The notes below the pieces were generated by a model. It worked only from the letters and a program-made list of their open reading frames with translations. It did not search any database and was not told the DNA's origin. A DNA stretch of 64,000 bases. It comes from Myxococcales bacterium. GTDB taxonomy: Bacteria; Myxococcota_A; Polyangia; Polyangiales; Polyangiaceae. The position numbers were made by a program, and so were the translations under genes. This document shows, in pieces, positions 1 to 64,000 of the stretch. How positions within the stretch are numbered: the first letter of the stretch is position 1; the number at the start of each line of letters is the position of its first letter. The stretch covers positions 14,038 to 78,037 of the forward strand of contig CANJCO010000013.1 of the NCBI GenBank assembly GCA_947473045.1. Direction: 5' to 3'.

Positions 1-1
1 G

Positions 2-1687
2 ACGGCGATGTCGTGGCTCGCCCTCGACGAATCGCTTGATGCGGTCGTTGCCGGCGGATCCGACGGTCTGTGTCGCCTCACGGTTACGGGCTTTAACGCG
101 CTCGCGGCAATGGACCCGGTTCCGTGCCGACCGTTCGACCGCGAACGGCGCGGCATGAACCTCGGGGAGGGCGCGGGGTTTGTCGTGCTCGAGCGTGCGT
201 CGCGGGCGTCGGCGCGCAGGGCTGTGCCCATCGCAGAACTGGCGAGCGTGGCGCTGTGCGCCGAGGCGCATCACATCACCAACCCGGAGCCCTCGGGGGT
301 GCGCGCGGGCACCATGATCTCGCGTGCGATCGAGCTGGCGGGGATCGACCCGTCGATGGTCGACTACGTAAACGCGCACGGCACGGCGACGCCGCTCAAC
401 GACGTAATGGAGGCGCGCGCATTGGCGTTTGCACTCGGGCCGCACGTCGCGCGCGTGCCGGTGTCGAGCTGCAAGGGGCAGCTTGGTCACACGCTCGGGG
501 CCGCTGGCGCGATTGAGGCGGTCATCGGCGCGCTCGCGATCGCGACCGGGCAATTGCCGGCGACCGCGGGGCTCGGCGAGATCGATCCGGAGTGCTCGGC
601 ACTTCAACTGCTGCGCGCGTCACAGCGTGGGCAGCGCGTGCGTGCGGTCGTCTCCAATTCGTTCGGATTTGGCGGCATGGATGCGGCCGTTGTGCTCACG
701 CAACCTGAGCTCTCGTCCGCCCGCTCGCCCCAGCGCCGTCGGGTTGTTGTTACCGGTGGAGCCTCCCTCGGCCCGCGCGGCCTCGTATCCTCGTCGGAGG
801 CTGCGTCGCTCGGCGAGGGAGAAGTCGCAGGCGGAAACGTCAGCGATGTCGCCTCGCGGCTCGATCCCGCGCGAGCGCGCAGATTCGATCGCTCGGCGAA
901 GCTGACGACCACGGCTGCGCAGGCTGCGCTCGCGGACGCTCGCGTTGTCGATGGGTCGCGCTTCGGGGCGGTGATCGGAAGCGCATACGGCGCCGTCGAC
1001 GAGTGCGCCGCGTTCATGCTTCGAATCGTCGACAAGGGACCGCGTCTCGCGAGTCCTGCCGAATTTCCCAATCTCGTGCCCAGCTCGCCTGTCGGTCACG
1101 CGTCCATTTATCTTGGGCTCCGCGGGCCCGCGCTGGCGGTGGCCGACCTGCAGACGAGCGGTGAAAGCGCGCTGTGCGTCGGCGTAGAAGCGATCGCCTC
1201 CGGCGCCGCCGACGCGATGCTCGCCGGGGCGTGCGACGTGGGCGGTGCGCTCGTCGACGAGGTGTTCGGTCCGCTGTTCAGCGTGAGCGCTCCGTCGGCC
1301 TCGCTTGCTTCGGAGGGCGCCGCGCTGCTCGCGCTCGAAGCCGAGTCGTTCGCCGAGGCCCGCGGCGCCCGAATTCTCGCGGTGATCGAGGCATTTCGGA
1401 CGGCGCGCGGGGAGCGATGGACGCTCCCCGACCCGCGCACACCGGCGCGCGCCAAGGTCGTGGCGTCCGCTCCCGACCTGCTCGTTGACAGTCCAGCATG
1501 GGACGTCATCGCCCGCGTCGACCCGACCATCGGCGCGGGTCGACATGCGGGAGGCGGCGCCTCTGCGGCTGTGGTCGCCCTGGGCTTGCTCGCCTCGCAG
1601 GCCGCAGATGAGGTGCTGCTCGTTGGTGGCCGCTGCGTCGGCGACGCATCGATGGCACGCTACGCGTTCGTGTTGAGGCGCGCGTGA
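2..1687 (+). CDS. Beta-ketoacyl synthase (FabF/KAS II-like) fused to a C-terminal degenerate KS-like (chain-length-factor-like) domain; 5' end cut by window edge
   Basis: ORF 8..1687 stays open back to base 2. KAS motifs EAHHITNP, NAHGTATPLND, CKGQLGHTLGAAG and NSFGFGG lie in the first ~240 aa. The remaining ~320 aa look thiolase-fold-like but have TSGES where the nucleophile Cys is expected. Confidence 0.85.
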   Translation, partial: TAMSWLALDESLDAVVAGGSDGLCRLTVTGFNALAAMDPVPCRPFDRERRGMNLGEGAGFVVLERASRASARRAVPIAELASVALCAEAHHITNPEPSGVRAGTMISRAIELAGIDPSMVDYVNAHGTATPLNDVMEARALAFALGPHVARVPVSSCKGQLGHTLGAAGAIEAVIGALAIATGQLPATAGLGEIDPECSALQLLRASQRGQRVRAVVSNSFGFGGMDAAVVLTQPELSSARSPQRRRVVVTGGASLGPRGLVSSSEAASLGEGEVAGGNVSDVASRLDPARARRFDRSAKLTTTAAQAALADARVVDGSRFGAVIGSAYGAVDECAAFMLRIVDKGPRLASPAEFPNLVPSSPVGHASIYLGLRGPALAVADLQTSGESALCVGVEAIASGAADAMLAGACDVGGALVDEVFGPLFSVSAPSASLASEGAALLALEAESFAEARGARILAVIEAFRTARGERWTLPDPRTPARAKVVASAPDLLVDSPAWDVIARVDPTIGAGRHAGGGASAAVVALGLLASQAADEVLLVGGRCVGDASMARYAFVLRRA

Positions 1688-2397
1688 CGCTGCTGCGCGC
1701 GGTGGCCTGCGCGGGCCTCCTCGCGCAGGTAGCGTGCTCGGGTGCGGCAGCGGCTCCCCCTCGCGCGGCGGCTCAGTCCGATTGGGATCGCGCCAGGAAC
1801 AGGCTTGAATCGGCTCGCGCGCGCGCGCCAGCCCAGCCTTACGTCGACCGCGTTCGCGTCGCATTTCGTGCGCCCGGAACCGCTACCATCGGCGGACGCG
1901 GAGCGGTCGCGGTCTCTCCCGGCGCCGCCATGCGCCTGATCGTTGTCGGGCCCGCGGGGGTGACGGCGCTCGACCTGTGGGTGACGCCCAACCGCTGGAG
2001 GCTCTCCATTCCCGCCATCGGCCTGCTGCAGCGCGGAGCGCAATCCGCGCCTGCCTCGATGCCGATCGGCTTTTTTCGCGCGTGGCTGGTTCGCCCCTTC
2101 GTCGGGCGTCTGCTCACGATCGTGGGCGACGAGCTCGTGCTCGCGGAAGGCGGCGCGATCGAGCGCATAAGCGGCGCGATCGAGGAGGGACGAGGTCGCA
2201 TGGTGCGACGCGAGGGGACCTCGATCGAGCAGATCGAAATGATGGCTCCCAGCGGCGCAGATGGAGCCGAGGGGCGCGTTCGTTATCGCGCGCTCTCGAC
2301 GGGGCTCGAGGTCGACGTCTGGGTCGAGGGGCGTTCGACCGAGCCCCCTGATGTCGCTGCGTTTGCCGATCCGGATCTCCCCGAGGGCACGCAGTGA
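1684..2397 (+). CDS. Hypothetical lipoprotein (possibly LolA/LolB-like carrier fold)
   Basis: N-terminal signal with lipobox-like LLAQVAC-SG. GTG start overlaps the upstream stop (GTGA at 1684-1687), and its stop overlaps the next GTG start (2394-2397). The fold assignment is a guess from context. Confidence 0.6.
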   Translation: MTLLRAVACAGLLAQVACSGAAAAPPRAAAQSDWDRARNRLESARARAPAQPYVDRVRVAFRAPGTATIGGRGAVAVSPGAAMRLIVVGPAGVTALDLWVTPNRWRLSIPAIGLLQRGAQSAPASMPIGFFRAWLVRPFVGRLLTIVGDELVLAEGGAIERISGAIEEGRGRMVRREGTSIEQIEMMAPSGADGAEGRVRYRALSTGLEVDVWVEGRSTEPPDVAAFADPDLPEGTQ

Positions 2398-4301
2398 GCT
2401 CCGCGATCGTTGCCTTCGGGGCGTGTTCGGGCCTCGGTCGCGGCCTCGAAGCCGTTTCGGGAGGACCGCCGGGATCGGCTGCGCGCGTCGTCACCATCGT
2501 GGATGATGAGCTCGTTTCGGCCGGGCTTGCTCGGCCGTTTTGCGCGCGCGCCGCTGGCGTCGCCCGCGGCGGCGATCGCGCCACAGCGCTGCTGACGCTC
2601 GCGCTGGGAGACTGCGTGGGCGCGCTCGACGGCGCCGGTTTTGACTGGCGCGCGCTGCGAGTTGGATTGGCGCTGGGCACATCGAGCGGAGGCATGCGCG
2701 AGGCAGAGCGCCTGTTTGCAAACCTCGCGCGACAGGAGTCGCCGAACGCCGTTACCGCGAAGAACGCGGCGTACTTCTCGCCGATGACAGAAGCCATTTC
2801 ACGCTCCGGGCTTTCGCTTTCTCCGTCGACGTTGGTGCTCACAGCGTGCGCCGCATCGACCCTGGCGATTGGCCTCGCCACGCGATGGCTTGAGCTCGGC
2901 GCGTGCGACGTCGTGCTGGCCGGCGGGTTCGACGCCGTGAGTGTCTTTGTCGCATCGGGTTTTGAGGCGCTGCGCGCAACGACCTCACGCTTGCCATCGA
3001 GACCGTTTGCTCTGGACCGCGACGGCATGGCCCTCGGCGAAGGCGCTGCCGTCATCGCGTTGATGCGCGCGTCGGAAGCGCCTCGGGCGCTCGCGTTCGT
3101 CACGGGCTTCGGCGCGTCCGGAGACGCCGTTCACGTTACCGCGCCGGACCGCAGCGGGGAGGGCCTCGCGCGCGCCGCGCGCCTCGCGTTGGCGGAGGCC
3201 GACTTTCCCCCGGTAGCGCTCGTGAGCGCGCACGCTACTGCGACGCCGTTCAACGATGCGGCGGAGAGCCGCGCAATCGCGGCTGCTCTCGGCGACGCGG
3301 CGCGCGAGGTCGTCGTTCACCCGTTCAAGGCACAAATCGGCCATACCCTCGGCGCTGCGGGGGCCCTCGAGTCGCTGGCGTGCGTCGATGCGATCGTCCG
3401 CGGCGTCCTTCCCGCCTCGGTGATCAGCGAGTCGCCCGATCCGGCCGCGCCCGCGCGTCTGCTCGCCGAGTCGCGCGCCGCTTCGGTGACGTGCGCACTC
3501 AAGCTGTCTGCGGCGTTTGGCGGAGCCAACGCTGCGCTCGTGTTCGAGTCACGCCCTGGCCAAAACGTGCGTCGCGCGCCTGCGACGTGTCATGTCTCAC
3601 GCGCGTCTCACGTCTCGCGGGTGCCCACGGCGAACGAACTCGCGGGTTCGATAGACCAGAGTGCCGAGCGCCTCGCGAAGAGCTGTGACCTGTCGCGCCT
3701 CGCGCTCGCGGCGGTGGCGATGCTCCGCGCTTCGTTTGGAGACCTTCGCGGCGCGGGCATCATCGTAGGCCACGCGTATGCGACCCTCGACGTAAACGAG
3801 CAGTACAATCGCCGTCTGCTCGCCCGCGGAGCGCGAGCGGTCGAACCGCGAAAGTTTCCGTACACCTCGCCGAACGCGGCGGCGGGCGAGTGCAGCGTCG
3901 CGTTCGGTCTCACGGGGCCCAATCTGGCGGTGGGTTCGGGGTTGCACGGCGGCCTGGAGGCGCTGGTGATCGCCAGCCACCTTGTTGCAGCGCGAGACGC
4001 CGCGCGCATCGTCGTCGTGGCGGTTGACGCGCCGGGGCCCGCCGCGATCGCGCTCGCGGCCGCGGCGGGATGGCCGCTTCCGCCCATCGGCGCCGTCGCG
4101 CTCCTCGTCTCGGAAGACGCGCGTGACGGCGCGTGTCGCATCGCGTCTGCCACGCTCGCGTCGCGCGGCGCAACCGTAGGCGCTTCGGCTCCCGGACACC
4201 TCGCGCTGCTGCCGCTGTGCGACGGAGAATCTCTCTCGCTTTCGAGTGCGTCGCCGTGCGGCGCCTGGGCCGGCGTACAGCTTGCGACGACGCCTTGTTG
4301 A
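2394..4301 (+). CDS. Beta-ketoacyl synthase with C-terminal degenerate KS-like domain
   Basis: Active-site region LTACAASTLA, plus HATATPFND and KAQIGHTLGAAG. The C-terminal ~250 aa are KS-like, with GSGLHGG in place of a Cys nucleophile. Confidence 0.85.
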   Translation: MSSAIVAFGACSGLGRGLEAVSGGPPGSAARVVTIVDDELVSAGLARPFCARAAGVARGGDRATALLTLALGDCVGALDGAGFDWRALRVGLALGTSSGGMREAERLFANLARQESPNAVTAKNAAYFSPMTEAISRSGLSLSPSTLVLTACAASTLAIGLATRWLELGACDVVLAGGFDAVSVFVASGFEALRATTSRLPSRPFALDRDGMALGEGAAVIALMRASEAPRALAFVTGFGASGDAVHVTAPDRSGEGLARAARLALAEADFPPVALVSAHATATPFNDAAESRAIAAALGDAAREVVVHPFKAQIGHTLGAAGALESLACVDAIVRGVLPASVISESPDPAAPARLLAESRAASVTCALKLSAAFGGANAALVFESRPGQNVRRAPATCHVSRASHVSRVPTANELAGSIDQSAERLAKSCDLSRLALAAVAMLRASFGDLRGAGIIVGHAYATLDVNEQYNRRLLARGARAVEPRKFPYTSPNAAAGECSVAFGLTGPNLAVGSGLHGGLEALVIASHLVAARDAARIVVVAVDAPGPAAIALAAAAGWPLPPIGAVALLVSEDARDGACRIASATLASRGATVGASAPGHLALLPLCDGESLSLSSASPCGAWAGVQLATTPC

Positions 4302-4368
4302 CCGCGTGAAAGCGCATCTGTAGCGTGACCGGGAAGAGGCGCCGGAGCGTCTCTGTTAGCCCCAAAAG

Positions 4369-4839
4369 ATGCGCGCGCTCCTACCGATTACCCTCCTCGT
4401 TGCCGCGGCCTCGGCCGCGTGCTCTGCCAGTCTCATCCCCAACACGCTCGTCGAAGACTCGACCCAGAACCGGAAGGTCGTGCTTTTCTGCGAAGAATAT
4501 CGGCACGCCGTCGAGGACAAGAACATCGGCAAGCTCGTTTCGATGGCCAGCCCGCAGTATCATTCGCGAGGCACCGGAACGCATGACTTCGTCGACTTCG
4601 ATCGCCTGAAAGGGACGCTCACGACCGACGTGCCCAAGACGAACGCGATTCGGTACGAAATCAAATATCAGCGCGTGATGTTCGGCGAAAATAACCACGT
4701 GCTCGTGAATTTTCGCTACGCCGCGAGCTGGAAGGCTGTGAAGGCTGACGGCTCCGAGGAGTGGCAGCACCGCGTCGCCGACAATCAAATCGATCTCGTG
4801 CCCGAGGGCGACAGCTACAAGATCATCGCCGGAATGTGA
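4369..4839 (+). CDS. Hypothetical small lipoprotein (possibly NTF2-like fold)
   Basis: Signal peptide plus lipobox LVAAASAAC-S. 156-aa ORF with ordinary amino-acid composition, unlike its Arg-rich antisense ORF. Confidence 0.6.
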   Translation: MRALLPITLLVAAASAACSASLIPNTLVEDSTQNRKVVLFCEEYRHAVEDKNIGKLVSMASPQYHSRGTGTHDFVDFDRLKGTLTTDVPKTNAIRYEIKYQRVMFGENNHVLVNFRYAASWKAVKADGSEEWQHRVADNQIDLVPEGDSYKIIAGM

Positions 4840-4891
4840 GCGAGCGACCGAGTTCCTTGCGAAGCGCACGCGAAAATCCCCAGGTAGCGTC

Positions 4892-6118
4892 GTGCCGCTG
4901 ACCCTCGCGCACGTCTCCGACCTTCACGTGTCGACCTTCGGCGACACGTTTCATGATCGCGCCCGCATCGTGAAGCGCTCCGCGCGGCTCGCGGACACGA
5001 GCGCGTCCCGATTTGAAGAGGTCTGGTCCGAGGCCGGCTGGCGTGTGCTGCGCGAGCGGGATGCGCGCCGAACGACGCTCGCCCTCATCGATCCTGACGG
5101 CTACGCGCACCCGCTCGCGCGCACATCCGACAGCGACTTGACCGCGCTCGTCGCGGCGGCGGCAGACAAGGCCCGGCGTCTCGATGCGCGTCGCGCCAGG
5201 ACCCTTGCGGCAGCCGACCCCGGGAGCGCCGCGCTCGCGAGGCTGGCGGACGTCACGCCGAAAAATTCGAACGTGCGCCTGCTTCGGGCTGCCCGCGTGG
5301 TGGTGGCGAGCGGCGTCGACATGGTCGCGATCACCGGCGACTTGACCGACGACGGAGACGGCTACGAGCTCGTCCTGTCGGCGTTCGCCTCCCATCGCGC
5401 TGCGAACGGTCTCGTCGCCGTTCCCGGCAACCACGATCGCTACCTGTTTCCGCTCGCAGGCAGCGGGCGACCCCGCGCGACGGCCGCGAGCAAGCGTGTG
5501 GCGTGGCTTGCCTTCGCGCGGCAGCTCGGGCTCGACGTTCACGCGTCCGGGGCCTGGTGGCGCGAGATCCCCTCCGCCGGCGTGATGATCGTCGGCCTCG
5601 ACACCAGCGCCCGCGCGCAGCTGCGCTTTTTTCGCCACAACGGGGCCATCGGCGCTGAGCAGTTCAGCCGGCTGCGAGAGCTTGCACATTCGCCCGAATG
5701 GCAGCGCTCGCGGCATCGCGTCGTGATGCTGCACCACCATGTAGTTCCGCTGGCTCATGGCGTGGGCCGCCGAACGCCCAGCGAGCTTGGAATGCGACTC
5801 GACGACGCGAAGGACGCCGCGACGGTCTTCAACGAGATCGGTGTGACGCTCGTCATGCATGGGCACAGGCACGTAAGCGAGGAGCGTCAGCCTGCGGGCT
5901 GCAAGTTTCGTCTGCTGGCCTCGCCGTCGCTCACGCTCGGGTGCAGAAGCGGCGACGGCCCCAGTTTCTGGCGCGTCGAGCTCGGGGAACACGTGCATGC
6001 TGCACGCGTTTTGGTGCCGCTGGAGCGCGTCGATGAAGACGCCGTCCCGGGCGCGAGCGTCCTCGGGTTGCCGAGCGCACCGTCGTCCGCGGTGCTCCCC
6101 GAAGACGACGGCGACTAG
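4892..6118 (+). CDS. Calcineurin-like metallophosphoesterase
   Basis: Motifs HVSDLHV, ITGDLTDDGD, VPGNHD, MLHHH and MHGHRH appear in canonical order. GTG start. Confidence 0.85.
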   Translation: MPLTLAHVSDLHVSTFGDTFHDRARIVKRSARLADTSASRFEEVWSEAGWRVLRERDARRTTLALIDPDGYAHPLARTSDSDLTALVAAAADKARRLDARRARTLAAADPGSAALARLADVTPKNSNVRLLRAARVVVASGVDMVAITGDLTDDGDGYELVLSAFASHRAANGLVAVPGNHDRYLFPLAGSGRPRATAASKRVAWLAFARQLGLDVHASGAWWREIPSAGVMIVGLDTSARAQLRFFRHNGAIGAEQFSRLRELAHSPEWQRSRHRVVMLHHHVVPLAHGVGRRTPSELGMRLDDAKDAATVFNEIGVTLVMHGHRHVSEERQPAGCKFRLLASPSLTLGCRSGDGPSFWRVELGEHVHAARVLVPLERVDEDAVPGASVLGLPSAPSSAVLPEDDGD

Positions 6119-6128
6119 GCAGCGCGAA

Positions 6129-7082
6129 TCAGCCTTTTTTCAGCTCGGTGACCAGCTCGGGAACGGCGTTGAAGAGGTCGGCGACGAGACCGTAATCGGC
6201 GACCTGGAAGATCGGGGCGTCGCCGTCTTTGTTGATCGCCACGATCGCCTTGCTGCCCTTCATGCCGGCGAGGTGTTGGATGGCGCCCGAGATGCCGATC
6301 GCCACGTAGAGCTGCGGAGCCACGACGCGCCCGGTCTGACCGACCTGAAGCTCGGCGGGCGCGTAGCCCGCGTCGCACGCCGCCCGGCTCGCACCGACAG
6401 CCGCGCTCAGCAGGTTCGCGAGCGGATCGAGCACTTCTGCGAAGCGCTCTTTCAGAGCGCGCCCGCCGGAGACGATGACGCGCGCCTCGCCGAGATCGGG
6501 GCGCTCGCTCTTGCCGGCCTCGAGGCTGACGAATGCGACGCGCGACGCAGCGGGATCAGCCGCGGAAACCTCGACGCTCCCGATTGCTGATGCACCGCCG
6601 CTCGGCTCGGCCGCAGCGAACTCGCTCTGGCGAACGCTGACCACCTGCTTGCTTGTGGTGATTTCGCACCAACCGTAAGCGTTGCCCGCGAACATGGGGC
6701 GCTTGTACGACAGCTTGTCGCCATCGACTTTCACGGCCGCGATGTCGGAGGCATAGCCGGCACCGAGCTTGGCCGCCACGCGCGGCGCGAGGTCTTTTCC
6801 GAACGAGCTCGCCGTGACAACGACGACGTCGAAGCCGGCCGCAACGGCCGCGACCGTCGGTGCGTAGCGCTCGGCGATGGGATTTTCGAGCGCCGCGTCT
6901 TCGGCGGTCAGCACGGCGGCGGCGCCGAAACCGGTCACCTCGACGGCGGCCGCCCGGGCGTTGGAGCCGATGACGAGAATTGAGAAAGTGCCGCCGACCT
7001 GCCGCGCGAAGTTGATCGCGCTGTGCGTGCACTTGCGGACTTTGCCTTCAGAGAGCTCTGCGATGACGAGAGTGTTTGCCAT
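6129..7082 (-). CDS. etfA: Electron transfer flavoprotein alpha subunit
   Basis: Full-length match to the EtfA pattern, including the C-terminal FAD-binding [28 protein letters not shown]. Confidence 0.9.
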
Positions 7083-7096
7083 GATCGTCGTGCTCC

Positions 7097-7921
7097 TCAG
7101 AGAACCTTCGCTTCGGTCTTGAGCTTTTCGACGAGCTCGGAGACGGACTTCACTTTGACGCCGGCCTTGCGAGCGGGCGGTGGCTCGAAGCCGGTGTATT
7201 TGATCTTCAGGCCGACGTCGCCGGTGAGGTCGGTGAGCTTGACCTCCGTGAGCGACTTCTTCTTCGCGGCCATGATGGCCATCAGCGCCGCAAAGCGAAC
7301 GCCCTCGGGGTAGGCGTGGTCGGCCTTCGTGTGAACGCTCTGCACGCTCCTGGGAGCTACGATGCGAAGATCAACCGACACGACCGCGGGGAGGGTAACC
7401 CTGAGGTTCATCGTTCCGCCGTCGATCTCGCGACCGACCAGCAGCGCCGTGTCGCCCTCGCTCTTGATCGAGCCCGCGAACGTGGCCTGCGGCCATCCGA
7501 GGTACTCGGCCAGCAGCTGGGCCACCTGGTTTGCATCGCCCTCGACCTCCTGCTTGCCGAGCAGCACCAGGTCGGGCTTTTCGGTCTCGATCAGCTTGGC
7601 GAGCGCGCGCGCCACGAGGTCGCCATCAAGGGCGTCGTCGGTCGCGTCGACGCGAATGGCCTTGTCTGCGCCGGTCGCGAGCGCCGCCCGAAGGGTCGAC
7701 TCAGCCTCCTTCGGACCGAAGGTGACCACGGTGACCTCACCGAGCCGCTGCTTGGTGTTGGCGGCGTTTTCCGTCAGCCGAAGCGCTGTTTCGACGGCAT
7801 ACTCGTCGAACGGGTTGGGCTTGAACTCGAGGCCCGTGGTCTCGATCTTCTGCGGGGTGACCTTGATCTTGTTCGCGTTGTCGGGGTCGGCGACGCGCTT
7901 GAGGGAAACGAGGATCTTCAC
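7097..7921 (-). CDS. etfB: Electron transfer flavoprotein beta subunit
   Basis: N-terminus MKILVSLKRVADPD... is typical of EtfB. Lies 14 bp upstream of etfA on the same strand. Confidence 0.9.
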   Translation of the reverse strand: MKILVSLKRVADPDNANKIKVTPQKIETTGLEFKPNPFDEYAVETALRLTENAANTKQRLGEVTVVTFGPKEAESTLRAALATGADKAIRVDATDDALDGDLVARALAKLIETEKPDLVLLGKQEVEGDANQVAQLLAEYLGWPQATFAGSIKSEGDTALLVGREIDGGTMNLRVTLPAVVSVDLRIVAPRSVQSVHTKADHAYPEGVRFAALMAIMAAKKKSLTEVKLTDLTGDVGLKIKYTGFEPPPARKAGVKVKSVSELVEKLKTEAKVL

Positions 7922-8066
7922 GCGCTAGCTCCTGGCTGCCGCTGCAAACGGCACGAGAAGAGAAACTGAATGGCGATTCAGGCCGCGTCTTTAGGCACCT
8001 CGCCGCGCGGAGTCAATGCGTGAGCAAGTCGGCGACGGGCGACGCGCGCAGATGTATGATGGTGCG

Positions 8067-8648
8067 ATGCGCTCAAGCTTGGTTCATGTTCTCTGCCTCT
8101 CTGCTGCGGGCCTTACGCTCGCGGCCGGCGTCGCCGCCGGTCCTCAACAACGCATGGCTCGCCCCAATCTTGGGACGCCGACGCACAGCGACGATTCGCA
8201 CGAGCACGCTGCCGCGCCTGCCGGCGACCGCGATCACGATCGCGATCGCGATCACGATCGCGATCACGATGCCGCGGCCCCGTCGGCTTCTGCGAGCGCG
8301 AATGCGGCCGCGATCGTCTCGGATGGTGGCGCGCCCGATGGCGGAGGCCTCGACGAAACCCCCGAGCAGCGCGGTCGCCGCAGGGCCTACGTTGACGCAA
8401 CGACCGCGAAAATCAGGAAAATTGTTCACGGTGGTGGGAAGTCGGTCACCGACGAAGAGCGCGAAGTGATCCGCAAGCACTGGCGCCACACCATGCGCTT
8501 GTGGCGCATTCGCAACCTCGCTGAGGCCGACGGCGACGCAAGCATCACGCAGCGCGTCGACCTGCTGATTTCCAAGAGCGAAAAACATCTCGAAGCCAAG
8601 CTGGGCGAGCTCGCCGAAAAGGCGCCGCGCGCCGAAGGACACAAGTGA
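8067..8648 (+). CDS. Secreted hypothetical protein with His/Asp-rich (DRDH)n tract
   Basis: ORF 8016..8648. The internal Met at 8067 gives signal peptide MRSSLVHVLCLSAAGLTLAAG. Contains DRDHDRDRDHDRDHD. Confidence 0.55.
   Translation: MRSSLVHVLCLSAAGLTLAAGVAAGPQQRMARPNLGTPTHSDDSHEHAAAPAGDRDHDRDRDHDRDHDAAAPSASASANAAAIVSDGGAPDGGGLDETPEQRGRRRAYVDATTAKIRKIVHGGGKSVTDEEREVIRKHWRHTMRLWRIRNLAEADGDASITQRVDLLISKSEKHLEAKLGELAEKAPRAEGHK
8226..8270 (+). repeat. In-frame short tandem repeat (gatcgcgatcac-type units) encoding DRDHDRDRDHDRDHD
   Basis: Read directly: gaccgcgatcacgatcgcgatcgcgatcacgatcgcgatcacgat. Contains multiple GATC/CGATCG sites. Confidence 0.8.
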
Positions 8649-8971
8649 TGAAATCTCAATCGCTCTTGCTTTGCGGCGTCCTCTTCGTGGCAGCCTGCAA
8701 CCCGTTCAAGCGCGGCGAACCGGCAGCGGTCGACGCGGGACCGCTCACGGTCTCGGCCGCCGTCGAACAGGCGTCCGCCGATCCGATGCCCTCGGCGAGC
8801 GCGCCGCCGGCAGCGAAGGGCGATCCGAACTGGATACCCTCGAACGGCGACGACGAGGCGCAGGCCAAGCGCGTCGTCAATCACGCTAACTACAAGAGTG
8901 AGCTCGATTCGGTCGCGAAAGAGATCGAAGCCGAGGGTGCTGCGACGACCCCTGCGCCCCTAAAGAAGTAG
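8645..8971 (+). CDS. Small hypothetical lipoprotein
   Basis: Lipobox LFVAAC-N. Start (GTG 8645 or ATG 8648) overlaps the upstream stop. Confidence 0.5.
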   Translation: MMKSQSLLLCGVLFVAACNPFKRGEPAAVDAGPLTVSAAVEQASADPMPSASAPPAAKGDPNWIPSNGDDEAQAKRVVNHANYKSELDSVAKEIEAEGAATTPAPLKK

Positions 8972-8974
8972 CCA

Positions 8975-10588
8975 ATGGCTATTTCCTGCGACTTTCTCGT
9001 TATCGGCAGCGGCATCGCCGGGCTTTCGTTCGCCCTGGAGGCCTCGAAGTTCGCAGACGTCGTGCTCGTCACGAAGCGGGGCGCAGACGAGGCGAACACG
9101 AAGTACGCGCAAGGCGGCATTGCAGCGGTGCTCGACCACGGCGACACCTTCGAAGCCCACATTGCCGACACGCTCACCGCCGGCGCGGGCCTGTGTCACG
9201 AGCGCGTGGTCGACTTGTGCGTGAAAGACGGGCCGGGCCGCATTCGCGCGCTTCAGGAAATCGGCGCGCGGTTCGACAAGAGCCACCAGCCTGGCGAAGG
9301 TCACGCCGATCTCGACTTGCACCTTGAGGGCGGGCATTCGGCCAGGCGCGTTGCGCACGCGGGGGACATGACCGGGCGCGAGGTCGAGCGCGCGTTGCTC
9401 GAGGCCGTGCTCGGATCGCCCCGTGTTCGCGTGCTCGAAGACCACATGGCGATCGACCTCATCACGCTGGAAAAGTACGGCGGTCCTGAGGTCTGCGCGG
9501 GCGCCTACGTCCTCGACGCTGCCGGCGGCAAGGTCTCGACCGTGCTCGCGCGGGCGACGGTTCTGGCCACCGGCGGGGCAGGGAAGGTTTACCTGTATAC
9601 GACCAACCCCGACGTCGCGACGGGTGACGGCGTTGCGATGGCCTATCGCAAGGGCGCAGAAATCGCCAATATGGAATTTTATCAATTCCACCCTACGTGT
9701 CTTTATCACCCGCAGGCCAAGAACTTCCTCATCAGCGAAGCTCTGCGCGGAGAGGGCGCGATTCTTCGGAACACCGACGGCCACGCCTTCATGCGCTCGC
9801 ACCACCCACAGGCCGATCTCGCGCCTCGCGATATCGTCGCGCGGGCGATCGACTTCGAGATGAAAAAGAGCGGCGCGGACTGCGTGTGGCTCGATATTAC
9901 CGACAAAAAGCCAGCGTTCGTGCGCGAGCGTTTTCCGGGGATTCACTCGGAGTGCTTGAAGTACGGAATCGACATTACCCATCAGCCCATTCCGGTGGTG
10001 CCGGCCGCTCACTACATGTGCGGGGGCATCTCGACCGATCTCGAGGGGCGCACGACCATTCCTGGGTTGTGGGCGATCGGTGAGTGCGCCGCGACTGGAT
10101 TGCACGGCGCCAATCGTCTGGCGTCGAATTCGCTGCTCGAGGGGGCCGTGTTCGCGCATCGGGCGGCTGAGGCCCTTAGAGGAATCGACCGCACCAAAGC
10201 GCTTCCCGAGGTGCCGGATTGGGATGCGAGCGCTGCCGCGAGCAGCGACGAAGCAGTCGTGATCTCCCAAAACTGGGATGAGCTCCGTCGCTTGATGTGG
10301 AATTACGTCGGTATCGTGCGCTCGACGCGCAGGCTGAAGCGCGCCGCGCGCCGCATCGCGATGCTCCAGGAGGAGATCCTCGAGTATTACTGGAATTACT
10401 TCGTCACGCGCGATCTGCTCGAACTTCGAAATATCGCCACTGTCGCGCAGCTCATCGTCGACGGGGCGATGTCCCGCCGCGAGAGTCGGGGGTTGCACTT
10501 CACGATCGACTACCCTGAACACGACGACCGCCTCGCGCGCGACACCGTGGTGAAGCGCGGCGTGGCGCCGCACCTGCGCGGAACCTGA
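8975..10588 (+). CDS. nadB: L-aspartate oxidase
   Basis: FAD fold VIGSGIAGLS, YAQGGIAAV, and succinate DH/fumarate reductase flavoprotein-type body with C-terminal RESRGLHF. An equal-length antisense ORF is rejected. Confidence 0.9.
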   Translation: MAISCDFLVIGSGIAGLSFALEASKFADVVLVTKRGADEANTKYAQGGIAAVLDHGDTFEAHIADTLTAGAGLCHERVVDLCVKDGPGRIRALQEIGARFDKSHQPGEGHADLDLHLEGGHSARRVAHAGDMTGREVERALLEAVLGSPRVRVLEDHMAIDLITLEKYGGPEVCAGAYVLDAAGGKVSTVLARATVLATGGAGKVYLYTTNPDVATGDGVAMAYRKGAEIANMEFYQFHPTCLYHPQAKNFLISEALRGEGAILRNTDGHAFMRSHHPQADLAPRDIVARAIDFEMKKSGADCVWLDITDKKPAFVRERFPGIHSECLKYGIDITHQPIPVVPAAHYMCGGISTDLEGRTTIPGLWAIGECAATGLHGANRLASNSLLEGAVFAHRAAEALRGIDRTKALPEVPDWDASAAASSDEAVVISQNWDELRRLMWNYVGIVRSTRRLKRAARRIAMLQEEILEYYWNYFVTRDLLELRNIATVAQLIVDGAMSRRESRGLHFTIDYPEHDDRLARDTVVKRGVAPHLRGT

Positions 10589-10595
10589 CGGCCTG

Positions 10596-12509
10596 CTAGA
10601 GTCGGACGGCCGGCTCGACGAGCGCGAAGGTGACGCCGGGCGCCAGCCGGTATCGAACCTCTCCGCCGCGGACGCGCTCGACCGACGAGGCCTTGCCGAA
10701 AAGTTCGCGAACGCGCGAAATAAGCACGCGTACGCGATGATCGGCGTCTCGGGTGGCGGGCGACTTCGGCGCGATATCGTCGGCGCGCAGGCCTTCTCCG
10801 GCGCGCATGAGGAGCTGCACGACGAGAGGCTCGAGCGCGCGCTTTCGCTCTATGTCGCGCCTCTGTCCGAAGGCGACGAGCGAGTGGTTCGCGAGGTCGA
10901 GCGAAACGTCATACCGCCCGAGGATCGCGTGCAGGTCGCCGCGCGCCATGCGCGTCGTTCCTTCTCTGGTGGTCAGGTACACGCGCTCGGTCGATTCAGG
11001 TTCCACGGTCGTGCGCGGCGGTGGTGCGGCGATCGGATCGCTGAAGGTGCCGAGCAGCTTTCGCGCGTAGTCCGCGGAGCGGGAATCGCTGCCGCCCAGC
11101 GCAAATCGAAGCAGCGCGGTGGTTGTTGCGCGCTCAGGAAATACCCATCCGTGCGCTTCGGCGGCGGCGGCGGCCCGGCCCACGCTGGCGCGCGCGAGCT
11201 CGAGGTCGCCGACCGCGAGGGCGGCGCGTCCCACGATTACGTTCAAATGACCGGTCACCGGCGACGCTGGAAGTCGCGACGTTTGCGATCTGCCGACGGC
11301 GATGGCCTCCGCGAAGGCCCCGCGGGCCTCCAGGACGCGAACGTTCGCGGCGACGAAATACAACGCGTCCGCGTCGTCGAGCGGCGCGGCGGCGCGTGTC
11401 AGACGCGCGGCCTTTGCGAGGGCTGACGTCGCTGCATCGATGCGTCCCAGCATGGCGAGCGCCATCGCTTCGCGCGACGCGAGGCGGTAGCCGAGCGGCC
11501 GCTGGTTCGCCGCTGGGGGCACTTGGCGCGCGCGCGCGATCGCCTCCAGCGCTTCTGTAGGGCGATCGGCCGCGACCTCGATGGTCGCGAGCACTTCGTA
11601 GGCATCGGCCAGGCGATTTCCCGCGCGCTGCGCGAACGCGATCGCGTCTGTGGCGCGCGCGAGCGCCTCCGCGCGTCGACCCACCGCGCCAAGAGCGAGC
11701 GCCGCGTTCATGTTGGCGTGGATCGCAGCGCCGGTCCCCGGCGCAATGGCTGCGATCGCCGCCGCGTAGTGGCGAGCGGCCCGGCGCGGATCGCCCGCCC
11801 GTGCGGACAGATCGGCCATCTCCGTATCGACACGCGCGCGCCATCCGCCGCTCCCGATCCCATCGGCGACTTGCTCGGCCAATGCGAGTGCATCGGCTGC
11901 GATCGCAGGGCGACCGCGGCGCAACTCGAGCGACGCAATGGCGAGTCCGCGCTCGAGTTGCGCGCGCGCGCCCGTGCCGACCGGCGCCTGCGCGATGGCT
12001 GATGCCGCTCGAAACAGCTGCGTTTCAGCCTCGTCGAACCGTCCTTCGTCGGTCGCGATCACGGCGCGCGCATTCGCAAGCCGGGCGACATCAAGCGGAC
12101 TCCAGCCCGCCGGCGCCGACGGAAGCGAAGCAGACAACGATCGCGCGCGGTCGACATGGCCGCAGTCGCGATACGCGCGCAGCAGGCGGACCGCGAAGGC
12201 GGGCTCGAGGTCGCCATTGCTCGCGTGCAGCGCTTCGAGCCAGTCCACCATGAACGCGCTGTCGTCCGCCTCCGCGATGCGGTCTAGCAGGCGCGCTACA
12301 AGTCCAGTTGCGACGCCATGCTGCGACGCGGAGGCCTCGCGCACGGCGTCGGTCGGGGCACACGGCGGGTGCCCGCGCACGCCCCGCAACGCTGCTGGCG
12401 TTGTTGCTCCGCGCTCGCGCCTCGCCATCGAGCCGCGGACGCTATCGCCGCTTTCGCCGCCATGCACGGATGAACGCGCGGGCCGGATTGGCGCCCTTCG
12501 GCGGCGCAT
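10596..12509 (-). CDS. Putative transcriptional regulator: helical/TPR-like N-terminal body with C-terminal OmpR/PhoB-type winged-helix
   Basis: C-terminus ...LVVQLLMRAGEGLRADDIA...VRVLISRVRELFG...VERVRGGEVRYRLAPG resembles Trans_reg_C. The start is uncertain; Met at 12428 is an alternative. Confidence 0.6.
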   Translation of the reverse strand: MRRRRAPIRPARSSVHGGESGDSVRGSMARRERGATTPAALRGVRGHPPCAPTDAVREASASQHGVATGLVARLLDRIAEADDSAFMVDWLEALHASNGDLEPAFAVRLLRAYRDCGHVDRARSLSASLPSAPAGWSPLDVARLANARAVIATDEGRFDEAETQLFRAASAIAQAPVGTGARAQLERGLAIASLELRRGRPAIAADALALAEQVADGIGSGGWRARVDTEMADLSARAGDPRRAARHYAAAIAAIAPGTGAAIHANMNAALALGAVGRRAEALARATDAIAFAQRAGNRLADAYEVLATIEVAADRPTEALEAIARARQVPPAANQRPLGYRLASREAMALAMLGRIDAATSALAKAARLTRAAAPLDDADALYFVAANVRVLEARGAFAEAIAVGRSQTSRLPASPVTGHLNVIVGRAALAVGDLELARASVGRAAAAAEAHGWVFPERATTTALLRFALGGSDSRSADYARKLLGTFSDPIAAPPPRTTVEPESTERVYLTTREGTTRMARGDLHAILGRYDVSLDLANHSLVAFGQRRDIERKRALEPLVVQLLMRAGEGLRADDIAPKSPATRDADHRVRVLISRVRELFGKASSVERVRGGEVRYRLAPGVTFALVEPAVRL

Positions 12510-12573
12510 TGAACAGCGGGGCGATGCTTGCCCCTTTCACGCGGGGCGACTTCGGGTATTGTGCGCCCACTCC

Positions 12574-13722
12574 ATGGCCCAACCCTCCCTTACTGAAACG
12601 GGCGCGTCGGCAGGGCACTCGCCGTCGCTCGACCCAAACGCCAGCGATGTGATTCGTGTGCTGCGCGATGATGGCACGCTCGATCCCGCAACTGATCCCA
12701 AGCTGAGCGACGACGCCGTCGTCGCGCTTTTCCAGCACATGGTCTTCGTTCGCGTGCTCGACGAGCGGCTCGTGACGCTGCAGCGGCAGGGCCGCATCGG
12801 CTTTCACATCGGCTCGCTCGGCGAAGAGGCCGCGATTCTCGGCTCCGCTTTCGCGATGCGATCCCAGGACTGGCTGTTTCCCTGCTACCGCGAGTTCGGC
12901 GCGGCGCTTTGGCGCGGGATGACGCTGCAGTCGTATATCGACAACATGTTTGGCAACGCTGGCGACCCCGCGCACGGTCGGCAGATGCCCGATCACTATA
13001 CCGCGCGGGCGGCGAAGTTCGGCTCGATCAGCTCGCCGATCGGCACGCAAATCACGCAAGGCGCTGGTTTCGCCTGGGCTGCGAAGATCAAACGGGACGA
13101 CCTCGTCGCCCTCGTCTATTTCGGTGAGGGCGCAACCAGCTCCAACGAGTTCCACAACGGTCTGAACTTCGCCGGGGTGTTCAAGACGCCGAACGTGTTT
13201 TTCTGCCGCAACAACGGCTGGGCGATCAGCGTTCCGGTTGAACGTCAGACCGCGAGCGAGACGTTCGCGGGCAAAGGCGTGGCCTATGGCGTCCCTGGCG
13301 TTCGCTGCGACGGAAACGACTTGTTTGCCGTCATCAAGGCAACGCGCGACGCGGTCGCCCACGCGGCTTCGGGCAAAGGCCCCGTGCTGATCGAAGCGCT
13401 GACGTATCGCCTGAGCGGCCACTCGACGAGCGACGATCCGAAAGCTTACCGCAAGGACGAGGTCGTCGAGGCATGGAAGCAGCGCGATCCGCTGGTTCGC
13501 CTACGAAAATACCTCGACGGCCGATCGCTCTGGAGCGACGCGCTGCAGTCCGAGCTCGAGTCGAAGGTAGACGCCGAGATCAAGACGGCCGTAGCGGTCG
13601 CTGAAAAAAAGCCGCAGCCCTCGCTCGAGTCGATGTTCGACGACGTTTTCGCCGAGCTTCCCTGGCACCTCAAGGAGCAGCGCGCCCAGCTGCTCGCCGG
13701 CGTTCGCGCCAAGGGCCACTGA
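12574..13722 (+). CDS. bkdA1: Branched-chain 2-oxoacid dehydrogenase E1 alpha subunit
   Basis: ThDP motif region GEGATSSNEFHNGLNFA and YRLSGHSTSDDP (BCKDH-type). ORF-track entry 11938..13722 has a false 5' extension antisense to the regulator. ATG 12574 is in frame. Confidence 0.9.
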   Translation: MAQPSLTETGASAGHSPSLDPNASDVIRVLRDDGTLDPATDPKLSDDAVVALFQHMVFVRVLDERLVTLQRQGRIGFHIGSLGEEAAILGSAFAMRSQDWLFPCYREFGAALWRGMTLQSYIDNMFGNAGDPAHGRQMPDHYTARAAKFGSISSPIGTQITQGAGFAWAAKIKRDDLVALVYFGEGATSSNEFHNGLNFAGVFKTPNVFFCRNNGWAISVPVERQTASETFAGKGVAYGVPGVRCDGNDLFAVIKATRDAVAHAASGKGPVLIEALTYRLSGHSTSDDPKAYRKDEVVEAWKQRDPLVRLRKYLDGRSLWSDALQSELESKVDAEIKTAVAVAEKKPQPSLESMFDDVFAELPWHLKEQRAQLLAGVRAKGH

Positions 13723-13771
13723 AACTTCTGCACTTGCAGCCGCACTCAAGGTTACCCGGAGACCGCTCGAG

Positions 13772-14746
13772 ATGACCCAGATGAACATGGTCCAGGCGAT
13801 CAACAGCGCGCTTCGTCACGAGATGAAGCGCGACGATCGCGTTGTCGTGCTTGGCGAAGACGTCGGCAAAGTCGGCGGCGTTTTTCGCGTGACGCAGGGC
13901 CTCTTCGACGAGTTCGGAGACGACCGCGTCATTGATACGCCGCTCAGCGAGGGCGGGATCATCGGCTGCGCGATTGGGATGGCGCTCTACGGCCTCGTTC
14001 CTGTTCCGGAGATTCAGTTTTCGGACTTCATCTTTCCTGCGTATGATCAAATCGTAAGTGAGCTAGCAAAGTTCCGCTACCGTTCCGGCGGCGAGTACCC
14101 CAGCAAACTGGTGATTCGTACGCCCGTTGGAGGCGGCATTCGGGGCGGGCACTATCACTCGCAGTCGCCGGAGAGCCTGTTCATTCACGTAGCTGGCCTC
14201 AAGGTCGTGTGCCCGTCGAACCCGCACGACGCGAAAGGCCTGCTCCTTGCGTCAATTCGCGATCCCGACCCTGTGCTGTTCTTCGAGCCGAAGCGCATCT
14301 ATCGCGCGGCCAAGGGCGACGTCCCCGACGAGGATTATACGGTCCCGATCGGCAAGGCGGCGATCTCCCGCGAGGGCAAGCACGTCACCATGATCGCCTG
14401 GGGAGCCATGCTCTACGAGGCCCTCGCTGCCGCCGATCAGGCCGCTGAACAGGGCGTCGATTGCGAAGTGATCGATCTGCGGACCCTTTGGCCCGTCGAC
14501 ATCGATACGATTATTGAGAGCGTCAAGAAGACCGGCCGCGTCGTGGTCGTTCACGAGGCCCCGAAGACCTGCGGTTTTGGCGCCGAGCTGATCGCCCTCA
14601 TCAATGAAAAGGCCTTCCTCCATCTCGAGGCTCCGCCGGTTCGCGTCACCGGCTTCGACACGCCATTCCCCTACACACTCGAAAACGAGTATCTCCCGCT
14701 CGCGCACCGCATCCTTCCGGCCGTCCTCGAGACGGCTCGCTACTAA
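13772..14746 (+). CDS. bkdA2: Branched-chain 2-oxoacid dehydrogenase E1 beta subunit
   Basis: MVQAINSALRHEM..VLGEDVG..GGVFRVT is a typical E1 beta N-terminus; transketolase-like C-terminal domain. Confidence 0.9.
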   Translation: MTQMNMVQAINSALRHEMKRDDRVVVLGEDVGKVGGVFRVTQGLFDEFGDDRVIDTPLSEGGIIGCAIGMALYGLVPVPEIQFSDFIFPAYDQIVSELAKFRYRSGGEYPSKLVIRTPVGGGIRGGHYHSQSPESLFIHVAGLKVVCPSNPHDAKGLLLASIRDPDPVLFFEPKRIYRAAKGDVPDEDYTVPIGKAAISREGKHVTMIAWGAMLYEALAAADQAAEQGVDCEVIDLRTLWPVDIDTIIESVKKTGRVVVVHEAPKTCGFGAELIALINEKAFLHLEAPPVRVTGFDTPFPYTLENEYLPLAHRILPAVLETARY

Positions 14747-14755
14747 GAGGTCACG

Positions 14756-16129
14756 ATGGCCAAGTGGGAATTCAAGCTCCCGGATATCGGCGAGGGTGTC
14801 ACTGAGGGCGAAATCGTCCAGTGGCTCGTCAAAGAGGGCGACGTCGTCAAAGACGATCAACCCATGGTCGAGGTCATGACCGACAAAGCCACCGTGACGA
14901 TCGCATCGCCCCGTTCAGGGTTGATCGCGAAACTCGGTGGCAAAGTTGGCGAAGTCGTCGCTGTGCATTCGGTATTGGTGTTGTTCGAGCTCGGCGGCGC
15001 ACCGGTCGCGCCGGCTGCGACTCCGGCCCAGGGCGCCGCGGTAGAGAAGGACGAGGGCCCTGCCGCGACCGCCGTCGGCGATATCAAGGAAACCCTCCCC
15101 GGCATGGGAGCTCGCAAGGCGCCCGCCGCTGCCGCGCTTCCCGCAGCGACCGCCGCGTCGACCTACTTCAACGAAAAGCCGCTCGCGACGCCGGCGACGC
15201 GCAAGGCTGCCCGCGATCTCGGAATCGACCTGAAGCGGGTGCCCCCGACTGGCGCGCAGGGTCGTGTCACCAAGGAAGACGTTGGCAGCTTTTCGCGCGG
15301 CGCGGCGACTGCCGTTGCGCCCGCTACGCCCGCGGCAGCCGAGCCGCCTCCGGCGCCCGTCGCATCAGCGAAGACTCAGGCGCACGCGCCCGTCTCGATC
15401 GCGCCACCGTCCACCGCACACGCGGCCCTCGAAGAGCGCGTGCCTTTCGCGGGCATGCGGCGGAAGATCGCCGCGAAGATGGCGCAGTCGGTACACACGG
15501 CCGCCCACTTCACCTTCGTCGAAGAGTGCGACGTCTCGGCGCTCAAGGCGCTACGTGAGCGACTGAAGCCCGCTGCTCATGCGCAGGGCGTCAAACTTAC
15601 GTTTTTGCCGTTCATCGTGAAGGCCGTAGTCGCCGCTCTGAAGAAGTATCCCGTGCTCAACTCTGCGCTCGATGAAGCCAGTAATGAGCTGGTATATCGT
15701 AAATATTATAATGTAGGCATCGCCGCGTCGACCGACGCCGGCCTGATGGTGCCTGTCGTCAAAGACGCTGACCGGCGCAGTCTGCTGGGAGTGGCCCGCG
15801 AAATCGAGCGCCTCGGAACCGACGCCAAGAACGGGAAATCGAAGATGGAAGACCTCTCGGGGTCGACCTTCACGATTACCTCTCTCGGCGCCGACGGCGG
15901 GCTGTTCGCCACGCCGATTATCAACTTTCCGGAAGTTGGCATTCTCGGCGTGCACCAAATCAAGCAGAAGCCAGTGGTGCGAGAGGGGCAGATCGTCATC
16001 GGCGAGGTCATGCTCCTTTCGCTTTCGTTCGACCATCGAATCGTCGACGGTCACGTCGGCGCGGCGTTCGCGTACGACATTATTCGGTATATCGAAAATC
16101 CCGATCGCCTCTTCCTCGAGATGACCTGA
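14756..16129 (+). CDS. bkdB: Dihydrolipoamide acyltransferase E2 component
   Basis: Lipoyl domain with MTDKATV, an Ala/Pro linker, a subunit-binding domain (ATPATRKAARDLGIDL), and a catalytic domain ending SFDHRIVDG. Confidence 0.9.
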   Translation: MAKWEFKLPDIGEGVTEGEIVQWLVKEGDVVKDDQPMVEVMTDKATVTIASPRSGLIAKLGGKVGEVVAVHSVLVLFELGGAPVAPAATPAQGAAVEKDEGPAATAVGDIKETLPGMGARKAPAAAALPAATAASTYFNEKPLATPATRKAARDLGIDLKRVPPTGAQGRVTKEDVGSFSRGAATAVAPATPAAAEPPPAPVASAKTQAHAPVSIAPPSTAHAALEERVPFAGMRRKIAAKMAQSVHTAAHFTFVEECDVSALKALRERLKPAAHAQGVKLTFLPFIVKAVVAALKKYPVLNSALDEASNELVYRKYYNVGIAASTDAGLMVPVVKDADRRSLLGVAREIERLGTDAKNGKSKMEDLSGSTFTITSLGADGGLFATPIINFPEVGILGVHQIKQKPVVREGQIVIGEVMLLSLSFDHRIVDGHVGAAFAYDIIRYIENPDRLFLEMT

Positions 16130-16139
16130 GCGCCCGTCG

Positions 16140-17318
16140 TCACTGACCACATTGGTCGGTGTAGGTGACCCCGCAGGGATGCGCCTTTGGCGTAGCCTGG
16201 AAGACGTTGCCGACCGCCGCCGCCTCGCTGGTGAAGCCGATGCCGATGCTCAGCGCGTCGCATCGGGCGCTGGTGTTGTCGTTTTGCAAATCGGCTGTCA
16301 AGTCAGCTGCCTTGCATATCTCGCCGCGCAGCGCCTGATAGGTGAGATCGCTCCCGCAGAGCCACTGATTCGCGACGATCGGGTCGGGAATATATTGCAT
16401 CGCGGTGAGTACTGCGCGCGACGACCAGCGCCCGGCCATGCGCCCTTCGGTCAGGCCGTAGCCGGCTCCGGACTTTTGGAGTCTGCCGGTAATCAGACCT
16501 CCCTTGAGGTCGAGCGAGAGGCCCTGAGCGCCGCCCAGGGCGAACGGAAAATCGAGACTCCCCACCAGCGCACCGCCCGCGACGTAGGCGTTGCTGTCGA
16601 CGAAAAGCGATTTGAAGGGAGGCTTCGCTGCAAGCCCGCCGAGGACGCTCGAGTCGTCTACAGACCAGACGTCGCTGCCATCGTGCGCCGGGGCGGGGTG
16701 GCTTGTACCGGGCGCAATCCCGTCCGAGATGTACACAGAGAGCTCGACGCGACTGTCGTCGGCGAGGCCGTTGTAACCGCTGACCTGCAGCACCATTCCC
16801 ACGTCGCCTTGGCTGATGCGCTTGGTGATGTTCGCAGAGTCAAAGATGCCAGCGCTGATGAGCGCGAACTTGCTGAAGAGGGCGCCGGCTGCGTTGTCGC
16901 GCCCTCCATCGCCGTCGCAGTGCGGCGGTGCGCCGGTCGCCGGGACGCACGACTCGGCGGCAGGGCAGGTGCAGGTGCGATCGAGATCGTAACTGAGCGC
17001 CGTGCCGGCATCGAGCCCGAGGTCGACGTTCGATAGCGCCATAGTGAAGGCGATCGTGCCGCCGTCGAGGTCGGAAATCGATGGGCGTGGCGGAGGGAGT
17101 GCGTGCTGGCAACCGTCCGAGGCTTCGACGGCGCCATCGAGATTGGGGCCGCTTGCATCGCGGGCCGCCTCGATCCCGGCGTCGCTCGCGCCGGTCGACA
17201 GCAGCGACGGATCGTAGACTGCGCACGCCGCGATGAGGCCGGGCCCGCACGCGGCCACGGCCGCCGAAACAATGGCGCGCCTCACAGCGGACATGAGTCC
17301 GTCCATTGAGGGCCACAC
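16140..17318 (-). CDS. Cys-rich hypothetical lipoprotein, paralog A
   Basis: Lipobox region IAAC-AVYDPSLL, motif CTCPAAESC..HCDGDGGRDN, C-terminal CG..YTDQCGQ. Collinear similarity to the upstream gene. The likely start is 17294 (MSAVRR...). Confidence 0.7.
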   Translation of the reverse strand: MWPSMDGLMSAVRRAIVSAAVAACGPGLIAACAVYDPSLLSTGASDAGIEAARDASGPNLDGAVEASDGCQHALPPPRPSISDLDGGTIAFTMALSNVDLGLDAGTALSYDLDRTCTCPAAESCVPATGAPPHCDGDGGRDNAAGALFSKFALISAGIFDSANITKRISQGDVGMVLQVSGYNGLADDSRVELSVYISDGIAPGTSHPAPAHDGSDVWSVDDSSVLGGLAAKPPFKSLFVDSNAYVAGGALVGSLDFPFALGGAQGLSLDLKGGLITGRLQKSGAGYGLTEGRMAGRWSSRAVLTAMQYIPDPIVANQWLCGSDLTYQALRGEICKAADLTADLQNDNTSARCDALSIGIGFTSEAAAVGNVFQATPKAHPCGVTYTDQCGQ

Positions 17319-18451
17319 GTATCGGCGCCGGCATCACCAGCCGCGAGCACGCTGCCGAACGTCGCAGGCGCTGCGGTGAAGCCGAGCCCTACCGACACGG
17401 CATCGCACGGCGCGCCCTTGCCGTCGTCCGTGACGTTCGTCGCGAGGTCCGGCAGGGTGCAGACTTGTGCCTTGACCTGCTGATAGACGGGGTCGGTGCC
17501 GCAGAGCGACAGCGTCGGCGTGACCGGATCGCGCCCGGTACGCAGCGCGGTGAGCAGCTTGCGCGCCTGCCATCGCCCGGCGATCACGCCGCCGTCCATC
17601 TTGAATGTGCTACCCGACCGCGTCAGCGTTGCCATGATCGTGGCGCCGGACAGCTCGATCGTGACCGGCGCCGGCGGAGTCCCGGCGCGCGGGCGAATGG
17701 GCAAATCGAGGTGCGCGACCAGCTTGCCGCCGGCAACGTAGGCGCTCACGTCGACTGCGCTGACGGGAATCGGCGGGCCGCCGTCGGCGATGGCCCCGCC
17801 CAGGAGTGAGTCGGGGTCGAGTGTCCACTTGTCGGTACCGTCGCCGGTCGGAACTTTTGGAAGGCCGCTCTGTGCGCCCTCGGTTCCGTTCGACGCAAAA
17901 AACGAGACCTCCACTTGCGTGTCGTCGGGGCCGCCGTTGTAGCCCCGGACACGAATGAGCCCTCCGAACACGCCTTTCGACAATCGCTCGCTTATCAACG
18001 CCGGACTCCAGAAGGCAGGATACTGCGACAACTGCGCGAAGAGATCCTCACCGCTGTTGTCGATGCCGCCTGCGCGATCGCAACGCGCCTTGTTGCCGCT
18101 CGCGGGCGTGCAAGATGGGCCTTCGGGACACGTGCAAACACCATCGAGATCGAAGCCTGTAAGCGCCGCCGAGCCACCGTCGCGCGGGCCAAAATCGAGC
18201 GACGTAAGGGCGTTGTAGAAGTCGATATTCGGGGCGCCTCCCGGCGAGTCGGCTGCGGGTCGCGCGGGCCAACGTGCGCGGACGCAAGGCGTGGCCGCCT
18301 CCGATGCGTCTACGCCTGCGCTCGCTTCGACCTCCACGAGCAGCGAGCGATCGTAGAGCGAGCAGCCACCCCACGCGGCCGCACATGCTGACGCGATCGC
18401 GACCGTAGTCCCCACTCCTGTGCGGCATGCGACGCGCATCGAATGAGTCAC
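17282..18451 (-). CDS. Cys-rich hypothetical lipoprotein, paralog B
   Basis: WGGC-SLYDRSLL, CTCPEGPSC..RCDRAGGIDN, C-terminal CGPQWTDSCPL. Same length class and motif order as paralog A. Confidence 0.7.
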   Translation of the reverse strand: MTHSMRVACRTGVGTTVAIASACAAAWGGCSLYDRSLLVEVEASAGVDASEAATPCVRARWPARPAADSPGGAPNIDFYNALTSLDFGPRDGGSAALTGFDLDGVCTCPEGPSCTPASGNKARCDRAGGIDNSGEDLFAQLSQYPAFWSPALISERLSKGVFGGLIRVRGYNGGPDDTQVEVSFFASNGTEGAQSGLPKVPTGDGTDKWTLDPDSLLGGAIADGGPPIPVSAVDVSAYVAGGKLVAHLDLPIRPRAGTPPAPVTIELSGATIMATLTRSGSTFKMDGGVIAGRWQARKLLTALRTGRDPVTPTLSLCGTDPVYQQVKAQVCTLPDLATNVTDDGKGAPCDAVSVGLGFTAAPATFGSVLAAGDAGADTCGPQWTDSCPL

Positions 18452-18539
18452 GTTATCGCGCGCCGCGGCTGTCCGCTACGCGCTCGTTGACGTCAGGTCC
18501 GGCGGCCGGCACTCTTGTGGTCTGGGGCGCTCAGCGCCC

Positions 18540-18544
18540 GGAGG
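18540..18544 (+). promoter_or_regulatory. Shine-Dalgarno GGAGG, 6 nt before ATG 18551; immediately preceded by a 6-bp stem hairpin gggcgc-tca-gcgccc (18525-18539)
   Basis: Read directly from the sequence. Supports the 18551 start over 18515. Confidence 0.5.
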
Positions 18545-18550
18545 CTACCG

Positions 18551-19564
18551 ATGCGACGAACCTTGCTCGTGACTGTGGTGGTTTTGGGCGCGCTTTCGCC
18601 CGGAGTTTCGCTCGCGTCCGAACCGGCTCCGAGCGTCGACCGAATCAAGTCCGCCGCCGGTGAATACGACGCAGGAAGGCGTGCGTTCACCGATAAGCAC
18701 TTCGAAGAAGCGGCCGTGCATTTCGAAAACGCCTACCGCGACGCTCCGAACGCTCAAACGCTGCGAAGCGCGATGCGGGCCCGCAGACAGGCGGGACAGC
18801 TCGCTCGCGCGTCGACCCTCGCGGCGCTCGCGCAGCTGAAATACGCTTCCGACGCGCCAACGGCTGCCGCGAGCCGCGAGACGCTGGCCGAGGCGGAGCC
18901 CAAGTTGCAGAGGCTCACGGTTGCCTGCGATCCCGAGTGCGGCATTGCGTCCGACGGTCGCATCGCGACGATTGAAGACGGCGTCAAACACACGCTCTAC
19001 CTTGAGGCCGGGTCTCACGCGGTGGTCGTAAGCTGGGCCGGTGATCGCTCGAAAGAGCTGCGCGTTGACGCGAAGGCGGGCGGCAAGCAGGACCTCGTGC
19101 TCGCTGCGCCGCCGATGCCCGTCGCTCCGCCGCCGCCTCCCGTCGCCACGGTCGCTCTGCAGCCATCGGGAGCGCTTCCCGGAGCGCCGGCCGCGCCGCC
19201 GCAACCTGAGAAGCCGCTTCCTCCGGCGGTTTTTTTCGCGGGGCTCGGGCTCACGGTGGCTTCGGCGAGCGTGCTCGTCTGGTCCGGAATCGACACGGTG
19301 AACAATCCGGGCGTCGATGCCGTGCGTGCGCAATGCATCAATCAGGGCGAGAGCTGCGCGGCTTACCAAACGGGGCGAAGTTCTCAGCTTCGCACCAACG
19401 TTCTCATCGGCGTCACAGCAGGCGTTTTCGCGATCACCGGCGTGGTCGGGCTGCTGTTTACCCGCTGGACGCCGCGGGCGAAGGAGCCGCTGGCTGCCGG
19501 CCTTTCGCCGTCGTTCGCGCTCTCGCCGCAGGGCGGAGCGATCGGCCTGTCGGGAGCCTTCTAA
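18551..19564 (+). CDS. Membrane protein: signal peptide, helical (TPR-like) region, beta-rich PEGA-like segment, Pro-rich linker, two C-terminal TM helices
   Basis: ATG 18551 is preceded by GGAGG (18540-18544). MRRTLLVTVVVLGALSPGVSLA signal, a PPMPVAPPPPPVA linker, and hydrophobic stretches FFAGLGLTVASASVLVW and VLIGVTAGVFAITGVVGLLF. Confidence 0.65.
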   Translation: MRRTLLVTVVVLGALSPGVSLASEPAPSVDRIKSAAGEYDAGRRAFTDKHFEEAAVHFENAYRDAPNAQTLRSAMRARRQAGQLARASTLAALAQLKYASDAPTAAASRETLAEAEPKLQRLTVACDPECGIASDGRIATIEDGVKHTLYLEAGSHAVVVSWAGDRSKELRVDAKAGGKQDLVLAAPPMPVAPPPPPVATVALQPSGALPGAPAAPPQPEKPLPPAVFFAGLGLTVASASVLVWSGIDTVNNPGVDAVRAQCINQGESCAAYQTGRSSQLRTNVLIGVTAGVFAITGVVGLLFTRWTPRAKEPLAAGLSPSFALSPQGGAIGLSGAF

Positions 19565-19731
19565 TGCGCGATCGAATCGTCCGCTCGCCCAAAATGAGCT
19601 AGACTGATTGGGCGATCGGCCTCGCGTCGGTTGGACACGAAGAGGGCATCCTGACCAAGTTCCTGACCGACGACGCCGCCGCGCGGTACCTCGATCGCTT
19701 CGAGCTCATCGCTGAGCTTGCGAGTGGGGGT

Positions 19732-21192
19732 ATGGCCACGGTCTACCTCGCCAGATTGTCGGGAGCCGGCGGTTTTCAGCGTTTTGTCGCTATTAAACGG
19801 CTGCATCCGCACTTGGCGGGCGACACCGATTTCATCGAGATGTTTCTCGACGAGGCGCGCCTCGCGGCCCGGTTGCACCATCCCAACGTCGTGCCGATCG
19901 TCGAAATAGGCGAGAGCGACGAGGGGTACTACCTCGTGATGGAATACATCGAAGGCGACACGCTCGCGCGCCTCCTCGCGCGCTCGGGTCAGTCCGGGCA
20001 GCCGCTGCCGACGGGCGCCGGTGTACGCATTATTCTCGATACCCTGGCCGGCCTCGAAGCGGCCCACGAGCTTTGCGGCGACGACGGCAGCCCCCTCAAC
20101 ATCGTTCACCGCGACGTCTCACCGCAAAATATTCTGATCGGCCTCGACGGCAGCGCCCGCATTACCGATTTTGGCGTCGCGCGCGCGGCCACGCGCCTGT
20201 CGACGACGCGCACGGGGCAGCTCAAGGGAAAGCTCGCCTACATGGCGCCCGAGCAGGCGCGCGGCTCGGACGTCGATCGGCGCGCCGACGTGTTCGCCCT
20301 TGGCATTGTGCTTTGGGAGACGCTCGCTCAGCGCCGGCTCTTCAAGGGCGACGCCGAGGCCGAGACGCTCAACCGCGTGCTCTACGAGCCGATTCCGCTG
20401 GTTCGATCGGCGAGTCCGAACGTCCCGGCTGCGCTCGAAGCGGTTTGCGCCAAGGCGCTCGAGCGCGATCCGTCCGCCCGTTTTCAGTCGTGCTCCGAAA
20501 TGGCCGACGCCCTCGAGCGCGAGGCGCGCGTGGCGGGGCTTCTCGGATCGCACAAAGACGTCGCGGCGCACCTGTCCACGGTGATGGGCACCGACATCTC
20601 CCAGCAGCGCGACGCGATGCGCGCGTGGCTTGCGCGGAGCGAGCCGAGTCGTCCGCGAGAGCTGCGCCAGGTATCGGGCCCGATTTCGGGCGTGAAGCAG
20701 CTCGACAGCGGCCCGCCGCGGATGATGTCGCCGACTCCGGTCACATCGCGATCAGGCCTGAAATCGGGCATTTCGAGCGTATCGGCAGCGGCGCTCGAAG
20801 TCTCTCCGGAGTTCGCCGAGTCGTCGTCGGCGGCGCCCCGCCGGTCGCGAACGGCGGTTTGGATCGGTCTCGCGGTCGCCGTCGTCGTGGTCGTATGCGG
20901 GGCCTCGTTTTACGGTTACACGCGCTCGGGCAGCACGCCGGCAGCGGCGCCTCCGTCGGCGAGCGCCTCCGCCGTCGCGCCCACGAACGCGCCCGCCGCG
21001 GTCATCGATTCGGGGCCCGCGCCGGCGGCTACGTTGGCCCCCCCGAGCGCGTCGGCGAGCGCGGCGCCCACCGCGAAGTCTCCGACAGGGCACGCCGGCT
21101 CGCTACACGCCGCACCGAAGCCCTCCGCCACGCAGAAAGTCGCGCCCGTCGGCGATCCCGACGACATGTCCAACAACCCGTACCGCCAGTGA
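19732..21192 (+). CDS. Hanks-type Ser/Thr protein kinase, single-pass membrane anchored
   Basis: VAIKRL, HRDVSPQNILI, DFGVA, MAPEQ. TM helix VWIGLAVAVVVVVCGASFYGY followed by an Ala/Pro-rich tail. Kinase-like sequence continues upstream of the ATG to 19603 (see finding). Confidence 0.85.
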   Translation: MATVYLARLSGAGGFQRFVAIKRLHPHLAGDTDFIEMFLDEARLAARLHHPNVVPIVEIGESDEGYYLVMEYIEGDTLARLLARSGQSGQPLPTGAGVRIILDTLAGLEAAHELCGDDGSPLNIVHRDVSPQNILIGLDGSARITDFGVARAATRLSTTRTGQLKGKLAYMAPEQARGSDVDRRADVFALGIVLWETLAQRRLFKGDAEAETLNRVLYEPIPLVRSASPNVPAALEAVCAKALERDPSARFQSCSEMADALEREARVAGLLGSHKDVAAHLSTVMGTDISQQRDAMRAWLARSEPSRPRELRQVSGPISGVKQLDSGPPRMMSPTPVTSRSGLKSGISSVSAAALEVSPEFAESSSAAPRRSRTAVWIGLAVAVVVVVCGASFYGYTRSGSTPAAAPPSASASAVAPTNAPAAVIDSGPAPAATLAPPSASASAAPTAKSPTGHAGSLHAAPKPSATQKVAPVGDPDDMSNNPYRQ

Positions 21193-23213
21193 TGCCCGGG
21201 CGTCGGCCTCAACGCTGGCTGCGTGTAGCGTTGCCGGCGGCGGTCGGGCTCGCGAGCGCGCTGGGCGCGTGCTCCGCGTCGCGGGTTCCGGCGATCGATC
21301 CGCGATTTGTTGCAGTGCACAATACGCTCTCTGCGATGGGCCTCGCCCACGTCGGCTCGGTTCAGCAGGGCACGCTGGTCGAAGGCCGCGAGGCCCGGCT
21401 GCCTTTGGAATTGACGCCTCAGTGCGCGACGATCGTGGCCATGGGCGGCGAGGGCGTGCGCGACCTCGATGCGCAGCTCATCGACCCCCGCGGCAACCCC
21501 GTGGCCCATGACGCCACCCACGAGTCGCAGGCCGCGTTGCGGGCGTGTGTCGAGAGCGCGGGCACGTACACCCTTGTCATCAAAATGAGCGCGGGGCAGG
21601 GTGATTTCGTCACGGCGATGTGGAGCGGCAGCGCGCAGCAGGGTGGCTCGCCCGTGAGCGCGCTCGCGGCCGTCGGCGCCGGAACCTGCGAGTCGCCGAT
21701 CGAACTCGGAGTTGGCAGCTTCGCGGGCGACACGTCCCGTGGCCGCGCCGAGCACGACGGCACATGCGCCCAGTCGCGCTCGAAGGAGCTTGTCTACCGC
21801 CTCGAGCTCACATCGCAAAAGCGTGTCGTGATTGAGACCCAATCGAGGTTCGACGCAGTGCTGTATCTGCGCCGCGATGCGTGCGAGTCGCAAGACAGTG
21901 ACGGAGAGATCGCCTGCAACGATGACGCAGGCAGCGACGCACACGCTTCGCGCATCGAAGCCGCGCTCGATCCAGGCGTCTATTACGTTTTCGTCGACGG
22001 CTACGACGACCAGTCAGGCCCGTTTCACATCAAAGTTTCGATGAGCGAGGGCATCGCGGACGCGTGCCGGGCGCCGCGGCCCCTTACGCTCGGATCCGCG
22101 ATGAACGGCTCGAACAGCGGCGGGTTCGACCTCGCGCATGCGAGCTGCGGCGGTGACGCAAAAGGCCGCGATGTTGCGTATCGCCTCGAAGTGGCCCAGC
22201 GCTCACGCGTCCGCGTCGGGCTCCACTCGTCCGAGTTTCCGCCCGTCGTCCACGTTCGCTCGGCCTGCGCCGACGAGCAGTCGGAGCTCAGTTGCGCCGA
22301 CAGCAGCGGCGTCGATGACGAAGCCGCAGTCGCGCGCGTGCTTGACCCCGGCAGCTACTACGTCTTTGCTGATGCCTCTGACGGCAACGCGGAGGGCCAC
22401 TATTCGCTGCTGGCCGAAGCTGCGCCGGAGCAGGGGGTCGGCGTTCCGGGCGACGGATGCGCAGACGCCGATGCGATCGGAGCGTCGACGCCGAGCGTGC
22501 AGGGCGATACGTTCTTCGCGAAGGACGATGTGTCCGGACGCTGCGGAGGCGCGGGGGCGGCCGACGTAGTTTACCGGGTCGATGTCCCGCGCAAAGCCCG
22601 CCTCGCGGCGTCGATGACGCAGCAGGACGGCGAGCACGTCTTCGTGCTCCAGCGAACGTGCGGCGACCGCGCAAGCGAGCTGGCCTGCGGCACGAGCATC
22701 GACAAAACAGTCAATCCCGGCAGCTATTTTCTCGCAGTCGACGGTGCGAGCGCCGATGCGTTCGGTCGCTTCAACTTCGAGTTTTCGCTGACCGATGTGG
22801 CCCCGCGTGAGCTCGCTTGCAAGTCGGCTGCGCTGCTGGTGGACGGTCAGAGCATCTCCTCGACGACCGCAGGACTGGGGCGTCGGTTCACCACGAGTTG
22901 CGGCGGACACATCTCCGCGCAAACCGCCTCGGACAAGCTTTATCGCATTAGCGTCGGGGCCCGCGCGCACGTGCACCTTGCACTCTCGACGACCGGGTGG
23001 GACGGCGTTCTGGCGCTGAGAAAGTCGTGTCTCGAGCCCGATGGGTCGTCTTCGCCGAGAACGGCCGAAGTGGCCTGCAACAACGACTTTGGAGACGAGC
23101 GACATTCGGTGATCGACACAACGATCGACGCTGGTACCTATTTTGTGCTCGTCGCCGGCCACATTTCGGGAAACGAAGGACCGTTTTCTCTCGACTATCG
23201 CGTCGTCCGATAG
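21192..23213 (+). CDS. Lipoprotein with one N-terminal and four tandem Cys-containing PPC-like (pre-peptidase C-terminal-type) beta-sandwich repeats
   Basis: ATG 21192 shares one base with the kinase TGA (21190-21192). Lipobox LASALGAC-S. Each repeat carries VYR[LV]/LYRI ... C..(D/N)D ... DPG.Y(Y/F).(F/L/A).(V/A)DG ... G.F. The ORF-track 5' extension (20073-21191) is rejected. Confidence 0.75.
   Translation: MPGRRPQRWLRVALPAAVGLASALGACSASRVPAIDPRFVAVHNTLSAMGLAHVGSVQQGTLVEGREARLPLELTPQCATIVAMGGEGVRDLDAQLIDPRGNPVAHDATHESQAALRACVESAGTYTLVIKMSAGQGDFVTAMWSGSAQQGGSPVSALAAVGAGTCESPIELGVGSFAGDTSRGRAEHDGTCAQSRSKELVYRLELTSQKRVVIETQSRFDAVLYLRRDACESQDSDGEIACNDDAGSDAHASRIEAALDPGVYYVFVDGYDDQSGPFHIKVSMSEGIADACRAPRPLTLGSAMNGSNSGGFDLAHASCGGDAKGRDVAYRLEVAQRSRVRVGLHSSEFPPVVHVRSACADEQSELSCADSSGVDDEAAVARVLDPGSYYVFADASDGNAEGHYSLLAEAAPEQGVGVPGDGCADADAIGASTPSVQGDTFFAKDDVSGRCGGAGAADVVYRVDVPRKARLAASMTQQDGEHVFVLQRTCGDRASELACGTSIDKTVNPGSYFLAVDGASADAFGRFNFEFSLTDVAPRELACKSAALLVDGQSISSTTAGLGRRFTTSCGGHISAQTASDKLYRISVGARAHVHLALSTTGWDGVLALRKSCLEPDGSSSPRTAEVACNNDFGDERHSVIDTTIDAGTYFVLVAGHISGNEGPFSLDYRVVR
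21687..23204 (+). repeat. Four tandem ~112-129-aa domain repeats at protein level (aa 166-285, 292-409, 423-534, 543-671 of the lipoprotein)
   Basis: Recurrent spacing of Cys pairs plus VYR/LYR and DPG.Y..(V/A)DG motifs. Divergent at DNA level. Confidence 0.7.
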
Positions 23214-23218
23214 CGCCG

Positions 23219-24289
23219 ATGAGCGTTCATCACGAAATCGCCTCCCGTCTGCTCGCCTGGTTTCGCGGCGCGCAGCGTGATCTGCCGTGGCGACGCACGC
23301 GCGACGCCTACGCGATCTGGGTGAGTGAGGTGATGCTGCAACAGACGCGCGTCGACACCGTCATTCCGTATTACGCGCGGTTTTTGGAGGCGTTCCCTTC
23401 GGTCGAGGCGCTGGCGGAGGCGGGCGAGAGCGACGTGCTCGCGCAGTGGAGCGGGCTCGGCTACTACCGGCGCGCGCGAATGCTTCATCAAGGCGCCCAG
23501 ATGCTCGCGGCGAGCTGCGACGGGGTGATTCCGGCGGACGCCAGCGCCCTTGAAGGCGTCCCAGGAATCGGCCGATATACGGCGGGCGCAATCGCGAGCA
23601 TTGCGTTCGGACAGGCGACGCCGCTCGTCGACGGAAACGTGGCGCGCGTCATCGCCCGCTTGTTTGCGCTTCGGCACGACGTTGGCAAGGGCGGCGGGCG
23701 TGAGCGCGTGTGGGAGCTCGCCCGCGAGTTGATCGATGCGCCGGAGGCGACAGCTGACCCGGGTGCGTTCAACCAGTCGCTGATGGAACTCGGCGCGCTC
23801 GTCTGCGTCCCGCGTGAGCCCCGTTGCGAGGCTTGTCCCGTGCGCTCGGCGTGCCGCGCCGACGGCCTCGGTCTCGCGCGTGAGCTGCCGCTCGTGGTCG
23901 CGAAATCGGCCCCGAAAGCGTGGGCCCGCGTTGCGCTCGTGGCGACCGGAGCGGCGGGCGTCCTGCTCGCGCGGCGCGCCTCGACCGCGCTGATGGGAGG
24001 CCTCTGGGAGCCGCCCATGATCGACGCTGCGGGCGAGCCGGAGCGTGCAGCCGTGGCGATCGCGAAGGCCGTCGGAGCGCGCATTTCGGGCCCGCGACGA
24101 GGGCCGGCCGTCAAGCACCTGCTCACCCACCGCCGGATGAACGTCGAGGTTGTGAGCGCCGACCTTGCAACGGCGCGCTTGAGGCGCACCGAGCTGCCCG
24201 CCGAATACGACGCTGTCGCAGTCGCCGCCGACTACGCGCAACTGCCGATGAGCACGCTCGCAAAGAAGCTGCTTGCTCGCGTGGTGTGA
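23219..24289 (+). CDS. mutY: A/G-specific adenine DNA glycosylase
   Basis: WVSEVMLQQTRV, HhH VPGIGRYTAGAI, Fe-S loop CVPREPRCEACPVRSAC, and a NUDIX-like C-terminal domain. ATG 23219 lies 5 nt after the upstream stop. Confidence 0.85.
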   Translation: MSVHHEIASRLLAWFRGAQRDLPWRRTRDAYAIWVSEVMLQQTRVDTVIPYYARFLEAFPSVEALAEAGESDVLAQWSGLGYYRRARMLHQGAQMLAASCDGVIPADASALEGVPGIGRYTAGAIASIAFGQATPLVDGNVARVIARLFALRHDVGKGGGRERVWELARELIDAPEATADPGAFNQSLMELGALVCVPREPRCEACPVRSACRADGLGLARELPLVVAKSAPKAWARVALVATGAAGVLLARRASTALMGGLWEPPMIDAAGEPERAAVAIAKAVGARISGPRRGPAVKHLLTHRRMNVEVVSADLATARLRRTELPAEYDAVAVAADYAQLPMSTLAKKLLARVV

Positions 24290-24345
24290 TTTTTCAGGCC
24301 TCGGACCCTCCGCCGATGTACGCTTGCCGGCGGTAGGTCGAATCG

Positions 24346-25821
24346 TTGACGTCGTCCGCTCCTCCCCCGCGCAAGCTCAGCGCAGCGCCGCCTCCACTCG
24401 AACAACCGCAGCGCCCCGTTCACGTGCTCGTGGTCGACGATGAGCCGGTGCTTCGCCGCAGCCTCGCGCGAATTTTGATGGCTCGCGGGTTCTCGGTCAC
24501 GACGGCCGACGACGGACTCGTCGCCCTCGAGCAAGTAGCGGTGTCGGCGCCGGACGTGATGCTCGTCGACATGATGATGCCGCACGTCACGGGGCTCGAC
24601 GTGCTCCAGCAGGTGAAGGCGCGCTGGCCCGCGATCGAAGTCATCATGATGACCGCCTTCGCCGATGTCGACGCCGCGGTGCGCGCCGTGAAAGCGGGCG
24701 CGTACGACTTCATGACGAAGCCGTTCGCCTCGAACGACGCGGTCGTTATCTCGGTGCAAAAAGCCGCCGAGCACAAGCAGCTGCTCGAACGCGCGACCCG
24801 TCTCGAAGAGCGCCTCCTTTCGCGCGAACGCTTCGGCGAAATGATCGGCACATCGCGCCGCATGCAGTCGGTCTACCGGCTCATCGAGGGCGTGGCGTCG
24901 GCGACCTCGACGGTGCTCATCCTCGGCGAAAGCGGCACCGGAAAAGAGCTCGTCGCCCGGGCGATTCACCAAAATTCTTCGCGCGTCGCGAACGCGTTCG
25001 TGCCTGTCAACTGCGCGGCCATCCCGCGCGAGCTCGTCGAAAGCGAGCTGTTTGGGCACGTACGAGGCGCCTTTACCGGGGCGCAGTCTGCTCGCGCTGG
25101 ACTGTTCGAAGCGGCCAACGGCGGCACGATCTTCCTCGATGAGGTCGGCGATCTGCCGCTCGCTGCCCAGGTCAAGTTGCTCCGAACGCTTCAGGAGGGC
25201 GAGGTCAAGCGTGTCGGCTCCGACGAAGTGCGAACCGTGGACGTACGCGTCGTGGCGGCGACCAACGTCGACCTCAAGAGCAAAATCGAGCAAGGCGAGT
25301 TTCGGCGCGATTTGTTCTACCGCCTGAACGTGATCGCGATTCAGCTTCCGCCGCTGCGCCAGCGCGAAGACGACGTGGTCGTGCTCACCCACCATTTTCT
25401 TCAAAAGCTCGCGCTACGAATGGGCCGGGATCCGAAGCGAATCGGCGCAGACGCGCTCCACATGCTCAAGAGCTACGCGTGGCCCGGAAACGTGCGCGAG
25501 CTCGAGCACGCGATCGAGCATGCCTTCGTGCTGTGTCAGGGCGACACGATCAGCGCGAGCGATCTGCCTTTCGCCCACGATGAGCTCGACGTCCTCGAGC
25601 GGGCCGACGGCGAGCCCGCTTCGGGAGTCGTGGGATGGCCGGGCGACCTGCACCGCCTGCCGTATGCTGACGCCAAACGGCAGGCGATGGCGCTCTTCGA
25701 CGAAATGTACGTTCGCGAGTCGATTCGCCGTTCGAACGGAAACCTCTCGGAGGCGGCGCGAAAGGCGGGCCTCGATCGCTCGAATTTTAGGCGGATTGTC
25801 CGCAAGTTCCGCGCGGATTGA
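24346..25821 (+). CDS. Sigma-54-dependent response regulator (NtrC family enhancer-binding protein)
   Basis: [11 protein letters not shown]...D..MP, AAA+ [14 protein letters not shown] loop, ESELFGH, C-terminal Fis-type [24 protein letters not shown] start at 24346; GTG at 24424 is an alternative. Confidence 0.9.
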
Positions 25822-25871
25822 GCGCACGCGCGCCTTTTCGTCGCCTGACACTGTTGGTAGTCTGAGCCCCG

Positions 25872-27308
25872 ATGCTGCGTCGCACGTTCGCCCTTGTTGC
25901 CGTGGCAGGCACGCTCATCTCCAGTCGGTCGCTCGCCGGAGACTTGGATCTCGACAGCGATGAGCCGGTCGCGCCCCCGAAGGCCGCAGCAGCCGCTGTC
26001 GTCCCGAGGCGATCGTTTACGCTCTCGGAGTGTCTCGAGCTCGCGGATCGGAATCACCCGCATTTGTGGGCGGCGCGCGCGCGGGTCGGGCAGGCGCATG
26101 CTCAGCTCGAAGAGGCGAAATGGCTGCCTTTTTGGCAGTGGTCGGCGCAGGCGGGGGGAGGCGTCGCGCCGCAAATCGGCGGTACCGTGCTCTACAATAC
26201 GAGCGCCTCGCCCACGGCCCTCAATCCTGGTTCGCTCAGCGGTTACGAGCCGTTTTTTACGTTCTCCATTTCTGGCGTCGTGCCCCTCTATACGTTCGGC
26301 AAGATCACCGCTGGGCGCGAGGCCGCCGTCGCCAACGTGCGCGTCCAGGAGTGGGACATGGAAAAAAACCGCGCGCTGGTGCGCATGGATGTGCGACGCG
26401 CATTCCTCGGCACGATGGCGGCGCGCGACGCCCGCTATCTCACGTCGGATATTCTTTCGAAGATCGACAACGCGATTGCGGGAATCGACAAGCATCTGGC
26501 CAAAGGAGACGCAGGGTTCGATGAAATCGACAAAATGCGTCTGCTCGTTTACCGCGATCAGGTGCTCGCGCGGGGCGGTGAATCCGACAAGAGCGAAGCC
26601 TACGCGATGGCCGCCCTCCGGTTTTTTACAGGCGTTCAAACCGACTTCGATATTCCCGACAAACCGCTCGAGCGGCCCAATCGCGTCCTCGGTCCGGAGG
26701 TCGAATACCTGACCGCAGCGAGGCTGTATCGGGCGGAGGTCAATCAGGCGCGTGCGGGTATCGTCGCGCGCCAGGCCCAGCTCGATTTGCAGCGCGCGCG
26801 GTTTTTTCCCGATATCGGTGTTCAGCTCGGCGCCAACTACAACAGCTATCCGAGCGTGGTCTCGCAAAACAGCTTTTGGGTCGCCAACAGCGGTCTTAAT
26901 TCATTCGGATTCGGCGTGGGCGTCGGCGCCCGGTGGAATCTCGATTTGCTTCCCAACGCCGCGCGTGTGGCGATGGCGGAGGCGCAGCTGGAAGAGACGC
27001 GCGCGCTGGCCCGTTTCGCCCTCGGCGGCGTCGCCGTGGAGGTCGAGTCCGTGTACGCAAACACCGTCGAGGCCCGCAAGCGCGAGGAGATGTGGGCTCG
27101 CCTCGAACATCGAACGAAGGAATGGATCGTCACCGTCCAAGACGCGATCGACCTCGGTACGAAGGACGAGCGCGCTTTGCTCGAGCCCCTGCGCACGTTC
27201 GTCGACGCGCGCATCAATCACCTCTGGTCGCTCTACGACAGCAACCTCACGATGAGCGATCTGGCCCGCGTTACGGGCTGGGACGCTGCCGCCCCAAGCC
27301 TCGATTGA
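25872..27308 (+). CDS. TolC-family outer membrane efflux protein
   Basis: Signal peptide, then LSECLELADRNHPHLWAARARVGQAHAQLEEA and a second OEP-type repeat in the C-terminal half. Confidence 0.8.
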   Translation: MLRRTFALVAVAGTLISSRSLAGDLDLDSDEPVAPPKAAAAAVVPRRSFTLSECLELADRNHPHLWAARARVGQAHAQLEEAKWLPFWQWSAQAGGGVAPQIGGTVLYNTSASPTALNPGSLSGYEPFFTFSISGVVPLYTFGKITAGREAAVANVRVQEWDMEKNRALVRMDVRRAFLGTMAARDARYLTSDILSKIDNAIAGIDKHLAKGDAGFDEIDKMRLLVYRDQVLARGGESDKSEAYAMAALRFFTGVQTDFDIPDKPLERPNRVLGPEVEYLTAARLYRAEVNQARAGIVARQAQLDLQRARFFPDIGVQLGANYNSYPSVVSQNSFWVANSGLNSFGFGVGVGARWNLDLLPNAARVAMAEAQLEETRALARFALGGVAVEVESVYANTVEARKREEMWARLEHRTKEWIVTVQDAIDLGTKDERALLEPLRTFVDARINHLWSLYDSNLTMSDLARVTGWDAAAPSLD

Positions 27309-27314
27309 GACGGG

Positions 27315-28727
27315 CTACCAGGGGCACGTGGCGAGCGTGAGCACGGCGAGCAGCTTGGCCCTGACGACAGTGAACTCCTGAAGCGCGAGGCCGATTTCAG
27401 CCTGCCTCAGGGCAGCGGCCGCGGAGACCAACTCGAGGCTCGTGCCCGCGCCGGCTACGTATCCAGCCTGCGTAAGTCGGTCGGTGTCGGCCGCGAGCGC
27501 GCGCGCGTCGGCGGCGACCTTTCTCGACTGTTCCGCGACCTCGACCCCGCGCCGGGCCTGATCGATCTGCACCTGCGCGCCGCGCCGAAGTGACTCGAAA
27601 CGTTGCTGAGCCTCGTCTTCCAGCGCGCGCGTGTCGCGCAGCAGACCGTACCGGTTGCCGCCGTCCCACAGGCTCCACGACAGCACCGCCTGAATGTTCC
27701 ACGTCGTGCTCGGCGACGCGCCTGTATCGATGGTCGTCGTCGAGATGGCGCTCTGGGCGCTGAGAACGGGCGAAAATTGGGCCTGCACATCGCGAACGCC
27801 TTGATGCGCGACGGCGACGCGCAGCTGCGCTGCCGCGAGGTCGGGGCGCTCATCGAGCTTCGCCGCGGGTTTGCAGGAGGCGAGGGCGAGGGTGGCGATG
27901 CCGTCGAGGTCGACGCCGCGGGCCACGCCTACGGCTTCTGCCACGCCGAGCGCGAGGCCGAGCGCTTCGCGGCCTTGACGCACCGATTCGTCCCCCGTGA
28001 TGAGGGTCGCCCGAGCGCTCTCGACGTCCTGCCTGGCGCGGATGACGTCGAGGCCGGTGGCGGCCCCAAGCGCATTCTTCCGCTTCGTGAGGTCGAGCCT
28101 TTGCAGCGCGCTTTTGAGGCCCACGCGGTTGAGCTCGGAGATGCGCTCGGCGGTGACGGCTCCGACGATGGCGTTGGCGACGTTGAGGGCGATGTTGCGC
28201 TTGGCGTCTTCTACCGAGAGCCTGGCTACGTTTTCGTTAATCGAGGCGGTCGTCAGCGCGTTCCACGCGCGCGGAACGACGAGCGGCATGCCCACGATGA
28301 GATTTCCCGTCGCGTAGTTCAAGTTCGGCGACTGAACTTGGCTGAACGTAGGCGTTCCTCCCGCGCCGAGTCCGCTGATCTGGGAGGTCGTATTCGTGAT
28401 GAAGTTGTGAGTTCCCGTGGCGCTGCCCGTTAGCGTTGGCAACACTCCGGCCAGTGCCTGCCGGCTCTGTGCCTCGGCCCTGGCCACCTCGAGTTGGGCG
28501 ATTTTCAGGTCCACCGAGCGCGCGCGAATATACCCGAGCGCGTCATCCCACGATGCGACCGAGCGCGCAGCCGGCTGAATCGGCTGCAGCATCGCGTCGT
28601 CGGGAGCGGGCGCATCGGGGAGCTGCACGGCCGGCGCCGGCAAGGGCGCCGTGGACGCGGGCGGATGCTGCGCGAGGGCGAGTGAAGGGGCGAGGAGAAT
28701 AAAGGTCGCGAGCCACGTCTGGCGCAT
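27315..28727 (-). CDS. TolC-family outer membrane efflux protein
   Basis: Signal MRQTWLATFILLAPSLALA, then WDDALGYIRARSVDLKIAQLEVARAEAQSRQA and a duplicated OEP repeat. Convergent with the previous gene, 6 bp apart. Confidence 0.8.
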   Translation of the reverse strand: MRQTWLATFILLAPSLALAQHPPASTAPLPAPAVQLPDAPAPDDAMLQPIQPAARSVASWDDALGYIRARSVDLKIAQLEVARAEAQSRQALAGVLPTLTGSATGTHNFITNTTSQISGLGAGGTPTFSQVQSPNLNYATGNLIVGMPLVVPRAWNALTTASINENVARLSVEDAKRNIALNVANAIVGAVTAERISELNRVGLKSALQRLDLTKRKNALGAATGLDVIRARQDVESARATLITGDESVRQGREALGLALGVAEAVGVARGVDLDGIATLALASCKPAAKLDERPDLAAAQLRVAVAHQGVRDVQAQFSPVLSAQSAISTTTIDTGASPSTTWNIQAVLSWSLWDGGNRYGLLRDTRALEDEAQQRFESLRRGAQVQIDQARRGVEVAEQSRKVAADARALAADTDRLTQAGYVAGAGTSLELVSAAAALRQAEIGLALQEFTVVRAKLLAVLTLATCPW

Positions 28728-28790
28728 GGCCGATGCCGTAGCGCGTCTGGGGCGCCGATGCCAAGCTGCGCGACCGTTCTTTACCGACCC

Positions 28791-29762
28791 TCAGCGCAGT
28801 CGCGCTCTCGCGTCGGAGCGAGCTCGAACCGCAGGAAGGTGCGCGCGGAGTGTGCGCGCGGCGACGCGGAAGCTCGCGGCGACCTCCGCCAGCGACAGCG
28901 GCAGCTCGGTTTCGGCGACGACTGCGAACGCGACCGCCGCGGCCATGGCCCGCGATTGCTCTGTGGGCCCCCAGGCGAGGAGCGCCTGCGCGAGGTCGAC
29001 CGCCCGCGAGCGCTGGGCCGCGTTGAAGGGCAGCGAGCGCAGTCCGGTGTCGAGCTCACTCATGAGGCGTGCTCGACCGCGGGGCGCCTTCGTGGCGACC
29101 GCTGCGCCCGCGGGCGTCGTGCTACCCGATGCCGCGGCACCGCCCTTGATCCACGCCAGAAGAGCGACGTGCTCGGGCGGCGTGCGACGTCCGGCGCGCG
29201 GTGCGAGAAGTGACGCCGCCCGCTTCAGCTGCCCTGTGCGCGCCAGAGCGTGCGCGAACGACGCGGCGATGTCCGTGCAGTCAGGGCGCGCATCGCAGGC
29301 TCGCTCCAGCCACGGCAGCGCAGAATGGGCACTTCCGAGGGCGACGTCGAGCAGGTGCCCGATGTTGTGGGCGTACGCTGCGTTTTGGGGAGCGTATTGC
29401 AGGGCGCGCTCGTAGGCCGATATCGCAAAGCGGTGGTGGCCCAACTTTGCCTGACAGAACCCCAACACCGCCCATGCGCGCTCGTCGTCCGGACGCGCTC
29501 GGGTCACGCGCCGAGCGTGAAGTGAAGCGCGCCACGGGCAGCGGTCAGCCAGCAGTTCGGCGAGTTGCGTGTGGGCAAAAATCGAGTCGTCACTGCCCTC
29601 AGCGGTCGCGCGCGCGAGCCTGCGTAGCACGGGGAGGATGCGCGTAAGGTCGAGGGCCGCTTCGAGGGCGCGTTCTACGTCGCGACGGAGCGCCGCGGGT
29701 TCGTGCCGTTCTGGCTCCATGCTCGTGCCACTCGGTCTAGCTGCCGTCGCGCGACCCCGCAA
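28791..29762 (-). CDS. TPR-repeat protein, function unknown
   Basis: TPR-like units such as ERAWAVLGFCQAKLGHHRFAISAYERALQYAPQNAAYAHNIGHLL. Last-but-one gene of the minus-strand Hsp70 operon. Confidence 0.6.
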   Translation of the reverse strand: MRGRATAARPSGTSMEPERHEPAALRRDVERALEAALDLTRILPVLRRLARATAEGSDDSIFAHTQLAELLADRCPWRASLHARRVTRARPDDERAWAVLGFCQAKLGHHRFAISAYERALQYAPQNAAYAHNIGHLLDVALGSAHSALPWLERACDARPDCTDIAASFAHALARTGQLKRAASLLAPRAGRRTPPEHVALLAWIKGGAAASGSTTPAGAAVATKAPRGRARLMSELDTGLRSLPFNAAQRSRAVDLAQALLAWGPTEQSRAMAAAVAFAVVAETELPLSLAEVAASFRVAARTLRAHLPAVRARSDARARLR

Positions 29763-29775
29763 CGTGATTTCGCGC

Positions 29776-30570
29776 TCAGCGAAAGCCGATCACGCGCTGT
29801 GCGGATATCTCGAAAAGGATTCGCAGGGTGTCGAGGGCAGACATGCCGCTGACATCGAGAATTTGCTCGAGGCTCGACACGCCGTCGACGAGCGAAAGCA
29901 CGAAGCCGGCGCGATGGTCGAGCGACAGCCATTTCAGTTGCTCCCGCGGCACGAGCACCACCGGAACGCGGTCCATCGGACCGAGGCGCGCTGAGTACAT
30001 CTTCGCGAGCATGTCGCGGCAGCTCTCGCTATAGCTGAGAGCCCCGGCGTGGGAGCCGTCTTCGTCGAGGATCGACTCCGCGACCAGGAGCGCTCCGGAG
30101 TAGTCGCCCAGCGCGAAGCGCTCTTCCATCTCGATGGCCGGATCCGAGGAGAGCTGCGGCGCGGCCGGCGCGTTGTCGCTTCGCGCCAGCGCTACCGCCA
30201 TGTCGCCGCTCGCGGCGGTCGGGGCTCCCGGCGTGACCGCGTTCGCGAGCGAAAGCGGCGAGGCGCCTTCGATGCCGACGTCCGAAATTTTTCGGCGCGG
30301 ATCGGGCGCGAATCCGTAGGGGTTCGTGGGGGCGGGAGGCTCGATCGGTAGCGTGGGCGCCGGATCGAAGTCCTCGAACTCGACTTCTACATCGAGGACG
30401 TCAAAGACTTCATCGATGTCATCAACGGCCACGAACGCGCGCGGCGTCGGTCTCGCCGAGGCGCTCACACCGGGGGGCGATGCGCTTGCAGCTTTCGGAG
30501 CCCACGGGCGATCCGAGTCCGGCGGCACGAACTCGAGATCGCCAAAGATGTCGTCTTCTGTCGTAGGCAT
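29776..30570 (-). CDS. Hypothetical protein: acidic/Pro-rich N-terminus and conserved C-terminal ~50-aa module shared with the J-domain protein
   Basis: 264-aa ORF starting 24 bp downstream of the Hsp70 gene. C-terminal LSLDHRAGFVLSLVDGVSSLEQILDVSGMS. Confidence 0.6.
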   Translation of the reverse strand: MPTTEDDIFGDLEFVPPDSDRPWAPKAASASPPGVSASARPTPRAFVAVDDIDEVFDVLDVEVEFEDFDPAPTLPIEPPAPTNPYGFAPDPRRKISDVGIEGASPLSLANAVTPGAPTAASGDMAVALARSDNAPAAPQLSSDPAIEMEERFALGDYSGALLVAESILDEDGSHAGALSYSESCRDMLAKMYSARLGPMDRVPVVLVPREQLKWLSLDHRAGFVLSLVDGVSSLEQILDVSGMSALDTLRILFEISAQRVIGFR

Positions 30571-30594
30571 GGCGAATCAGTCAGCGCGGCTGCG

Positions 30595-32421
30595 TCAGTG
30601 AGTCTTGGCGACTACGCCTTTGAACATGCGCTGCGTGCGGGCGAGGGCTTCGAGTTGCTCTTTCAGGGCCGCTGCGTCTTTTCGTTCGACCGCCTGCTGC
30701 GTCTTGGCAAGCATGCTGCGCGCCTTGTCGATCGCGTCGCGGCCGAAGTCGCTCGAAGCGACGATTTGCTCGACCTGCGGAAGCAGGCGCTCGATGTCCG
30801 CGCTGAGCTTTTGAGCTTCTTGACGGAAGCCTTCGAACTCCTCCGAAACGCGGCGATCGACGAGGTCGTCTTTCGCGTTGTCCATCATTTGCTTGATTTC
30901 GTCGCGGGTCAGGCCGCTGGTCGCGGTGACCTGAATCGACTGTTCGAGGGCGGTCTCGAGGTCTTTGGCGCGAACGCTGACGATACCGTCGGCGTTGATC
31001 TCGAACGTCACCTCGATTTCGACCTGGCCCTTCGCCGCGCGGCGAAGCCCCGTAAGGATAAACTCTCCGAGCACGTCGGTGTCTTCGGCCTTTTCGTGCT
31101 CGCCCTGCATCACGAGAATCTTCACGGCCGTCTGGTTGTCGCGGCTCGTGGTGAAGATCTTCTGGCGGTTGGTCGGGACCGTCGTATTTTGCGGGATGAG
31201 CTCTTCGAAGTAGCTCCCGAACGTCATGATCCCAAGGGCGTGGGGCGTGACGTCGAGCAGAATCATGTCGTGCTTTTCGTCGACGAGCGCCGAGGCCTGA
31301 ATCGCAGCGCCGAGCGCAACAACCTCGTCGGGGTGGACGCCCTTCGACGGCTCGCGTTCAAAGAAGCCCTGGACCGACTCCTGAACCTTGGGCATTCGCG
31401 TCATGCCGCCCACGAGCAGCACTTCTTCGATTTCGTCCTTCGCGAGGCGCGCATCTTCGAGCGTCTGCCTGCAGATGTCGATCGTGCGCTCGACCAAATC
31501 GAGCGTCAACTCTTCGAGCGTGGCGCGCGAGAGGGCGCGCTGGAGGTGCAGCGCTTCGCTGCGGCCGCTCGAGATGATGAACGGCAGATTAATCTCCGTC
31601 TCGACGGTACCTGAGAGCTCGCACTTGGCTTTTTCAGCGGCGTCCTTGAGGCGCTGCAGTGCCATGCGGTCCTGACGAAGGTCGATGTCGTGCTCCGCCT
31701 TGAAGCCCTGGACGAGCCAGTCGACTACGCGGGCGTCAACGTCTTCGCCGCCGAGGAAGGTGTCGCCGGCGGTGGCGATGACCTTGAATACGCCGTTGGG
31801 CGCGATTTCGAGAATGCTGATGTCGAAGGTGCCGCCGCCAAAGTCATAGACGGCGACCGTTTTTTCGACCGGCCGCCCGAACCCGTAAGAGAGGGCGGCA
31901 GCCGTAGGCTCGTTGATAATTCGAATGACTTCGAGTCCGGCGATTTCTCCGGCGTCTTTGGTCGCCTGGCGCTGGTTGTCATTGAAGTAGGCGGGCACGG
32001 TGATAACCGCCTTCGTGACCGGCTGACCGAGGTAGTCCTCGGCGATGACCTTCATCTCCTGAAGCACCATCGCGCTGATCTCGGGGACGCTGTAGTCCTT
32101 TTCGCGGAGCGCGATTCGTACGTCCTGGTGCGGTCCCTCGACGATGCGGTAGCTCGACGTAGCGACAGTGTTTTTTACCTGCGGCGAAGTCCACTTGCGA
32201 CCGATGAGCCGCTTGGCCGCGCTCACGGTGTTTTCAGCGTTGGTGATCGCCTGGCGCTTCGCGATGTGACCGACGAGCCGCTTGCCGGCCTCGGTGACTG
32301 CGATCATCGAAGGCGTAGTCTTGTATCCGCCGCGATTCGAAATCACGGTCGGTGTGCCGTTCTCGACGATGGCGACGCAAGAATTCGTCGTTCCGAGATC
32401 GATGCCGATGACCTTCTCCAT
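30595..32421 (-). CDS. Hsp70 (DnaK-family) chaperone paralog
   Basis: GIDLGTTNSCVA, DFGGGTFD, LLVGGMTRMP. 608 aa with no EEVD-like tail and no grpE next to it. Confidence 0.9.
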   Translation of the reverse strand: MEKVIGIDLGTTNSCVAIVENGTPTVISNRGGYKTTPSMIAVTEAGKRLVGHIAKRQAITNAENTVSAAKRLIGRKWTSPQVKNTVATSSYRIVEGPHQDVRIALREKDYSVPEISAMVLQEMKVIAEDYLGQPVTKAVITVPAYFNDNQRQATKDAGEIAGLEVIRIINEPTAAALSYGFGRPVEKTVAVYDFGGGTFDISILEIAPNGVFKVIATAGDTFLGGEDVDARVVDWLVQGFKAEHDIDLRQDRMALQRLKDAAEKAKCELSGTVETEINLPFIISSGRSEALHLQRALSRATLEELTLDLVERTIDICRQTLEDARLAKDEIEEVLLVGGMTRMPKVQESVQGFFEREPSKGVHPDEVVALGAAIQASALVDEKHDMILLDVTPHALGIMTFGSYFEELIPQNTTVPTNRQKIFTTSRDNQTAVKILVMQGEHEKAEDTDVLGEFILTGLRRAAKGQVEIEVTFEINADGIVSVRAKDLETALEQSIQVTATSGLTRDEIKQMMDNAKDDLVDRRVSEEFEGFRQEAQKLSADIERLLPQVEQIVASSDFGRDAIDKARSMLAKTQQAVERKDAAALKEQLEALARTQRMFKGVVAKTH

Positions 32422-32489
32422 GATTGCGTCCTTGAGTCCGGCGCTTCGCGTTGGCCGGCAGTGTTCGTTCAGTCGCAGATTCGCAGGCG

Positions 32490-34025
32490 CTACTTGCCTA
32501 CGTGTTTGAGCAATTGGACCACGGTAGCATCACCCGGAGCCAGCAGGAGAGCGGCTTCGAGTTCGCGCTTCGCATTCAGGTTCAGACCGGCCGCCACGTA
32601 GATCTGGGCCAGCGTCACACGGCACGTTACGCTATCGGGCGAAAGCTTGGCGGCGCGCGTAGCGAGTTGGGCCGCTTCGTGAAGGTTTCCGTTGGCTTTG
32701 AGAAGGGCTGCGGCTGCGCGATCGTGGGCCGCGGCGTCGTCGGGAAGGCATTTCACGGCGTTCGCCCAGCTCTTTGCTGCGTCTTTCCAGAGCGCGCTCT
32801 TTTCTTGAAATGCGGCTTGTCGCCGGTAGCTCTCGCCCAACTCGGTCGTCGCGGCGGCCAGCACCGATTCGAGTGCGGGGCGCAAGTCGTGCGTGGGGGG
32901 GGTCAACTCCAGCGCCTGCCTGCACGCGCTGGCGGCGGCCGCAGCATCGTCGCGCTCGAGCGCCGCTTCGGCCGCGGTCAGGTGCCCGGCGATGACGCGA
33001 TCGCGCGCGCCCGAAACCCGGTCTTCATAGTGGCGCCTGAGCGCGTCGGGGTCGATTGAGTGCGTTATGGGCGCGGCGGGCGCGGGCGGCGCGTGCGCGT
33101 GCCGCGAACCGACGAGGCGTCGCGCGAAGGCATCGCGCCTCGACTGGTCCGAGACGGTGAGCTTCGGCGCAGCATCGTCGGCTGCCGCTCGCGCACTCGC
33201 GGCGTCGGTGGGCGGCTCGGGCGAGGCCGGCATCAAGACGGTGGCGGTCGCCGCGATCGGAGCGCGCTGCGACGCTTCGTGCTTTTCGGTCTTCGACCGG
33301 TCGTCGAGGTAGCGATCGTAGTCTTCGCGCAAATCGCGGCGCGTCAGCGTGTCGTGCGCGAGCGTCATTCGCCCGAACACTGCCTCCATCTTTGACTTGA
33401 ACGACCCGAGTCGCTTTCCAAAAAATTTGTCGGGATGGTATTCGGTCGCGAGCGCGTAGTAGGCGCGCTTGATGGACTTCTTGTCGGCGGCGGCCGGGAT
33501 GCCCAAAAGGGCATAATAGTCGAGCGCTTCGAGCCCGTGAAAGACGTCGAGAATGCGCTGTCGCAGCGCACGGTCGAGGTCGACGTCCTCGTCGATTTCG
33601 GAGGGGTCGTACAGCGCGCGCGGTGGCTTGAGATCGTCGCGACGAAGGTCGCCCGTCGACGAGCGCCGCCGCGCCGCGGGCTGCTCGCTGACAGGCTTGG
33701 TTTTTACGGCTTCGATGCGCGGACTGCTCGCGGTCGCAGGAGGCGTTTTCGGGGCGACGGAAGCGCGCTCGCATGTGGCCAGCTTCAGCTCGACGAGCTT
33801 GTCGAGCGAAGCGCTCACCACAGGCTCGGTCAGGCCTGTCATGGCGATCAGGTCCGCGACGCTGGCCTGTCCGTCTACCCGCGAGATCAGGTACCCGTCG
33901 ATCGGCCCGAGCGGATAGTCGCGCAACAGTTTGCCCGCAGGCAGGGGCAGCAATCGGGGAATGCGGCTGGCGTCGGTCACGATGTGGGAGTGTGAGGCGC
34001 CGTCGCGGAGCCTGGAACGAAACAT
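32490..34025 (-). CDS. J-domain protein with N-terminal conserved module and C-terminal TPR repeats
   Basis: J domain DYYALLGIP...KRAYYALATEYHPDKF (HPD present). TPR-like C-terminus. ORF extends to 34085; Met at 34025 is preferred because of a G-rich stretch upstream. Confidence 0.8.
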   Translation of the reverse strand: MFRSRLRDGASHSHIVTDASRIPRLLPLPAGKLLRDYPLGPIDGYLISRVDGQASVADLIAMTGLTEPVVSASLDKLVELKLATCERASVAPKTPPATASSPRIEAVKTKPVSEQPAARRRSSTGDLRRDDLKPPRALYDPSEIDEDVDLDRALRQRILDVFHGLEALDYYALLGIPAAADKKSIKRAYYALATEYHPDKFFGKRLGSFKSKMEAVFGRMTLAHDTLTRRDLREDYDRYLDDRSKTEKHEASQRAPIAATATVLMPASPEPPTDAASARAAADDAAPKLTVSDQSRRDAFARRLVGSRHAHAPPAPAAPITHSIDPDALRRHYEDRVSGARDRVIAGHLTAAEAALERDDAAAAASACRQALELTPPTHDLRPALESVLAAATTELGESYRRQAAFQEKSALWKDAAKSWANAVKCLPDDAAAHDRAAAALLKANGNLHEAAQLATRAAKLSPDSVTCRVTLAQIYVAAGLNLNAKRELEAALLLAPGDATVVQLLKHVGK

Positions 34026-34226
34026 ACCCCCACATCCGCGTCGGTCGCCATGTGAAATCGGCCGACGCTGTGATGTGCGCCTCACAGGACGCTCGAAAAC
34101 GTCCCGTTAGCCGTTCATCTCGGGGAGGCATGCACCTCCCCGCCCGGAAAAACGCGGCTTTTCGTGGTCCCCACCCCACGCGATTCGCTTTGCGAAGCTC
34201 GAGCAGGGTGTTTTTCCAGCGCCCGG

Positions 34227-35168
34227 CTAAAGCGCAGGATGCGCATCCCAGCGCGGGTGCATCCATGGCCACAGCTCGGGCGCCGTGAGGATCCGGCGCG
34301 ACAGCTCGTCGTTGATGACTCGGGTGAGCTCGAGCGCCGGGTCGAGCGCGTCGCTGGCGCGTACGTGAACACGCGTCGCGGTGATCGTCAGGCCTCCACC
34401 GGTGCGCTCGAGTGAGCAGACCACCACGGGCGCGCGGGAACGCAGCGCGATCCGCGCCGGCCCGATGGCTGTCGGGGCGCTCAGCCCAAGGAAAGGCACA
34501 GGCGCTGAAGGGACGCGCGATCGCAGGTCCATCGGCGCCCCGAGCACATCCCCCGCCCGCAGGGCCCGGACGATGCGAATGGCGGCGTGGGGACTGCCGC
34601 GCGGAATCGTCCGTACGCCGGCCGCTGCGCGGACCCCGCCAAGAAGCACGTCGAGCCTCGGATCATAGCTCTCGCGCACGAGCGTGACGAGCGGCACGCC
34701 TCGGGCGACGAGCGTCGCGGCGACCCGTTCCCACGGGCCGAGATGGGCGCTCGGGAGGATGACCCCGCGACCTTCCGCGCGCGCGGAATTAATGGTCGCG
34801 AGCGCGCCTTCCGACATGGTGAGGAGCGCGACGGGGGACCTGCTCGCTGCGACGGTTTCGCCCAGCGCGATCCCCAGCTGCCGGAAGCACGCGCGTACGA
34901 GCGCCCGCGCTTGACCTTCCGTAAGCTCCGGCAGCGCGCGCCGAACATGCGCGATCGCGCGGCTCCGCTCGGACGCCAGAACCGCGTGTCCCATGGCCCC
35001 TACGGCGCGACCGAGCAGGGCGAGGGCGCGTGCCGGCAAGCGCCCGCACAGCCACCAGGCGCTCGTCGCCGCGACGAAAATGGCGTCGTTTTTCAATTGC
35101 TGCGCGCCCGACCAGCGCCCACCCTCGCGCACGTCCCGCAGGCTTAGCGCGCCGGACATCGCCCGCAC
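34227..35168 (-). CDS. Lipid A biosynthesis (LpxL/HtrB-family, lysophospholipid) acyltransferase
   Basis: Family-typical layout: N-terminal hydrophobic anchor, a GVILPSAHLGPWE (HX4-type) region, and a later VPFLG..A.T..GPARIAL segment. Confidence 0.75.
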   Translation of the reverse strand: MRAMSGALSLRDVREGGRWSGAQQLKNDAIFVAATSAWWLCGRLPARALALLGRAVGAMGHAVLASERSRAIAHVRRALPELTEGQARALVRACFRQLGIALGETVAASRSPVALLTMSEGALATINSARAEGRGVILPSAHLGPWERVAATLVARGVPLVTLVRESYDPRLDVLLGGVRAAAGVRTIPRGSPHAAIRIVRALRAGDVLGAPMDLRSRVPSAPVPFLGLSAPTAIGPARIALRSRAPVVVCSLERTGGGLTITATRVHVRASDALDPALELTRVINDELSRRILTAPELWPWMHPRWDAHPAL

Positions 35169-35617
35169 GCAACCTCGACCCGCGATCGCGCGGCGCTAGC
35201 CCGCTGCAGCACCCGCGCGCACTCGTCGGAGCCTTGCTCCATTTGACAAATATGCGTCGCGGCGGTCTCGAGCGACGAAAGGGCGCGGCAGGCTGCGACG
35301 CAGTCGCCGAGCGACGCGAACACCGCGGTTTCCGTTCCCCCAAAGTCGGCCAGCGCCCGCTGCGCATCGGCGCGCGCGCTGTCAACAGGAGCTGCGCCAG
35401 CCTGCGGAGTCGCGCTCTTGCTGGCGGCCCCTGAGGGGCTCACCGACGCTGAGTCTTCAGCTTGCATGGCGGGCGCTGCGGGAGCCGCCGAGGACTCGGT
35501 GACCGCCGCTGGCGCTCCTGCCGGACTCGCAGCGGGGGCCATCGCCCCTCCGCACGCGATCGAGACGAGCGACAAGAATGCAATATGCACACAAATGGAA
35601 CGCGCGCGTTGGTTCAT
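35144..35617 (-). CDS. Hypothetical lipoprotein
   Basis: Signal/lipobox FLSLVSIAC-G, Ala/Pro/Ser-rich linker, Cys-containing C-terminus. ATGA overlap with the upstream gene (35614-35617). Confidence 0.5.
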   Translation of the reverse strand: MNQRARSICVHIAFLSLVSIACGGAMAPAASPAGAPAAVTESSAAPAAPAMQAEDSASVSPSGAASKSATPQAGAAPVDSARADAQRALADFGGTETAVFASLGDCVAACRALSSLETAATHICQMEQGSDECARVLQRASAARSRVEVACGRCPAR

Positions 35618-36168
35618 GGGCCAGCCTCCGGCGTGCGCTCGCGCACGATTCGCTCTTGAATGGAGACCGCCTGACGCAGTCGGTCGAGCGCCTGCTCCCG
35701 GGCCGCGCTCGCGTTTTCGCGCTGCCCTGCGTCGGCGAGCGCGTTGGCCCGCATCTCGAAAGCGATGCCCTGGAGTTCGAGCAAGTGGCCTCGAAAAAAG
35801 GTGGGCGCATCGGCAAAGGCGAGGCCTTCATCGAGCCGCGCCAGGGCGGCGGTGTCGCGGTTTCGCCCCAGCTCGAATTCCGCGATTCGCGCGCACGTAT
35901 CGGCCAGCACTTCGCGCACTTCGGGCACCGTCGGGTCGGCCGGACGGGGCGCCGCGATCAGCGCCTCGAGCGCGCCGATCGCGCCCGGAATGTCGCCTTG
36001 TGCGTCACGGACGTTGGCCTCGTGGTGCCGCGCTCGGGCCATCGACAAAAAGGCCATTGTGGGTCCGTCAATCGCGTGCTCCCCCGCGTCGCTGCGGGCG
36101 CTATCGAACGGCCTGCTGCACGCCGCGAGCGTGAGCGCGAACGCAAAAAACCGCAGGCGCGCGCTCAT
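35614..36168 (-). CDS. Hypothetical helical (TPR-like) lipoprotein
   Basis: MSARLRFFAFALTLAAC-S lipobox. ATG at 36168 forms an ATGA overlap with the anti-sigma stop (36165-36168). Confidence 0.5.
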   Translation of the reverse strand: MSARLRFFAFALTLAACSRPFDSARSDAGEHAIDGPTMAFLSMARARHHEANVRDAQGDIPGAIGALEALIAAPRPADPTVPEVREVLADTCARIAEFELGRNRDTAALARLDEGLAFADAPTFFRGHLLELQGIAFEMRANALADAGQRENASAAREQALDRLRQAVSIQERIVRERTPEAGP

Positions 36169-36641
36169 CGCACCCCCCACTGCGCGAAGCGGTTGTCGCG
36201 GAGGTCGGCCTGGCGCGCGACCGCGATTCGGTCGATGCGCGCCGAGGCGGCGCCGGCCTGGAACGGCTGGTCGAAGAGCGCCTGGGTCGAGCGCGCTGCT
36301 GCGAGCCGCGTGGGGCCCGTCGGAGTCGGCGAGGTTCGCACGAGCAGCGCCAGCGCCGCGGCAACGCTCAGCGCCGCGGCGACGCCAAACGACACCCGAC
36401 GCACGACGCTGCCGCGATCTGCTGCGCGAGGGCGGGTGAGGGCTCTGGAGATGAGGGCCTCATGCTCGCGTTGCTCGAGCGCCGTAGGGGCGTGCGCCAG
36501 CGCAACTGCGCGCAGGAACGTCGCGTCGGCGTGGCCGCTCGGCCGATCGAGCGCGGCGGCAAGCGCGCTGGCCGCGGCACGCTCTTCGTCGGAGCAGGCC
36601 GCGAGATCGTCGGGAGGCGATTCGTCATGTGTGTCGACCAC
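36165..36641 (-). CDS. Putative anti-sigma factor (single-pass membrane protein)
   Basis: Starts 14 bp after the ECF sigma stop. One TM helix, VSFGVAAALSVAAALALLV. Assignment is by position and topology only. Confidence 0.55.
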   Translation of the reverse strand: MVDTHDESPPDDLAACSDEERAAASALAAALDRPSGHADATFLRAVALAHAPTALEQREHEALISRALTRPRAADRGSVVRRVSFGVAAALSVAAALALLVRTSPTPTGPTRLAAARSTQALFDQPFQAGAASARIDRIAVARQADLRDNRFAQWGVR

Positions 36642-36655
36642 GATGTCCCTCCTTT

Positions 36656-37249
36656 CTAGCGCTCTGAATCGAGCGCTTTCTTGAGCGCCGCGACCGCCCT
36701 GTGAAGTAGCACGTCGAACGTCGCCGGTGAGACCTCGAGCGCGCGCGCCACTTCCTCGCGCGGCAACTCATCGAGCACGCGCATGCGCACGGCCCGCGCG
36801 TAACGCGGGTGCAGTTTCGACAGCGCCGCGTCGATCCGCCTTCGCGCGGCCTCGCGGTCGCGTCGATCGCTGAGCGTCTGCTCGAGCGGGGTCTGCGTCT
36901 GGGCTGCGTCGATCTCGCGCTGCACGTCCTCGGCCTCCCAAACGAGCAGTCGCTTTTTTGCGCGCAAAATATCGAGCGCGGCGCGTAGCCCGATGACGCG
37001 CAGCCACGGATAAAACCCCACGCCCTGCCAGGTGAACTGCCCGATGCGCTCGACCACCTTTGCGTACGTCTCGCTGAGCGCGTCCTGCGCGAGCGCTTCG
37101 GACCCGAGGCGAGGAAGCAGCACGCTCCGGTAGAGTCCCGGTCCGTATTTTCGCAGCAGCTGGCCTACTGCGGCTCGATCGCCGGCCTGTGCCCTGGCGA
37201 CTGTGGCGCGCTCCTCGGCCATGGCCGCGTCGTCTTCGCGACCACGCAT
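36656..37249 (-). CDS. ECF-type RNA polymerase sigma-70 family factor
   Basis: Region 2-like QDALSETYAKVVERIGQF...YPWL, region 4 HTH LPREEVARALEVSPATFDVLLHRAVAALKK. The ORF-track 5' extension to 37861 is antisense to the SCP2 gene and is rejected. Confidence 0.85.
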   Translation of the reverse strand: MRGREDDAAMAEERATVARAQAGDRAAVGQLLRKYGPGLYRSVLLPRLGSEALAQDALSETYAKVVERIGQFTWQGVGFYPWLRVIGLRAALDILRAKKRLLVWEAEDVQREIDAAQTQTPLEQTLSDRRDREAARRRIDAALSKLHPRYARAVRMRVLDELPREEVARALEVSPATFDVLLHRAVAALKKALDSER

Positions 37250-37414
37250 CGCGCTGCGTTCGTCTGCGCCGGCCACGCCGAAGACCATAGCCGAGCCGAG
37301 CCGCCAGAGCGCGTGATTGAGGGCTGGCTGTGCGCTCACAACTGCACAACGCGTCGGCGCGCCGGCCCTTACAGGCCTTGACGTTCGCGGCTCGCCGCGC
37401 GATAGCGAAGGGCC

Positions 37415-37867
37415 GTGCCTGATTCTGCGATCCTCCTGGCGCCCGGCGCCGAAGACAACGGCTTTGCCGTAATGCTCAGCGATCTCGTGAGGCAAAATCT
37501 CGAGGCAAAGCCGCACAAGCGGGCGGACTTCAATCGCCTCGACGGCGTGGTCGCCATTGTCGCCGAAGACGCGGAAGTCGCCATTACGCTGCGGTTTTCG
37601 CTCGGTAAGCTCACCGTTTACGACGGCATCGTGGGCATCCCCGACGTCACCATGCGCGGCTCGTCCGACATTATCATGGCCATGTCGAACATGCCGATCG
37701 CGACCCGATTCGCGCTGCCTGTCGCCGCGCGCGGAGACGCCGCCGCCAAGCAAACCGTCTCGACGGTGATGCGCGCGATGCGTTCGGGCGATTTCCGGAT
37801 GTACGGCGCCCTCTTCAACGCACCGCTGCTCATGCGCCTCACCCGCGTCATGTCGGTTCACGGCTGA
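37415..37867 (+). CDS. SCP2 sterol/lipid-binding domain protein
   Basis: 150-aa ORF with an SCP2-like pattern (...VVAIVAEDAEVAITLRF..GKLTVYDG...). Balanced composition compared with the antisense ORF. Confidence 0.7.
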   Translation: MPDSAILLAPGAEDNGFAVMLSDLVRQNLEAKPHKRADFNRLDGVVAIVAEDAEVAITLRFSLGKLTVYDGIVGIPDVTMRGSSDIIMAMSNMPIATRFALPVAARGDAAAKQTVSTVMRAMRSGDFRMYGALFNAPLLMRLTRVMSVHG

Positions 37868-37889
37868 GCGCGTAGAGGAACGTGAAGAG

Positions 37890-38942
37890 ATGAGCTCGCT
37901 AAGCCGCTTTTACAACGGCAAAGCCGTCGTTCTCGCGCCGATGGAAGACGTCACCGACGCCGTCTTTCGCGAGCTGTCGCGCGACGTGGGCGCGGACCTG
38001 TGCTTCACCGAGTTTGTCAACGTCGAGGGCCTGCTTCGGGGCTGCCGAAACGCCCGCCGCAAGCTCAAGTTGGCGCCGGTCGACCAGCCCACCGTCATTC
38101 AGATTTACGGCTCGAATCCCGAGCGCCTCGCCGAGGCCGCGCACGTCGCCGAGTCCGCCGGTCCGGTGTTCATCGACATCAACTGCGGCTGCTGGGTGCC
38201 GAAAATCGCGGGCAGGGGAGCAGGCGCCGGCTGGCTTCGTGATCCCGCCGCCATGGTCGCGATGGCGAAGATGGTGGTCGCGAACACCGGCGTGCCGATT
38301 ACCGTCAAGACCCGCATCGGTTACGGTCCTGAGAGCGAGATGCCGATCGTCGACCTCGCACGGCGCCTCGAAGACGCAGGCGTCGCCGCCCTGACCGTGC
38401 ACTGCCGCACGGCGCAAATGGGCCACTCCGGGGCGGCCGACTGGAGCTGGGCGCGCAAGGCTCGCGAGGTCGTGTCGATCCCGGTCATCGTCAACGGCGA
38501 TATCAAGTCCGCCGAAGATGCCAAGCGTGCGCTCGACGAAACGGGATGCGCGGGCGTCATGGTCGGGCGCCGCGCCATCGACCACCCGTGGATATTTCGC
38601 GAGGCCCGGGCGCTGCTCGATCGCGGCGAGACCGATCCCGGCCCAACCGCGCGCGAGCGCCTCGAGCTGTGCATGCGCCACTTGCAGATGAACACCGCCG
38701 AGCGCGGCGAACCCTACGGCGTGCGCGTCACGCGCAGGCACCTTACCGGCTATCTCAAGGGTCTGCGCGGCGCCGCCGAGCTTCGTCGCCAACTGCTCTT
38801 TTCTGACTCCCTGAGCGAATGTCTAGGCATTCTGTCGGAGGCGCTCCCGCACGCGGAGTACGCCGGCGCGTCGCCCGCGCCCTTTGCAGCCTCCGCGTTG
38901 ACCGCCGATTGTGGTCTTGACGATGGGCTCAGCACCATTTAG
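37890..38942 (+). CDS. tRNA-dihydrouridine synthase
   Basis: LAPMEDVTD, IDINCGC, TVKTRIG, TVHCRT: Dus-family TIM barrel plus helical C-terminal domain. Confidence 0.85.
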   Translation: MSSLSRFYNGKAVVLAPMEDVTDAVFRELSRDVGADLCFTEFVNVEGLLRGCRNARRKLKLAPVDQPTVIQIYGSNPERLAEAAHVAESAGPVFIDINCGCWVPKIAGRGAGAGWLRDPAAMVAMAKMVVANTGVPITVKTRIGYGPESEMPIVDLARRLEDAGVAALTVHCRTAQMGHSGAADWSWARKAREVVSIPVIVNGDIKSAEDAKRALDETGCAGVMVGRRAIDHPWIFREARALLDRGETDPGPTARERLELCMRHLQMNTAERGEPYGVRVTRRHLTGYLKGLRGAAELRRQLLFSDSLSECLGILSEALPHAEYAGASPAPFAASALTADCGLDDGLSTI

Positions 38943-39042
38943 GGTTCGCGACCCTGAACAAGTGGCCCCGCCATGGTCGCGCAAGCGCGCTCATGGGGTC
39001 GTGATACAGTAGTTCTACTGCGTTTTTCGAAGGATTCTCCAG

Positions 39043-39300
39043 ATGTCCGTCAGCATTCGTCTCGCCCGCGCCGGCGCCAAGAAGCGCCCCTTCTACCGCA
39101 TCGTCGTCACCGATAAACGCAGCCCCCGCGGCGGCCGCTTCCTCGAAAACATCGGCACTTTCGATCCGTCAAAAGATCCGGGACTTCTCACCCTCGACGA
39201 AGCACGCCTCGCGTATTGGCAGCAGGTCGGCGCGCAGCCCTCCGAGACCGTCGCGCGCCTGCTCAAGCGCCACGCGAAGCCTGTCGCCGAGAAGGTCTGA
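39043..39300 (+). CDS. rpsP: 30S ribosomal protein S16
   Basis: MSVSIRLARAGAKKRPFYRIVVTDKRSPRGGRF.E.IGTFDP. Confidence 0.95.
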   Translation: MSVSIRLARAGAKKRPFYRIVVTDKRSPRGGRFLENIGTFDPSKDPGLLTLDEARLAYWQQVGAQPSETVARLLKRHAKPVAEKV

Positions 39301-39349
39301 TTGCTGCGTGGCTCCGTCAAGGAGCCCGCTTTGCTGAAAGTACTGGCCT

Positions 39350-39586
39350 ATGGCGCTCACTGATTTGATTCGCACCATCGCGACTGAGCTCGTCGATCAC
39401 CCCGAAAAAGTTGAGGTTCGCGAGGTCGCGGGCGAGAACAACACGGTTGTCGAGCTGCGTGTCGCGAAAGAAGACATCGGCAAGGTTATCGGCAAAGATG
39501 GCCGCACGGCTCAGTCGATGCGCACCATTTTGTCTGCCGTTTCGACCAAGCTCGGCCGTCGCGCGCATCTCGACATTCTCGACTGA
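39350..39586 (+). CDS. KH-domain RNA-binding protein (UPF0109/YlqC family)
   Basis: VAKEDIGKVIGKDGRTAQSMRTIL (GXXG KH motif). Conserved position between rpsP and rimM. Confidence 0.85.
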   Translation: MALTDLIRTIATELVDHPEKVEVREVAGENNTVVELRVAKEDIGKVIGKDGRTAQSMRTILSAVSTKLGRRAHLDILD

Positions 39587-39589
39587 CGC

Positions 39590-40123
39590 ATGCTCGGTCC
39601 TGAAGACTGGGTGCCGCTCGCTGTGGTCGCGCGGCCGCATGGCGTTCGCGGCGAGCTCCGGCTCAAGCTCTACAACGAAGATAGCAATCTTCTGCTGACG
39701 CAGGAAGAAGTGCTCGTCAAGCTGGCGGACGGCGAGTCGCATGAGGTGTCGATTGACACAGCTCGGCGTGCCAACGAGGCCATCTTGCTGAAGCTGTTTT
39801 CCGTCGACGATCGCGATCGCGCCGAAGAGCTGCGCGGAGCGGAAATTTGCCTCAAAAGAGGCGCTTTCCCGGCGCTCGGCGACGGCGAGTTCTACGCCTG
39901 CGACATTCAGGGCGCGCGCGCAGAGATGCTCGACGGCACGCTCGTCGGCACGGTGCGCGACATGATCGAGTATCCCGCCGCCACGGTCCTCGTAGTCGAG
40001 GGCGACATGGGCGTGATTGAGCTTCCGCTCACCGATGCCTACGTCAAGCAAGTCGACGCCGCGGCCAGCCTCGTCTCGGTCGTCAGCATCGAAGGGCTCG
40101 AGCCTTCCAGGTCGCGCGCCTGA
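39590..40123 (+). CDS. rimM: 16S rRNA processing protein RimM
   Basis: VARPHGVRGELRLKLY and a PRC-barrel C-terminus. Conserved position. Confidence 0.85.
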   Translation: MLGPEDWVPLAVVARPHGVRGELRLKLYNEDSNLLLTQEEVLVKLADGESHEVSIDTARRANEAILLKLFSVDDRDRAEELRGAEICLKRGAFPALGDGEFYACDIQGARAEMLDGTLVGTVRDMIEYPAATVLVVEGDMGVIELPLTDAYVKQVDAAASLVSVVSIEGLEPSRSRA

Positions 40124-40125
40124 CG

Positions 40126-40836
40126 ATGCGCGTCGACGTCGTCACGCTCTTTCCGGAGCTCTTCGGCGCCTTCCTGACTACGAGCTTCGTTGGGCGTGGC
40201 ATCGCGGGAGGACAGCTTTCGGTGCGCCTGCGATCGCCCCGCGATTTCGGTCTGGGCAAGCACAAAAGCGTGGACGACTCGCCCTACGGCGGCGGCAGCG
40301 GCATGGTCATGCGCGTCGATGTGCTTGTAGCCTGCATGGAATCGCTCGATGCCGATGCTCCCGATGGTGTGAAGGCGCGCCGCGTTCTGCTCACGCCTCA
40401 GGGGGCGCCGCTGGTGCAGGGGCGCGCGCGCGACCTGTCGGAACAGGCTGCGATCATGTTGATTTGTGGTCGGTACGAGGGCTTCGACGAGCGCGTCCGC
40501 GCCCATGTCGATGAAGAGCTCTCGCTTGGCGATTTTGTCATGACCGGCGGCGAAGTCGCGGCGATGGCGGTGATCGAGTCGACCGTGCGCCTGCTGCCTG
40601 GCGTGCTCGGCAACGAGGCCTCGACCGAAGAAGAGTCGCACGCTCCGGACACTGGGCTCCTCGAGTATCCGCACTACACGCGCCCGGCCGAGTTTCGCGG
40701 AGCCGCGGTGCCTGCCGTGCTCTCGGGCGGCAACCACGCTGGCATCGCTGCGTGGCGACGCGCGCAGCAGCACGAGCGCACGCGGGTGAGGCGCCCTGAT
40801 TTATGGGCAAAGCGCGCAGGCAGAGGCGAACCATGA
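40126..40836 (+). CDS. trmD: tRNA (guanine37-N1)-methyltransferase
   Basis: VVTLFPELF, VDDSPYGGGSGMVM, ICGRYEGFDERV, SLGDFVMTGGE. Confidence 0.9.
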   Translation: MRVDVVTLFPELFGAFLTTSFVGRGIAGGQLSVRLRSPRDFGLGKHKSVDDSPYGGGSGMVMRVDVLVACMESLDADAPDGVKARRVLLTPQGAPLVQGRARDLSEQAAIMLICGRYEGFDERVRAHVDEELSLGDFVMTGGEVAAMAVIESTVRLLPGVLGNEASTEEESHAPDTGLLEYPHYTRPAEFRGAAVPAVLSGGNHAGIAAWRRAQQHERTRVRRPDLWAKRAGRGEP

Positions 40837-41387
40837 CCCGCAGAGTTGCCATCGCGCTGGTGCACTATCCGGTGCTCGACGGACAAAACAGCGTTGTCAC
40901 GAGCGCGATTACCAATCTCGACGTGCACGATCTCGCCCGCAGCGCGCGCACCTACGGCTGCAGCGACTATTTTCTGGTGCACCCCATCGAAGCGCAGCGC
41001 ACGCTCGTAGGTCGCATCACCGAGCACTGGACGACCGGCAGCTCGTCGATGCGCATTCCGGCGCGCAAGCACGCCCTCGCGCTGGCGAGGCCTGTGCCCT
41101 CGCTTGACGACGCGTTCGCCGCGATGGGCGGGCGCGAAGCGATCGAAGTGTGGAGCACGGCTGCGCGAATGGCTGACGGCGTGATCACGTTCGCGCAGGG
41201 CAAAACGCGCATGAGCGATGACCGGCCGCTGCTCATTTTGTTCGGCACGGCGTGGGGCCTCGCAGATTCGGCGCTCGCGACGTGCGATGCGCGGCTCGAA
41301 CCGATCGGCGCCCGTGAGCCGAGTGGCTACAACCACCTCAGCGTCCGCTCCGCGTGCGCGATCACGCTCGATCGCCTCCTCGGCTGA
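40833..41387 (+). CDS. SPOUT-like RNA methyltransferase family protein (Methyltrn_RNA_4-like)
   Basis: ALVHYPVLDGQNSVVTSAITNLDVHDLARSARTYG matches my recollection of this family, which often follows trmD. ATGA overlap with the trmD stop. Confidence 0.6.
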   Translation: MTRRVAIALVHYPVLDGQNSVVTSAITNLDVHDLARSARTYGCSDYFLVHPIEAQRTLVGRITEHWTTGSSSMRIPARKHALALARPVPSLDDAFAAMGGREAIEVWSTAARMADGVITFAQGKTRMSDDRPLLILFGTAWGLADSALATCDARLEPIGAREPSGYNHLSVRSACAITLDRLLG

Positions 41388-41453
41388 GCGGCGCTAAGCC
41401 CGCTCGATGAGCGGCGGCTCGAAGGTCAGCCCGCCGGGCTTTCGGGCCTGGGC
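41386..41453. repeat. Direct repeat copy A (68 bp, 63/68 identical to 43682..43749); decayed copy of the last 19 codons plus stop of the TrmN6-like gene
   Basis: Manual alignment. The minus strand reads AQARKPGGLTFEPPLIERA-stop, versus AQAGKPGGLAFEAPLIERA-stop in the intact gene. Confidence 0.85.
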
Positions 41454-43681
41454 GCTTTAGCGTGGCACCTGGGCGCGCTGTCTTCTACCGTCTGTTGTGT
41501 TGCTCATTTTCGGACAAAGCAGCCGGCGTTGGTGCGTCGTGCGCGCAGTCTGATGTTGCCACGTCGGATCGGTGATGCGCCAGAGAAGCAATGCAGTTGT
41601 CGGTGGCGAGCCGCCGGCCATTCTAGTGAACTGCGACCTCTGCACGCTCTCCTACCAAAACTACCATCAGTCGGCGATCTGGCCGCTCGACCCCTGGTAC
41701 GAGATCCTCGCCCGGGGCGCGACGGATCGTCGCACGCTGTTCATGAAGGCGATCCACCAAAACGTGGCAGCCTTTCCAGCCCGTGGTCCCGGCGCTCTCT
41801 ACGGCGGTCCCGCGGGGATCGCGGGCTTGGTGGCGTCGAACCTCACGCTCGACCCTGTCGTCACAAACTACGCGCAGATCCGGCCCCGCGATCCCGCGTG
41901 GAACGCAGATGGCGCCGTGTTTCTGGGGATGAAAGCGGCCGACTACATCGTCGACCCGATTCGCCACGTATCCGTCGCACATCACAACGGCGATTGGGAG
42001 GCCGGCTTTCCGCACGGGCCGAACCCCACGGTGACACCCGTGCACGACTACGGCTCCGGCTCCGACGAGCTCATCGCCTTCGAGGGCGGCACGGGGAGCT
42101 TCCAAGGTAGCCAGGCGGCCTGGAGCCTCATGGGGTTCGTGCTCAAGCGAACGAACGCGGACGGCACGTGGACCGCTCACATCGTGTTTCGAGGCAGCCG
42201 CAGCGGAAACGCGATTCGCGCCGTGCTGAAGAGCGGCAACGGGCTCCTCAACTCTCCCGAGGGCAACGCCGACTGGATCACCGATCTGGCGACTGGCCAC
42301 AAGCAAGACACGTACGTAGGCGGAAAGGCCGCCGTCGGCTTCGTAGACGCGCTGAAGCGCTGCTGGGGAACGCTCAGACGCGCCCTGCTCACCTTGGACG
42401 GGAAGTATGGAGCTCCCAATGGGATTCACGTGGCCGGCCACAGTCTGGGCGCCGCTCTGGCTGCGCTTTGTTGCGCGTCGATCGCGCAAAACGTCGTTGG
42501 CGCACCCGGTCACAATCTGCGGCAGGTGATGCCGGCGTGGCCGTGGAATCGCGTTCAAGGCTTCTTCTACGCCGTGCCGCCGGTCGGCTCGGAGGACTTC
42601 TGCGCCAGGATCAACCGTGACCTGGCAGGGCGCCTGATCGCGCCATATGTCGCGGACGACATGGTGGTCGAATGTTCGAAGTCGGTGAGCGTGTTCCAGA
42701 CTTCGAAAGCGGGCTTCGCCGGATGGTTCGGAGCCAAGACGACGAACGGAGGCAACACGGGCTACACCGTCGGAGCTCTCGACAGGTTGCCCAGGCCGCA
42801 AGGCGCCGACAAGGGCGAAAACTCGCACGAGCTGTACCTGATACGCGCATCCATCATCGACAAGTACTGCGCGTCGCGCACGATGGCAGTAGCCCCGCGC
42901 ATCACGAGGGCGACCTGCTGGGCGATGTTCGCGACGTTCGCGGACATGCTCGACGGCCGCGCCGTCTCTCTCGTGCGCGGTGAGCCGGCGACGATGATCA
43001 CGCCCGCCAATTTGCGCGCGACGCTCGTGAACTCAGGGTTCGATCGGCACTTCACGATTTTCTTGCAGGCCTTGCAGGGGGTCGTCTCGAACCTCGACAG
43101 CTATCGGGCGGGCGGTGTTATGGGGCGCTCGAAGGCTCGAGGGATGGCTCGACCCGAGCTGCTCGCGCTGGCCGCCGAGCGCGTCGGCGTCGCGCTGGCG
43201 ATGTGCGACAACGTCGACAGCGACGCGACGCAGGTCATTTGCGACACGGTCGCCACGCAGGTGGCCGCGCTCACGGGGTTCTCCGTGCAGACCACGCTCC
43301 GGGGCCGTCCCAAGGCTGCGGCGGAGGGGGGCCTCGCGCTGGAGGCCGACGCGCTGCTCGGACAGGACTTCAACAGCCGCATCGGTCTCGGCCTCATTCT
43401 GCGCTCCCTCCAGCGCAAGCCGGGCACCGCGGTGAACAACTACGCACAGTTCCCCGAGCTCGCAGCGTGCTTGCGCGTGAACCTGGGCGACGTCGAGAAG
43501 TGGCAGAAGCAGCAGGCGGCGCGCAGGGCCCAGCTCGGCGAGTAGTCGCTCGACTTCGCGCGTCCGGCGGCGCGGCCGACTGCCATCTGCGGCAAGCCTC
43601 CCGACGTGCCCCTGCCGGCTGAACGAGGAGCCGTCCTCGGCGCAACGCTCGACTTCGAGGGTGCGCCTCGGAGCATCGGCG
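41454..43681. mobile_element. Candidate inserted segment (about 2.2 kb, single lipase gene, no integrase/transposase) bounded by the 68-bp direct repeats
   Basis: The flanking direct repeats duplicate a gene's 3' end, as in att-site-type integration. No recombinase gene lies inside, so this may be a remnant or a recombination product. Confidence 0.4.
41572..43545 (+). CDS. Class 3 lipase-like alpha/beta hydrolase with a large uncharacterised C-terminal region; no signal peptide
   Basis: Nucleophile elbow HVAGHSLGAALA (GHSLG at 42436-42450). Candidate Asp (YVADDMVV) and His (GENSHELYLI) follow in Ser-Asp-His order. GTG 41572 / ATG 41575 start. Confidence 0.75.
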   Translation: MMRQRSNAVVGGEPPAILVNCDLCTLSYQNYHQSAIWPLDPWYEILARGATDRRTLFMKAIHQNVAAFPARGPGALYGGPAGIAGLVASNLTLDPVVTNYAQIRPRDPAWNADGAVFLGMKAADYIVDPIRHVSVAHHNGDWEAGFPHGPNPTVTPVHDYGSGSDELIAFEGGTGSFQGSQAAWSLMGFVLKRTNADGTWTAHIVFRGSRSGNAIRAVLKSGNGLLNSPEGNADWITDLATGHKQDTYVGGKAAVGFVDALKRCWGTLRRALLTLDGKYGAPNGIHVAGHSLGAALAALCCASIAQNVVGAPGHNLRQVMPAWPWNRVQGFFYAVPPVGSEDFCARINRDLAGRLIAPYVADDMVVECSKSVSVFQTSKAGFAGWFGAKTTNGGNTGYTVGALDRLPRPQGADKGENSHELYLIRASIIDKYCASRTMAVAPRITRATCWAMFATFADMLDGRAVSLVRGEPATMITPANLRATLVNSGFDRHFTIFLQALQGVVSNLDSYRAGGVMGRSKARGMARPELLALAAERVGVALAMCDNVDSDATQVICDTVATQVAALTGFSVQTTLRGRPKAAAEGGLALEADALLGQDFNSRIGLGLILRSLQRKPGTAVNNYAQFPELAACLRVNLGDVEKWQKQQAARRAQLGE

Positions 43682-43749
43682 GATCGGCGCTAGGCCCGCT
43701 CGATGAGCGGCGCCTCGAAGGCCAGCCCGCCGGGCTTTCCGGCCTGGGC
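43682..43749. repeat. Direct repeat copy B (functional 3' end of the TrmN6-like gene plus 8 nt past its stop)
   Basis: See copy A. Overlaps CDS 43690..44346. Confidence 0.85.
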
Positions 43750-44346
43750 CTCCACGAGCACCACGCGCGCGCGCGACGAAGTTGTAGCATGCACGCATCT
43801 GGCGCGCTTCGGCTCGAGTCCGGCGGCGCGCAGCTGGGCGAGCAGGGTCGCAAAATCGTTTGCAGGATACACGAAACATGCCCGCCCGCGCCTGCCGAGC
43901 AGCTCCCGCGCGGCGCGCACGAACGGGCCGACTTCGCCCATGCGCGCGTCGCGCTTCAATGCGGCGGGAGCGCGTCCGGAGCCCGGCTTGAAATAGGGCG
44001 GGTTGCACACGACCAGCGACGCGGAGCCTTTGTGCTCCTGCGACAGGGCGCTCACGTCGACCGAAAGCACGCGCGCGCGCGAGCCGAGGTCATTGCGCTC
44101 CACGTTTTTTATCGCGAGGTCGGCGTACGCGGCGTCGCGCTCCACGAGCGTCACGCTGGGCGTCTTCGAAAGGGTCGCGAGGAGCAACCCGACCGCGCCG
44201 ACGCCAGCGCCGAGATCGAACGCCGTCCCGCGCGTTCCGCCAGCGAATTCGGCCAGAAATACCGCGTCGACGTTGAAACGGTAGCCTCGTGACGGCTGCT
44301 CGAGAAGCAGAGCGCCCGAGGCCAGTGCGTCGACGCTTGTGGTCAC
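43690..44346 (-). CDS. N6-adenine methyltransferase, tRNA1(Val) m6A37 TrmN6/YfiC-like
   Basis: GYRFNVDAVFLA, SAM motif FDLGAGVGAVGL, catalytic NPPY (VVCNPPYF). GTG 44346 forms a GTGA overlap with the upstream lipoprotein stop. The ORF-track start 44442 would overlap that gene by 100 nt. Confidence 0.7.
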   Translation of the reverse strand: MTTSVDALASGALLLEQPSRGYRFNVDAVFLAEFAGGTRGTAFDLGAGVGAVGLLLATLSKTPSVTLVERDAAYADLAIKNVERNDLGSRARVLSVDVSALSQEHKGSASLVVCNPPYFKPGSGRAPAALKRDARMGEVGPFVRAARELLGRRGRACFVYPANDFATLLAQLRAAGLEPKRARCVHATTSSRARVVLVEAQAGKPGGLAFEAPLIERA

Positions 44347-45515
44347 TTTTGGTAGGGGCGTCGTCCGCGGAGTGAGAACGCCGTCACGGCGCCCGGAAAG
44401 ACCTGCACGACGTAGGTGCCGACGAGGGCGATATCGCCGCACGTGGCGCCGCCGTCGCCGCCGGTCCCGCCGGTCACCGGGAGCCTGCCTACTGCGCTGA
44501 CGCGAATGGGCACGCCGGTGGGGTAGTTGAGCGCGCCGAACAGGCCGAGCACGCTGGTGGCGGACTGCTGCGAGTTGGGCAGCGGGTTCGACTCGTTCGA
44601 GTCGAAGTAGAGCATGCTGCCTTCGGGTCGGTAGTCGGTGTTGACCACGGCGCCCGCGAGCTTCACGTCCGCGCAGTCGTGAATTTCGCCGGCGATGACG
44701 CCTTTGTCGGGCTTGATCGTAAACCCGCCCGCCGCGGAGGCCACCGCGTTGATGTCGGTCGCGGCGACCGCGCTCGGATCGTAGCGAACCTCACCCGCGG
44801 CGGCGCCGTTTTGGCCGATTTTGCCGTTCGCGAAGTAAATATTGTAGTCGTACAGCTCGCTCCACTTCTGGGCCGCGGCGGCGTCGCTCGTTTTGATGAT
44901 GAGCGGAGTTTCGGTCGGAATGCCGGGGTAGCTGAACTTGCGCAGCGTGCAGCCGTCCGTCGGGCACTTGCTCGACCACGTGGGCTTCGGCGACTGAAAC
45001 GCGTCGCTGTCTTTGGTGACGACCGCCATGCCCACGAGCGCGCCGAGGGCTCCGTTCGCGCCCTCCTGGAAGATTTCGATCTTCACGCCGGAAGAGTCAT
45101 CGCCCGAGGAAAACAGCTTCACATAGCCGGTGAGGGTCACGGTCTGCGGTGTGCCCTGCGGGCCGGGGTCGTCGAGGCACGAAAGGTCGACCGTTTTCGG
45201 ATCGACGCCCGAATTGTAGTGCAGTCCGGTGGCGCTCGCGAGCGAGCCGCTGGGCGTGGGCAGGTAGGCGCAGCACGCCTTGATCGGCTTTTGGTCGGCG
45301 CACGTCAGCGGAGGCTGAATGTTGGGCGCTGTGCACGATGAGCACGCCGCGAACGCCGCCTTCGTGAGCGCGGACCCGGCGGCCTCGCTGGCGCAGGTGA
45401 GCGGGCCGCATTTGTTCGTGCCGGCGTCGGCGACGAGCGAGTTGGTGGACGAGCAGGCCGCGACGAAGGCGAGCGCGCCGAACGACGACAGAGCGAGACG
45501 AAGGCCGTAGTGCAT
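44343..45515 (-). CDS. Hypothetical secreted lipoprotein
   Basis: MHYGLRLALSSFGALAFVAAC-S lipobox at Met 45515. The ORF-track 5' extension to 45668 is rejected. Confidence 0.6.
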   Translation of the reverse strand: MHYGLRLALSSFGALAFVAACSSTNSLVADAGTNKCGPLTCASEAAGSALTKAAFAACSSCTAPNIQPPLTCADQKPIKACCAYLPTPSGSLASATGLHYNSGVDPKTVDLSCLDDPGPQGTPQTVTLTGYVKLFSSGDDSSGVKIEIFQEGANGALGALVGMAVVTKDSDAFQSPKPTWSSKCPTDGCTLRKFSYPGIPTETPLIIKTSDAAAAQKWSELYDYNIYFANGKIGQNGAAAGEVRYDPSAVAATDINAVASAAGGFTIKPDKGVIAGEIHDCADVKLAGAVVNTDYRPEGSMLYFDSNESNPLPNSQQSATSVLGLFGALNYPTGVPIRVSAVGRLPVTGGTGGDGGATCGDIALVGTYVVQVFPGAVTAFSLRGRRPYQK

Positions 45516-45561
45516 GATGGCTCCAGCTGCGATAAGGGACGAGGCGGTCTTATACCGAACA

Positions 45562-46632
45562 ATGAGCCACGACGCACCCGACTCCGACGCGGCATCGGCG
45601 AAGGCCAGGGTCTTGGCGCGAGCACGGGAGCTCGGCTTCGACGCCGTGGCCGTGGCGCGCGCCAGCACGCCGATCGACGCTGATTTCGAGCGCTATCAGG
45701 CTTTCGTCGCCGGTGGCATGCACGGTGACATGGGCTTTTTGGCCGAGCACCCCGAAGCGCGCGCGCGCGTCGACGGGCCGGACATTCTGCCCGGCGCCCG
45801 CTCGGTCATTTGCCTCGCGCGCCTCTACCAGCGCAGCGACGACGCCTCCGACGACGGCCTCGCGCGGCTTGTGGCCCGTTACGCACGCGGCCACGACTAC
45901 CACAACGGCGTGCGCAAGAAGCTCAGGCGCCTCGCGGCGTTCGTGCGCTCCCTCGGCGACGACGTTCGCGCCAGACCCATTTGCGACGAGGAGCCTTTGC
46001 TGGAGCGCGCCTGGGCGGCCCGCGCAGGGCTGGGATTCGTCGGAAAAAACGGGCTGCTCATCGTGCCCGGGCTCGGCTCGTATGTGCTCCTCGGTGAGGT
46101 CGTGACCACCCTCGCGCTCGAGCCTGACTCGCCGATTCCGGAGCGCTGCGGCTCGTGCAGGCTGTGTCTCGATGCGTGTCCCACCGAGGCGTTCGTGCGC
46201 CCGTTCGTGCTCGATGCCCGCCGCTGCGTGGCCTACCTGACCATCGAGCAACGGGGCGATATTCCGGCTGATTTGAGGGCCGGCGTAGGCGAGCACCTGT
46301 TTGGCTGCGACGATTGTCAGACCGCGTGCCCGTTCACCCGCGGCAAGCGCCCGGCCGCCCGCACCTCCATGTTCGCCCCGCTCGAACGCTGGTCGACCGT
46401 CACGCTCTCCGACTTGCTCGCTCCCGATCTCGCCGACCGCTGGCCCTCGATCGCGGAAGGCAGTCCCCTTCATCGCGCCGGCCCGCACGGACTCGCGCGC
46501 AACGCGGCCGTGGTGCTCGGCAATCGCGGCGACGCGGCCGCCGTGCCGGCACTTCGCGCAGCGGCGGTCGCGCACCCTTCGGAAGTCGTGCGCCGCGCGG
46601 CGGACTGGGCTGCTTCGCGCCTCTGCGAATGA
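45562..46632 (+). CDS. queG: Epoxyqueuosine reductase (cobalamin- and Fe-S-dependent)
   Basis: CGSCRLCLDACPTEAF ... LDARRCVAYLTIE ... GCDDCQTACPF, and a C-terminal HEAT-like segment. Met 45562 (MSHDAP) is preferred. Confidence 0.85.
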   Translation: MSHDAPDSDAASAKARVLARARELGFDAVAVARASTPIDADFERYQAFVAGGMHGDMGFLAEHPEARARVDGPDILPGARSVICLARLYQRSDDASDDGLARLVARYARGHDYHNGVRKKLRRLAAFVRSLGDDVRARPICDEEPLLERAWAARAGLGFVGKNGLLIVPGLGSYVLLGEVVTTLALEPDSPIPERCGSCRLCLDACPTEAFVRPFVLDARRCVAYLTIEQRGDIPADLRAGVGEHLFGCDDCQTACPFTRGKRPAARTSMFAPLERWSTVTLSDLLAPDLADRWPSIAEGSPLHRAGPHGLARNAAVVLGNRGDAAAVPALRAAAVAHPSEVVRRAADWAASRLCE

Positions 46633-47684
46633 GTCGCGACGCGGCCGTGCTATGGCTAGCGCCCATGCACCCCTTGGCCGAGGGCGTTCTGGCCCACGAA
46701 ATGCGCGCTTGTGCCCGTGCCATGCGCGTCATCGATGACCGCAGGCCCGACGCCAGCGCGATCCTCAAAGACCTCTTCCCGCACACCGGGCGCGCGACCG
46801 TTGTGGGCATCACCGGCAACCCCGGCGCCGGCAAGTCGACGCTCACCGACCGCCTCATCGAAGTCTTTCGAAAAGAAGGCAAGCAGGTCGGGATCATCGC
46901 GGTCGACCCCTCGAGCCCGTACTCGGGCGGCGCCATTTTGGGCGATCGCATCCGCATGCAGCGCCACGCGACCGATCCGGGCGTGTTCATTCGTTCGGTC
47001 GCCACGCGCGGGCACATGGGAGGCCTGTCGCGCTCGGCCAGAGACATGGTGCGCGTGCTCGACGCTTACGGCTGCGACGTCGTGCTCGTCGAGACAGTCG
47101 GGGTGGGGCAGGATGAGCTTGAAATCACGCGAACCGCGCACACGACGCTGGTGGTGATGGCGCCCGGCCTCGGCGACGAAGTTCAGGCCATCAAGGCGGG
47201 CCTGATGGAGTGCGCCGACGTCTTCGCCGTGAACAAGGCCGACAAAGACGGCGCTGACTCGACCGTGCGCGATCTCGAGCTGATGATCGCCCTTGGCAAA
47301 GACACGATGATCGCCGCAGGCAATCAGCGTGGGCACACGGTGCACGGGCGCGCGGCCGGGCTCGGAACTTCTTTTGAAAAGAACTCGGAAGTCTGGACGC
47401 CGCCGATTCAGAAGTGCATCGCCGCCCGCGGCGAGGGAATCGCCGAGCTCGCGGCGCATCTCGACCGCCACAGGGAGTGGACGCAAAACACCGAGTCGGG
47501 CAGGGCGCGCAAGCGTCTGCGCCTCGGCGAAGAGGTGCGCGAGAGTCTGCGGGAGGCGCTCATCGAGGCTGCTTCCGAGAGGCTCTCCGATGAGCTCGAT
47601 CTGGCGGTGGCCCGCGTCGAGCGGCGCGAGGTCGACCCGTACTCGGCCATCGAGCAGCTGGTCGCCCTCTTCAAATCGCGCTGA
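46629..47684 (+). CDS. meaB: MeaB/ArgK-family G3E GTPase (methylmalonyl-CoA mutase-type cobalamin chaperone)
   Basis: GITGNPGAGKSTL, VDPSSPYSGGAILGDRIRM, VETVGVGQ, NKADK. ATG 46629 overlaps the queG TGA (46630-46632). Met 46665 is an alternative start. Confidence 0.85.
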   Translation: MSRDAAVLWLAPMHPLAEGVLAHEMRACARAMRVIDDRRPDASAILKDLFPHTGRATVVGITGNPGAGKSTLTDRLIEVFRKEGKQVGIIAVDPSSPYSGGAILGDRIRMQRHATDPGVFIRSVATRGHMGGLSRSARDMVRVLDAYGCDVVLVETVGVGQDELEITRTAHTTLVVMAPGLGDEVQAIKAGLMECADVFAVNKADKDGADSTVRDLELMIALGKDTMIAAGNQRGHTVHGRAAGLGTSFEKNSEVWTPPIQKCIAARGEGIAELAAHLDRHREWTQNTESGRARKRLRLGEEVRESLREALIEAASERLSDELDLAVARVERREVDPYSAIEQLVALFKSR

Positions 47685-47744
47685 TTTTTTGGCTTTGTAA
47701 GGGCCTTTGGGGCTCATACCGTGTCTGCTTTGGAGGTGCGTTCC

Positions 47745-48935
47745 ATGAAGTCATCACGTCGAATCCTGGGAGGTCTGGCCCTCGCGTGTCTGGCCGGGTG
47801 CGGCGCCGATGCGGCCACTGTTCCGCCGGGGGCGAGCGTCGATGGCGGCGCAGCCTCCGATGGCGGCGGGCCCACTGCGGCCGACGGCGCGCGGCCTGCT
47901 ACCGACGCGTCCGCGGGGACTTCGCCGGTCGTGGGCGGCTGCCCGCTATTTCCGGGCGATTTCATCTTCAACACAGCCATCGATTCGCTCCCGGTCGATC
48001 CCGGTTCGGCCGCGTATCTGGCCACGATCGGCACCCGCAAAGTGCACCTCGACATGGGCACGCAGACCGATCAGTCAAAGCCCGATTTTTACGGCATCCC
48101 GTACAACGTCGTGAAGGGCGCATCGCTGACGTGGGCCGGCGCGAAGTACTATTCGGCGGACCCCGGGCTGAGCTGGGACGCGCGCGCCGAGTCCGATTGC
48201 GCAACGGGGCCCGGTCACACGCTGGTGTCTCCCTGTACGGCCGGGGCTGCGCCGTCGCCGGTGTTTCCCATCCCCGCGGCCCCGCTCGTCGAAGGCGGCG
48301 TCGACGCGACGCCGAGTCAGCCCTACGCCGATCATCACATTTTGGTCGTCGACTCCGACGCGTGCCGATTGTGGGAGACCTATCACAGCTATCCGGACGC
48401 CAAAGGCGGCTGGGATATCTTCGGATCGGCCTCGTGGGATCTGCGCTCGAATGCCCTGCGCAACGACACGTGGACGAGCGCGGATGCCGCAGGATTTCCG
48501 ATGCTCGCGCTGCTTCTGCGGGCCGACGAGGCGGCCGCGGGTGCGATTCGCCACGCGCTGCGCTTCACCATTCAGAGCAACAAGATTCGCAAAGGCTACG
48601 TGTGGCCTGCCCGTCACCTCACCAGCAACGGCACCACGTCGGCCAATCTCCCTCCGATGGGCCAGCTGTTTCGGCTCAAGGCGGGCTACGCCGTTCCTCC
48701 CACCTTTCACACCCAGTCGAAAGCGATCGTCGCCGCGCTCAAGACCTATGGCATGTACATCGCCGATGGTGGGAGTGACTTGTTCGTGACGGGCGAGCCG
48801 TCGGTCACGTGGGATGCAACGACGTTCGGCGAAGTGCAGTCGATCGTGACGACCGACTTCGAGGCCGTCGACATCACGGCCATCACCTCGCGCGCCGGTT
48901 TCGACCCGAACTCAGGCGCCGTCCCGCCGAAATGA
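47745..48935 (+). CDS. Hypothetical secreted lipoprotein
   Basis: MKSSRRILGGLALACLAGC-G lipobox. Conserved-looking body (IRHALRFT, MGQLFRLK), family not recognised. Confidence 0.6.
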   Translation: MKSSRRILGGLALACLAGCGADAATVPPGASVDGGAASDGGGPTAADGARPATDASAGTSPVVGGCPLFPGDFIFNTAIDSLPVDPGSAAYLATIGTRKVHLDMGTQTDQSKPDFYGIPYNVVKGASLTWAGAKYYSADPGLSWDARAESDCATGPGHTLVSPCTAGAAPSPVFPIPAAPLVEGGVDATPSQPYADHHILVVDSDACRLWETYHSYPDAKGGWDIFGSASWDLRSNALRNDTWTSADAAGFPMLALLLRADEAAAGAIRHALRFTIQSNKIRKGYVWPARHLTSNGTTSANLPPMGQLFRLKAGYAVPPTFHTQSKAIVAALKTYGMYIADGGSDLFVTGEPSVTWDATTFGEVQSIVTTDFEAVDITAITSRAGFDPNSGAVPPK

Positions 48936-48941
48936 GCGGAG

Positions 48942-50606
48942 CTACGCGCGAAGGCGCTTGTAGCGGTTGATGAGCGCGTTGGTCGAGGCGTCGTGGCTGG
49001 TCACTTCGGCGTCGCCCTCGAGCTCGGGCAGGATGCGGCTCGCGAGCTGCTTGCCCAGCTCGACGCCCCACTGGTCGAAGCTGAAGATGTTCCACACGAT
49101 GCCCTGCACGAAGATCTTGTGTTCGTAGAGCGCGATGAGCTGACCGAGCACGTGGGGCGTGATCTGCGGCACCATGATCGACGTGGTGGGGCGGTTGCCG
49201 GTGAACACCTTGTGGGGCGCTAGCGCGTCGATGGCCTCTTTCGCCATGCCCGACTTTTCGAGCTCGGCGCGCGCCTCTTCGAGCGTCTTGCCGCGCATCA
49301 GCGCCTCAGTCTGCGCAAAATAGTTGGCGAGCAAGATGGTGTGGTGCGCCCCCGACGGGTTGTGCGATCGCGCCGGCGCGATGAAGTCACAGGGAACGAT
49401 CCGCGTGCCCTGGTGAATGAGCTGGTAGAATGCGTGCTGACCGTTGGTGCCGGGCTCGCCCCAAATGACCGGACCTGTGGAGTACCCCTCGACGCGCTCG
49501 CCCTGGCGATTTACGCCCTTGCCGTTCGACTCCATGTCGCCCTGCTGAAAATAGGCAGAAAACCGGTGCATGTACTGGTCGTAGGGCAGAATCGCGTGCG
49601 TCTCGGCGCCGAAGAAGTTCGCATACCAAATGCCAATCAGGCCCATGATGACCGGCAAATTGCGCTCGATCGGGGCCGTGCGAAAGTGCTCGTCCATGGC
49701 GTGCGCGCCGCTCAGCAGCGCCTCGAAGGCGTCCATGCCGACAGTCACTGCGATCGACAGGCCGATCGCGCTCCACAGCGAATAGCGACCTCCCACCCAG
49801 TCCCAGAACTCGAACATGTTGGCCGTGTCGATGCCGAACTTCGAGACTTCTTTTGCGTTGGTAGATACGGCCACGAAGTGCTTGGCGACGGCTTCGTCGC
49901 CGCCGCCGAGCCCCGCCAGCAGCCACGCGCGCGCGGTCTTCGCGTTGGTGAGGGTCTCCTGGGTGGTGAACGTCTTCGAGGCGACGATAAAAAGGGTGGT
50001 TTCGGGGTCGAGCCCGCGCAGCGCCTCGGCCATGTGAGACCCGTCGACGTTCGAGACGAAGTGGGGAGTCAGCCGCGTTTCGCCTTCTTTTCGCCCCTTC
50101 CACCAGGGCTTGAGCGCCTCGGTCACCATGACCGGCCCGAGATCGCTGCCGCCGATGCCGATGTTCACCACATCGGTGATCGCGCGGCCGGTGTGCCCTT
50201 TCCATGCGCCGCTCCGAACGCGCTCGGTGAAGTCGCGCATTTTTGCGAGCACCGCGTTGACCTCGGGCATCACGTCGTCTCCGTTGACCGCGACGGGCCG
50301 GTTCGAGCGGTTGCGCAGCGCCACGTGGAGCACCGCGCGCCCCTCGGTGCCGTTGAGCGGCGCACCCGCGAACATCTCCCCGATCGCTCGCGGGACGCCC
50401 TGCTGCTGCGCGAGGCCGGTGAGCAGCGCGAGCGTCTGGGCCGTGATGCGGTGCTTGGAGTAGTCGACGAACAGATCTCCCACCTCCATCGAAAAGTCGC
50501 TCGCGCGCTCGGCGTTTTGCTCGAAGAGCGAGCGCATGTGCACGCCCGCCATGGTCTCGTGGTGGGCCATCAGGGCGAGGTAGGCGGGAGACAGGGTGAG
50601 CGACAT
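48942..50606 (-). CDS. pgi: Glucose-6-phosphate isomerase
   Basis: [16 protein letters not shown] and [19 protein letters not shown] signatures. Met 50606 (MSLTLSP) is preferred over the ORF-track start 50705. Confidence 0.9.
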
Positions 50607-50801
50607 GGACGCGAAGGATAACTGAAGCGCGCGCGGCGCGGGTGTCACCTTGTTGGCCTGCCGGCGCGGTGGTTCGTAAGATTCGAACCATGTTCCTCGA
50701 CGCACTGTTTCACGCGCGCCTCGCCTTTACGGTTCTCGGCGCGATCTCGGCCACATGTTTTGGCCTCGCGGCGAGCGCCGGCGGGCTGATGTAACGCGCC
50801 C

Positions 50802-51503
50802 TCAGCGCCGGGCGCGGGGAGGCTTGCGGCCCACAGTCTCGGCCTGAAACGCGCTCGGGCACACGAGTCCATCGCCGGCGGTCGCCAGCGGGCACTCGTC
50901 ACATTTCGGTTTTTGCGCAGCGCATACGCGGCGCCCGTGGAAGATGAGCACGTGGCTGGTGCGGTCCCAGTCTTCGCGGGGGAGCAGCTTGCACAGCGCC
51001 TGCTCGATGTCGGCGGGCTCCGTCTCTTTCGTCCACCCGAGGCGCTGCGAGAGGCGCTGCACGTGCGTGTCGACGACGACGCCTTCGGGCGCGCCGAAGC
51101 AGACCCCGAGCACCACATTCGCCGTCTTGCGGCCCACCCCCGGAAGCTCGACCAGCGCCGCCAGGCTGCGCGGAACCTCGCCAGCGTGCCGCTCGCACAG
51201 CAGCTTCGCGAGCCCCACCAGGTTCTTCGCCTTCTGGCGAAACATTCCGATGCGGTTGATGAGGTCTTCGACGTCTCGCGGCTCGGCAGCGGCGAGCGCC
51301 GCTGCGTCCGTGTATTTTGCAAACAGGGCAGGGGTGAGCTTGTTTACAGCCACATCGGTGGTCTGCGCGCTCATCACGGTCGCGCACAAAAGCTGAAACG
51401 GGGTTGCGTGGTCGAGCTCGCAGTGGGCGTCCGGATGACGCACGGCGAGGAGCCCGAGCATGGCCCGGGCCTCAGTCGCCGTCTTTTTTTTGCGCGCTGC
51501 CAC
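50802..51503 (-). CDS. nth: Endonuclease III
   Basis: HhH-GPD LPGVGRKTANVVL, VDTHV, Fe-S cluster CAAQKPKCDECPL...C. Confidence 0.9.
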   Translation of the reverse strand: MAARKKKTATEARAMLGLLAVRHPDAHCELDHATPFQLLCATVMSAQTTDVAVNKLTPALFAKYTDAAALAAAEPRDVEDLINRIGMFRQKAKNLVGLAKLLCERHAGEVPRSLAALVELPGVGRKTANVVLGVCFGAPEGVVVDTHVQRLSQRLGWTKETEPADIEQALCKLLPREDWDRTSHVLIFHGRRVCAAQKPKCDECPLATAGDGLVCPSAFQAETVGRKPPRARR

Positions 51504-51512
51504 GCTCGTGGC

Positions 51513-54134
<2,622 letters not shown>

Positions 54135-54195
54135 GCGTTTGGACTGCCGAAACTACTACGCGGATGCGCAGAGGTCTACTGCCCCCCCGCGCCGG

Positions 54196-55122
54196 CTACG
54201 AGCGGTGCAGCTTGTCGAGGCGACTGAGAATTTCGGCGTGCATGTCGTCGACCTTTTTGTGCATGTGCGCGATCTGCATTTCGGCCTTCAAGTTCACGTC
54301 GAACTCGATGTCGTTGCGCACGCGCTCACGCGCGGCTTGCCGATTTTGGCTGAGCAGCACGAACACGCTGAGCACGATGGCTTCGAGCGACACAGCCATG
54401 GTGAGCAGCCCGAAGGGGAAGGGATCGAACCCGCCGATCGCAGTGCCGACGAGCGGCCGTACGTTGAGCACGACCCACACGAAGAAAATGCCGAGATGGA
54501 TGAACAAAAACGGCAGACTTCCTGAAAAGTCGCTGATCCAGTCGGCGACCTTCATTACGGTCGAACGCTTGTCTTCCTGCTCTTCGTTGACGTTGCGCGA
54601 GGCGGTGTGGCGCAGCAGCATCGACGTCTCGCGCAGGCGCTTTCCAGTCGCGGTGAGCAGATCCATCGCCGTGTGCGGTTGCAACTTGACGAGCTCGTCG
54701 AGGTCGCCGCGATCGACGCGAATCGCGTCGAGGTCGGCGATGACCTTCGCGGTCGCAGTGCGCGGGCCGTTGTCGAGCAGCGAGATCTCTCCGAAGAAAT
54801 CGCCGGCGCGGGCCGTATCGAGCACAATGGTGTTGCCCGTGTCGTTTTCGAACGAGATCTCCACGACGCCTGCGATCACCACGAACATCGCGTCGCCGGG
54901 ATCGCCGAACGAAAACACTGTCTCACCTGCGCGAACTTGCACGAGATCGACGCGCTCGGCGAGCACTGCGCGCTCGGCGGGATCGAGCAACGAAAAAAGC
55001 GGTACGTCCGCGAGCGCATCGGCGGTGCTGGACATTGCAGTAGTCTCCGGCGGGCGAGCGTAGCTCAGGGGCGTGGGGAGGTCCGCAGCCATTTCGCAGG
55101 CGCGCTGGCGCGATCGGCCCAT
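54196..55122 (-). CDS. Cyclic nucleotide-binding domain protein with C-terminal DUF1003-type membrane domain
   Basis: cNMP fold GDFFGEISLLDNGPRTATA. Two TM helices (LPFLFIHLGIFFVWVVL, LLTMAVSLEAIVLSVFVLL) followed by a coiled tail. Confidence 0.75.
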   Translation of the reverse strand: MGRSRQRACEMAADLPTPLSYARPPETTAMSSTADALADVPLFSLLDPAERAVLAERVDLVQVRAGETVFSFGDPGDAMFVVIAGVVEISFENDTGNTIVLDTARAGDFFGEISLLDNGPRTATAKVIADLDAIRVDRGDLDELVKLQPHTAMDLLTATGKRLRETSMLLRHTASRNVNEEQEDKRSTVMKVADWISDFSGSLPFLFIHLGIFFVWVVLNVRPLVGTAIGGFDPFPFGLLTMAVSLEAIVLSVFVLLSQNRQAARERVRNDIEFDVNLKAEMQIAHMHKKVDDMHAEILSRLDKLHRS

Positions 55123-55223
55123 ACGGGGTGCTGTGCTGAAAGCCCTTGGGCTGCGCGCGGGCAGTCACCTCGGAGAACGACTCTCATGACGTAGCTCATT
55201 TTCGTGCCCTGCAAACGGCTGCG

Positions 55224-57596
55224 TCAGCCGCCGAGGCGCGACAGCAGCTCCATCGCCACCAGCTTGCGGCCCTCGGCAGAAGGCCCCACGCACGCTGGGC
55301 ATCCCCCCTGGCAGGCGCAAGTGGCGATGAGCTTGCGGGCGCGCTCGAGGAGCACTTCGCGTTGCTCGAAAATGCGCTCGGCGAGCCCGGTGCCTCCCGG
55401 CACGTGCTCATACAAAAACAGGGTGGGCGCGTAGCCGGGTCGCGGACCGGCGCGCGCCTTCGCCGGCGCAGTGGAAGCGTCGCTCTCGTCGACGTCGCCG
55501 AGGGAGCTCCCGAGGTCGCGCGGATCGCACATGAGCGCGAGCGTCGACACCGTCTCGAGCGCGATGCCGATGCCCCGAAGCGCGTCGATCACGTTGGCAC
55601 GCCCGGCAGGATGCGACGCGCACACTTCTTCGGCGATGGTGAGCCAAAACGCCGTGGTGTGCATCTGCATTTCGGGCAGGCGCACGTCACCGTAGCCCGC
55701 GTTTTCGTGGGTTTGGAACTTGATTTTCTTGTATCCTACAACTTTTTCGACCACCGAGACTTCGCCCCAGCCCGAGCCGAAATCGCCGCCGCGTCCGAGC
55801 GGCGCAGGCGCGGGCGACGAGGTCTCGATCACCGAAATTTGCGTGTAGGTCATCGCGTCGGTGAAGTAGTCGGGCTCGACCTTGCGCACGTAGGCCTTGT
55901 GGTTTTCGTAGTCGAAGCGCTCGACCTGCCAGGTCTCTCCGTCGTGCTGGTAGATGGCCTGCTCGTGCAGCATGGTGTGGGCCCCGCGCCAGTCGAGCTC
56001 GGCGAGCGTCTTGTCGTGCTCGGCGTCGATGATCACCACGTTGTCCCAGCCGATGCTGCGCAGGCTCACGTTGTTGGCCGGGTAGGCGTCGGTGGCCCAG
56101 TGGTAGGTACCTCCCGACTCGTGCAACACGCTGTGGCGGGCGAGAAAATCGAGAGCGTCGCCCGTCTCTTCGGGGGCCAGGCTGCCGAACGGCTCGTCTC
56201 TTTTGAAAGGAGCTTCGAAGGCGGCACACTTCAAGTGCTGCACCAGAATTTCTACGTTGTCGGGATCGATGCGCGCCTCTTCGACCGGGGCATCGAGCAG
56301 AAAAGCAGGCTCTCGGGCGAGGTACTGATCGAGCGGTGCGCTGGAAGTCACCAGCACGCAAATGCTCGTCGAATTGCGCCTTCCCGCGCGACCGAAGCGC
56401 TGCCACATGGCCGCCACCGAGCCGGGATATCCCGCGCACACGACGGCGTCGAGCGAGCCGATGTCGATGCCCAGCTCGAGCGCGTTGGTGGCCACGACGC
56501 AGCGAATGTCGCCCGCGCGCAATCTCTTTTCAATAGCTCGGCGCGTCTCGGGAAGGTAGCCGCCGCGGTATCCCATGATGGCGTCGGCTCCGAGCTCCCC
56601 CGCGAGCTTGTCGCGAAGGTAACGGAGCATCATCTCGACGTTGTTGCGCGAGTGCCCGAACACGATGGTGGGCACCTTCGCGCGCACCAGATCGGCGGCC
56701 AGCATCACCGCCTGCTTCACGTAGCTGGCGCGAATGCCCAGCTCGGCGTTGACCACCGGCGGGTTAAACAGAAAAAACTTGCGACCTCCCTGAGGCGCGC
56801 CGTTTTCGCCGATCAACCCCACGTCTTCGACGTCGCGGCCGAAGAGCCTCGCGGCGTGCTCGCGTGGGTTTCCGATGGTGGCTGTCGCGCCGATGAGCAC
56901 GGGCTTGGAGCCGTGAAACGCGGCGATTCGCATGAGCCTTCGCAGCACGTTGGCCACGTGCGAGCCGAACACGCCGCGGTACATGTGCATCTCGTCGATG
57001 ACCACGTAGCGCAGCTGCTCGAGGGTCCGCGCCCAGCTCGCGTGATGCGGCAGGATGCCCGTGTGCAGCATGTCGGGGTTGGTGATGATGATGCCGCTCT
57101 TTTCGCGCGCGGCGCGGCGCGCATCGCCGGGCGTGTCGCCGTCGTAGGTCACGACGCTCGTGGGCATGCCGGCGGCCGTCATCAGCTCGCTCAGCCCGGC
57201 TTCCTGGTCGCGCGCGAGAGCCTTGGTCGGAAACAAGTAAATGGCCCTGGCGTTCGGATCGTCGTGAATCGCCTGGAGCACCGGCAAGTGAAAGCAGAGA
57301 CTTTTGCCGCTCGCCGTGGGCGTGGCGACTACAAAAGGCGAGCCGGTCGCCGCGAGCTCGAGGGCGCGCGCCTGGTGCGCATACAGCTCCGACACGCCCC
57401 TCGCTTCGAGGGCAGCGCGAATTTGGGGCGCGAGCGAAGCTGGGTAGGGGCGGGTGGTGGCCTCGCGCGGCGGGTAGATCTTCTCCGCGTTCAGGCACGG
57501 CTTGACCCAGCTCGAGGTGACCCACTTCTCGACGACGGCGTCGATGCCGGCGGGCGTGTTCCAGGGGGCTTTGCGGCGCGTTGAACCTTGGCTCAT
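55224..57596 (-). CDS. DEAD/DEAH-box helicase with C-terminal DUF1998 zinc module (YprA/MrfA-like)
   Basis: Walker A ATPTASGKS, DEMH box, helicase C region, C-terminal CACQGGCPAC. Confidence 0.85.
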   Translation of the reverse strand: MSQGSTRRKAPWNTPAGIDAVVEKWVTSSWVKPCLNAEKIYPPREATTRPYPASLAPQIRAALEARGVSELYAHQARALELAATGSPFVVATPTASGKSLCFHLPVLQAIHDDPNARAIYLFPTKALARDQEAGLSELMTAAGMPTSVVTYDGDTPGDARRAAREKSGIIITNPDMLHTGILPHHASWARTLEQLRYVVIDEMHMYRGVFGSHVANVLRRLMRIAAFHGSKPVLIGATATIGNPREHAARLFGRDVEDVGLIGENGAPQGGRKFFLFNPPVVNAELGIRASYVKQAVMLAADLVRAKVPTIVFGHSRNNVEMMLRYLRDKLAGELGADAIMGYRGGYLPETRRAIEKRLRAGDIRCVVATNALELGIDIGSLDAVVCAGYPGSVAAMWQRFGRAGRRNSTSICVLVTSSAPLDQYLAREPAFLLDAPVEEARIDPDNVEILVQHLKCAAFEAPFKRDEPFGSLAPEETGDALDFLARHSVLHESGGTYHWATDAYPANNVSLRSIGWDNVVIIDAEHDKTLAELDWRGAHTMLHEQAIYQHDGETWQVERFDYENHKAYVRKVEPDYFTDAMTYTQISVIETSSPAPAPLGRGGDFGSGWGEVSVVEKVVGYKKIKFQTHENAGYGDVRLPEMQMHTTAFWLTIAEEVCASHPAGRANVIDALRGIGIALETVSTLALMCDPRDLGSSLGDVDESDASTAPAKARAGPRPGYAPTLFLYEHVPGGTGLAERIFEQREVLLERARKLIATCACQGGCPACVGPSAEGRKLVAMELLSRLGG

Positions 57597-57716
57597 TGAG
57601 GCGTGATACTAAACGCATGTACCGTGCCTCGCAATCGCGCCCTCACCCGCGATTATCTTCTGTAGTCGAGTGGATGTGGCCGAGCGCGAGGGTATCGGGT
57701 AGAACGCAGGCCGCCG

Positions 57717-58499
57717 ATGGAAGACCAAAAAGAGGCGCAGTCCGACAATCACGACGCCGAGCCCGAAGCAGAGGCCGCTCCCGTCGCCGCCGCGCTGGTG
57801 CCTGCCATCGCCGGCGCGCCTGCGATCGCGCCAGAAATACCGCGCATCGGCGTGCCTACCGGTGCGGGTCGCCCGATCCCGGCGGAAGGGTCGCCCAACT
57901 ACCTGCTGCTCGCCGTGGTTTCGATCGTCACGCTCGGCGTCGACATCGCGTCGAAGAACTGGGCCGAGAAGGCGCTCGAGGCCTATCCGGGCACGATCGC
58001 CCTCTGGGACAACCACGCCGCGCTCATCCTCGCGAAAAATCGAGGGGGCGCCTGGGGCTTCTTTCAAACGGCCAACGAGTCGATTCGGCGCCCGTTTTTT
58101 CTGCTCGTGTCGGCCGCGGCGATCATCTTCATCGTCACGTTGTTTCGTCGCCTGCAGCCGCGCCAGCACGCGCTTCGCTGGGGGCTGCCGCTCGTCATGG
58201 GCGGGGCGCTCGGCAACGTGTTCGATCGCATTCGCTACGGCTACGTGATCGACTTCATCGATCTGCACACGATCTACAAGGGCGTCGATCATCACTGGCC
58301 CACGTTCAACGTCGCCGACATCGCCATTTGCGTTGGCGTCGGGCTGATGGCCGTCGACATGTTCACGTCGCGTCGGGGGCCCGCGCCCATTACGCCCGTG
58401 CCTGCGCCGGCCCCGCAAGAGCCGGCCGCTGCGCCCGAAGTTTCTTCTGAAACGAACGCCGAACCCGAGCAGGAAGCGCGCGCGGCCGAGGAGGCCTGA
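57717..58499 (+). CDS. lspA: Lipoprotein signal peptidase (signal peptidase II) with ~60-aa acidic/Ala-Pro N-terminal extension
   Basis: NRGGAWGF, FDRIRYGYVIDFID, FNVADIAI. Confidence 0.85.
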   Translation: MEDQKEAQSDNHDAEPEAEAAPVAAALVPAIAGAPAIAPEIPRIGVPTGAGRPIPAEGSPNYLLLAVVSIVTLGVDIASKNWAEKALEAYPGTIALWDNHAALILAKNRGGAWGFFQTANESIRRPFFLLVSAAAIIFIVTLFRRLQPRQHALRWGLPLVMGGALGNVFDRIRYGYVIDFIDLHTIYKGVDHHWPTFNVADIAICVGVGLMAVDMFTSRRGPAPITPVPAPAPQEPAAAPEVSSETNAEPEQEARAAEEA

Positions 58500-58502
58500 C
58501 GG

Positions 58503-59441
58503 GTGCGCCCGGAGCTGTTCAGCCTGTTTGGCGTCGGCTTCCCGGCGTACTTCGTTCTGCTTGTAACCGGCTTCATGTTCGCGACGGCCGCAGGCGTGCT
58601 GTGGGCGCGCCGCATCGGGCAAAACCCCGATGTCATCGTCGACCTTGGCATCGCCATGCTGCTTTCGGGCGTGGTCGGCTCGAGAATTCTGCACGTTTTG
58701 GCTGATGGGCACCTGATGGACTACGTGCACCTGTGCACCGATCCGTCGCTCGTTGACTGGCCGCTCGACGCCCGAACCTGCGTCTCGGCGGCCTACGGCG
58801 GCACGTGGGATGCCGCGACGCTGCGGTGCCATCCGTCTTCGACCGACTGCTTCGCGTGGGCAAAATTCTGGGCCGGCGGACTGACGTATTACGGCGGACT
58901 GATTGGCGCCACCGTGACCGCGATTTTTCTTTTGAAAAGAGACCGATTTCCGTTTTGGAAGGCGGCGGACATGTCGGGCTTTGCGATTCCGATCGGCCTC
59001 GCGTTCGGCCGCGTGGGGTGCCTGCTCGCCGGGTGCTGTTTTGGCAGCGCGAGTCACCTTCCGTGGGCGATTTCGTTTCCGGGTGGCAGCGCGGCCAGCC
59101 AGGCCCAGGCCAAGGCCCACGAGCTGGCGAGCGAAAGGCTCGTGAGCCTGCCAGTGCACCCCACCCAGATTTACGAGTCGCTGGGCTCGCTCGCGCTCGC
59201 GGCGATTTGCCTCTTCGTCGTGCACCCGCGCAAGCGCTACGACGGGCAGGTTTTTGTGGTGTTTCTCACGGGCTACGCGGTGCTGCGGTTCGCGCTCGAG
59301 TTTCTGCGTCGCGATGAGCGGGGAGGGCTGATCGGAATGTCGACCTCCCAGCTGATCGGCCTCGGGCTCGTGGCCGCGGCCGCCGCGATTCACTTTTGGC
59401 GTTGTCCCAAAGTTAGCCTTCCCGCGCGCTCGGCATCATAA
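58503..59441 (+). CDS. lgt: Prolipoprotein diacylglyceryl transferase
   Basis: YYGGLIG, FGRVGCLLAGCCFG, HPTQIYES. GTG start 3 nt after the lspA stop. Confidence 0.9.
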   Translation: MRPELFSLFGVGFPAYFVLLVTGFMFATAAGVLWARRIGQNPDVIVDLGIAMLLSGVVGSRILHVLADGHLMDYVHLCTDPSLVDWPLDARTCVSAAYGGTWDAATLRCHPSSTDCFAWAKFWAGGLTYYGGLIGATVTAIFLLKRDRFPFWKAADMSGFAIPIGLAFGRVGCLLAGCCFGSASHLPWAISFPGGSAASQAQAKAHELASERLVSLPVHPTQIYESLGSLALAAICLFVVHPRKRYDGQVFVVFLTGYAVLRFALEFLRRDERGGLIGMSTSQLIGLGLVAAAAAIHFWRCPKVSLPARSAS

Positions 59442-59671
59442 TGGCGCTCGTGAAGTCCCTAAGCCTGATCGCCCTGCTTGCTCCGCTCGCGCTGGTCGCG
59501 TGCTCCACCTCCGACGCTCACCCGCCCACGCTCGGCGATTGCACAGGCCCGGGCTGCTCCGGCTACGTGGGCGATTCCGGCACCAAGCCCCCGCCGAAGA
59601 CCGACGGCGGCGAAACGGACGCAGCGGCCGACAGCGGCGCCGACGGAAGCGCGCTCGTCGACGGCGGTTGA
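59441..59671 (+). CDS. Small Gly/Asp/Pro-rich hypothetical lipoprotein
   Basis: [10 protein letters not shown] lipobox. ATG shares one base with the lgt TAA (59439-59441). Low complexity, so coding status is less certain. Confidence 0.45.
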
Positions 59672-59699
59672 CGCTCCGTTTGGTGTAACGTGCGCCGCC

Positions 59700-60581
59700 A
59701 TGACGGCGCGCATCCTCAATGGCAAAGAGCTCGCGGAGACGGTTCGAGCGGAAGTGAAGGCGGGCGTCTCGGCGTTCGTCGCGCTCCGCGGTCGGGCCCC
59801 CGGCCTCGACGTGGTGATCGTCGGGGAAGATCCGGCGAGCGTGGTCTACACGCGCAACAAAGAGAAGGCTGCGCTCGAGGTCGGCATGCGCGGCAAGCTG
59901 CACAAGCTCGCTGGCGACACGACCGAGGTCGACTTGCTCGCGCTGGTGGCGCAGCTCAACGCCGACCCGCACGTCGACGGCATTCTCGTGCAGCTTCCGT
60001 TGCCGTCGCACATCGACGCCGAGAAGGTCACCCGCGCCATTGCGCCGCACAAAGACGTAGACGGGTTTCACCCGACCAACGCGGGGCTGCTCGCGATCGG
60101 TCGCGCCGACAAGGCCCTTGTGCCGTGTACGCCGCGCGGGTGCATGAAGCTCATCGCACTCTCTGGCGTGCCCCTCGCGGGAGCTCGCGCGGTCATCGTG
60201 GGCCGCAGCAACATCGTCGGCAAGCCGGTCGCGCAGCTACTGCTCGCGCAGAGCGCCACGGTGACGATCGCGCACTCGCGCACGCGTGACTTGCCGGCAG
60301 TGTGCCGGGAGGCCGACGTGCTCGTCGCTGCGGTGGGCCGGCCCGAGCTGGTGCGCGGCGACTGGATCAAGCCCGGCGCGGTCGTGATCGACGTGGGCAT
60401 CAACCGCGTCGATGATCCCCAAAATCCCGGAAAAACAAGGCTCGTGGGCGATGTTGCGTTCGCCGAGGCGAGCCAGCACGCCGGCTTCATCACGCCTGTT
60501 CCGGGCGGCGTCGGCCCGCTCACGATCGCGTGTCTGCTTGAAAATACGCTGCTCGCGGCCCGCGCCCGCGTGGAGATCTAG
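59700..60581 (+). CDS. folD: Bifunctional methylenetetrahydrofolate dehydrogenase/methenyl-THF cyclohydrolase
   Basis: [35 protein letters not shown] 59700 is in frame within ORF-track entry 59478..60581. Confidence 0.9.
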
Positions 60582-60584
60582 ACC

Positions 60585-61955
60585 ATGACAGTTACCGTTA
60601 TCGGCGCCGGCCTCGCAGGTTGCGAGGCCGCGTGGCAGCTCGCCGAACGCGGCATCGACGTTGTGCTGATCGAGCAGAAGCCGATCGCACGCACCCCCGC
60701 CCAGCACACCGACAAGCTCTGCGAGCTCGTGTGCTCGAACTCCATGCGCGGCGCCGCGATGATGAACGCGATCGGGCTGCTCAAAGAAGAGCTGCGTCGC
60801 GCGGGCTCTCTCATCTTGCGCTGCGCCGATGCGGCCGCGGTGCCGGCGGGAGGCGCGCTCGCGGTCGATCGTGACCAATTTTCGGAGCTCGTGACGCGGG
60901 CGATCGAGGGCCATCCGCGCATTCGCATGGAGCATCGCGTGGTGACCGAGCTGCCCGAATCGTCGCCGGACCACCCCGTCGTGCTCGCGACCGGACCGCT
61001 CACCGGCGACGCCCTCGCGGCCGATTTGGCGCGCGCCGTCGGCGAAAAGCACCTTGCCTACTACGACGCGATCGCGCCGATTGTGGCCGCCGACTCCATC
61101 GACGAGAGCAAAGTGTTTCGGCAGTCGCGCTGGGGCAAGGGCGGCGAGTCTCAAGGCGACGCGCTCGGCACCGCCCAAGATCTCGGCGACGCGGCGTACA
61201 TCAACTGTCCGTTCGATGAGGCGGAATACAAGGCGTTCATCGCTGCGGTGGTCGGTGCCGAGAAGGTCGAGCCCCGCAGCTTCGAGAGCGTCCGCTATTT
61301 CGAAGGATGCCTGCCGATCGAGGTCATGGCATCGCGCGGCGAGATGACCCTCGCGTTCGGGCCGATGAAGCCTGTGGGCCTCACCGATCCACGCACGGGC
61401 CGGCGGCCATTCGCGGTGGTGCAGCTAAGGCAGGAAGACGAGGCCGCCACGGCCTACAACCTCGTCGGCTTCCAGACGCGTATGACGTACGGCGAGCAGG
61501 CGCGCGTGTTTCGCATGATTCCAGGCCTCGAACAGGCCGAAATTCAGCGCTTCGGAAGCGTGCACCGCAACACCTTCGTCAACGCGCCGGTGCTCCTCGA
61601 CGAGCGCATGCAGTTGCGCACGCGGCCGGGCACCTATCTCGCGGGTCAGGTCACCGGCGTAGAGGGTTATGTCGAGAGCTGCGCGGGCGGCTTCGTGTGC
61701 GGGGTCATGCTCGCCCAGACGCTCTCCGGACGCCCGCTACTGCCGCCTCCGCCCACCACGACGCTCGGCGGAATTCGCGCGCACCTCTCGCGGCCCGCTG
61801 ACGACTACCAGCCCTCGAACATCACGTGGGCGCACGTCGCTCCGCTTGCCGATCGCCTCAAGAAAAAGCGTGATCGTTACGCTGCGATGGCCGAGCGCGC
61901 CCTCGTTGACGCCGCGGAATGGAGCGCGGCGGTCGCTCCTTCCGTTTTCCGTTGA
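60585..61955 (+). CDS. trmFO: Methylenetetrahydrofolate--tRNA-(uracil54-C5)-methyltransferase
   Basis: [31 protein letters not shown]. Starts 3 nt after the folD stop. Confidence 0.9.
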
Positions 61956-61989
61956 GTAGACTTTCCGGCTACGATAACAGAAGCAAGCT

Positions 61990-62631
61990 GTGGCATCCCG
62001 AAAGTCCGAAGCGGTTGTTGGGGGCCCGGGCAAGGCCAGGCGGTCGGCGGTCACGCAGGGCGATGAAGTCGGGGCAGCCGAGCTCGGAAGGCGCGTCGCT
62101 GAGAACCTGAAGCGGCGCCGCAAGGGGCGCGGAATGTCGCTCGACGAGCTGGCGCACGCTAGCGGTGTGAGCCGCGCGGCCCTGTCGCAGATCGAGACTT
62201 TCAAGAGCAATCCGACCGTGGGTCTGCTGTGGAAGATCGCCGTCGGTCTGGGCGTGCCCTTCACGGAGCTTTTGGGCGAGCCCACCAAGGGCATCAGCGT
62301 GCTTCGTCGGGGCGATGCGCAGGTGCTCCGCTCAACCGACGGCAAGCTCGAAAGCCGCCCACTGGCTCCCGCGGGATCGTCGCCGATCGTCGAGTTGTAC
62401 GAGCTTCGACTCTCGGCACGGAGCGCGCACAGCTCCGAGGCGCACACCGCCGGCACGCAGGAGCTCGTCGTCGTGCTCGCCGGTGCGCTGCGCCTTCGGG
62501 TCGATGCAGAGGTGCACGATCTGGGTCCGGGAGACTCCGTCTCGTTCGCGGCCGACCGGCCCCACACTTATGAAAACCCAGGGGCGAGCGAGGCGCGGTA
62601 CCACAACGCCGTAATTTACGAGCGCGTCTGA
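61990..62631 (+). CDS. XRE-family HTH transcriptional regulator with C-terminal cupin domain
   Basis: HTH MSLDELAHASGVSRAALSQIE. Cupin-like ELVVVLAGALRLRVDAEVHDLGPGDSVSF. GTG start is uncertain. Confidence 0.75.
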   Translation: MASRKSEAVVGGPGKARRSAVTQGDEVGAAELGRRVAENLKRRRKGRGMSLDELAHASGVSRAALSQIETFKSNPTVGLLWKIAVGLGVPFTELLGEPTKGISVLRRGDAQVLRSTDGKLESRPLAPAGSSPIVELYELRLSARSAHSSEAHTAGTQELVVVLAGALRLRVDAEVHDLGPGDSVSFAADRPHTYENPGASEARYHNAVIYERV

Positions 62632-63521
62632 GGGCGGGATTCGAGGGTCACGCTCTCGAATAGAGCGCCCTGCAAGGTCAGTCGGCGCGTCGTGGTCTCG
62701 ATGGCACGCGCGCCGATGTCGAGGCCGATAAAGCGCCGACCGAGCTTCGCAGCCACGGCGAGGGTCGTGCCCGAACCGCAGAACGCATCGAGCACCAGCC
62801 CGCCGGGCAAGCTCGACGCGCGCACGATGCGATCGAGCAGTTTTTCTGGCTTTTGCGTAGGGTAACCCGTGGTCTCGCTGCGAAGCGGGGTGTTGGCGCT
62901 CATCGACGGGCAGTCAGCCCACACGCTGCCGAGCGCGCGTCCGCGGTCGGCGTAGTACCTGTAGGCCTTGCCGCCGACGACGCGCTCGCGAAAGCGGCGC
63001 CCGGCTTCGTCGGTTTGCGAAAAGTGCATCGACAGGCTCGTGGCGGCGTACGGCTCGCGCAACGCGGGATCGGCGGCGTTCCACACGAAGCCGTCGCCCT
63101 TCGCGTAAACGAGCAACGTTTGATGGCTGACGCCTGGCCCCTTGCGCGATTTGCTTCCGTTGCCGGGCACCCAGATGATCTCGCCGACGCGCCGCTCCCG
63201 ACCGAAAATGCGATCGCAGAGCACCGCGGCGTCATGAATCGCCCGGTGATCGAGGTGGAGCCACAGCAGGCCGCGATCGCTGACGCATGTGTATACTGCA
63301 CGCAATCTGGCTTCGAGCCAGTCGAGGTAGGCGCCGATCGAATGCCATCGGTCGTCGTACGCGACAGGTCCTGACGCGCGCGCGCTTCCGGCGCCTGTTC
63401 GCGCGCCGAATGCCACGCCGACTGCGAACGGCGGGTCGAGATACGCGACGTCGACCGATCCGGCCGCCGCGACACGTCCGCAGTCGATCGCGTCGCCGTG
63501 CGCGACGACGTTATCGGACAT
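62616..63521 (-). CDS. Site-specific DNA methyltransferase (N4/N6, beta-class motif order)
   Basis: Motif IV DPPF near the N-terminus. TGYPTQKPEKLL and motif I FCGSGTT near the C-terminus. Confidence 0.8.
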   Translation of the reverse strand: MSDNVVAHGDAIDCGRVAAAGSVDVAYLDPPFAVGVAFGARTGAGSARASGPVAYDDRWHSIGAYLDWLEARLRAVYTCVSDRGLLWLHLDHRAIHDAAVLCDRIFGRERRVGEIIWVPGNGSKSRKGPGVSHQTLLVYAKGDGFVWNAADPALREPYAATSLSMHFSQTDEAGRRFRERVVGGKAYRYYADRGRALGSVWADCPSMSANTPLRSETTGYPTQKPEKLLDRIVRASSLPGGLVLDAFCGSGTTLAVAAKLGRRFIGLDIGARAIETTTRRLTLQGALFESVTLESRPQTRS

Positions 63522-64000
63522 CGGCGAGGTGCTCGGCGTCGGGCGCCGTCAGCAGCGCCCGAGCGAGCTCGAGATCGCTGTCGTCGGGCCGTGAAACCGG
63601 CTCCGAGAGCCACGCGCGCCGCGGCCCGAACGGCTCGCAACCGAGCGCGGTCTCGCGCGCGTTGCAGGCGGTGCGCACGTGAATGTGATCGTCGTGCTCG
63701 CCCCCGGGGTTGGGTTGCGCCATGACCTCGGCGGCCCGCTGCAGCACTGCGATCGGCTCGCCGCGCGCGACGGCCCACTGCAGCAGCATCGCGCGCAGGT
63801 TGTCCTGGATGAAAATCCACTGCACCCGCGCCTCGGGATCGACGAGGAGCGCCCGAACGAGCAACCACTGCCGCTCGACGTCGAAGCGGTAGAGGCGCAT
63901 CCCGTGCTCGGCGTCCTGCGCGAGGCCGTCAGCGCCCACCGACAAGAAGCCGGGGCTCACGATCGGCACGCCCGCTGGCGTCGTCATGAGCAGCAGCAAG
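63511..64000 (-). CDS. Penicillin-insensitive murein endopeptidase (peptidase M74, MepA-like); 5' end beyond window
   Basis: GGEHDDHIHVR metal-binding motif. ORF is open to the window edge and overlaps the methyltransferase start by 11 nt. Confidence 0.7.
   Translation of the reverse strand, partial: LLLLMTTPAGVPIVSPGFLSVGADGLAQDAEHGMRLYRFDVERQWLLVRALLVDPEARVQWIFIQDNLRAMLLQWAVARGEPIAVLQRAAEVMAQPNPGGEHDDHIHVRTACNARETALGCEPFGPRRAWLSEPVSRPDDSDLELARALLTAPDAEHLADVR

Follow-up and report, generated by a model that had tools for sequence, protein, structure and literature searches.

How did one accessory gene come to stand inside a conserved housekeeping neighborhood, bracketed by two copies of the 3' end of one of its neighbors? 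We addressed this question at a locus lying in a 64,000-nt stretch of DNA from a Myxococcales bacterium (hereafter, the 64-kb window). The left neighbor is a SPOUT-type RNA methyltransferase gene, the last gene of the rpsP-KH-rimM-trmD cluster, and the right neighbor is a second methyltransferase gene (MT) on the opposite strand. An earlier note, made from the sequence alone, had described a one-gene segment between direct repeats and had read it as an attL/attR-like footprint of integration. The genes and spacers of the locus are as follows:

40833-41387, plus strand: SPOUT-type RNA methyltransferase gene (PF09936, Pfam 202 bits), with its stop TGA at 41385-41387; also based on a 184-aa gene call in L022 and on synteny in 18 relatives
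41454-41574, plus strand: leader 5' of the lipase gene, relatively AT-rich, with 91% identity to the sister lineage
41575-43545, plus strand: cargo gene encoding a 656-aa class-3 lipase-domain protein (Pfam PF01764; exact gene call on the source contig)
43546-43675, plus strand: trailer from the lipase stop to repeat copy B, in which no homology to the 3' end of the SPOUT gene was detected
43690-44346, minus strand: functional MTS-domain methyltransferase gene (MT), TrmN/TrmN6-like, 218 aa (Pfam PF05175)

The best NCBIfam match of MT is TrmN (NF047853), at 55 bits and below the equivalog cutoff of 350, and its homologs are named tRNA1Val (adenine37-N6)-methyltransferase in the source records. 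At this score, "TrmN-like" is best taken as a label and not as family membership.

A direct repeat carrying the end of the methyltransferase gene

Our repeat search of the window recovered a 74-nt direct repeat with 68 of 74 positions identical (92%); no other direct repeat in the window exceeds 76% identity. The 68-nt repeat previously counted by hand (63/68) is contained within it. The two copies and the gene fragment in the left one are:

41380-41453, unstranded: repeat copy A, made of 8 nt from the end of the SPOUT gene (stop included), then a spacer of 6 nt and the MT 3'-end remnant in its displaced position
43676-43749, unstranded: repeat copy B, in which the SPOUT stop and spacer survive as a decayed remnant (43676-43689) ahead of the stop and last 19 codons of functional MT (assigned in part from a three-way site table)
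41394-41453, minus strand: MT pseudogene fragment, a stop and 19 codons without a start codon, bounded upstream by an in-frame TAA (41457-41459)

Copy B had been identified as the genuine MT 3' end, and this held: it spans the last 19 codons (43693-43749), the MT stop (43690-43692) and a further 14 nt past it. Copy A had been placed from the last two bases of the SPOUT TGA onward; the overlap with the stop stands and the left edge does not, as the match extends 6 nt further left, into the last SPOUT codons. Any extension deeper into the SPOUT 3' end was rejected as not significant relative to genomic controls, and local alignment of the sequences flanking the 74-nt repeat did not exceed these controls on either side (left, p ~0.45; right, p 0.03).

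The repeat is specific to these two positions of the window. Its 28-nt core occurs exactly twice in 64 kb and never in 100 dinucleotide shuffles, and the alignment score is 118, relative to a control maximum of 33. The search for further copies that the earlier note had proposed returned no third copy within the 64-kb window, and no inverted repeats pairing the ends of the insert were found there. The repeat consists of MT coding sequence that is conserved among homologs. A reading as structured RNA, terminator or attC was rejected: folding was no better than in shuffled sequences (z from -0.4 to -1.5), and the repeat presented no Rfam match and no terminator or promoter consensus.

On the minus strand, copy A reads AQARKPGGLTFEPPLIERA followed by a stop; it is what remains of the MT 3' end and cannot be translated. 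It has R and T residues that none of 45 homologs shows, and the remnant differs between sister lineages by 14%, approximately the synonymous rate. The decay of this remnant is neutral, in line with the earlier description of the left repeat as a decaying, drifting duplicate.

Empty sites and other occupants of the junction

The distribution of the insert among relatives indicates a gain rather than an ancestral arrangement. In at least 12 relatives within Polyangiaceae (L003-5, L009-13, L015, L016, L026, L027), the 3' ends of the SPOUT and MT genes abut or overlap, and none of these empty-site relatives carries the lipase gene. The proposal of the earlier note that the two genes were once convergent neighbors, and that relatives should hold empty sites, is borne out by these genomes. 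The locus is a single-gene insertion into a formerly convergent SPOUT/MT junction.

The junction has also received other genes. Across Polyangiaceae, it holds five different lineage-specific gene sets, including the lipase; the four others are unrelated to it and lack flanking repeats. These other occupants (L001-L028) comprise rSAM, kinase, RCC1, lipoprotein-like and unknown genes. We detected no junction duplication around the occupants in L001, L002, L006, L008, L014, L023 and L028, no recombinase- or integrase-bearing occupant among ~25 related loci (L001-L028), and no relative with a junction duplication lacking an insert. The four repeat-free gene sets and the lack of a recombinase-bearing occupant suggest that the junction may simply be permissive.

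Age of the insertion and a later deletion

A sister lineage (contigs L036/L037; ~94% nucleotide identity) carries the same insertion with an MT remnant that is 135 nt long and, in L036, contains frameshifts. This remnant matches the MT side with 80.7% identity over 135 nt (blastn), so the duplicated segment originally measured 135 bp or more. Two further features of the window follow from this comparison:

43676-43806, unstranded: minimum ancestral duplicated segment on the MT side, homologous to the 135-nt sister remnant (blastn and alignments)
41445-41454, unstranded: deletion scar, a 10-nt microhomology (GGCCTGGGCG) that aligns twice to L036 (blastn and alignment)

No homology was detected past this ancestral segment (p 0.13). 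At the scar, 138 nt of the sister sequence (L036 1381-1518) are missing from the window, corresponding to 61 nt more of MT remnant and ~78 nt that originally formed the left end of the insert; in the sister lineage, just 208 nt separate the remnant from the lipase gene. The 74-nt copy of the window was thus shortened by a 138-bp deletion between 10-nt microhomologies, and copy A owes its sharp right edge to a secondary change. The 68/74-bp repeat is therefore not the original att-like unit.

The remnants of the window and of the sister lineage share four states that differ from copy B, which indicates a single insertion event predating the split of the two lineages (dS ~0.2). The insertion is therefore old, fixed and vertically inherited across this split, in line with the earlier suggestion that the event may be old.

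The inserted gene

The insert had been described as holding one gene and no recombinase, and we indeed found a single open reading frame with a Lipase_3 domain only. The match to this domain (PF01764) scores 42.9 bits against a gathering cutoff of 22, and the protein contains GHSLG, a GxSxG nucleophile motif; no NCBIfam, PDB or PADLOC match was found for it. The gene is under purifying selection, with a dN/dS of 0.14 relative to L036: the lipase-like cargo is uncharacterized yet clearly maintained. Its best homolog in the protein search is 59% identical, and its homologs show a patchy distribution, always in other, unrelated genomic contexts. Compositional foreignness was rejected: GC3 (0.834), codon use and tetranucleotide distance (69th percentile) all match the neighboring genes, so the earlier judgment by eye that composition does not differ held up under these measures.

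The leader presents no sigma-70-like promoter consensus. We considered it as a possible remnant of a LysR gene, which lies directly upstream of lipase homologs in L019 and L021, and rejected this candidate (empirical p 0.04-0.49); the closest lipase homologs (L031, L032) have upstream genes other than LysR. The window contains no second lipase copy, no LysR gene and no remnant of the 215-aa lipoprotein-like gene that occupies the junction in L001, L002, L023 and L028.

Evidence on mobility

We found no integrase, transposase or other mobile-element gene in the insert, either in the window or in the sister lineage. For an attP-like copy, the repeat-core pattern yielded no match in viral contigs and two chance matches in metagenome contigs (25-27 nt, in unrelated DNA), and no lipase homolog was found in phage and plasmid collections. 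All seven population contigs that reach the site carry the insert, and none has an empty-site allele. The same cassette, which the earlier note had proposed to look for at other loci, was not found at any. These results suggest a gene gain that lies in the past rather than a mobile element that is still active. The attL/attR-like reading stands in part: integration, by analogy with e14 at icd, would be the most economical structural parallel, but neither a recombinase, inverted ends, an attP-like match nor a phage or plasmid lipase accompanies it.

Origin of the insertion

To our preferred reading we give about an even chance: the locus may be the fossil of one old single-crossover integration, by which a circle with the lipase gene and a replacement MT end entered the chromosome and later decayed to one cargo gene. 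The circular DNA would have carried the lipase gene and a junction copy of at least 135 bp, comprising the last ~39 MT codons, the stop and 14 nt that extend into the SPOUT stop. After one Campbell-type crossover with the chromosome inside this shared segment, the 2.3-kb insert would have been flanked by two direct copies of the segment. MT would have retained a working 3' end (copy B), and the other copy would have been stranded beside SPOUT, where it decays (copy A). Most likely, the circle would have been a site-specific integrative element that supplied a replacement gene end, as do e14 and phage 21 at icd. Loss of its recombination genes would then have reduced it to the cargo gene that selection retains. 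We infer both the circular intermediate and the kind of recombinase. The icd/icdC pair flanking e14 is an example of the gene-end duplication that an integrative element leaves behind (PMC13626634).

Several features argue for integration. The repeat comprises the MT 3' end, the stop and 14 nt, which is what restoration of the target gene requires, and the functional copy adjoins MT with the remnant at the far end. The genes were 6 nt apart before the insertion, so duplication was not needed to keep both intact and reflects the mechanism. At 135 bp or more, the duplicated stretch is far longer than the target duplications made by transposases and falls in the size order of the gene-end duplications of integrative elements. 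The patchy lipase homologs in unrelated contexts also fit this model, and the 138-bp deletion directly documents erosion at the edge of the insert. Against it stand the lack of a mobile-element gene, of a further repeat copy in 64 kb, of a core match beyond chance in viral or metagenome contigs and of a recombinase-bearing occupant among ~25 related loci, the four other gene sets that lack a flanking duplication, as well as the native-like composition of the lipase gene and the absence of its family from phage and plasmid collections.

Alternatively, the insertion might have been duplicative and free of any recombinase, an explanation that we regard as rather unlikely. A break or stalled fork at the junction would have been repaired illegitimately (by end joining, gap filling or template switching), with capture of a foreign 2.3-kb fragment and re-copying of ~135 bp of the target. 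The absence of mobile-element genes and the native-like composition speak for this scenario. The copies were approximately identical when the event happened, and their present difference of only 8% is as compatible with an exact duplication of resident sequence as with a near-identical replacement end. In addition, relatives show at least four other unrelated gene gains at this junction without recombinases, and the microhomology-mediated deletion occurred at the same spot. However, the remaining insertions at the junction show no duplication, a random process does not predict that the block ends 14 nt past the MT stop, and no source paralog above 59% identity emerged from the protein search. 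Bacterial end joining is not known to produce, in a single step, target duplications of >100 bp around foreign DNA, which also counts against this explanation.

We consider it improbable that the locus reflects an undescribed, recombinase-independent mode of gene capture at tail-to-tail junctions in Myxococcota. This could be either break or collision repair in which >100 bp of target is copied again around foreign DNA, or the transfer of a minimal cassette from one related genome to another, with the gene-end repeat alone serving for homologous recombination.

There is only a small chance of two separate events, in which a harmless tandem duplication of the junction came first and the lipase fragment landed between the copies later. 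Tandem duplications are common and a duplicated spacer would offer a neutral landing pad, but the later insertion would have had to hit the boundary of the copies exactly, and the relatives include no insert-free duplication that could represent the intermediate.

It is very unlikely that the module is still mobile, like a CIME, with live attL and attR repeats and a recombinase encoded elsewhere in the genome. The 92% identity of the repeats would fit this explanation. It conflicts with the fixation and vertical inheritance of the insertion across the dS ~0.2 split, with the truncated, neutrally evolving copy A and its frameshifted counterpart in L036, and with the seven occupied population contigs; the module was found at no other locus, and no cognate element was seen at the site in relatives. 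Finally, chance similarity or an assembly artifact, for which nothing speaks besides the high G+C background, is refuted by the shuffles and alignment controls above and by the presence of the arrangement in independent assemblies from several samples and in the 94%-identical sister lineage.

Comparison with known systems

The locus is a well-dated case of a single accessory gene becoming a stable resident of a conserved housekeeping neighborhood. Target duplication, neutral decay and trimming by microhomology deletion can be read as stages from two sister lineages and the empty-site relatives. The SPOUT/MT tail-to-tail junction itself is a recurrent spot of gene gain in Polyangiaceae.

As with transposons and insertion sequences, the target sequence is directly duplicated around the insert, but the duplication spans at least 135 bp instead of the typical 2-15 bp, and there is neither a transposase nor terminal inverted repeats. 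Unlike an integron cassette, the repeat presents no attC-type fold or Rfam match and consists of conserved MT coding sequence. Genomic islets at convergent intergenic spots offer a closer likeness, since this junction also hosts varied lineage-specific gene sets; the flanking duplication, however, accompanies only the lipase insertion. CIMEs, the decayed remnants of ICEs or IMEs that keep attL and attR, similarly lack integration and transfer genes. Repeats are present here, but their att function is only putative, and copy A is truncated and drifts neutrally; no related ICE or IME that uses the site was found in ~25 related loci.

The nearest parallel is e14 or phage 21 at icd of E. coli, which left the icdC pseudogene: there too, the element enters a protein-coding housekeeping gene at its 3' end and supplies a replacement for that end. 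The e14 element is 15 kb long, encodes its own integrase and excisionase and still excises, whereas the present insert measures 2.3 kb, has a single cargo gene, lacks a recombinase and is a fixed feature of two lineages. Of the hallmarks of an integrative element, the locus presents flanking direct repeats with a gene 3' end and an empty target site, and lacks an internal tyrosine or serine recombinase. The locus reveals no new system; it is a clean but ordinary footprint of gene gain.

Structure of the insertion

The window has a G+C content of about 67%; the public genomes closest to it are MAGs that carry the labels Polyangiaceae or Myxococcales. It derives from the 92.5-kb ENA contig ERZ27277814 k141_1859592, and near-identical contigs are present in further samples. 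A repeat search identified a 74-nt direct repeat with 68 identities (copy A, 41380-41453; copy B, 43676-43749), which contains the 68-nt pair with 63 identities reported in the earlier note, and no further direct repeat above 76% identity anywhere in the window. The 28-nt core of the repeat occurs at exactly two sites in the 64 kb (0/100 shuffles). Chance similarity and assembly artefact were both excluded as its source. Between the two copies lies a lipase gene.

Genes at and around the insertion
39043-39300, plus strand, rpsP
39350-39586, plus strand, KH-domain protein
39590-40123, plus strand, rimM
40126-40836, plus strand, trmD
40833-41387, plus strand, SPOUT methyltransferase (PF09936)
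41575-43545, plus strand, Lipase_3-domain protein, 656 aa
43690-44346, minus strand, MTS-domain methyltransferase (MT)

Copy B comprises the MT stop, the last 19 MT codons and 14 nt past the stop. Copy A opens with the final 8 nt of SPOUT and reads AQARKPGGLTFEPPLIERA-stop on the minus strand, where an in-frame TAA (41457-41459) shuts the frame upstream. The rpsP-KH-rimM-trmD cluster (39043-41387) closes with the SPOUT gene, which overlaps trmD by 4 nt, as in 18 of 18 related loci. The 130-nt trailer 3' of the lipase carries an exact 12-nt direct repeat, CGCTCGACTTCG, near both of its ends (43547-43558 and 43646-43657).

The junction in related genomes

Scanning species-representative genomes with the SPOUT protein yielded 18 syntenic loci. 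Using tblastn with all neighbouring proteins, we observed a constant order in which the rpsP-KH-rimM-trmD-SPOUT cluster is followed by an oppositely oriented MT and, after it, by queG and meaB; the lipase was found in none of these loci. SPOUT and MT lie tail to tail in loci L003-L005, L009-L013, L015 and L016, their stop codons overlapping or separated by just a few bases, and their gene calls overlap by 26 nt in L026 and L027. These empty sites confirm the proposal that the insertion entered a convergent gene pair. The window junction is reconstructed as TGA-6 nt-CTA before insertion, so an insertion without duplication could have left both genes intact. It follows that the duplication is a mark of the mechanism and not of selection for intact genes. 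Most Polyangiaceae MT homologues (L003-L016) present a C-terminal extension of 15-20 aa (…GYTPEMQALLARG) that is absent from the window and its closest clade; in the relatives with this extension, the stop codons of MT and SPOUT adjoin or have bases in common.

Gene gain has recurred at this junction. A lipoprotein-like ORF of 215-217 aa occupies it in six loci (L001, 3908-4663; L002, 3247-3894; L023, 6645-7292; L024; L025; L028, 926-1579). This ORF is conserved in the nearest sampled clade, encodes a signal peptide with a Cys, has no Pfam family and overlaps the MT stop by 4 nt at its 3' end. Other occupants are a 475-aa unknown protein (L008), a B12-binding radical-SAM protein (L014) and a 7.8-kb block (L006, 3450-11290) with rSAM-SPASM, RCC1-repeat, PEGA/TPR, Ser/Thr kinase and sigma-54 activator genes. 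The activator is of the FHA-sigma54 type, and the rSAM-SPASM gene adjoins a pair of small Cys-rich paralogues, which form a 214-nt repeat at 78% identity; the first part of the block looks like a RiPP-type cluster. We found no recombinase among these occupants and no duplicated junction around them.

Age and decay of the insertion

A cluster look-up with the SPOUT protein returned variants 97-98% identical, whose contigs (L036 and L037) represent a sister lineage with about 94% DNA identity to the window and the order trmD-SPOUT-remnant-lipase. Their MT remnant 3' of SPOUT is longer: L036 1306-1440 aligns with window 43676-43806 (80.7% over 135 nt, two frame-breaking indels), with no homology past this stretch (p 0.13). 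The ancestral duplication was thus at least 135 bp long, made up of some 39 MT codons with their stop, the 6-nt spacer and 8 nt of SPOUT. A stretch of 138 nt (L036 1381-1518) is missing from the window, and window 41445-41454 (GGCCTGGGCG) aligns with both of its ends (GGCCTGGGCG and GGCCGGGGCG), which shows that a microhomology-mediated deletion took place in the window lineage. This deletion took away 61 nt of the MT remnant together with some 78 nt from what was originally the left end of the insert, making the sharp right boundary of copy A secondary. The left repeat is a real duplicate of the MT 3' end, as first described, but its right edge is not original.

Nei-Gojobori estimates, window versus L036
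trmD: dS 0.24, dN/dS 0.05
SPOUT: dS 0.15, dN/dS 0.085
Lipase, first 234 codons: dS 0.21, dN/dS 0.14

The MT remnant differs between the window and L036 at 8 of 57 sites (14%), approximately the synonymous rate, and is neutral. The R and T residues of window copy A occur in 0 of 45 MT homologues, the P/A site is polymorphic within this family, and P0246, an MT variant 99% identical to that of the window, has G and A like copy B. Copy A is indeed a drifting duplicate, as had been claimed. T189S and E212A alone distinguish the window MT from P0246; the two substitutions lie among the last 30 residues, within the duplicated segment (43690-43806, last ~39 codons).

We compared window copy A, L036 copy A and copy B over the 74 nt. 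Copy B stands alone at four sites (two of them in its useless SPOUT-stop remnant), window copy A at one and L036 copy A at six, and all three differ at one. This pattern indicates that the two remnants are orthologous, and a single insertion preceded the split of the two lineages, probably not by long, with copies A and B identical or nearly so at that time. Seven contigs from the window's own population extend to the site, and every one carries the insert. The insertion is old, as the earlier note had allowed, and fixed.

The lipase gene

The lipase is under purifying selection in both the window and L036 lineages. Its best homologue is only 59% identical, and its homologues (L019, L020, L021, L031 and L032) lie in unrelated, equally G+C-rich contexts. 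The family is patchily distributed (matches in Polyangiaceae, Desulfonema, Methylobacter and Melainabacteria) and was not found in phage and plasmid collections; the lipase had no match in NCBIfam, PDB sequences or PADLOC. By GC3 (0.834), codon usage and tetranucleotide profile the gene cannot be told apart from its neighbours, in agreement with the absence of deviation judged by eye. A LysR-family regulator lies directly upstream of the homologues, on the same strand, in L019 (6898-9833), where its stop overlaps the lipase ATG, and in L021 (6788-9893); the window lipase arrived without it. Two contigs from two other samples, each 99.9% identical to the window (L034, SAMN08331105; L035, GCA_947480445.1), end at most 12 nt apart inside the lipase (43350-43362), which suggests a common assembly-graph branch and possibly strain variation in the C-terminal part.

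Origin of the duplication

From this observed anatomy and history we infer the origin of the duplication. When foreign DNA acquires flanking direct repeats of at least 135 bp in one step, the classical cause is integration, by a single (Campbell) crossover, of a circle that bears the segment, and integrative elements targeting the 3' ends of protein genes carry such a gene-end segment. The block duplicated here corresponds almost exactly to the MT 3' end, the stop and a few bases. Because of this Campbell signature and the match to the gene end, we favor the interpretation that the insertion represents a decayed integrative element. A circle with the lipase and the junction segment would have undergone a single crossover in that segment, leaving a direct repeat on both sides. 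We give Campbell-type integration an even chance, and consider an integrase more likely than RecA to have mediated it.

The attL/attR-like footprint proposed earlier agrees with the repeat, the empty sites and the MT 3' end. However, we found no recombinase in the window insert or the sister lineage, no inverted ends in the repeat search, no attP-like copy of the repeat in viral or metagenome contigs and no integrase-bearing occupant of the junction in about 25 loci, all of which count against a decayed element. That relatives gained genes here without a recombinase also weighs against it. Alternatively, duplicative repair or template switching without a recombinase, the main rival, is possible but less likely; the microhomology deletion at the same spot speaks for it. 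A tandem duplication followed by a separate insertion is unlikely, and so is a still-active cassette, the insertion being old and fixed. The first observation was correct and its interpretation is partly supported.

Comparison with known systems

Repeat and domain searches of the insert ruled out a transposon; an integron cassette or a structured RNA repeat was also ruled out. The standard example of 3'-end targeting is e14, flanked by icd and the C-terminal pseudogene icdC (PMC13626634). Although neither the recombinase nor the cognate element expected of an e14-type element or a CIME was found, the structure of the insertion resembles a CIME and would work in like manner to e14 at icd.
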